A DNA stretch of 40,731 nt from positions 8,871 through 49,601 of the forward strand of contig NW_013657613.1 of NCBI RefSeq assembly GCF_000142905.1, read 5' to 3'. This document shows, in pieces, positions 1 through 40,731 of the stretch; position 1 is the stretch's first letter, and the number at the start of each line of letters is the position of its first letter. The notes below the pieces were generated by a model. The model was not told the DNA's origin. It worked only from the letters and a program-made list of their open reading frames with translations, and ran no database searches. A program made the translations under genes and the position numbers. This DNA comes from Thecamonas trahens ATCC 50062 (taxonomy: Eukaryota; Protista; Apusomonadida).

Positions 1-461
1 CCAGCTCTTCTTTGCTGGGCGTCGTGCTACCTCTACCTGACAACGACGTACCTTGCCAACCCCACCCACGTCCCTCGCTCGTTGTCCTCGTCGCCGCCAC
101 CCGCACACGCACCCTGGCTCACGCCCCGCGGCCGCAATCTGGCCTCTGCCATCGAGGCGTTGCGCATGCCGACCCCACCCTCGCTCGCAGCCGAGTGCTG
201 CTGACACCAACGCCATCGTCATCCTCGCCGACGTTACCGCTGGCATGACGACTGCCACGCCGTTCATGGGCTGGGCAAACAACAAGCCGACCACGCTCCG
301 TCCACCACAGCTGCACAGCAGCCTGGACATCACCGCCCTGGCAGTCGATGCAACGTCGTCGTTCTTCCTCGATAACGCGCTGCAGTTCCAGCTCGCCATC
401 AAGCTAACAGCGGAAGCAACAAAGCCCTGCCCTGCTCCGCCCAGACGAATGGGACATCCGG

Positions 462-1487
462 TTGCTCGACGACAGCGAGCACATGCCATCACCCCTCCAC
501 AGACTCGTCGTCGCCAAATCGCGCACACGCTCACCACATCCATGCCTCAGTCGGACACCAGCCATTCTCTCTCCCATCGCCACACCCGAGCCACACATGC
601 CGCGCCAGCTCCCAGCAAACGAGCACACGGCCCACAACCACACACGTATGCTGGACATCCTCTCCAGCCCGATCTACCACCTCACCTTCGTCTTGGCCTC
701 CAATCGCCTCCTCAGCCACCCATCCGACGCCCCCAAGGCCGACGCTAAAAGCCAACCACGAACGATCCCGTTCCCATGGGCCTCACCTCCCCCCAAATCA
801 AACAACCGCAGATCCCTCGTCGGTGAGCTGGCTGCCATGAACCCCCACTGTGCACTCAACAAAGCTGATGCCCGCCTTCCATCCGCATCTCAACTTGCAT
901 ACGACTGGCCGATCGCTTCCTCACCCTGACCACTGGTCGGCCACGGCCGCGGTTCTCGATGCATCCACCGACTTGAGCAAGGTGCACGACCCGCCGATGG
1001 CGATCAACGCCTTGCTAGTGATGTTCTTGTCGTTTGGGCAGCCACCAACCTTGATCGCCACAAGGTCGCGGCGCTTGTACACCACCGCAGCCACAACGAC
1101 GTCGGCCGTCTGATCGCTACCGCGCTAAACGCCGTAGACGCTGTTGGAGAAGGTAACGGCCGGGCTCTCCGGAAGCGTCTCGAGCGCTTCCTCGATCGAG
1201 TCAACAAAGCCGACGTGACCTTGAGATTCAAAGTCCATGATGGTTGTCAGCGCAGTTGTGCGGAAGCCGTGGACGTCGGCGAGCTGTGGTTCTCGCCACA
1301 TCGCAGAGACGGAACCGAACAAGGTGAGACTCAGCAATGCAACACCTCTATCCCACTCACAGATCAGAGCCCACTCACAGCCGCAACCCGCCGGAAGCAG
1401 CCACGTCTTGCCTCAATCACCCGATCACCATCTCCTGGTCGGAACCCATTCTGCGACCGCTCTGCGCCCTCGCCCTCCACCACATGA
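462..1487 (+). other. Possible unidentified or degenerate coding segment upstream of the NLR
   Basis: One frame is open over 462-929 and again over 930-1487 (…LASDVLVVWAATNLDRHKVAALVHHRSHNDVGRLIATALNAVDAVGEGNGRALRKRLERFLDRVNKADVTLRF…), with protein-like composition. No domain recognised. Confidence 0.2.
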
Positions 1488-4400
1488 CTACCANNNNNNN
1501 NNNNNNNNNNNNNNNNNNNNNNNNNNNNNNNNNNNNNNNNNNNNNNNNNNNNNNNNNNNNNNNNNNNNNNNNNNNNNNNNNNNNNNNNNNNNNNNNNNNN
1601 NNNNNNNNNNNNNNNNNNNNNNNNNNNNNNNNNNNNNNNNNNNNNNNNNNNNNNNNNNNNNNNNNNNNNNNNNNNNNNNNNNNNNNNNNNNNNNNNNNNN
1701 NNNNNNNNNNNNNNNNNNNNNNNNNNNNNNNNNNNNNNNNNNNNNNNNNNNNNNNNNNNNNNNNNNNNNNNNNNNNNNNNNNNNNNNNNNNNNNNNNNNN
1801 NNNNNNNNNNNNNNNNNNNNNNNNNNNNNNNNNNNNNNNNNNNNNNNNNNNNNNNNNNNNNNNNNNNNNNNNNNNNNNNNNNNNNNNNNNNNNNNNNNNN
1901 NNNNNNNNNNNNNNNNNNNNNNNNNNNNNNNNNNNNNNNNNNNNNNNNNNNNNNNNNNNNNNNNNNNNNNNNNNNNNNNNNNNNNNNNNNNNNNNNNNNN
2001 NNNNNNNNNNNNNNNNNNNNNNNNNNNNNNNNNNNNNNNNNNNNNNNNNNNNNNNNNNNNNNNNNNNNNNNNNNNNNNNNNNNNNNNNNNNNNNNNNNNN
2101 NNNNNNNNNNNNNNNNNNNNNNNNNNNNNNNNNNNNNNNNNNNNNNNNNNNNNNNNNNNNNNNNNNNNNNNNNNNNNNNNNNNNNNNNNNNNNNNNNNNN
2201 NNNNNNNNNNNNNNCCTCGCCCGCTATCCAATGCTCCGTGTCTTCGTCGACGTCGAGTCGCTTGACGGCATCCGCTGCGCCCATCCAGACGACTGTGCCG
2301 CCATCGTCGCTCGTTCCCGGCTTGTTCTTGTCCTCGTCACCAAGTACTTTGTCGTCACGCGCTACGCCATCGCCGAAGCCGACGCAGCGCTTGAGGGCGC
2401 TGCCAACGGCCGCAATGCCGTCTTCCCGGTCTTCATCGACAGCGACCTCTCGCTTGCTGAGCTTGGCCGACTGCACAGTGCCGCAGTCCGGCCCGCCGAC
2501 GACGAGTCCCGTGCCCGCTTCGATGTCGATCTCGCTGCAGCCAATGTCCGTGCCCAGGGCACTGACAGTTATCGCGCGCTGGTTGAAACTGCCTTCCTCG
2601 CTCGCCACAATCTTGACACCCACACCCATCCGCATCCGCTTGTCACCTTGATGGACACCTTCTTCACTTCGGGTGACAAGAAGCACCAGTACGACACTTG
2701 GCGCCATCATCTTCTCACGCACGATCGCAAGGCCCATCACGTCCGCACGGTCTACCGCCTCATGGACTGGGGTCTCGCCACTTACGACGCCCGCCGCATC
2801 TCCCAGGGTGCCGCCCTAGTTGACATTGCTCAGCGCTCCCTCGCCATCCTTGCCCGCACGATGCAGCTACCTTCCCGCATGCCGCCGCCACTCAATCCAC
2901 CCGAGTACCACCCGCTCCCTGACACTCGCGCTGCGGTCATTGACGCGCTTCTCGGTGCGAACAACGTCTCAGTCGTTGGTGTCAACGGGCTCGGTGGCGT
3001 CGGCAAGTCGTCACTCGCTGCCGATGTCGCCATCCATCCCGCCATCATCTCCGCCTTCTCCGTCTTCTGGCTCTCACTTGGTGAGGACAATACGTCCAAC
3101 CCAGCTCTTGCCAGCCGCATGTCTTACTTTCTCAAGCAGGGTCTGAGCTGCACAGTCGATACTAAGGCCAACCTCGATGACCTCCAACCCATTCTTGCTG
3201 CCAAAACCCGGGCCCTCGCCAATGCCAGGACTCGCATCCTGCTCATCCTCGATGATGTTTGGACCACCCGCCAGGCCTCCGTCTTCACCAACCACATCGC
3301 AGCCCCGCATGCCGTCCTCGTCACCTCGCGTAACGCCGCTGTTGCTACCAACACCGCCTCCTCCATCAAGCTTGGCACCTTTGGCCCGGACGACGCTGCT
3401 GTTGTCCTTCGCAACTACCTCGCCAAGGGCTCACCTGAGTGGGCAACTGCCCTCGCTCTCAACGATCCCCGCATCGTCTCCCTCGCGACCTTTTGCCATG
3501 GCCATGCCCTCGCCCTCGCCGTCCTTGGCTCGTCCATTTCTGGCGAGGCTGCACTTGACACCGCTGTTGCCAACTTTGATTCGGCCTCCAAACGTGCTTT
3601 CCACAAGCACCGCAAGTCAGAAGGCGGCACCGACGCCAAGTACGCCCACATCTTTGATATCATCACATGGACCCTCCGCAGCATCGACGACCTCGACCGT
3701 CCGATGGCACTCGCCATTTACGCCATGCTCGGCGTCTTTCCATCAGACGCGCCCATCGACGTCGCCAACTTCCGCGCCACAGTCCCAAAAGACGATATTG
3801 ACTTTGCTGCGGCCCTCGATGCCCTTGCCGATGCCTCTCTCCTGCGCGTCGTTGCCACGGATGGCGGCGCCATAACCGTAGTCGAGCTGCACGATCTGCA
3901 CCTCGAGTACATTCGCCATCGGCTTGAGGTGTGCTTTGACGACATCCCTTCCCTTCCTGCCCGTCACCTCGCCGTTGTCGCCGGGGTGCCTCCGCCTGGT
4001 GCCACGCCAGAGTCCGCTAAGGAGACCATGACCTCTGGCACTGCCTCCGATTGGATCGTCACCCGCGGTATTTCGCACCTGATTGCAGCCGGAGCGAACC
4101 ATGCTGCCGTTGCCGTTGCTCTCTCCTGGCCGTGGATGAAAGCCCGCGCAGACGACTCGCTTGGTGGCCTCCTCAATGATCTGCGTTGTGTTGTGCGCCT
4201 CGGCTGTGAAGGAGCCAAAGACGTTGACGAGGTCGAGCGTGCGCTGTCGCTCTCACGCGAGATCATTGAGAGCGGTACGTCGCACATCGAGACCGAGCTT
4301 GTCGCCCGACTTGCCTATGACAACGCGTCCAAAGCCGTGAAGGACCTGGTTGCTGCTGTGCGCGAAGATGCTTCGTCTAAGGCTCTCATTCCATCGAGAG

Positions 4401-7400
4401 CCGTGGACCCTGTCGCGCATCGTGGTGCTGAGCGCTTTCGCTTTGATGGCAAGTATGCCAATGTCATCAACATCGGTGGCTCACTGGTTGCTGGTGGATG
4501 TAAGGATAATGTGGACGTACTTGACGTGCAAACTGGTGAACGCGTGGAGGTGCTGGAGGGCCACACTAGCATGGTACAGGGTGTGATTGCGCTGCCGAGT
4601 GCGGATGGCCAGCTGCCTGTCCTGGTCTCGTGGTCGTGGGACGACACGATCCGGGTGTGGCATGCTGCGGACGACGGGACGGGCGCCATGCGGTACACCG
4701 CGGACAGTGCCTCCTGTGAGGTGCTGGAGGGCCACACCAGCGATGTGNNNNNNNNNNNNNNNNNNNNNNNNNNNNNNNNNNNNNNNNNNNNNNNNNNNNN
4801 NNNNNNNNNNNNNNNNNNNNNNNNNNNNNNNNNNNNNNNNNNNNNNNNNNNNNNNNCCATGCGGTACACCGCGGACAGTGCCTCCTGTGAGGTGCTGGAG
4901 GGCCACACCAGCGATGTGCGGGGTGTGATTGCGCTGCCGAGTGCGGACAGCCAGCTGCCTGTCCTGGTCTCGTGGTCAGGCGACAAGACGGGACGGGTGT
5001 GGCATCCTGCGGACGACGGGACGGGCGCCATGCGGTACACCGCGGACAGTGCCTCCTGTGAGGTGCTGGAGGGCCACATCTACGATGTGCAGGGTGTGAT
5101 TGCGCTGCCGAGTGCGGCTGGCCAGCTGCCTGTCCTGGTCTCGTGGTCAGACGACAAGACGATCAGGGTGTGGCATGCTGCAGACGACGGGACGGGCGCC
5201 ATGCGGTNNNNNNNNNNNNNNNNNNNNNNNNNNNNNNNNNNNNNNNNNNNNNNNNNNNNNNNNNNNNNNNNNNNNNNNNNNNNNNNNNNNNNNNNNNNNN
5301 NNNNNNNGTGCCTCCTGTGAGGTGCTGGAGGGCCACACCGACGATGTGAAGGGTGTGATTGCGCTGCCGAGTGCGGATGGCCAGCTGCCTGTCCTGGTCT
5401 CGTGGGCGTGGGACAAGACGATCCGGGTGTGGCATGCTGCGGACGACGGGACGGGCGCCATGCGGTACACCGCGGACAGCGCCTCCTGTGAGGTGCTGGA
5501 GGGCCACACCGACGATGTGGAGGGTGTGATTGCGCTGCCGAGTGCGGATGGCCAGCTGCCTGTCCTGGTCTCGTGGTCGTGGACAACACGATACCGGGTG
5601 GTGGCATGCTGCAGACGNNNNNNNNNNNNNNNNNNNNNNNNNNNNNNNNNNNNNNNNNNNNNNNNNNNNNNNNNNNNNNNNNNNNNNNNNNNNNNNNNNN
5701 NNNNNNNNNNNNNNNNNNNNNNNNNNNNTGCCTCGTCCTGGTCTCGTGGTCGGGGGACAAGACGATCCGGGTGTGGCATGCTGCGGACGACGGGACGGGC
5801 GCCATGCGGTACACCGCGGACAGGGCCTTCTGTGAGGTGCTGGAGGGCCACACCAGCCTTGTGCGGGGTGTGATTGCGCTGCCGAGTGCGGATGGCCAGC
5901 TGCCTGTCCTGGTCTCGTGGTCGAGAGACAGGACGATCCGGGTGTGGCATGCTGCGGACGACGGGATGGGCGCCATGCGGTACACCGCGGACAGTGCCTC
6001 CTGTGAGGTGCTGGAGGGCCACACCGACGATGTGCATGGTGTGATTGCGCTGCCGAGTGCGGATGGCCAGCTGCCTGTCCTGGTCTCGTGGTCAGACGAC
6101 AAGACGATCAGGGTGTGGCATGCTGCAGACGACGGGACGGGCGCCATGCGGTACACCGTGGACAGTGCCTCCTGTGAGGTGCTCGAGGGCCACACCTACA
6201 GTGTGCAAGGTGTGATTGCGCTGCCGAGTGCGGATGGCCAGCTGCCTGTCCTGGTCTCGTGGTCGCTCGACGGGACGATCCGGGTGTGGCATGCTGCGGA
6301 CGACGGGACGGGCGCCATGCGGTACACCGCGGACAGTGCCTCCTGTGAGGTGCTGGAGGGCCACACCAAGTATGTGCGGGGTGTGATTGCGCTGCCGAGT
6401 GCGGATGGCCAGCTGCCTGTCCTGGTCTCGTGGTCGGAGGACAACACGATCCGGGTGTGGCATGCTGCGGACGACGGGACGGGCGCCATGCGCTACACCG
6501 CGGACAATGCCTCCTGTGAGGTGCTGGAGGGCCACACCAGCAGGATGCTGGGTGTGATTGCGCTGCCGAGTGCGGATGGCCAGCTGCCCGTCCTGGTCTC
6601 GTGGTCGTGGGACTACACGATCCGGGTGTGGCATGCTGCGGACGACGGGACGCGCGCCATGCGGTACACTGCAGACAATGCCTCCTGTGAGGTGCTGGAG
6701 GGCCACACCAAGTATGTGAAGGGTGTGATTGCGCTGACAAGTGCGGATGGCCAGCTGCCTGTCCTGGTCTCGTGGTCGGAGGACAACACGATCCGGGTGT
6801 GGCATCCTGCGGACGACGGGACGGGCGCCATGCGGTACACCGCGGACAATGCCTCCTGTGAGGTGCTGGAGGGCCACACCTACAGTGTGCGGGGTGTGAT
6901 TGCGCTGCCGAGTGCGGATGGCCAGCTGTCTGTCCTTGTCTCGTGGTCAAGAGACAACAACACGATTCGGGTGTGGCATGCTGCCGACAACGGGACGGGC
7001 GCCATGCGGTTCACCGCGGACAGTGCCTCCTGTGAGGTGCTGGAGGGCCACACCAGCAGGGTGCGGGGTGTGATTGCGCTGCCGAGTGCGGATGGCCAGC
7101 TGTCTGTCCTTGTCTCGTGGTCAAGAGACAACAACACGATTCGGGTGTGGCATGCTGCCGACAACGGGACGGGCGCCATGCGGTTCACCGCGGACAGTGC
7201 CTCCTGTGAGGTGCTGGAGGGCCACACCGAGTATGTGGAGGGTGTGATTGCGCTGCCGAGTGCGGATGGCCAGCTACCCGTCCTGGTCTCCCGCTCATAC
7301 TCCGACGAGACGTTCGAGTGGTACCCCTCCCCCACCGGCTACACCCTCCACCCCCGCCACCCTTCCTCCTTCGGGCTCCACGCCCGCCGCTCCACCTCCA

Positions 7401-7537
7401 CCCACCCACGCAACAACTCCACTCGCATCACCATTGCCAACCACACCGGCCTCTCCATCCCCCACCCCTCCGACCCCAACCGCCTCCTCGCTGTCGTCTC
7501 CAACTGCCCCCCCATCATCCTCCGCCGCCACCCATAA
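1484..7537 (+). CDS. NLR-like STAND protein: TIR domain + NB-ARC (Apaf-1-like) + WD40 repeat array; 5' part hidden in gap 1494-2214
   Basis: TIR-like segment LRVFVDVESL...SRLVLVLVTKYFVVTRYAIAE...VFPVFID (~2230-2440). Walker A GLGGVGKS (~2987-3010), Walker B LLILDDVW (~3240-3262), VLVTSRN, GLPL-equivalent CHGHALAL, MHD-equivalent LHDLH (~3887-3901). Apaf-1-like helical segment ISHLIAAG...LSWPWMKAR, then GH...W repeats from 4547 to ~7290 and stop TAA at 7535-7537. The ATG at 1484 is only a candidate start. Frame changes inside the array coincide with N gaps or gap-adjacent sequence. Confidence 0.88.
4547..7290 (+). repeat. Coding tandem array of 171-nt (57-aa) WD40 units, at least 16 copies
   Basis: Unit EVLEGHTxxVxGVIALPSADGQLPVLVSWSxDxTIRVWHAADDGTGAMRYTADSASC. 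Starts at 4547, 4718, 4889, 5060, 5319, 5490, ~5663 (start in gap), 5834, 6005, 6176, 6347, 6518, 6689, 6860, 7034 and 7208 (last one truncated). The units at 6860 and 7034 carry a 3-nt insertion. Three N gaps make the true copy number uncertain. Confidence 0.97.
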
Positions 7538-8580
7538 CACCCACCGCCTTTTCTCCCCCGAGCACCGCGCCCGCATCCTCGCCGCCGCCAGCACATCCGC
7601 AGCCTCCTGCGCCATGGGCCTCACCAGCGGATCGACCGACCAACACCGCTGGATGAGTCCGCGCAGCTGCTCCGGCGCACCCGCCATCGCACTAGCAGCG
7701 TTGCTGGTGAGGACCTGACGGCCGACCCCCATGGCATTGCTGCCATCAAACGCCGGCGCCCACATGAGCATCTCGTAGAGGAGCGTTCCAAAGGTGAACA
7801 TGTCGCCCTCGGGGCCCTCGTCGGCTCCGCGCAGCTGCTCCGGTGCCATGTACCCCACCGATGGCACCACCGCCATCGTCCCCAGGTTGCTCTTGATGAC
7901 CATTCGTCCGCTTTTGTGGTCCACCACCACGTCGTGCCCGCCGCCCGTGGTCGAGTGGACCTCGGCGAGCGCACGCGCCAGCGCCAGCCCGATGCTCAGC
8001 GCCCACACGCGGTCGAGGCCCGAGCCCGAGCTCAGCTAACAGCGGTGTCCGAGCCCGGTCAGCCCGCTTCTGCTCCCGCTGCAACGACCGATCGTGCGGC
8101 CGCCCACGAGAAAGGCCTCGGCAAGGATCTCCTCCAGCGACCCACAGTCGATGCGCGCGTAGATTACATGTGGCAGCAAGACGTTGACCATCACCCGCGT
8201 GTACCCGCTGAGCGCCATCGGCCCGCCAGCCTTCATCACTGCCTCCATCTCGCGCCGCGTGGCGACGAGGCCGCCCCCGCGACGATCGCGCAGTAGCAAG
8301 CTCACTGAGGGTAGCCGCCAGACTCGTCTGCTCGCCGTTGTACGGGCCGTAGGCAACAGCCATGTGACGACGACATAGACGACGCGGCGGGTGTAGAGGT
8401 CGCGGACTCGTCGTCAATCTCATCCGGCCGCTCGCCATCGATGACGGTCTCGTCGATGCCGCCGCTGACAACAACGCTGCCGGCGTTCACAGCAAGGCCG
8501 TTGTTGGAGCATCCGGTCCACTGATCGGCCGGCAGAACCGCAGTCGCGAGGGCTGATGCAGCTAAGCAGCTCATCGACAT
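7295..8580 (-). CDS. Degenerate protein-kinase-fold gene (TKL-like pseudokinase or pseudogene)
   Basis: C-lobe motifs GYMAPEQL, DMFTFGTLLYEML and LIQRCWSVDPLVRP; hinge IDCGSLEEIL; alphaC-like RREMEAVM. No HRD or DFG is visible. The in-frame TAG at 8036-8038 can be removed as a 72-nt phase-0 intron (GTGGGC at 8107, CTGAC branch-like motif, TTAG at 8036). The 5' end needs a frameshift, and both ends are uncertain. Confidence 0.6.
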
Positions 8581-8837
8581 CGGCAGTGCACCCACACATC
8601 CCTTGGCCGGTGCGAGTTGGTGCTTGGACTCATTGACTCAAAGGGCAAAAAATAGTGTAAAAATAGAACCGTAGCTGTCAAACACCCTCCTCGTCTCGCA
8701 CGCATGTTGCCCGGCACGTGATGCCCGTTTCACTCCAACCATCCCTCCTCCTCAACAGCCACCCACATCACTCCAGGCGCACCACCACCATCACTACCAC
8801 CACCACTCACCATCGCCGCCATACACCCATACCCACC

Positions 8838-11800
8838 ATGTCCATCCCTTCTTCAACTCTAAAGCGCCTGGTTGCCCTCTCCCTTCTCTTGGCTGCCTAC
8901 TGCAGTGCACAAGTTCTCCCGCCAGTTTCCATGGAATTCTGCGTACGCTTGCCAGCCTGCCAGCCTGACCTGATTGACGCCGCCAAAAAAAAAACTAGAT
9001 GGTTTTTTTTCTGTGGGGGGAGGGGGGGGGGGGGGGGGGACGTAGCGCACAACTCACACTGCTTCAGTACACANNNNNNNNNNNNNNNNNNNNNNNNNNN
9101 NNNNNNNNNNNNNNNNNNNNNNNNNNNNNNNNNNNNNNNNNNNNNNNNNNNNNNNNNNNNNNNNNNNNNNNNNTCCCGGAACTATGCCTGCCTGCCAGCC
9201 TGACCTGATTGACGCCGCGACGCCGCCAAAAAAAAACTAGATGGTTTTTTTTCTTGGGGAGGGGGGGGGGGGGGGGGGGGACGGTAGCGCACAACTCACA
9301 CTCATCCGATACGTACTGCTGGTACGTGTGCACAGCCACATGACAACGAACTGAGCTCGCATCACTTTACCAAGCCTATCGACATCAACTCGGCCACGCT
9401 CTATACCTCGCGCATCACCCGTTTGGACCAGTTTGACATCGATGGCGACGCCGTTCCTGACTACTTCCTCTCATCGTTCTCGGGCGTCTCGTTCCTTCCC
9501 TCGACGCTCCTCAACTCATCGTACGCTCCAGCTCGCAACCCGTCGCATTCAGCCGCATCTATGGGCCCCGCCGCTTGCATGGCGGACGTCTACTCGGTTT
9601 CGCTCGCTCATTACGACTGTGAGTTCGACCGTGCGATGGTCGCCGACTTTAACGCCGACAACGTGCTTGACATCTTCGTCGACGCGTGTGACGGCAACCC
9701 CATCGCTGTTCTTCCGGGTTCGCTCACTCGCCTCTGGCCACGCCACGTTGCCACTATCCCAGTCACTGCACCGGCCTACGGGTCTCAGCAGCGTTTTTAC
9801 ATCGCCGACATCGACGCCGACGGCGACAACGATGTCGTCTGGTTCTCCACCTCAGACTCGACCGACTTCTCACTTGACCTCGTCTGGATCGAAAACACTG
9901 GGGCCGGTGCCCTCGCGCTGACCCGCAACGTCATCGAGCCCTACCACTCAAACAACGGTCGCTTTCAGTCGGTCGACGTCGCAGACGTCAACGCCGACGG
10001 CTTCCCGGACATTGTCTGGCAGACCTCCTCCGGTGATACTTTTCTCCGCCACGCCACCGCCCCAGGTGTCTTTGGCCCCCGCATCTCGCTCTTGCCCAAA
10101 ACCTCCGACTCGTACTTTCTCCAGTTCTTTGACTACGACGCCGACGGTCGCCTCGACGTTGTCCAGGAGGATCCCAAGGACAACAACATCATCGTCTACG
10201 TCAACGGTGCCACCTCCCCCACAGACGATTTTGTTGTCGCCGAGCGCGTCGAGATGGTCTCCGGCAGTGACGTCACCTGCCTCGAGGTCGCAGACTTTGA
10301 CAAGGATGGCGACCACGACCTCGTCTACGGCTCCTTTTCTGAGGACAAGCTCCGCTACGCCCACCACACCTCGGGCTCGTCCTTCACCTACTCAGACATC
10401 TTTAGTCTCAACAACCCGAGCAGGATCGCCCTCGGTGACATCAACGGCGACACCTATCTCGATGTCTGCTCCTACGGTGCTCACGACCTCAAGTGTGCAG
10501 TGTACGAGTCGAGCGTCTCGGCGTTTGGCGTCACTGTCTGGACCACGCCCGCTCCCGACGCCTCCGACATTGTCCTTGCCGACATGAACGCCGACGGCTT
10601 AGCCGACCTCCTCGTCCTCCCGTCCACCACAGCTGGCTCCTTCCGCGCTGGTGCCACTCTCTACTACTACCGCAACTCGGGTCTTCTCACCACCCCGTTC
10701 TCCACGTCTGCCCGGGTCGGAGTCATCGCCGATACTTTGGCCGGCGTGGCCGTCGTACGCTCGGTGACCTCGATGGCGATGGGCTGCTCGACTTTATCGT
10801 CCCGCACTCCTCCCTCGAATTCAACGCCCTTCACGTCTACCTTACCGCTGGGCCAGGCTCGGCTTCCGGAGGCACCGGCCTCATCGACTTCTCCGCTCCG
10901 GTCTTCCCAGTTGGCCCACCACCGCCCGGCTACCCCACCGACCCACAGCTCATCGACGTCGACTCGGACGGCGACACCGACGTCACCATGGTCTACTTCA
11001 ACGGCAAGTCCATCACCCTCACCCTCCTCGCCAATACCCATGTCGAGAGCGGCGCAGCGCCCGGTGACACGCCGGCTTTTGTCTTGTACTCGATCCCGGT
11101 CACCCCACCGCCAGGAAACTCCTGGCCCAACGAGGTTGTTGCTCTCGACGATGGCCGATTCCTCATTTTGTTCTCTTCGAATTACGATGACGTCTACCTC
11201 ATCACCAACGTTTCCTGGTTCGAGGCCAACACCACCGCCTCGCTCACCCTCGTCGCTTCCGGTACTTTCTGGAACGGCTTCCACATCACCGACATCAACA
11301 ACGATGGTTTCCTGGACTTTGTCTATGAGAACCTTTTAGCCAACGACGCCATCCTCGCCATCCTCGACATCCGCGGCGTCGGCCTCGAGAACCTCTACGC
11401 CGACGGCGGAGAGCGTATTGTCGTCGCAGACGGCGTGCCCCTTTTATACCGCAGTTCCTTTATTCACCTCAATCCCTCCGAGGACGACTACATCGACTAC
11501 ATCGAAGCAAGATATGTCGTCCAGCTCAGCATGGGCCTCCCGCGCCCTCCGTCTTCGTCTGCGCTCTTTCCTTAGCCCATAATCGAGACATCGCCTCCAC
11601 TGGCAGTAATTCTGTAGTTCTTGTTGACGCCACAGGCGATGGCTTTGTCGACATTCTCGCCCCATCCTCGTTCGAAGGCATCCGCGTCTTCCCTTACCTC
11701 GCCGCAGGTGCCGTCAAGGACACCATCGTTACCGCCGTTGACAGTACGGCGGGCATCACCGCCTCTACCGTGGCTGATCTCAACGGCGACGGCTGGCCCG

Positions 11801-14800
11801 AGCTCATCGCCTTTGACCCGTCTGGCACCTTTACTATCGCCGACAATGCCCCGAGATTTGACAACGTCATCAGCCAGTCTGCCTCCATGTACGCGGGCGA
11901 CATCATCTGGCTCGAGGCTGCGGACATTGACCGCGATGCCCGCCCAGACCTCGTTGCTCTCGTTGACGACGACAGGCTGGTGTGGTACCGCAACACAGGC
12001 GCCGAGCCTTACTTTGTATCAAGTGCCCCCTTCGGATACAACAGGTACGTCGTCATCGACTCGGGCACCATTCGCAACGCCAAAGACTTTGTCATCGTCA
12101 ACCTCAACAACGACGCCTGGCTCGACATTGTCATCTCCTCTGTCAACAATAACGCCATCTACGTCCTCATGGGCCACGACATCGCTCAAGACGTCAAGGC
12201 CTTCTACCCTCCACACCTCTCGGTAGACCTTGGTTCGCCCTGTTCCTCGGAGCGCTTTGTTCGCGCCGTTGACGTCACCGCAGACGGCCTCCTCGACCTC
12301 TTCGTCGTCTGCTCCGCCGCCGACCACATCATCTATGCGCCCTCGCTCGGTGCAGCCGCCGATGCCAACGGCACCCTCACCTGGGAGACCGCTGCTCCGA
12401 TCACCATCATGCTCTCGAGCTCGGACAACGTCGCCGGCTTTCAACTCGGTGACATCAACAACGACGGCCTCGTCGACATTGTCCTCTCCTTCTCCTCCTT
12501 GTCAAGCCCCTACCGCTATCTCATCAACATTGGCTCGTCTGCTGCTCCGGCTTTCTCGTCCCTGCACGACATCCCTATGGAAGTCGACTGGGACAATATC
12601 GTTCCAGGCCCCTCAAATCCCAACCCGCTTGGCACGGGCGATGTCTTTGCCCTCGTCGATCTCGATTGGGACGGCTATCTCGACGTTGTCGGTAGCTCTT
12701 CTTCAGCGTACGCTATCATCCTCCTCAACGCCGGGTCTGGCCCCTCGCCCGCAGCCTTTGACGACGCCAACCCTGGTCTTGGCATTCCACGCCTCGCCTC
12801 CGCCATCAAGTGGTACCAGAAGGGCAAAACCTTTACCCGCGCCCGGTTTGAAACCATTGATGTCTTGGATGCTGACGGCGATGGCTACCCAGACTGGTTT
12901 TCCTCCTCCTCGCACACCGATGTAGAGCGCGCAGTCGTCTCCGGCATCAACTCGAACTGGCGCCTCCCGCGCGGCCCGCGCAACTTTACAGTTCCCATCG
13001 ACCGCTGCGGCTACACGCTTGCCTGCATCGCCTCGGTCATTTCCACACAGATTGCGCGCTGTGGCGACTCAGTTGTCCTCCCGCCCGGAACCTACACTGG
13101 CTGCTGGTCCTCCCGCCGCTTTGTCGTCGGCAAGTCGGTCCGCATCGTCGGCGGAGGTGCCTCTCGCGACGACGTCATTATCGACTGCTCCTCCGTCGCC
13201 GCAACTCCTTTCGAGGACGGCAGCATCCTCTTTGCTGTCGAGGAGGAGCGCGTCGAGCTCGTCCTCGACTCGCTCACCATCATCGGTGGTACCAGCCCCG
13301 AGACTTCTTTTGGCGGTGGCCTCCTCACCGTCTCGCACGGCTCGCTTGTCCTCTCCTCGGTCGTCATCCGCAACGCCACCTCAGTCACCGCCGACCAGCT
13401 CTCAGTCGCCGCGCCGTTGTTGGCTTTGGTGGTGCCATCCTCGTCGGCGACCGCGGCTCGCTGAAGGTCATCGACTCGCTCCTTGACGCCAACACCGCCC
13501 AACACTCGGGCGGCGCTATCGCTGCCGTCGGCAACAGCATGTCCATCACACTCGAGCGTTCCGTCTGCTCTCGCAACATCGCGGAAGTCTCTGGCGGCTG
13601 CATCTTCCTCGAGTCCGCCTCAGGCTTTTCCTACCTCACCATCATCGACTCGCACCTTAGCGAGAACACCGCTGTCGGCACCTCGCCGGCCATCGCGGCC
13701 TCCCGCCGCGGCGGCGCCGTCGCCGTCATTGCCCTCGCCGACATCGTCGCGGTCAACCTCCTCGGCTCGGCTTGCTCTCTCGCGGACAACATTGCTCGCG
13801 AGAACGCAGGCGCCCTCTTCCTGCGCACCTCTACCTTGGCCAGTGCCAAGCTCACCCTCAACTCGTGCTCGTTGACCAACAACATCGCCCAGGGCGGCGA
13901 TGGTGGCGGCGTCCACGCCCTCGCCCTCGACGCCTCTGAGCTCAACATCTACATCGGCGCCGGCACTCTCTTCTCTGGCAACTCGGCCGTTGGCTCCGGT
14001 GGCGCTCTCGCTCTCGAAAGCGACTCGGCTGCCGCAAACGCCGCCATCAACACCACAGCTCCCGGCGCTGCCTTTCGCTCCAATGTCGCAGACCTCCACG
14101 GCGGCGCACTGGTCGCCTCAGGCAAGGCCGTCAGCACCTACCTCGTTGATGTTCTCTTTGAGCGCAACCTCGGCCGCCGCATCGGCGGTGCTATCATGGC
14201 TGTCGGCCACGCAACTGTTCGCCTCGTTGGCGGCACTCTCTCCAGAAACTCGGCTGCCTTTGGCGGCGCCTTTGGCATCACCTCGGCGCCCGACTACCTC
14301 CGCGCCTCGCTCACTCGCAACGGCTTCCCCGTCGAAGCCTCCAGCGCCTCGCTCGAGCCGCTGCTTGCCGACTCCGACGACACCGCGCCATGCGCCGCTC
14401 GCGGCGCTCTCCTGACCGACTCCGTCCATCTCGACAGCAACATCGCTGTCTATGGCAGCATCGGCTTTGCCTGTGGTGCCCGCCTTGCTACGCTCGGTGA
14501 TGGTGCCTTTGCTTGGGACTCGAGCGCGCGCGTCGGCGGCATCGCGCCGTCCTCTGGCCTCTTCTTTGCCTGCATGCCGCAGCCTGGCTTTTGCAGCCGC
14601 GTCGGTGACCCATGCTGCCTCGCGGATAGCCGCACCGAGTTCCTCAGGGGGCCGTGGATGGCAGCCTCGGACGCCATGGTCGCCGCCTACAATGCTTCTT
14701 TCTCCGACATCGCCGCCTCAGTCGGCTACGGGCCAGTCATGGCCATGCCGCTCGTCGAGCTCGAGTGGACCGCGGCGCTGCCGACCGAGGTCTCTTCAGG

Positions 14801-17048
14801 GGCCCCTTCGGCACAGGCACCTCGCAGTCGAGTGGCCGCGATGGTCTCGGGCAGACCATCGTCGATCCGCAGCTGGCCATCAGTCTCGCCTTTGCCGACG
14901 ACGCCACAGACGCAAACTTTGCCTTTGTCGGCGCTGGTCGTCTGCAGCTCATGTCTGAGCCTGCTGGTGTTTCGTTTGCCGGTGTGGGCATCGCTGCGCG
15001 CGCTGGCGTTGACGTCGGCGTCGACATCAACCTCGTCGCCTCTGTCGCCCAGTCGGCCGTCGACGTCTCCGTTGCGCCCAGCGCCGTCATCACTGCCCGC
15101 GTTCGCGTCCAGGCCTGTCTTCCAGGCTCGGGCGCGCTCGTCAGGGACGGCTCGAGCGTCCTCGAGTGCGCGCTTTGTGACGAGGGTCTCTTCTCCGACA
15201 CCACCTCGCTCGACCCGTGCGCCGCCTGCCCGCCGTCATCGGTTCTCGCCGGCCGCGGCGCGATCGACTGCTACACCTGCCCGGTCAATGCCCAGCTCGT
15301 CCCGGGTTTCGTCCCTGTCCCCGGCCGCGGCCTCAACTGCACCTGCATCCCAGGCACATGGACCGATTCCGGCGTCATCAACCGCCCCTGCACCCCTGCC
15401 CTGAGGGTGCCCGCTGCGCTGGCGGCATCGCCCTCCCCGTCGCCATCCCTGGCTACTTTCCCACTGCCGATCCAGGCATCTTCCTCGAGTGCCCCAACCC
15501 GACCGCGTGCTCGGGTGGCTATCCGTTTGTGTGTGCCCAGGGCTACACCGGGCGGTTGTGCGGCGCCTGCGCCCGCGGCTACTACGCCCTCTCGGGTGCG
15601 TGCTACAAGTGCGACGACCGGACCATCCCGCTTCTCATCGCAGCTTTTGTCGCCGCTGTTGCCCTCGTCGCCTTTCTCGTCTGGCTCAACTCCCGCGAGG
15701 AGCTCACCTACCGCTTTGCCGCCATCATGATTGGCTTCAACTCGCTTCAAATCTCCGCCATGTACGGACAGATCGACCTCGAGTGGCCGCCCTTTGCCGC
15801 CTCTTTCTTCAACGTCGTCTCGCTCGTCAACCTCAACTTTGACCTCAGCTCGCCCGAGTGTGCCACCGTCACCGACCACGTCTGGCTCCTCAAGTGGTGG
15901 CTGACCGTCACGCTTCCACTCCTCTTCTGCATCCTTTTGCCGTCGTCATCGCCGGCGTCCAGGTCTGGCGCGCCATCGCCCATCGCTCCGCCCTCCGTCC
16001 ACCTGCCCTTACGCTCACCGCTCTCCTCGACGCTTCTCGTCGCGCCTACCTCCAGCTCATGGTCCTCCTCTACCTCCCACTCGCCGCAAAGGCCATGAGC
16101 TACTTTCAGTGCCGCCGCGATCGTGACGGCCGCTGGGTCCTCGAGGCCGCCCCGGCAAAGAGCTGCTACGGCACCTGGTACTGGAACTACTTTGCCTTTG
16201 CCCTCATCTTTGCTGGCGCCTACGCCGGAGGCATCCCCGCCCTCGTCTACTGGCTCCTCACCCGTGTCCGCGCCAAGAGCGACAGCATCCTTTTCAGCCT
16301 CCGCTACGCCTTTCTCGTCGGCCGCTTCCTCCCGCGCGCCTATCGCTACGAGGTCTGGATCATGGCCCGCAAGGCGAGCGTCGTCCTCGCTATGACCGTC
16401 TTCCGCTCGCCGAGAGTCAAGGCCAACGTCGCCCTCTTTGCCCTCATGAGTTGGTTCTGCCACCTCCTCGACCGCAAGCCCTACGCCTCGCCCTTCCACA
16501 ACATCCTTGCGCTCTTCTGTCTCGCTACCTGCGCCGCAATCCTCTGGTCCATCACCTTTGACGCTGGCGCCTCGCGGACCCTCGTCGCCATCACCGCCAT
16601 TGTCATCAACGTCGTCGCTATCGTCGCCGGTGTCGTCGTCGATGCCATCCTCATCTATCGCCGCCACGCCGCTGCAGACAAGGACCTTGCCGACGGCGAG
16701 GACGCCACGTATGCCGACTTTGGCTATGCCGCCGACGGTGCTATCCTCTCCGCCGTGCCCGATGCCGTCGTCAACGCCAACGACTCGAACCACCAAGTTG
16801 CCTCGGTCACTAACCCGGTCTTCACCAACGGAGACCGTATTCATGTGGCGAGCTCGTGGACAGACGTCGACGACACCACTGACGCCCTTGCCCTCCACTC
16901 GCTCCAGTCGGTCGACTCGATGGCCTCGCTTCCCGCCGTCGCCATTCCGGCTCCCCCAATGCCGTCGTCGCCCGTCGCCTCCCTGACCCCGGCCGCAGCA
17001 TCCGCCCGCACATGCTCTTCCTCCTCCTCATCCTCCTCCCCCTCTTAG
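8838..17048 (+). CDS. Giant surface protein: signal peptide, many FG-GAP (DxDxDG) repeats, GGA(I/L/V)/FxxN beta-helix-like repeats, Cys-rich stalk, multi-pass TM C-terminus
   Basis: Exon 1 (8838-8942) encodes MSIPSSTLKRLVALSLLLAAYCSAQ..., followed by a phase-0 intron 8943-9335. The protein then runs through ORFs 9423, 10493, 11770, 13539, 14654, 15217 and 15858, joined by six one-base frameshifts. Motifs include DIDADGDND, DVNADGFPD, DLNGDGWPE, GGAI/GGAL/GGAV, CPEGARCAGG, CAQGYTGRLCGACARGYY, and TM helices ending before TAG 17046-17048. Confidence 0.85.
8943..9335 (+). other. Spliceosomal intron (contains a 100-N gap and a probably artefactual duplication)
   Basis: GTACGC donor directly after codon TGC (8940-8942) and TGCACAG acceptor ending at 9335. 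Joining them links the signal peptide in frame to the FG-GAP ORF. Confidence 0.75.
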
Positions 17049-17074
17049 AGCTCTTTGTCGTAACACCTTCTCCT

Positions 17075-20000
17075 TTATCCCGATCCGCTTGTCTCATCCT
17101 CGCTCCCTGGCGCCGAGTTGGGCCGCTCGAGCAGCTCAACGGCCCACGGCGAGTCGTGGCAAAGCACGCTCTGGGCCACGCTGTCGCTGGCTACCGTCGC
17201 GGCATCGAGCTTGTTGAGCGCGCTGCGGAGGTGCGGCGAGAGATCGGGTGCATGCTTGCGGACAACCTTGAAGAGGAGCTCATCGCGGCCAAAGCCCATG
17301 CCCTGGCTTCCGCTCACCACACGGGCCCGGTTGCGGAGATGCTGGGCCTCGAAGAGGCAGCCGATGATGAGGGTGGCGAGGGCAAAGCCGATGACGACGA
17401 CAACGGCCACAACAAAGATGACATACACAGTCTGGTTGGGAAACTCGTCGACCCAGAACAGCAGTCCGGCGACAAGCAAGGCAATGATGCACAGGTCGAG
17501 CTTGAGCTCAATGTCGTTGAGCGGCTGGTAGAGGTACGGCGCGTGCTTGCTCACCATCAGCATCGAGGTGACAAAGACGGCGAGCAAGCCCGTGAAAAGG
17601 ATCATGTGCACGTTGGAGGCAAAGACCGAGAAGATGACAATGGTCAGCCGCTTGATCATAAACACCACGCCGGCAAAGTAGTAGTGCTTGCGGAAGACCG
17701 AGTACAAGGCGCCGTAGCGGAGCACAATGTGCGCCCTGCCGAGCTCGGCCCGCCACTTGTACAGCACAGCGGCAAAGACCATCGGCATAGCGATGACATA
17801 CAGAACAAGGCCGATAAGAGCGAGCGGAAGTCCCAGAGCCCATCGCCCCGTAAAGCACTCCTCAGACGGCTCAGAGTCGAGGTACCACTTGCCGTCGGGG
17901 TACTGCGTGCAGTCAAAGTAGTCGAGCGTCGACCGCGAGAGCGGGATGTACACCAGCGGGCCAAACGAGAAGAGCGCCCAGCGAATGATGTCGACAATGC
18001 TCATGCGCTGGCGATCGATGGCGGCAAAGCAGCCGCACGAGAGCCAGGTCGTGTACTTGACCACCGTGACAAAGCCGACGAAAACAGGCCAAACAGGCCA
18101 GGCAGCACCATGCTCATGGCGTAGCGGACGGCAAAAGCTGGGACAGAGCAATCGACGGCAAAGACAGAGATGTCGACGTTTGCCACGTTGGCTGCCTCGA
18201 GTATCTGCTGTACCGGCGGCTGCGGCCAGTTGAACGGCGCCTTTGCCAGCATGCCCAAGATCTGGAAGAAGATGACCGCCAGCGAGAGCGTGTGCGGCAC
18301 CCGTGAGCTCTGCACAGACTCACTCTCCTCGCGCTTCTGGAACTCCTTCACCGCCATCACCGCCAGCACGCACGCCACCACCGCCGCCAGTACCACGCCT
18401 ACCGCCATCACTCCCAAAAGCGAAGCCGCGGCCTGCGGACACGAGAGGCACCCGCCATCAGGCTGCCGATACGCCCCGGACGCGCAGTCCTTGCACAGCA
18501 GCGAGCCTGTGGCGTACTGTGGCGCGCACTGCGACCGTCCGATGCAAGCCTCCTTGATCAAACACTCGGCAAACTCGCCTTCCCGCACCCGATAGTACCC
18601 TTTGCGCGCGTATGGCGCTGCCGATGGCCCGCTACCGCCCGCGCAGCTCGCTCCTGTCGGGCACGCCTCGCACGCCAAGTCCGCCGCCGACTCGGCGTTC
18701 CAGAACCCAGCTGCGCACACGCACGGCGGTACGGCGCCCGCTGTGGCGTTGCCCCTTGCCAGCCGGATGGTGTTGGCTGGGCAGTCGACACAGACCCCGT
18801 CGATCGGCCAGCCCGTCCCGGTGCACGACGGCACGATGGTGCACGGCTCGACCGAGATCTCGGTCGACTCGGTCGCGCCCGTGCACGGCACGCACACCAG
18901 CGCCTCGGATCGCACCGCGCTCGTCGCTCCAAACCCGACCGGGCACCCATTCACCACCACAGGCACCAACACCGCCTCGCCGTTCGGCAGCTCGGCAACC
19001 ACATCGTGGGCCTTGTCCAGCTCGGCAGGCCAGAACCCGCCGCTGATCTCCACCCCGATCCGCTTGAGCGAGTACCCGCCGCTAGATCCGTCCCACTCGG
19101 CTTGGTCCGGCGAGACCTCTGCCATGCTGCTTGCGCTCCGCAAGCTGATCGTCACCAAGTCGTCGGTCACCGTCTGCCCAAACACATCGCTCGCCACAAG
19201 AACGCCACCGGAGGCGCCCAGCGCGATCCCGGACGCCTGACGGAGGACAGATCCGGAGCCTGACCACGTCATTGACACCGCGGCTGACGCCCGCGCCGGG
19301 CCGTATGCCTGCCTGTTGCTCGTCATCGCATCAGCCACGCTCCCGCCCACTATCACCGCCGCCAAGCCCAGCGGCGGACACTGGAACCACACTCCGCCGG
19401 CCTGCTCGTAGGAGATGGTCGTCGCCGCCAGATCGGACGCCGACAGATCGACCACCGCGCCGCAAGAGAGTGCCACTCCGCCATATCGCGCGCCCGACGA
19501 GACAATGACCGTGTCCGGGAGCGCCAACCGCGACGACGACGAGAGGATGCTGATGGAGGAGCTGGGCGGGACGGCCGAGCCGGCGCCGATGGCCAGAACG
19601 CTTGTCACCGCTGCAGCCACACTCCCGCCCATCCGCGCGTACGACGCCTCGAGCCTACAGCGCGCAAGCGTCGTCGTCGTTCCCGAGCCATCGTACTCGA
19701 CAAGGACAGCGCCGCCGTAGCCGTGCGCTGCCGAGTTGCCCACAAACACCGAGTCGGCCATCGTCACGCTGATGACCATGGCCCGGAGCGCCACCGCTCC
19801 GCCGCCGTTGCCCTCTCCATTCGCCACGTTGTTGTAGAAAGCGCATCGGGTGCAGGAGAAGCTTGATGCCGCCGCCACGCCCAGGGCGCCGCCGCCAGCC
19901 ACCGCCGTCTTGGGCCCATCAAGCACCGAGTTGCTCTCAAACACCGCGTCGACCAGATCGGCCGCGCCGGTAGCCTGAACAGCCACGGCGCCGCCAAACT

Positions 20001-23000
20001 GGCTCGCCGCGCAGTGGGTGAAGCTCACGTTGCGCGCGATGAGGCTCCCGCGGATCCGTAGCGCTCCCCCGAGCACCGCCGCCGACGATCGGACCTCGGT
20101 CCCGGCCCGCGCCACAAACCCGGTCATGCTCACATTGGTCATGATCAGCGTCGCCGACGGCTCGACCACCATCGCAGCGCCAGCTTCGCTATGGCGAAGC
20201 ACAGGCGCATCGCTCGCGCGCGAGGTCATCACCACATGATCTAGCGTCACCGTCGCCGATGAGCTCACACTGTACAGCACGCCGCCGTAGCCGCCACAGT
20301 CGATGGTGCCCGGCCCGATGACCACGTCGCGCCGCAGCGTATGGTACCCAGCCTCGCCACTCGCCCGCACACATCGCGATCCACTTTGGGGCACATCGTC
20401 AAGCTCCAAGTGGTAGCCGGCCGGTGCCCGCGCTGCCCGCGCCGAGAGGCACACAATCGAGCCGGCCACGCCGCCGCACTCGGGCAGTGTTCTCGGGAAG
20501 CTTCGGGCGCGAAACCCGAGGCTGCGGCTTCCGCGATGGACGCGACCACCACTGGCGGTCATGGCCACGACGTCGTCGATGCCATCAGAGTTGATGTCGG
20601 CCACCACACCGTTCGCCGAGCTGTGGAAGGTCCGATAGTCGGGGCGATGCGGCGCAAGGGCTCCCAGCCACACGTTGTCGGTGCTCCTCGTGGCCACCAC
20701 GTGGCCAAATCCAACCGCCATCGGCACGATGGCCACCCGGTGGATGGGCCCAGCAAGATCGGTGCCAAGCACAAGCATGTTGCTCCCGTTGCCATCAACA
20801 AGCGCCAGGATCGTTCCGTTGGCCATGGCCACTACCACGTCGCTGATGGTGTTGCTATTGAGCTCACCCACACAGATCGTGGTGGGATCCGAGCCCAGCG
20901 CCACTTCGCCGTGGCTGGCGTACACAGCGCTCGGACTCGTTGCGCTCTCGTTGATCGTTGCCAGGTACACACTTTGGCTCCCGCTGCTGAGCCAGACCAG
21001 ATCAGACGCACTCCCGCTACCACTCAGATCGGCGGTAGTGAGCATAGTCACGCCCGGCACGCCAACGGCTAGCAGCACGCCAGGCCCGGCAAGCGGCGAC
21101 GAGGCGCTCGAGTCAATGCCGGCGTTGAGGAGGATGGCAAGGCCGGCCGACCCGCCGACAACAACGTCGACGTCGCCATCACCATTGGCATCGACCGTAA
21201 CTAGGCTCGTCGGCGTGCCGACAGCAGCAGTAGTCGAGACGGTGACGAGATCGGCGGGCAGAGGCGTAGTGCTGACGCTCACAAACAGCGAGACGGCAAG
21301 CAAGCCATCGGCCGAGATGGCGATCACGTCCAGCATGCCGTCCGAGTTGATGTCCGCGAGCGCAACGTCCGCCAATGCCGCCATGGACGGCGGAGGCGTC
21401 CGCACCCGCGGTGACAGGAAGCCACTGCTGCCATCGCCGTAGAGCGCAATTGTCGTGGCGTTGCTCTTGCAGACAACCAGCAGATCGATGGCCGTGTCGT
21501 GGTTGAGATCCGAAGCCACAACGTCCGGCACCTCGCCCGACGCGCACCACGTGCTCGAGTCGGACGCCAATGAGATGGCCGACAATGCGTCGTCCAACAA
21601 GGCGATCGGCCCGGTGTACCACAGCGCCATGTCGCCGGACGCCAGCGCGCCGCCAGCCATGCTCGCCCCAGAGATAAGCTGCCGCGGTGAGCTGGGCTCA
21701 AAGACGCCGGCGCCAATGCAGGCAGCGCCTGAGACCGAGTCGATGCCGTAGCTGGCGCCGCGAGCAAAGGTCATATTGCCGCGCTGGAGGGAGACGATGA
21801 CGGCCGAAGTGACGTGGTTAAAGCCCAAGACAACGTCAACGAAGCCATCGTAGTCAACGTCGGTAAAGACAAGGTGCGAGGCCGTGCCCGCGATGCTCGG
21901 GTTGATGGTAGAGATGTAGCTGACGCTCACGTCGCCGTTGATCTGCCACACATCCCATGCTTGGGTCTTGGAGGTGAGGATCTCCGGCAGGCCGTCACCG
22001 TTGAGATCGGCGAGGTAGATCCGGCGAGTGTTGGTGGTGAGGACGACGGGCGAGCCGGTGTCAAAGGCCACTGCAGGCCAGGTTGTCCGCACCGCCGCGT
22101 ACAACCGCTCCCATCCGCCGACCTCTCGGATGTAGAGCAAGTCAGCGAGGCCGTCGCTGTTGACATCGGCCATGATCGGCGTATCCTTGACCTCGCCAGC
22201 CAGGCCAAGCGAGATGTCCGACGCGCCGAAAAGCGTTGTGCTGGTTGGCGGGCTAGGCGCAAAGCTGATCCACCCGAGGCTAGTGCCGGAGACATACAGC
22301 GCGTCAGCGAGCCCGTCGCCGTCGAGATCCGGGACGAGGACGAGGGTCGTTGTGGATACAGCGATAGCGCTTGTGTACGGCGCCGCTGCGTAGCTCGGCT
22401 TGCCAGCTGCCATCGTGCCCAGGTAGACGTCGACTCGGGAGCTGGCCTCGTTGTACACAAAGATGTCTGGGACGCCGTTGCCAGACACGTCTTTGGCGGC
22501 GACAGCAGCGAGCCGGACGCCATCCGAGACAAAGATCGGCGCCGATGTGGTGCCGTTGTCGTGGCTGAGGACAAAGAAGAGCGAGTTCTGCCCTGGAACG
22601 CTCATTTCTGTTGCTTGCGAGGCCACAATGTCGCTCAGCCCGTCGCCGTTCAGATCAACCACGGTGCACGAGCGGATGTTGTCGGGCGTGGTCGCGGCGA
22701 CCATTGTCCTGGCGAGGACTGGCGGGGTGAGGTCCGGCACCGGGATGCGCGGCTGGTACGGGCTGATCGGCGAGTAGATGGGCCGGCTTGAGTACGGCGA
22801 CATTGGCGGCGGCGATGCCATACCCGCGGCCATCTGCAGTGGATTGACAAAGTCGTCGGCGGCCCCAAAGTTGTAGTACCGCACCAGGTTGGGCGCCGTG
22901 GGGGAGACCGGGCCGGCCATGACGCGGGCAATGTCGCCGGCATTCATGGCGTACGACCAGAAGCGGAGCTCGGCCATGAAGCCCGCACTCGCCTGATTGG

Positions 23001-23595
23001 CGTCTGTCGGACTACACGATGAGCCGTCGAGATCGTTGCCGAGAGCGATGGTGAGGCCCGAGGTGGCAAGCGTCTCCACGGCCTCGTACGGACCCATAGC
23101 GAGCTTACCATCGATCCACAAGCTTCCCAGCGGCGGCGATGCCGTGATGACCGCGGCCATGTGATGCCACTCTTCGTCGACGGGACAGAGGCCGTTGGCC
23201 TTGTGGAGGCTCGTGGCAAACATAAAGTCGCACACATTGTTCCTGTCCACACCGATGTTGAGCGGATGCGAGCCGCTGTCGCCGCCGTTGCAGACGGAAA
23301 TAAAGTTCTGGTACGTGTCCACATCGCCGGTCCGATACCAGAACTCGATGGTAAAGTCCGAAGAGGGAAGTGATGCCGAGACTTCACGGTAAATATTTGA
23401 AGCCGACGGCTGTGCCGAGAAATCCATGCTCCCAACCACCACGACTGGTCGCCATGCCAAGGCAATCAGCACCGCCGCTACCACCCACGAACCCCACCTC
23501 CGCCGCTGCCACCACCGAGCTGGCCCGATACTTGCCCACAGACTGACCGACTTTCTCGCACCAGCCGTTCCACACCTTGAACTACACAGAGACAT
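17075..23595 (-). CDS. Paralogous giant surface protein: N-terminal hydrophobic segment, LamG/pentraxin-like domain, FG-GAP repeats, GGA(L/V) beta-helix-like repeats, Cys-rich stalk, multi-pass TM C-terminus
   Basis: First plausible ATG at 23595. LamG-like motifs FTIEFWYR, WHHMAAV, LWIDGKL and AELRFWSYAM. FG-GAP loops DLNGDGLSD, DLDGDGLAD and DINSDGMLD; GGAL/GGAV repeats; CEACPTGASCAGG. One frameshift at the A4 run 18081-18084 leads into ORF 17075-18151 (YFDCTQYPDGKWYLDSEPSEECF, matching YFQCRRDRDGRWVLEAAPAKSCY in the + strand paralog). Confidence 0.87.
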
Positions 23596-23950
23596 CGCCT
23601 CCTGCTGGTTCCACACAGCGGTCTGTCTGGAGAAGTGTGGGGTCAGATTGGAGGAGCCGGGGGGGGGGAGGTAGAAGGTGCTGAGCTGCTGTTGGGTGCG
23701 GGAGATAGCGGCTGGCACCCACGTGGGTCACGTACGGGGGGGGGGGGGGGGGATGGAAAATATTTTACAATAATTTGGCGGGGGTTGGTGGTATGTAGGT
23801 GGGGGTGGGTAAGGTGGTAAGGTATGATTATTTCAATGAGAGTTAATTGATGGAGCTGGTCATGATTAATTGAACGAGAAATGATTGATGTGGCGATGGT
23901 GGGGTCAGGGGGGGTGGGTGCATGCATGCAAGGAGGGTGTGTAGTTGGGC

Positions 23951-23962
23951 AAAAAGAAGAAA
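23951..23962 (-). terminator. RNA polymerase III oligo-T terminator of the 5S gene
   Basis: The minus strand reads TTTCTTCTTTTT directly after helix I, with a T5 run at 23951-23955. Confidence 0.75.
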
Positions 23963-24081
23963 GAATGCGTTACTCGGTATTCCCGTGTGGTCCCCCACCA
24001 CAGTACTAACCAAGCCTCATGCTGCTTGACTTCCGAGAGCGAGACGGGATCGGGTATTTTCAGCATAGGATGAACGCATTC
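23961..24081 (-). rRNA. 5S rRNA: 5S ribosomal RNA gene
   Basis: Reverse complement GAATGCGTTCATCCTATGCTGAAAATACCCGATCCCGTCTCGCTCTCGGAAGTCAAGCAGCATGAGGCTTGGTTAGTACTGTGGTGGGGGACCACACGGGAATACCGAGTAACGCATTCTT. It has the eukaryotic 5S landmarks CCCGATC, TCTCGGAAG, AAGCAG, TGGTTAGTACT and GGGAATACCG. Length is ~120 nt and the ends pair perfectly (GAATGCGTT/AACGCATTC). Confidence 0.95.
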
Positions 24082-24421
24082 AGACACAGACTGTGCTCGT
24101 GGTAGTCATGTGGCCATCGGTTCAATAGCGTCCGCTCCTTAAATGGGTTTTGACTGGGAGACTCAACACACGCACGCATACACACATGTGCACACACATA
24201 CACAATAATGAGACACACAAACAAACACACAGACACTACATTCATGATATGCATCACTAAGAGCGCCTTTCCTTTCTGCCTCGGATGTAGTGTATATAGC
24301 CTGTGTGGATCACATCCGTCGTCTATGTCGGTCACACCGCGCATGTAATTCCTATGATCAACCACACTCGCTAATCATATCACCGCACCGTGTGTGTATT
24401 GCCACTGTGGGAACTGATCGG

Positions 24422-27400
24422 TCAACAGCCACGGGACTTGGGTGCATGTGCAGATGCCTTGCTTGTTTGCGTCGGCTTCTGTGCTTGCTTTCGCTTTCCT
24501 TTGCCCTTCTTCTTGCCCTTGTTCTTGCTCTTGCGCCGGGCCTTGCGTCGGGCCTTGCGACGGGCCTTCCGGATGACGTCGTCGGCGCGGACCCGCGGGG
24601 GACACGGCCGACAAGATTCCAGAGTCTGACGGAGCAGAGGTTGTGCTTGGCGACAGCATGGGCGACAAAGCCATCGCGGTCCTCCACGTCGTACGACCAG
24701 TAGCAGTGCGGACACTGCAGCCGCCGTGCGTGGGCGTTGGTGATGGCCACCACGTGAGTCGTCTCCTCAAAGTGCCGGATCGGCGCCGGGACACACCCCG
24801 GGAGCAGGTTGCCGGTCAGCCCGACGGCGAGACTCCCGATGTCGACAGCACGCGCACCGGGAAAAAGTTTGGTCAGCTCGCGATACGTCTCACCGCCGAG
24901 GATGACAAACGCGCCGATTGCGGCGGCCTCGGCAAACGTCGTAAGCTCGGTTCGGGCGTACTCGGCCGCAATCAGCTTGCTGAGCCCGGCCGGCACCTCC
25001 ATCATTTTGCCCAGCAGCTTGAGATACCTCGAGACCTTGGCAGGCGAGGTGAGGACCTCGGGCTGGGTGAGGCAGGCGGCCGCAGCCTCAAGTGCCTGCT
25101 GGGCCGTGTCCACCAGCGACCGTGCCCGCGCCCGGTCGGCAACGTTCAGATCGCGGCCGCAGCCGTTGGGTGCCTTGGCCAGCAGCGCCTTGGCGTCGTC
25201 GGCGTCGGCTCCGCGGAGCAGATCCGCACACATAAGTGCCTTGTCAAGCTCGGCATACCACGATTGGTACCGCGCCATGGCCTTGGTGCGGGCCACGAGC
25301 TCGTCGACGCTGGCGCCCTGACCTAGCTCAGTCAGCCGCCCATTTGGGCCTGCCGGTGCGCTGTTCATAGCCGCGGTGACAGTGGCGTCGATAAAGACTG
25401 AGGCGTCAACCGGAGGAAGCGGCGTGGCGAGCCACTTGATCCAAGCCCTGGCAGAGGTAAGACAGCAAGCAACCGCCTCTGCGTACGCGCCGGTCTTGCG
25501 CCCCAGAGGCAGCCTTAACGCGTCAGCGAGTGACATCGCCATTGGTGGGCCGACGCGCTCATGGGCGAGGCATTCCGCTACCGAGTCCCGGGTGAGCATG
25601 GAGACAAAGGCTGTGATGCGAGTCAATGCGTCAGGACTCAGGGCGTCGCAGCGCTGCAGCGAGTCGATCCAGCGGGCAATGACCTTCGGCATGCTCGCCG
25701 GGAGAAGCCGGAGTTTGGGCACCACAATCTCCCAGAGCGTGGCCCATTGCCGGAGGACGGCGCGGGTGGCCTTGGGCGAGCGGACGGTTTTGATCTTGGC
25801 ATACAGCGCCGAGTCGGGGCCGAGGGGAATGGTCCACAGCGCGTCAGCAACATCCAACACCTCCTTTGGTGTCAGAGCCTGCGCCCGGGGATCGGCTACG
25901 TAGGCCACAATGAGAGCAGAGAGAGTGCAGAGCGCAGGCGGAGTGCCGAGGCACGAGTCGGTACAAATGATGGCTTCGACGTTGCGGCCACGTAAAACAA
26001 GAAAGTCGGAGAGCCGCGCCTCTCGCGACGGTGGAGCCTTGAGATACACGCCGCGATCGGCGGTCCACCACCCCAGTCCTGCGTCGAGGAGCGCCTGGAG
26101 GCGAGTCCAGCCATGGGCAACAGCCTTAGTAAGCCGAGCAACCTCAGCAGCAACTTTTTTGCGGGTGCGGGACTCGGCCCGCTTGCCGGTGTACTCGATA
26201 AGGGCGTCAAGGTGGGCCGGCGATTCGAGGACCAGCGGGAGTTCGTTGACGATGGCTCTGTACTCGCCGGTGAGCAGGGCCTCACGGGCAATGCACCGGC
26301 GGAGCTGGACCATGGCTCGTGAGGCTGCCGCGCGGCTCGACGGCTTCATACTGAGTGGCGTCGTGGTCCTGCACGCCAAGCCGAGTTCAACAAGCGCCCC
26401 AATGTCGCTGCCCAAGAGGACGACCGGCTGCTGACCACTGATGATGGCGCGGACCTCGGTCCGCAGCCACAGCGGCAGCGCAATAAAGGCCTGAATGTCC
26501 CAAGCTGGCGCAGCGGCAGGATCCATGACAAGGTAGCCGTTGCTGTCGATGCTGAGCGAAGCAAGGCGCGGGCAAGCAGCGAGCATGTTGTCCAAGTTAA
26601 GCTGAAGAGGGTCGAGGCGCCGGTTAAAAGTGGCGATCATCTCGCGCAGCGCCTTTGTCACGGTTTCGTCAAGCGATCGTGAGCCGACAAGGGCAACATA
26701 GTGCGAGGCGACAATTGGGTCAACGTAGCGCTCGATGTCGGCAGCCGTGAACTTGGCCGAGGCGGCGAGGACAAGCCGCTCCTCGCGTCGGCGAAGAAGG
26801 TCGGCCACAACGTGAGCCTGACGGACGCACTCGGGCGCATCGATGTCCCATGCAAAGTCAGTGAGGCACGTGAGCTCGACATCGCCTGCTGCAACCACGT
26901 TAGGAACCGCGGCATGAAGCGAGTCAGCGCCGAGCGCGCGCAGGACGAGGTCGTGCCGGACTGCGGCCTTGTGGGCAGCAGCAAGAACCTTGCGGATAGC
27001 GCGGCGAAGGTTCATACCGACTTGGGCAGCGAGCGCATTCAGCAAGGTGAGTGGTATTGACGCAAGCAGCTGCTCCGGCACAGAGATCGGGCGCGAGGCG
27101 GCAAGCTGAACGGCAAGGACGACGACCGCCGGCGAACATGGCGGCGACGGGAGGCTGCGGAGCGGAAGGCCACAAGCGGCGATACCCGAGGCATACCATA
27201 CAAAGAGAGGTACCGAGTCCATGGCAGAGTTCGGCGTGTGCACGACAAGGAGGCGCTGGAGAATAAGTGTGTCGTGCGCCAGCTGCCACAGCCGGCGGCA
27301 GGTCGAGGCCAAGGCGCGGTACGAGGCGGAGGAGAGAAACGAGAAAAGGTAGACGATGAGCTCGTTTGGCACAGCAGAGACGAGGATGGAAAGGTTGCTC

Positions 27401-29293
27401 GAGGACGCGCCGGGCCGGCAACAAAGTTGGCGGCGGCGGCAGCGTACCGGGCGCGGCACATCGAGGCGTGGGTGACGGCATCGATGAGATGATGAGTCTC
27501 TCCGGGCGCGGCGCGCCAGCGGCCAGGACGCAGAGCACGGTCGAGAGAGGTGAGGAGGTCGAGCGGGAGGCTGGCAAACACTGGCGGTTGCCGGCAGTCA
27601 TGAGCGCATCGACCTCGGTGAGGAGAACGCTGACAGGATCGATGCCTGCGTAGAGGGTTGCGTCATCAGTGCGGAAACGTGCAAGAAGCCAGGGCTGAGC
27701 CATGGCCGAGGCCGGCCGGCACGGGTGCGCGCGGTTGAGCCGAGCCTGAACAAGACGCTGGGCCAAGGCCTCGTCGTCACCAATGAGAGAGTACGGCGAA
27801 CCGTCGGGCTTTCGCTCGTTGGCAAGAAGGAGTTTGAGACGCGGGCGTTGCCAGGCCGAGATGACGACGTAGCTTGTAGTGGCGTCGATGATTTCGGCCT
27901 CATCGGCTTCGGAGAGTGCACCAGGTAGGCTTCGGTAGAGAGCCATCAAAACCTTCCGCGGCTTGCGGACGTCGTCCCATGCAACGCCGGAAACAGAGGG
28001 CGAGAACGCGGCCATGCGGCGGTGGCAGAGCCTTGCTAGATTGGAGCGTGTGAGGGAGGACGGGATGATGGTGGTATCGAATACTCTCGTCCCCGGGCTG
28101 TGTGCGGAGGCGGCGTTGACAGTGGCTGCAACCGGACGCGGCCGAGTGGCCGTCAAAGTGGTGGGTGGCGGCGCGCTCACCTCCATCGGCGCGACGACTT
28201 GATCGCGAGGCGGTGGCTCTGCGGCGGCGCAACAAACGCGGCCAGCCTTCCTGCCGGGCAACATAGACTCGTTGGACCACGGCAGTGCCTCGCGCTGCTG
28301 GCAGAAGGCAGGGTAGAGGATGTGGAGGCTGAGCTTGTTCATGGCATCCTGAGTCGGATGCCATTCCGGCCACCAAGGGACCGAGAAGCCACGTGTCAGC
28401 TCAAGTGTCTCTGCTTCGGTCGGCTCCGCCGCCATGACACGGTGGATGAAGGCACTGTCAACGGCAGATGTGCTGCCGTTGCCCCCGGAGAACTGGGCCT
28501 CGACGTACTCGATCTTGAGCCGCAACTGTGCCAAAAGTCTAGCCTCGGACAACCTTTGGGCTTTGTGCCTAGCCGTGAATGGTGCCCCACTTGTTGCGGC
28601 CAACGGGAGAGGGCTCTGCAGGAGCCGAGCCTCGATTGTCGAGGCGCGCTCCACAGCCGGCTCGCTGGCCTGGTCTACGCGAGTCGACGACCGCGGCGGA
28701 CGACCTACTGCTGGCCGAGACCGATGGTTCTTTGCCTCCCAATCAGCCAGCTTCTGCCTTGCCTCTGAAGACGCTTTTGCCAGGATAGCCTGTGCCCTCT
28801 TGCTTGCGGCGGTGGCAGCCTGAGCCTTGTTCTGGGTTTGTATCTGGTTCTTGTCGGTGATGATGTGGCTCTTGTCGTCGATGGCATGGTTCCTGTCGTC
28901 GATGGCATGGTTCCTGTCGTCGATGGCATGGTTCCTGTCGTCGATGGCATGGTTCCTGTCGTCGATGGCATGGTTCTTGATGTGGTTCTTGTCGTCGATT
29001 GAGCCGATCCTGTTGGCGATGGCGTGGACCTCGTCCACAGGTGGCCCATGCTCACACTTGCCAACGGCCGAGTCTGTAGCGCTTGCCATTGCCAACGCCA
29101 CCTCGGAACGAGCAAACAACGCCTCGAGATCCAAATCAGTGAGCGGATCACAAAGAGAGACAAAGCCATCAGCCTCCGTCTGTCCACCACCTCGTTCCAC
29201 CGCCACCCGTTGCACCAGCTCCTTTGCCTCGGTCACTCCCGAGCTCGCTGGCGAGACCAGTCGCGAGAGGACATCAGTCTGCGCCTCAGCCAT
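24422..29293 (-). CDS. Large F-box protein with C-terminal C2H2-type zinc finger and basic tail
   Basis: ATG at 29293 (MAEAQ). F-box SAVPNELIVYLFSFLSSASYRALASTCRRLWQLAHD (~27270-27380) and CPHCYWSY...FVAHAVAKH (~24645-24720). Built from ORFs 26924-29308, 27039-27581, 24358-27459 and 24422-24715 via three inferred one-base frameshifts (~27584, ~27413, ~24599), ending RKARRKARRKARRKSKNKGKKKGKGK...RGC*. Confidence 0.68.
28873..28999 (-). repeat. Coding 21-nt tandem repeat (DDRNHAI, ~5 copies plus degenerate copy)
   Basis: Plus-strand unit TGTCGTCGATGGCATGGTTCC repeated in tandem. Confidence 0.92.
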
Positions 29294-29318
29294 ACCCACC
29301 ACCACCAACTAATCCCCA

Positions 29319-29400
<82 letters not shown>
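29319..29400. repeat. (AC)n microsatellite
   Basis: About 40 uninterrupted AC units between the divergent F-box and KPTN starts. Confidence 0.97.
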
Positions 29401-29403
<3 letters not shown>

Positions 29404-29459
29404 TACATACAAACCCTCCTCCCCTCCCTCCCCTCCCTCACCCACCCCGGTGCTGGTGT

Positions 29460-29590
29460 GATCGATCACGATCACGATCATGATCATGATCATGATCACG
29501 ATCACGATCACGATGACCACCACCTCACCCCCCCCAACCCCCCAACCCCCCCCAACCCCCCCACCCCCCCTCATCCCCCTCCACCCCCTT
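29460..29590. repeat. (GATCAY)n hexamer repeat followed by C-rich low-complexity tract
   Basis: GATCAC/GATCAT units at ~29464-29512, then CCCCCCAA-like units to ~29590. Confidence 0.88.
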
Positions 29591-29613
29591 GACCGACGGA
29601 CGTCCTGGGAAGG

Positions 29614-31257
29614 ATGAGCATGGCCCTGCCGATTGTGCATGCGGACGTTGTGCGTGCGGGGAGTCAGCACAATGTGCACTCGCTTGCAGCAGCTGTGGAA
29701 GGGACGGGAGTGCTCATGGCTGAGCTCCATGGCCTCTGCTGGGTTGGGTATGGTGCTCGTGGTGGGGCAGGGCGGAGTGAGCTCGTTCATCTTGCTGATC
29801 ATGACATCATTGCCGCTGCACTCGTACACCAGGCAGCGGAGTATGCCCTCGTTGCTCTCGCTCTCGTTCCCTCTCGTCCCTTTGATGACCGCGCCTTTGA
29901 CGACAAATCCGCTCAATCGCCGCAGCTATCGCCACAGTCGGCCTCCCCTGCCGCTGCTGAGTCGACCAGAGCTGCCGCTGCTGAGTCGACCAGAGCTGCC
30001 GCTGCGTCATCGACCAGAGCTGCCGCTGCGTCATCGACCAGAGCCGCCGCTGCGTCATCGACCAGAGCTGCCGCTGCGTCATCGACCAGAGCCGCCGCTG
30101 CGTCATCGACCAGAGCCGCCGCTGCGTCATCGGGCCTGCCCAGAACGACGCCATCAACATCGACTTTGTCGTCGACCTCGCCCAAAGCTACCACGTCGAC
30201 CTCGGGCAGCGGGGCGCTTCTCTCGGTACCGGTCTCGTCGACGACCTTGTCGTGGGCGGTGGGCTCACTCTCGTTTGTGGTCGTTCCGCCGGCAGATCGA
30301 CCGACGGCCTTTGATGCAGTCGTGGTAGCCTCGTTCCCGCTGCCATATCTTCCGCTCTGTCTCATTCCACCGCAGCAGCTTGTCGCTGCGTACCCGCAGC
30401 TGGCGGTGGCGGTATCGGGCTCGGACGGCGTCATCCACGCCTATGCGGTAGGTGACGGCGACGGGTGGCGACTGCCCGACGACCTGGCATCGCTTCCGGA
30501 GCAACTGCCGGTCATCGAGCTCGCAGCCGACGCGCATCCGTTTGCCGCCCTCAACCGGGCCGGCGATGCGGCGGCGTCAGTTGTTGTGGCAGACATAGCG
30601 CCGTCACCCGATGGCACCCTCCTCGCGGTCGGCTTTGACGACGGCCGCGTCCAGGTCGGGTACGTCGACGCGCTCGCCGCGGGCAGCCCGCCGCAGTCGG
30701 GGTGGATCGACGGCCCGGTCTCTGCGCTCTCCTTTTCGCGGCCGCCTCTCTCGCCGGGCGACGCCGCGCTGCTTGCGGCGGCACACCCGGACGTGGCAGA
30801 CCACATTGCGGCCCTTGCCGCCACCGCGCCCGACCTCTATCTCGTTGCCGGCGGGTCGGCCGGCTCGGTCACGGTCTTTCCGCACCCGCTCGTTACCCTC
30901 GACGCCCGCTTCCCGCTCGCCCTCCCGCCGCTCCACGAGTACAACTCGATTACCGGCCTCGGCTTTGCCGATCTCACTGCGTCGGGTGTCAATGAGCTGG
31001 TGGTCTCGACCTATGAGAAGGAGCTATGGGTGTATTCGGTGTCGGGGAGCGCGGTCGCCGGCGATCTCGACTTTGAGCTCGCCTCACGCCTCCGCCTCTC
31101 GCGACCGGTCCTCTCCTTTGCCTTTGTCGACCTCTCCGCCGACGGCTCGCCCGAGTTTGTCGTAGTCACCCGCGCCGCCGTCCACGTCTTTGTCCACCTT
31201 CCGCGAGTGGGTGCGGGAGCCGGACCAGCCGAGGACGCGCCTGCTAGCGAGAGCTAG
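29614..31257 (+). CDS. KPTN: Kaptin (KICSTOR subunit) homolog
   Basis: Motifs occur in the order I recall for kaptin: SQHNVHSLA, VSGSDGVIHAY, AVGFDDGRVQVGYVD, DGPVSAL, YNSITGLGFADLTASGVNELVVSTYEKELWVY, SRPVLSFAFVDLSADGSPEFVVVTRAAVHVFVH. Uninterrupted 547-aa ORF. Confidence 0.85.
   Translation: MSMALPIVHADVVRAGSQHNVHSLAAAVEGTGVLMAELHGLCWVGYGARGGAGRSELVHLADHDIIAAALVHQAAEYALVALALVPSRPFDDRAFDDKSAQSPQLSPQSASPAAAESTRAAAAESTRAAAASSTRAAAASSTRAAAASSTRAAAASSTRAAAASSTRAAAASSGLPRTTPSTSTLSSTSPKATTSTSGSGALLSVPVSSTTLSWAVGSLSFVVVPPADRPTAFDAVVVASFPLPYLPLCLIPPQQLVAAYPQLAVAVSGSDGVIHAYAVGDGDGWRLPDDLASLPEQLPVIELAADAHPFAALNRAGDAAASVVVADIAPSPDGTLLAVGFDDGRVQVGYVDALAAGSPPQSGWIDGPVSALSFSRPPLSPGDAALLAAAHPDVADHIAALAATAPDLYLVAGGSAGSVTVFPHPLVTLDARFPLALPPLHEYNSITGLGFADLTASGVNELVVSTYEKELWVYSVSGSAVAGDLDFELASRLRLSRPVLSFAFVDLSADGSPEFVVVTRAAVHVFVHLPRVGAGAGPAEDAPASES
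29950..30131 (+). repeat. Coding 24-nt tandem repeat (AAA[E/S]STRA, ~7.5 copies) inside KPTN
   Basis: Unit GCCGCTGCGTCATCGACCAGAGCY; the first two copies have GCTGAGTCG. Confidence 0.93.
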
Positions 31258-33725
31258 ACAGGCAGGTCAGCGGTAAACTCGAGCTGGCTCACCACCCGCC
31301 CGCCATCAGTCGCCGACACGTAGCTCAGCATGTACCGCTCGCGGTTGACGAGGGCAATGTCCTTAAACACAAGTTTCCATCCGCGCGGATGCGCAAAGTC
31401 AAAGCCCACCAGCGCCGCGTTGCCGTCGTCCTGCAGCTGGTACGGCGACATGGGCAGCGTCGGCTCGGTCGTCTCGCTGGCATGCGGTGCCTTGTCGGCC
31501 CGCTGCAGGGCCACATAGTCGGAGCCCGAGTGGCCGACCGGTGCCTCGTAGGCCACTGAGAGGGAGGTCGGCGTGATGACGCCGACCACCAGCGAATACA
31601 GTGGCGAAACAATCGGGTTCGCAGTCTCGACCGCAGAGCCCATCTTGTCAAGCCCGAGGTCCGCTGGAATCGGCTCGGTGGGCGGGAGGACAAAGTCGGC
31701 CGGCAGCCGGAGCTTGTCAGCCACCGACCGGAGCTTGACAGCCATGGCCGACTCGCGCGAAGGCGAGGCCGACGAGTCGTCACCGGCTGGCCCGGCCGAC
31801 GACAGCGCAGTGGTCTTGCGCCCGCGCGCGGTCGTCGCACCCTCATCTGTCGGCGCCGGCCGCTCGGCGCATGACTGGATGCCCGACCGTGACTTGGGCA
31901 TGGAGACCCGCTCAAGCGGCTCGAGCTTAATGAGCGCCACGTCCTTGATCATGTTCTGCAGCCGCTCGCGCTCGGTAGCCGCCAGCCGGAACCGCGACTC
32001 GACGTTGGCCACCAGGGCAGTAGCCTGGGTGTTGGCAAAGCGCTCGCGCGACGAGCTCTTGACGAGCTTGCGTTTCGGCTGCGGCTGGGCGAGCAAATCG
32101 CTGTCGTGGTTCGAGTCGATTGGCGTCCCGGTATCGGCCATGGCCGGCTGGTACGGGACGACTCGCGACGAGGCCGACGTCGAGGCGGCGAGCACACCGT
32201 TGTGGAGGCGGAAGGGGAAGATCGACGCTGCGCGGCCAGAGCGGAAGCGAACGAGGCGGACATGGTAGGTGCCGGTCTTGGCCAGCGAGAGGCCATCGAG
32301 CTTGATCCTACCCGAGTCCTTCCCGCTCGACCGCAGGTACGAGTACGCCTCGTAGGAGGCATCGGATGCGGCCGGCTTGTACAAGCCGACAAAGTCGGAC
32401 GAGCCGCGGGATAGCGGCGCCTTCCACAGCAGCGTCACCGAGCTTGTCGACGCCGACTGGACGGCAACCTTGTAGTCTGATCGCAGGCCACGCGCGCCGA
32501 TCTGGCGCTTCATGTCCAGCACAATGGCATCCTCCACCACGCCACCGGCCGACAGGTGCTCGTCCGACCGGATGAGGGCCACCACGTACATGGTCCGTGG
32601 CTTGGACTCATGCTTGGGCAGGGAGAGTTCGACCTGGCCCTCGTGCTCGCCGCGCCGCAGGTACTGGTACGCAACATACGATGAGAGGTCGAGGTAGAGC
32701 GCAGACGCCGTGGGGAACAGGCCCACCCAGTCGTACTTTTGCGCTCCGTTGGCCGCCGCCGCCGAGACTTCCGGAGAGGGCACAGCGCCGTTCTTCTTGC
32801 TCGCCGGCCGGTCCACAGGCTCACGCACAGACCAGGTGACCTTGACCGTCCGCCCGGTCTGCCGCATCCCGACAAGCCGGTATCCGTTGACGCCCAGCGT
32901 CGCCTGTCGCTCGGTAAAGTCGCGCTCGATCGAGATCTCCTCGTCGGTGTCGAGCTCGCCGCCGCCGCCCGACGTTCGGCTCTTCGACTTGCCCTTGCTC
33001 GACCTGCGGTGCTTGCCGTTGGCGCCCAGGCTCTTGGTCGACTTGGCCTTGGCCTTTTCCTTGTCGCGGAGTTTGGTGTGGACCTTTTCCCGCGCCCTCG
33101 CCGACGCCCGCAGATTGCCCGCCGGTGCGTGGGCTGACGGCGAGTCAGCCCGTTGGGAGACGAGCTGGTCGGCGGTGCGGCCGCGGGGCCTTGGAGGACC
33201 TTTCCGCCTTGGCCTTGCTCAACTTGCTCCGCTCCTTCGCATTTGCTCTCTCCTTGGCCTTGGCCTTGGCCTTGGCAGTCGCCACCGTGCGGGGTGGCGG
33301 ACCTTGGCAGGCGAGCTTGTCCGCGAGCGGCCAACAAGCGGAGCGACGACTGCCGGCGACATCGACCGCCCGGCGCCGGCCCTACGGCCACCACGACTAT
33401 CATTGGTAGGGCTAGCATGGCCAGCGGCATGACCCGAGCCGTTCCGCTTGTGGCGGGCCAGCGAGGGCGAGGAGTTGCGGGAGCGACCGCCCGAGCTTCC
33501 GGCATGACCCGAGGCCGAGCCAGACGGACCAGCATTTCCACCCGAGCCAGTCTGAGCTTGACCATCAGCGCCAGCTGTTGCAGCCGTATGCGAGTCGGGG
33601 AGATAGAAGGAGGAGGCATGGAGACCATCTGCGTCGATAGCCCGCGTGCTCGGCCTCCGTGGTCTCGGCAGCGGCTGTCCGTCCTCGTCCAGCAGCGGTC
33701 GTTGCGATGATGCACCACAACCCAT
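31254..33725 (-). CDS. Predicted myristoylated/palmitoylated protein with three SKICH-like domains
   Basis: Starts MGCGASSQ at 33725, followed by a low-complexity basic linker needing three one-base frameshifts (~33302, ~33189, ~33150). Then VKVTW...YDWVGLFP...YVAYQYL...GQVELSL...YVVALIR, VTLLWKAP...SDFVGLYK...YEAYSYL...YHVRLVR and LSVAYEAP...SDYVALQR...YMLSYVS. These resemble the SKICH DWIGLF/Y-type Ig-like module. Confidence 0.65.
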
Positions 33726-34158
33726 GGCTGAACAAGTGGCTACCTTCTAGCCTTGTCCGTGTGCTGGGTGTAATGGGAGGGTGTAGTGGGTGCCTTGGCC
33801 AGCCTGGGTCGTATCCAGTCGTCGACGGGTGGTGCGCCCAAGGGGGAGGGGGGAAGGACGGACGGAGGGAGGGAGGGAGGGAGGGAGGGAGGGGGGGAGG
33901 GAGGGAGGGGGGGGGTATGGAGATAGGTGTGGGTATGGGGATGGGTATGGTACTGGTCCCTGTCGGGTGTACCTCTCTCCAATCTCTTCCGTACTCTTGC
34001 TGTACGTGTCGGCAATGGGTAGGTAGCCTCTCTCCCCTGCTCCGTCGCCTGTGGTCGTGCCTCACAAAGACAGCCGTTGCCCCCCCTCTCCCCCACACAC
34101 TCTCCCGCACCATCCTGCCAGCAGCAGCCATTGTTCAAATATTTTTTACCTTTGGGGT

Positions 34159-34605
34159 GGGTGCTCATCATTAATCGTTGGGGTATTGATTTTGGGTTGA
34201 GGGTGCTCATCATTAATCGTTGGGGTATTGATTTTGGGTTGAGGGTGTCGTCATTAATCGTTGGGGTATTGATTTTGGGTTGAGGGTGCTCATCATTAAT
34301 CGTTGGGGTATTGATTTTGGGTTGAGGGTGTCGTCATTAATCGTTGGGGTATTGATTTTGGGTTGAGGGTGTCGTCATTAATCGTTGGGGTATTGATTTT
34401 GGGTTGAGGGTGTCGTCATTAATCGTTGGGGTATTGATTTTGGGTTGAGGGTGCTCATCATTAATCGTTGGGGTATTGATTTTGGGTTGAGGGTGTCGTC
34501 ATTAATCGTTGGGGTATTGATTTTGGGTTGAGGGTGTCGTCATTAATCGTTGGGGTATTGATTTTGGGTTGAGGGTGCTCATCATTAATCGTTGGGGTAT
34601 TGATT
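34159..34605. repeat. Intergenic 41/42-nt tandem array, ~10.8 copies, two unit types
   Basis: A = GGGTGCTCATCATTAATCGTTGGGGTATTGATTTTGGGTTGA (42 nt). B = GGGTGTCGTCATTAATCGTTGGGGTATTGATTTTGGGTTGA (41 nt). Order A A B A B B B A B B A(partial). Confidence 0.97.
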
Positions 34606-34837
34606 ACTCCGGGGAGGCGATGGGGGTGGAGATGGGAGGAAGGGCATGGTTGGAATACAAGCAAATCAACCAGCTCTCCTTCTTCTCCCTACTTTCCCCC
34701 ATCTCCATCCCCAGTCCCCTCCACCATCGACCTCCCCCGCCCCGGCTCGATCCCCACCAATACGACCGATGCGAAGCACATGTGACGATCAAGGGCCTCG
34801 ACGGAGCTAGAGCCGTATGAGATGGAGGATGTGATGA

Positions 34838-34852
34838 GCAAGCGAGCGAGCG

Positions 34853-34891
<39 letters not shown>
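34838..34891. repeat. (GAGC)n/(AG)n microsatellite
   Basis: GCGA units grading into ~18 AG units upstream of the WASHC2 start. Confidence 0.9.
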
Positions 34892-34892
<1 letters not shown>

Positions 34893-34953
34893 GGAGAGCA
34901 GATGGCCATGGCCTGAGTATGATGAGCCCGTGTCATCACTGCTCTCTCTGGCC

Positions 34954-35263
34954 ATGTCGTACTCTGACGAGTACGACCGCCCGCGGCGGCGTGCGTACCC
35001 CAACCCGACCAAGCCATGGCCACTGCGCAAGTGTCGTGATGCTGTGCGTGATGGCCATTGGACGCTTGCAGCAGACACAGGCGTACGTTCTCCTTATCTG
35101 CTCTCCCTTCCTCTCACCCTCTCCTATCTCCCTCCATGTCCATGCCCATGCCCCTCCCCACACTGCCTGCGTGTGACTTTTTGCCGACACGGCGGGAGGG
35201 GAGGGGGGGGGGGGTAGGCACCTACACCCGTACCCATAGACCACATACACATGTATGGGTAGG

Positions 35264-35297
<34 letters not shown>

Positions 35298-38200
35298 GGT
35301 GTGGGTGTGGGTGTGGGTGTGGGTGTGGGTGTGGGTGTGGGTGTGGGTGTGGGTGTGGGTGTGGGTGTGGGTGTGGGTGTGGGTGTCTAAGAAGCCATGT
35401 AGCCCCCCTCCCCCCCTGTACCACCACCACCACCACTCACCACCATACCACCATATCTCCTCCTTCTCCTCCTGCTGCTGGTACTGCTGCTGATACTGCT
35501 GCTGGTACTGCTGCTGATACTGCTGCTGATACTGCTGCTGATACTGCTGCTGGTACTGCTGCTGATACTGCTGCTGGTACTGCTGCTGATACTGCTGCTG
35601 GTACTGCTGCTGGTACTGCTGCTGATACTGCTGCTGATACTGCTGCTGGTACTGCTGCTGATACTGCTGCTGATACTGCTGCTGATACTGCTGCTGGTAC
35701 TGCTGCTGATACTGCTGCTGGTACTGCTGCTGATACTGCTGCTGATACTGCTGCTGATACTGCTGCTGATACTGCTGCTGATACTGCTGCTGATACTGCT
35801 GCTGATACTGCTGCTGATACTGCTGCTGATACTGCTGCTGATACTGCTGCTGATACTGCTGCTGATACTGCTGCTGGTACTGCTGCTGGTACTGCTGCTG
35901 GTACTGCTGCTGATACTGCTGCTGATACTGCTGCTGATACTGCTGCTGGTACTGCTGCTGGTACTGCTGCTGGTACTGCTGCTGATACTGCTGCTGATAC
36001 TGCTGCTGGTATCTCTTGTCATGCAATGGTGGACCACCACTACCACTACTATCCGCTCCCTCATCCACGTACTCTCCTTCTCCTCCTCTGTTGGCCCACA
36101 GCTGTTCCTCTACATGCAGCAGTTTGCGCGGAAGCTTCTGGATCGGACGCAGGCGCTCGAGTCCGAGGTGGATGGCCTGGTCAATGCGGCGGCGGCGGCG
36201 GAAGTCGACGTTCGCAACACCTTTAACGAGTTTGACCTGCTCTCGGCGAGCCAGTTCATCGAGAACCGGGTGTATGTCGACGACACGTACATGGATGAGG
36301 CCGAGAGCAGCAACGGCAAGGCCGGCGTGGCTGACGAGCCGCCGCTGGATCCGGAGATCGAGGCTGCGCTAGAGAACGATCCGGAGCTGCAAGAGGCCCG
36401 CGAGCGTGAGCTGGAGGCCAAGCTGGTGCCCAAGCTCAAGGCTGCGCTCGAGTACGGCCTCGTCCTGCTCGACGACCTGTTTGACGACGACGACGTCGAC
36501 GAGGCCTTTCAGCCGGCGGCCGACATGGGTGCGGCCGACGTGGTCACCGGCAAAGAGTACATTGCCGGGCCGGCCGACATGCTGGCTGGCAAGCGGTTCA
36601 AGCCGTCAGAGCGCTACGCGCAGCGCCCGCTGCCATACATCATCGGCACCGCGTCGTTTATGGACGACGAGACCTGCGGCCTGCTCCACGAAGAGTACTC
36701 CGAGTCGGTCTCCGAGTCCATCTATGAGGATGAAGACTTTGAGGACTACTCGGGCGAGTACTCATACCCACCCATTGTCTACTCGGACGACGACCCGTTC
36801 GCGTACTCGTACGACGACGTCGCAGACCCGCTGCGCAAGGCCAGCGCCGCCGACCGTGCCGGCTCGGCCTCGCCGGCGTACTCGGACGCGTACTCGGACG
36901 ATGGCGGAGGCAAGGGCAAGGACAAGAAGAAGAAGAAGAAGAAGAAGAAGAAGAAGAAGAAGAAAAAGAAGAAGAAGAAGGACAAGGGCAAGGGCAAGGA
37001 CAAAGGCAAGGGTAAGGACGAGGTCAACGATGCGCCGGCTACTGACGGTACCGGAGCCAGCGGCGCTGATGCACCTAACGATGCGGTCGCCGCCAAGGGT
37101 GCACCAGGCACCGGCCTCATGGACGACGACGACCTCGGGCTCTCGGGCTTTGGCGGCGGCTCGACCGGTAATGCCGGCGGTGTCCCTGCCGGCGCCAACG
37201 GCTCGGCCGTCGACGGTCTCTTTGCCGGCCTCGACGACGGGACAACCGGTTCGGGCGCGACGCTCGGCGGCGGTGACCTGTTCTCGGACCCGTTCACCAC
37301 CGCGCCGCCGTCGTCCAAGGCGCCTGCCCCGCCGCCGCCGCCGTCGTCGGGCCTCCCGCCAGTCGGCATCGGCGACCTTCCGCCGGTCTTCCCCGCCGGC
37401 GGTCTTCCGCCCGTCATGGGCGCCGACGGTCAGCCGGTTGCGGCCGCGCCGCCTGCCGCGCCGCCTGCCGCGCCTCCTGCCGCACCGCCTGCTGCACCGC
37501 CGGCACCCTCGCTTTTCCCGCAGCCACCTGCAGCCGCCCCTGCCGCGCCCAAGGCGTCCACGGCACTCTTTGATGGCGCCGACGACATCTTTGGTGACGA
37601 CGATGCCCTGTTTGGCGACGTGGGCGCCGACAATGCGTTCCCTGCCGCCGCGCCTGCTGCGCCCGCTGCGCCCGCTGCGCCTGCCGCGCCTGCTGCGTCT
37701 GCAGTCGACGACATGTTTGGCGACGACCTGTTTGCTGACGACGGCCTGTTTGCTGATGATCCACCCGCCGCACGTACATCCGCACCGGCTGCTCCTCCGG
37801 CACCGGCCGCGCCCGCCGCGCCCGCCGCGCCCGCCGCGCCCGCCGCGCCTGCCGCGCCTGCCGTGCCTGCCGCGCCTGCTGCGCCTGCTGCGCCCGAGCC
37901 GGAGCCAAAGCCGGAGCCGGAGCCGGAGCCCAAGAAGGCAGCCGCTTCGGCGTTTGGTGACGACCTCGACCTGTTTGGGCCCGAGTCAGCATCGATCTTG
38001 AGCGGGACGGGCTCAGGCGCCAAGACCGGCTCGCTGTGGGAGGGCGACGACGCCGATCTGTTCGGCGCCGGCTTTGGCACCTCCAAGTCGGAGAGCAAGG
38101 CTGCGGCTGCTGCAACGGCCCCGATCCCGTCGCTTGACGCCGACAACCTGTTCCTCGACGACGACGACGACATCATGGGTTTCTCTGCCGCCAAGAAGAC

Positions 38201-38351
38201 ACCGGCGCCTGCCGCCGCGGCGCCTGCCGAGCCCGAGCCGGCCGCCAAGAAGAAGCGCCGCCGCAAGAAGGTCGCCGAGCCTGAGCCCGAGCCCGAGCCT
38301 GAGCCCGCGCCCGAACCTGCCGCCAAGAAGAAGCGCCGCCGCAAGAAGGTC

Positions 38352-38384
<33 letters not shown>

Positions 38385-38972
38385 GCCGCCACGCCCAAGA
38401 CTGCCAAGAAGAAGGCGGGGAGCAAGAAGAAGAACGGTGTGGCCGACTTTGGCGCAGACGACGAGGACCTGTTTGGCGAAAAGGCCGACGCCGCCAAGGC
38501 TGCTGCCGATGCCAAGCGCTCCAAGTCTGTGTTTGGCGACGACGAGGACGACGACGCGTTCCTGTTTGCCTCGTCGGTTGCTGTTGCCGAGCCGGAGCCG
38601 ACAACCTCCGGCGGCGGCAGCAAGAACAAGAAGAAGAGCACCAAGAAGGCTGCCGGCGGCGGCGCCAAGAAGACGGCGGCGGCGACAGGCGGGAGCGGCG
38701 GAGGCGGCGGCTTCTCCATCTTTGACGACCCGGTCGAGGCCATCCCATCGCGGGCCAACGGCGCCAAGCCCAAGCCCAAGAAGAAGGCGTCGAACAAGGC
38801 TGCGCGCAAGCGACAGTCGGCCAAGGCCAAGGCTGGTCCTGCCGAGCCGTCGATCTTTGGCGACCCCGTGGGCAAGAAGAAGACGTCGGCCAAGAAGAAG
38901 AAGACGTCTGTCAAGAAGAAGCCCGCCAAGAAGAAGAGCCTCAAGAAGGGCAAGAAGAGCATCTTTGATTGA
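34954..38972 (+). CDS. WASHC2: WASH complex subunit 2 (FAM21) homolog; exons 34954-35082 and 36102-38972
   Basis: The spliced product reads PWPLRKC...WTLAADTG|LFLYMQQFARKLLDRTQALESEVDGLV...VRNTFNEFDLLSASQFIENRVY, matching the FAM21 head (WSLAADAGLL...FNDFLMLSNTQFIENRVY) and RPLPYIIGT. It has a long disordered tail with many LF/IF-acidic motifs (LFDGADDIFGDDDALFGD, DDLFADDGLFADD, SIFDDP, terminal SIFD). Confidence 0.92.
35262..35386. repeat. (GGCATG)n-(GGTGTG)n compound hexamer microsatellite, intronic
   Basis: About 6 GGCATG units followed by about 15 GGTGTG units. Confidence 0.93.
35472..36011. repeat. 12-nt minisatellite CTGCTGCTGRTA, ~45 copies, intronic
   Basis: 540 nt of CTGCTGCTGGTA / CTGCTGCTGATA units in mixed order. 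Confidence 0.97.
36924..36980 (+). repeat. (AAG)n coding poly-lysine tract in WASHC2
   Basis: About 19 consecutive Lys codons, nearly all AAG. Confidence 0.9.
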
Positions 38973-39093
38973 ACCATGTCTGTCCTCCCCCCCCTCTACC
39001 GTAGCCTCACCTGATTGCTGACGCGACTCGGGAGGAGTGCAAGCTTTGGCCTCTTCCCCGTCCGGCTAGATCATCGAGTTGCAGCGATGCGGT

Positions 39094-40569
39094 CTAGCTC
39101 TCGGCCGTGGCCTCAGCGATCCGGGCCGAGCCAACGTAGGCGGTGACGAGCATGACGACGCGGATCCAGAGCGGGAGAAGGCCGGCGGCGAGCTCGTCGA
39201 CAATGCCGTGGCGATGGGCGGCGAGGAGAGTGACGACAAGGACGTAGGCTCGTGGCAGGGCGAGCAGCCGCCAGCGCGGCGGGAGGAGCAGCCGCTCCAG
39301 GCCGGCATAAGCGGCGACAGCGCCGAGCAGCGAGAGCCGCGCTGCTTTGAGAAGTCGCGTCGGGGTGTGATCGCCGAGCAGCCAGGTCTCGCCGAGGGCG
39401 ACAGCAAAGACGGCGAGGTGACCGATGGCGAGGCGGGCAACGGGGAGGGGCGGGCGCGGCAGAGTATCCGCCTGCGCCTTGCTGGCCTCGACATTGGCGG
39501 CAGCGGCAGCGGCAGCAGCGGCGTCTGCATCTGCGGCAGCGGCCGAGGCAAAGGCGGTGGCGTCGGCCTGCGCCTCGCCGGCCCAGCTCAGTGCCGAGGA
39601 CGAGACGATGGTAAAGGAGGCGAACCAGGCGAGGAGATGCAGCTCGGCGAGGGCGAGGGCGATGGCGGCAGCGAGGGCGAGGAGCATCCGGTGCGGCAAC
39701 AAGGGGGAGTCGGCGTCGGCCGGAAGAGCGGCGCCGATGCCAATGAGGGCGAGGCAGACAACACGGTTGGCGGGAGCGGTGGTGACCAGCGGCGGCAAAC
39801 CTGCAGCGCGAAGAACGATGGTAGCGACGGCGGCGGCAACGAGTGAGTGCGGATGCAGATCAGGGCGGGCGGCGTCAAGCCAGGCCGGTACAATGAGCCA
39901 CGCGACGACGGTGGTGACGGTGGTAACGACGAGGGCAAGCGAGACGAGGACGGCGGCCTGGTAGCGGGCGGCGTGTGCGGTGGCGACGCGGGGCGGAGCC
40001 GAACGCTCCGCGGCGGGTGCCTCTGCGCTGCGAGCGAGATGGGCGGCGACAAGAGCCATGTCGAGCTGGGCCAGATGGGCGTCGACTGCGGCCTGACACG
40101 GCCTGCAGAGGACAGCGCGGGCGTGAGCTGCCGCCAGCTGAGCATTGTTCTCGGCGGCCGAGTTGTGGCCGCAGGCGGCGATGTCGTCGATGAGGCGGCG
40201 CTGCGCGGCTGCGCAGGGCGGGCAGAGGCGCGGGGCGGCGGCAGCAGGGCGTGTGGCGGGGCGAGCGGCGGACGATGGCGATGGCGATGAGGATAGCGAT
40301 GGCGATGGCGATGGCGATGGCGATGTCGATGGCGGAGGGCTGTCAGTGGGCGGATTGGCGGCGGCGCAGTGCGGGCAGAGCCAGCGGGCGTGGGCCGAGG
40401 CGAGGGAGACGGCGGCCCAGCGGCCGCAGAACCAGCACCAGAGGAGGGCAGGGAAGGGCGAGCGGGCGGTGGCGAGGGTGGCGGCGAGGGAGAGGAGGGG
40501 CATAGCCAGCGGGAGGAGGAGGACGGCGGCTGCGGGCGTGGCGTGGGCTGCCTGCTCCAGCAGCGGCAT
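39094..40569 (-). CDS. TMEM201: TMEM201/Samp1/Ima1-family inner nuclear membrane protein
   Basis: N-terminal hydrophobic segment, then the four CxxC pairs of the Ima1_N domain (CWFC, WLCPHCAAAN, LCPPCAAAQ, LCRPCQAAV). The last matches the vertebrate TMEM201 motif as I recall it. Several TM helices follow. Confidence 0.85.
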   Translation of the reverse strand: MPLLEQAAHATPAAAVLLLPLAMPLLSLAATLATARSPFPALLWCWFCGRWAAVSLASAHARWLCPHCAAANPPTDSPPPSTSPSPSPSPSLSSSPSPSSAARPATRPAAAAPRLCPPCAAAQRRLIDDIAACGHNSAAENNAQLAAAHARAVLCRPCQAAVDAHLAQLDMALVAAHLARSAEAPAAERSAPPRVATAHAARYQAAVLVSLALVVTTVTTVVAWLIVPAWLDAARPDLHPHSLVAAAVATIVLRAAGLPPLVTTAPANRVVCLALIGIGAALPADADSPLLPHRMLLALAAAIALALAELHLLAWFASFTIVSSSALSWAGEAQADATAFASAAAADADAAAAAAAAANVEASKAQADTLPRPPLPVARLAIGHLAVFAVALGETWLLGDHTPTRLLKAARLSLLGAVAAYAGLERLLLPPRWRLLALPRAYVLVVTLLAAHRHGIVDELAAGLLPLWIRVVMLVTAYVGSARIAEATAES

Positions 40570-40618
40570 GGAGAGGAGGCGGCGGAGGGATCAATGGGGG
40601 CGACGAGTGGTGGGGAGG

Positions 40619-40731
40619 GGGGGTATGGATGGGGGGGTATGGATGGGGGTATGGATGGGGGTATGGATGGGGGTATGGATGGGGGTATGGATGGGGGTAT
40701 GGATGGGGGTATGGAGTGGGGGTATGGAGTG
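40619..40731. repeat. 12-nt GGGGGTATGGAT-type tandem repeat upstream of TMEM201, running off the window end
   Basis: About 9 units GGGGGTATGGA(T/GT). Confidence 0.92.

Follow-up and report, generated by a model that had tools for sequence, protein, structure and literature searches.

A family of TIR/NB-ARC/WD40 genes in Thecamonas trahens with near-identical repeat units that vary at five codons

HIC NLRs, whose repeats are highly internally conserved yet hypervariable at a few binding-face codons, have been worked out in filamentous fungi, and a wider occurrence was described in 2025-26 (PMC13449251). Their defining repeats exceed about 85% identity over 100 residues or more, or reach a similarity of 0.7 or higher (Dyrka 2014; Ament-Velasquez and Saupe 2026). 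In Podospora anserina the HNWD/NWD genes (HET-E, HET-D, HET-R) carry such WD40 units; the positively selected codons form two pairs on the top face, 7/9 around the conserved codon 8 and 25/27 around the conserved codon 26, and this repeat logic serves allorecognition (PMC1805685). HIC NLRs outside fungi have already been published (Ament-Velasquez and Saupe 2026, PMC13449251), as have 'Highly-Repetitive' WD40 proteins (Hu et al. 2017, PMC5587647). The proteins of these two papers resemble the one described here in their internal repeat identity above 0.7, in joining a STAND ATPase to a cell-death-type N-terminal domain, and in concentrating diversity at predicted interaction hotspot sites (PMC13449251, PMC5587647). 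The sections of the two papers available to us name neither Thecamonas nor the apusomonads, and neither a scaffold-end distribution nor a genome-wide shared repeat pool is given there for a protist.

Other described proteins share parts of the layout. TIR-NB-ARC receptors, comprising the plant TNLs and uncharacterised metagenomic proteins, have the same N-terminal module of TIR and NB-ARC. The apoptosome proteins Apaf-1 and Dark have an NB-ARC domain followed by a long WD40 region of tandem propellers; CED-4 has only its CARD and NB-ARC parts in common with them. Apusomonads, which are unicellular and feed on bacteria, form the sister group of the opisthokonts (animals plus fungi). Our literature search found no paper combining Thecamonas with NB-ARC and WD40, or with NLR and TIR. 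In the literature searched, Thecamonas and NB-ARC occur together in a single paper, that on the Acanthamoeba genome, and in Zmasek and Godzik 2012 Thecamonas appears solely as a sampled genome.

Here we follow up a sequence-only reading of a 40,731-nt stretch of Thecamonas trahens DNA, termed the window, whose gene has a TIR/NB-ARC/WD40, NLR-like (STAND) layout (Table 1). The WD40 array is in our judgement probably the sensor domain of a member of a Thecamonas-specific TIR/NB-ARC/WD40 STAND family, in which diversifying selection on a putative ligand face would maintain a range of specificities.

Table 1. Features of the locus, in window positions
Feature	Positions	Strand	Remarks
Upstream block of repeated scaffold-end segment	1..1493	+	90-95% identical at >30 other genome sites
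Assembly gap, 721 N	1494..2214	.	hides start codon and first half of TIR; compared with gap-free paralogue L038
TIR domain, C-terminal part	2297..2506	+	TIR_2 profile positions 45-116
NB-ARC nucleotide-binding domain	2930..3556	+	63.3 bits, cut-off 23.5
Linker, NB-ARC match to array	3557..4543	+	no Pfam match; LHD (MHD-like) motif; closes with a degenerate first blade, from about 4430
WD40 array	4544..7290	+	15 GH anchors; units of 171 nt, two of 174 nt; last one truncated
Gap 1, 109 N	4748..4856	.	62 nt identical on both flanks
Gap 2, 100 N, conventional length	5208..5307	.	missing length must equal 12+171n nt, so the frame shift here is artificial
Low-quality contig edge	5580..5617	+	three indels against unit consensus; frame broken beside gap 3
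Gap 3, 111 N	5618..5728	.	missing length must equal 110+171n nt
5' hypervariable block, unit 10 as example	6368..6379	+	codons 9-10 at 6368-6373, codon 12 at 6377-6379; Val11 conserved between
3' hypervariable block, unit 10 as example	6437..6445	+	codon 32 at 6437-6439, codon 34 at 6443-6445; Asp33 conserved between
C-terminal tail to stop codon	7291..7537	+	identical end point in paralogue L038 and one metagenome contig

Domains were assigned by Pfam profile search. Since the first half of the TIR domain is lost in the 721-N gap, TIR_2 scores 21.9 bits in the window, under the 28-bit cut-off; in the gap-free paralogue L038, a single open 1622-aa ORF with 13 units, TIR_2 reaches 38.5 bits and NB-ARC 53.6 bits. 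The TIR effector proposed by the sequence-only reading is therefore significant in the paralogue and sub-threshold in the window itself. Over the TIR and linker (window 2216-3100) the two proteins are 45% identical overall, and they are nearly identical at the P-loop end. The same reading had preferred NB-ARC to NACHT, and the scores agree (63 vs 18 bits), the NACHT profile staying at 18.2 bits below its cut-off of 26.7; the NB-ARC translation shows the P-loop GGVGKS and the Walker B motif LLILDD. By sequence the closest solved NB-ARC domains are those of the plant helper NLRs NRC1/2/3, and Apaf-1 is absent among the solved NB-ARC matches at E<=0.01. WD40 matches the window many times (114.7 bits), whereas HET, CARD and LRR profiles matched neither the window nor L038. 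The C-terminal tail is overlapped by an antisense kinase-like ORF.

The array holds at least 14-15 tandem units at 4544-7290, marked by 15 'EVLEGH' anchors at a spacing of 171 nt, or 174 nt for the final two full units. Tandem Repeats Finder reports period-171 blocks at 4857-5207, 5308-5617 and 5729-7290, with N gaps between them, 91-92% matches and scores of 497-2456. Every assembled unit reads open in the unit frame. Mean identity among the window units is 91.1% for DNA and 87.4% for protein, which bears out the near-identity of the 171-nt units noted earlier and lies within the HIC range of repeat identity. The 57-aa unit had also been called unusually long; long it is, but it is ordinary for WD40. 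Gap 1 (4748-4856) is either a contig overlap, with one unit fewer, or hides 109+171n nt, and it is in phase as written. On account of the three N gaps the number and order of the window units are uncertain, while the codon-specific pattern is not; the gaps and the damaged contig edge together mean that the window copy cannot be called intact.

Variation within the unit is concentrated at codons 9, 10, 12, 32 and 34, numbered from the unit's Cys (codons 8, 9, 11, 31 and 33 of the sequence-only reading, which counted from Glu). Among the 13-15 window units that can be compared, each of the five shows 5-6 amino acids and every other codon at most 3, so that the same five variable codons are recovered. 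The residue lists came out as before: SM, SD, YD, DD, SL, YS, KY, SR and EY after GHT; Q, R, K, E, H and L in V-x-G; and WDD, GDK, DDK, WDK, RDR, LDG, EDN, WDY and RDNN in SWS-x-D-x. Units 13 and 14 (174 nt each) are 3 nt apart, all within codons 9-10, and 10 of the 12 nt that separate units 7 and 9 fall inside the 15 hypervariable nucleotides. For the family as a whole we used 118 complete 171-nt units, chosen stop-free and comprising 111 distinct sequences. Among the 118, the five codons have entropies of 2.6-3.2 bits and no other codon exceeds 1.8 bits, and Val11 and Asp33 are nearly invariant (per-base diversity at most 0.15). Recombination between units reassorts the 5' against the 3' variable block.

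AlphaFold predicts window units 7-15 to fold as a WD40 beta-propeller (pLDDT 81.6, pTM 0.81). Foldseek ranks WD40 propellers first, among them several with eight blades; for both AlphaFold models the highest-ranking structure is 2YMU, a 'highly repetitive propeller', and the 13-unit model also matches Apaf-1. According to DSSP on the two models, the D-A loop ends with codons 9-10, codon 12 is the second residue of strand A, and codons 32 and 34 belong to the B-C turn. Judged from these strand assignments and the blade topology, the five residues are predicted to lie on two loops forming the propeller's top face. The earlier proposal that the variable sites share one face thus fits both models, with two loops per blade on a common face.

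The likeness to the Podospora HNWD genes is close: near-identical WD40 units in a multigene family, with a copy-variable number of units; paired hypervariable codons beside a conserved Val and Asp, in the D-A loop and B-C turn of the top face; and many combinations of the variable sites (55 in 69 units there, 102 distinct five-site combinations in 118 units here). Four of the five Thecamonas codons match the four positively selected codons of HET-E/D, corresponding to the fungal pairs 7/9 and 25/27, as expected if the diversification logic is of the fungal type that had been suggested for the array. Codon 9 is an additional, fifth variable codon. Thecamonas differs in having NB-ARC for NACHT and TIR for HET, and so lacks the HET and NACHT combination; in a unit of 57 rather than 42 residues, whose A-B loop is longer and whose C-D loop contains an additional hairpin; and in being a unicellular flagellate without hyphal fusion in which all loci lie at scaffold ends. 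Repeat-induced point mutation (RIP), a fungal process, is to our knowledge not known beyond fungi. From Apaf-1 the family is separated by its TIR in place of a CARD and by its hypervariable repeats, those of Apaf-1 being divergent instead, so it is not of the Apaf-1 type. Outside Thecamonas, P0016 (TIR-NB-ARC-LRR, 33% identity) and P0020 (TIR-NB-ARC-WD40) are among the nearest relatives, but TIR-NB-ARC receptors reach at most 33% identity to Thecamonas; plant TNLs moreover use LRR sensors, whereas the sensor here is WD40 with no LRR match, which sets the family apart from plant-type TNLs. At E<=1e-30, four relatives were found among 1.84 billion representatives, all four from Thecamonas. The family adds an apusomonad case to the HIC NLRs already known.

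A genome search for further loci with the 171-nt unit had been suggested, and the gene is not unique: it belongs to a family of at least 16 scaffold-anchored paralogues that draw on one repeat pool, the unit being ~90% identical across loci. All 16 anchored loci lie less than 15 kb from a scaffold end and point inward. Copies of the upstream block (Table 1) are nearly all near scaffold ends too; scaffold starts carry them on the + strand, scaffold ends on the - strand. Five paralogues are gap-free and open throughout (L034, L035, L037, L038 and L047, with 9, 14, 7, 13 and 4 unit anchors; the last has 5 units in translation), and the number of units per paralogue ranges from 4 to 15. With all pairs within and between loci pooled, dS between units is ~0.10; the neighbouring NB-ARC region of these paralogues gives 0.19-0.21. 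The units are about half as diverged as NB-ARC at synonymous sites, so they were homogenised after the paralogues split. For 32% of units, against an expected 5.7%, the nearest neighbour belongs to the same locus. The dS contrast and the variable repeat number (4-15 units) show concerted evolution with repeat exchange, as in HIC genes, the units being kept near-identical within and between the at least 16 loci by duplication, loss and exchange.

If the array is indeed the sensor of a STAND receptor, its top face would bind a ligand, either non-self or modified self. Binding would free the NB-ARC switch and let the protein oligomerise, and the clustered TIR domains would then signal or consume NAD+, with defence or cell death as the outcome; the repertoire of specificities would be maintained by diversifying selection acting on the ligand face. 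A role in recognition and immunity is thus what we infer for the family. Counting against it, Thecamonas is a free-living bacterivore, and we know of no pathogens or cell-fusion incompatibility described for it.

The same molecular picture might instead belong to a non-immune role, whether in allorecognition or mating-type-like discrimination of self from non-self, or in a family that spreads along chromosome ends without benefit to the host. Podospora, where the same repeat logic serves allorecognition, is a precedent (PMC1805685), and the whole ~9 kb block is repeated at scaffold ends along with other repeated sequence, with a dN/dS in NB-ARC between paralogues that is fairly high at about 0.5. 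Yet the combination of TIR, NB-ARC and repeats is known to characterise the defence receptors of plants and bacteria (established knowledge; PMC13449251). The five complete copies, with their intact frames, likewise speak against this explanation. No cell-fusion incompatibility is known to us from apusomonads, and we consider a non-immune role unlikely.

The part played by selection rests on three kinds of evidence. Pairwise dN at the five codons is ~1.0-1.2, against a dS of ~0.09-0.10 in the remainder of the unit. With the synonymous rate set to the array-wide value (fixed-dS test), the five codons give omega values of 5-16 for the window units by themselves (p<=5e-4) and of 2.5-7.9 for the 111 distinct family units (p<=5e-7). 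In a tree-free codon-usage test, pairs with the same amino acid at hypervariable sites have a different codon in 4-20% of cases, against 7% elsewhere, so synonymous change is not raised at these sites. The dN/dS excess anticipated by the sequence-only reading accordingly stands in the pairwise and fixed-dS comparisons; with a synonymous rate free at each site, codon 10 is the only one of the five to reach significance. In that grid version codons 41, 54, 55 and 57 were also significant, alpha exceeded beta at codon 32, and a run on a tree from the non-hypervariable codons gave NaN likelihoods at four of the five hypervariable codons. The weakness probably arises from single-step codon models, which explain multi-nucleotide differences by way of synonymous intermediates. 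The site tests also used one tree though the units recombine, which inflates the inferred count of changes. We treat the free-rate test as a caveat; with that caveat, the few hypervariable positions of the putative binding face show the diversifying selection found in HIC proteins.

Recent amplification under relaxed constraint would have young copies drifting neutrally at five unconstrained surface residues. The free-alpha test, non-significant at four of the five codons, is compatible with this, and so are the almost equal unit distances within and between loci (0.0625 vs 0.0688), as expected after a recent burst. Neutral sites cannot, however, outpace synonymous ones, and here dN is ~1.0 against a dS of ~0.09, with omega at 2.5-16; furthermore, the homogenisation after the paralogue split that the contrast in dS between units and NB-ARC demands would have erased neutral variants as well. 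We therefore regard relaxed constraint as quite improbable.

Programmed or targeted mutagenesis, or templated micro-conversion, could rewrite the codons so that the nonsynonymous excess came from the mechanism and not from selection. Differences of 2-3 nucleotides per codon are frequent, some near-identical units differ solely in a 6-nt patch, and the 5' and 3' blocks are reassorted, all of which such a process would produce. But codon boundaries are respected and the middle codons Val11 and Asp33 skipped, the third base of codon 10 is T wherever the amino acid permits, codon differences are rare in same-amino-acid pairs, and the observed patches copy blocks found in other units, for which ordinary gene conversion suffices; we accordingly rate this explanation as very improbable. 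DGR-like mutagenesis was rejected: it is adenine-specific, whereas here the changes involve all four bases and keep within codon limits.

An assembly artefact, in which reads of many paralogous loci were collapsed or joined as chimeras and variation between loci was mistaken for variation within the array, is extremely unlikely, for despite the three array gaps (one with duplicated 62-nt flanks), the indel errors at one contig edge, the at least 16 loci with a ~90% identical unit and the small unplaced scaffolds whose unit runs match larger scaffolds exactly at non-hypervariable positions, the same pattern stands in the five N-free paralogues with uninterrupted frames, the 118 retained units comprise 111 distinct sequences, and chimeric joins may reorder units but do not make codon-delimited variation.

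Beyond the sensor reading that we favour, the TIR/NB-ARC/WD40 repertoire might lie at chromosome ends where ectopic recombination from end to end continually reshuffles a genome-wide pool of units, making it a var/VSG-like subtelomeric generator of diversity, here for the intracellular immune receptors of a free-living protist, that arose in the sister lineage of opisthokonts independently of the fungal HIC NLRs; we offer this tentatively and hold it to be somewhat doubtful. The shared orientation inside the common repeated block forms part of this proposal. Scaffolds C1 and C2 have TTAGGG telomere arrays at their starts, but such arrays are absent from every examined scaffold end that carries the family; a subtelomeric location is not proven. 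The strict scaffold-end position and the shared orientation nevertheless suggest a testable link from chromosome-end recombination to receptor diversification.

The apusomonad case follows the same logic at the same WD40-blade positions as in fungi, but with TIR and NB-ARC and not HET and NACHT. This favours the view that the shuffling of repeats, together with diversifying selection, is a general, repeatedly evolved route to repertoires of intracellular receptors, and one that requires neither multicellularity nor hyphal fusion. Current annotation labels the paralogues 'WD repeat protein' or 'ribosome assembly protein 4', and an NLR family of at least 16 genes is thereby hidden.

The window gene is best filed under a known kind, the NLR with highly internally conserved (HIC) repeats, as a new member of it in a new lineage. 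For fungal NLRs, such repeats and their hypervariable sites are established knowledge (PMC1805685; PMC4986451). Hu et al. 2017 (PMC5587647) list 305 'highly repetitive' WD40 proteins with diversity at hotspot sites, 40 of them from protists, and Ament-Velasquez and Saupe 2026 (PMC13449251) showed an association of HIC repeats with NLR architectures that extends to all domains of life. Thecamonas is not named in the available portion of the Hu et al. catalogue text, and a literature search found no paper on this Thecamonas TIR/NB-ARC/WD40 family.

As assembled, with three N gaps, the array carries 15 'EVLEGH' anchors within 4544–7290. They are spaced at 171 nt, the last two complete units measuring 174 nt (one additional Asn codon each), and Tandem Repeats Finder recovers the 171-nt period in three N-separated blocks with 91–92% matches. 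Every unit translates in a single frame to a 57-residue WD40 repeat, and every assembled unit is open in that frame. Mean pairwise identity among nine complete units is 91.1% for DNA and 87.4% for protein; the lower protein value points to an excess of amino-acid change. To judge from its flanks, the first gap may be a place where two contigs overlap, leaving one unit fewer, or may conceal 109+171n nt. The frame shift at the second is an artefact, since the Ns written differ in number from what the flanks demand. The left edge of the third has three indels relative to all other units and looks like a poor contig end. The order of units in the window array could be an assembly artefact, and the count of 15 is provisional.

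Features of the window, of the WD40 unit and of the most divergent paralogue (G000, the Thecamonas trahens assembly; C17, one of its scaffolds)
Feature	Position	Detail
Upstream block	1–1493	dispersed repeat
Gap at gene start	1494–2214	721 N; gene start missing
TIR and TIR-to-NB-ARC linker	2216–2870	compared with L038:1623–2414
Array gap 1	4748–4856	62 nt on left identical to 62 nt on right; phase preserved as written
Repeat block 1	4857–5207	171-nt period
Array gap 2	5208–5307	conventional 100 N; flanks demand 12+171n nt
Repeat block 2	5308–5617	171-nt period
Left edge of array gap 3	about 5580–5617	38 nt
Array gap 3	5618–5728	111 N written; 110+171n nt required
Repeat block 3	5729–7290	171-nt period
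Secondary variable codon 41, unit 10	6464–6466	A/P; start of long C-D loop
Secondary variable codons 55–56, unit 10	6506–6511	S/R/N/G/T (55), A/D/V (56); end of long C-D loop
Kinase-like ORF	7295–8636, − strand	antisense; kinase-like C-lobe; overlaps NLR tail
Unrelated strong tandem repeat	28845–28976	
Unrelated strong tandem repeat	29948–30132	
Unrelated strong tandem repeat	34159–34605	41-nt units, ~10.8 copies
Unrelated strong tandem repeat	35472–36008	12-nt units, ~45 copies
Strand D	unit codons 1–5	DSSP
D-A loop	unit codons 6–10	DSSP
Strand A	unit codons 11–17	DSSP
Strand B	unit codons 26–31	DSSP
B-C turn	unit codons 32–34	DSSP
Strand C	unit codons 35–39	DSSP
Additional hairpin within long C-D loop		DSSP
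L047, most divergent paralogue	G000:C17:1–8500	units ~4700–5460

Upstream of the array and in the same frame, a profile search of the window finds NB-ARC at 63.3 bits; NACHT reaches 18.2 bits, under its cut-off, which agrees with the sequence-only reading of an NB-ARC in place of a NACHT domain. The translation includes a P-loop (GGVGKS), a Walker B motif (LLILDD) and LHD, which is MHD-like. That reading had also proposed a TIR effector. The TIR is significant in L038, an N-free paralogue (1622 aa; TIR 38.5 bits, NB-ARC 53.6 bits, 13 units), but in the window copy its second half, at 21.9 bits, falls under the cut-off because of the 721-N gap. The architecture, complete in L038, is TIR/NB-ARC/WD40. 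P0007, the public model of the window gene, is labelled 'hypothetical protein, variant / NB-ARC domain-containing protein'.

Five codons, 9, 10, 12, 32 and 34 counted from the unit Cys (8, 9, 11, 31 and 33 from Glu), each encode 5–6 amino acids among the 13–15 window units, and other codons at most three; all the variants previously listed at these codons were reproduced in the window units. Between units 13 and 14 just 3 of 174 nt differ, all within codons 9–10; between units 7 and 9 there are 12 differences, 10 of which lie in the 15 hypervariable nucleotides. A family set of 118 complete 171-nt units, selected to be free of stops, was drawn from the window and 18 loci (111 distinct sequences); its amino-acid entropy is 2.6–3.2 bits at the five codons and does not exceed 1.8 bits at any other, codon 55 ranking next. 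Nei-Gojobori estimates of dN at the five codons are 1.04 for the family and 1.19 for the window, and the remaining 52 codons have dS of 0.097 and 0.087, respectively, with dN/dS of 0.36–0.66. Assembly error as the source of this pattern is ruled out, because five N-free paralogues, with no break in the frame from the N-terminus to the end of the array, repeat it (L034, L035, L037, L038 and L047, with 9, 14, 7, 13 and 4 unit anchors; translation of L047 gives 5 units, of which the first is so diverged that the anchor pattern misses it).

A local mutational hotspot at the five codons is argued against by where the variation stops and by its silent component. Per-base diversity is 0.25–0.71 within them but does not exceed 0.15 in the intervening Val11 and Asp33, or 0.22 in the remaining neighbouring codons (8, 13, 31, 35), the variation ending at codon boundaries. 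Unit pairs with the same amino acid use a different codon in 4–20% of cases at the five codons versus 7% in the rest of the unit, and the third base of codon 10 is T wherever the amino acid permits; synonymous change there is not clearly elevated. Both properties argue for selection on the amino acids. A likelihood site test (GY94-type model, FastTree topology) was also applied, with the caveat that it assumes one tree although units recombine. When the synonymous rate of every codon is held at the array-wide value, as codeml site models do, the family gives omega of 2.5–7.9 at the five codons (p from 5e-7 to 2e-32); codons 41 and 55 alone besides these exceed 1 (2.5–3.2), and no remaining codon goes above 1. 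For the 11 units of the window itself omega is 5–16 (p<=5e-4), which survives Bonferroni correction for 57 codons. The nonsynonymous excess noticed in the sequence is thus borne out in window and family under the fixed rate; with a free synonymous rate per codon (FEL-like), codon 10 alone of the five is significant and codon 32 has alpha>beta. We attribute the free-rate outcome to single-step codon models, which pass 2–3-nt differences via synonymous intermediates; despite this attribution it is a real caveat on positive selection.

An AlphaFold model of window units 7–15 is confident (pLDDT 81.6, pTM 0.81) and one of the whole 13-unit L038 domain moderate (pLDDT 65); in both, the units are predicted to form propellers. 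Foldseek matches are WD40 propellers, among them several with eight blades (ODA16, Rsa4/NLE1, Tako8, Cdc4), along with 2YMU, the 'highly repetitive propeller'; the long model additionally matches double propellers, including Apaf-1. The Rsa4 match explains why some paralogues are labelled 'ribosome assembly protein 4', others being 'WD repeat protein'. By DSSP, codons 9–10 close the D-A loop, codon 12 comes second in strand A, and the B-C turn has codons 32 and 34 on either side of Asp33. Because the D-A and B-C connections of a four-stranded antiparallel blade share one face, the top, this topology would place all five variable residues there, with their large nonsynonymous excess, as expected of a recognition surface proposed to lie on a single face.

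Alignment to beta'-COP and RACK1 identifies Val11 and Asp33 as the WD40 consensus Val and Asp. In Podospora, WD40 codons 7, 9, 25 and 27 are under strong positive selection (Paoletti et al. 2007, PMC1805685); each pair brackets a purified consensus codon (8 or 26), the pairs sit in the D-A loop and B-C turn of the top surface, and 69 units yield 55 combinations (PMC1805685). Four of the five Thecamonas sites are positionally equivalent to these, codons 10/12 flanking Val11 and 32/34 flanking Asp33, whereas codon 9 is variable in Thecamonas in addition. The hypervariable homogenised array is real, and its interpretation as an NLR-like repeat receptor holds; an immune role is suggested by analogy with STAND and NLR proteins, in which case a ligand would bind the variable face, NB-ARC-driven oligomerisation would come next, and TIR-mediated signalling or NAD+ consumption would lead to defence or cell death.

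The 171-nt unit, for which the sequence-only reading had proposed a genome search for other loci, is present on 19 scaffolds of the 28.7-Mb assembly with ~90% identity. Of its loci, sixteen are anchored in scaffolds of at least 49 kb, the remainder lying on four small unplaced scaffolds (4–9 kb). Some small scaffolds match others at non-hypervariable positions: units 12–14 of L031 (scaffold C97) equal units 3–5 of L041 (C101), units 6–7 of L032 (C123) equal units 2–3 of L042 (C73), and L049 (C125) is another such case. Each is a redundant piece of assembly, a haplotig or a very recent duplication, which puts the true number of loci closer to 16 than 19.

The scaffold-end organisation of the family is a notable feature of this new lineage. 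All anchored arrays lie within 15 kb of a scaffold end, two reaching into it; near scaffold starts they are without exception on the + strand, and near scaffold ends on the −, so that the gene is always directed inward. The repeated segment (86–96% identity) comprises ~1.5 kb upstream, NB-ARC and linker, the array and 0.5–1.3 kb downstream; the kinase-like ORF is part of it and recurs, with 80–95% identity, downstream of many paralogues as well as in the metagenome contig L050. The upstream block is dispersed at >30 places with 89–95% identity, nearly all near scaffold ends, + at starts and − at ends, and many such ends have no NLR copy (scaffolds with the block include C87, C62, C81, C96, C109, C61, C36, C102, C74, C21, C44, C24 and C6); from this distribution it looks like a chromosome-end-specific repeat. 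TTAGGG telomere arrays are present at other scaffold ends of the assembly and absent from the examined ends bearing the family or the block. A subtelomeric location is likely.

Any two units, pooled over all loci, differ by a dS of ~0.10, and NB-ARC plus linker of the same paralogues by 0.19–0.21 (dN ~0.10). Since non-orthologous units can be younger than the gene duplication only with later homogenisation, arrays were exchanged or renewed after the paralogues split. At non-hypervariable positions, units are on average 0.0625 apart within a locus and 0.0688 apart between loci; the nearest neighbour of a unit is in its own locus in 32% of cases versus 5.7% expected, and first units are mutual nearest relatives across loci, an edge effect. 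Loci have 4 to 15 units, and the 118 units show 102 five-site combinations, in which 64 different 5' and 38 different 3' blocks take part. Unit comparisons thus indicate homogenisation across the family with reassortment of blocks. The most divergent paralogue, L047 (NB-ARC ~84% identical), looks like a copy outside this homogenisation that has departed from the pool: its two clean 171-nt units, a single pair, differ at ~22% of non-hypervariable positions, and its units differ from the main pool by ~16%. The paralogues are moreover mosaics with at least two N-terminal types, as the TIR and linker diverge amid similar flanks. Between window and L038 these are 45% identical overall in protein, with a ~40-residue indel and no DNA-level match, and the flanking upstream block and NB-ARC are 89–93% identical; at the DNA level the window's TIR type is common to the C17 copy only.

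Searched with NB-ARC plus linker, 1.84 billion representative proteins gave four matches at E<=1e-30, all from Thecamonas, and the first match beyond these has 33% identity. The nearest non-Thecamonas matches are unnamed metagenomic proteins and one Pirellulales protein, including TIR-NB-ARC-LRR and TIR-NB-ARC-WD40 architectures; the nearest solved NB-ARC domains are those of plant NRC1/2/3. L050 (Ga0208059_1003796, 1914 nt), an environmental contig, holds the final WD40 unit together with the C-terminal tail and the kinase-like gene that lies downstream. Its best match among the reference paralogues is C101, at 95.3% identity, and it is an exact copy of none of them; a related strain or species in nature therefore carries the family.
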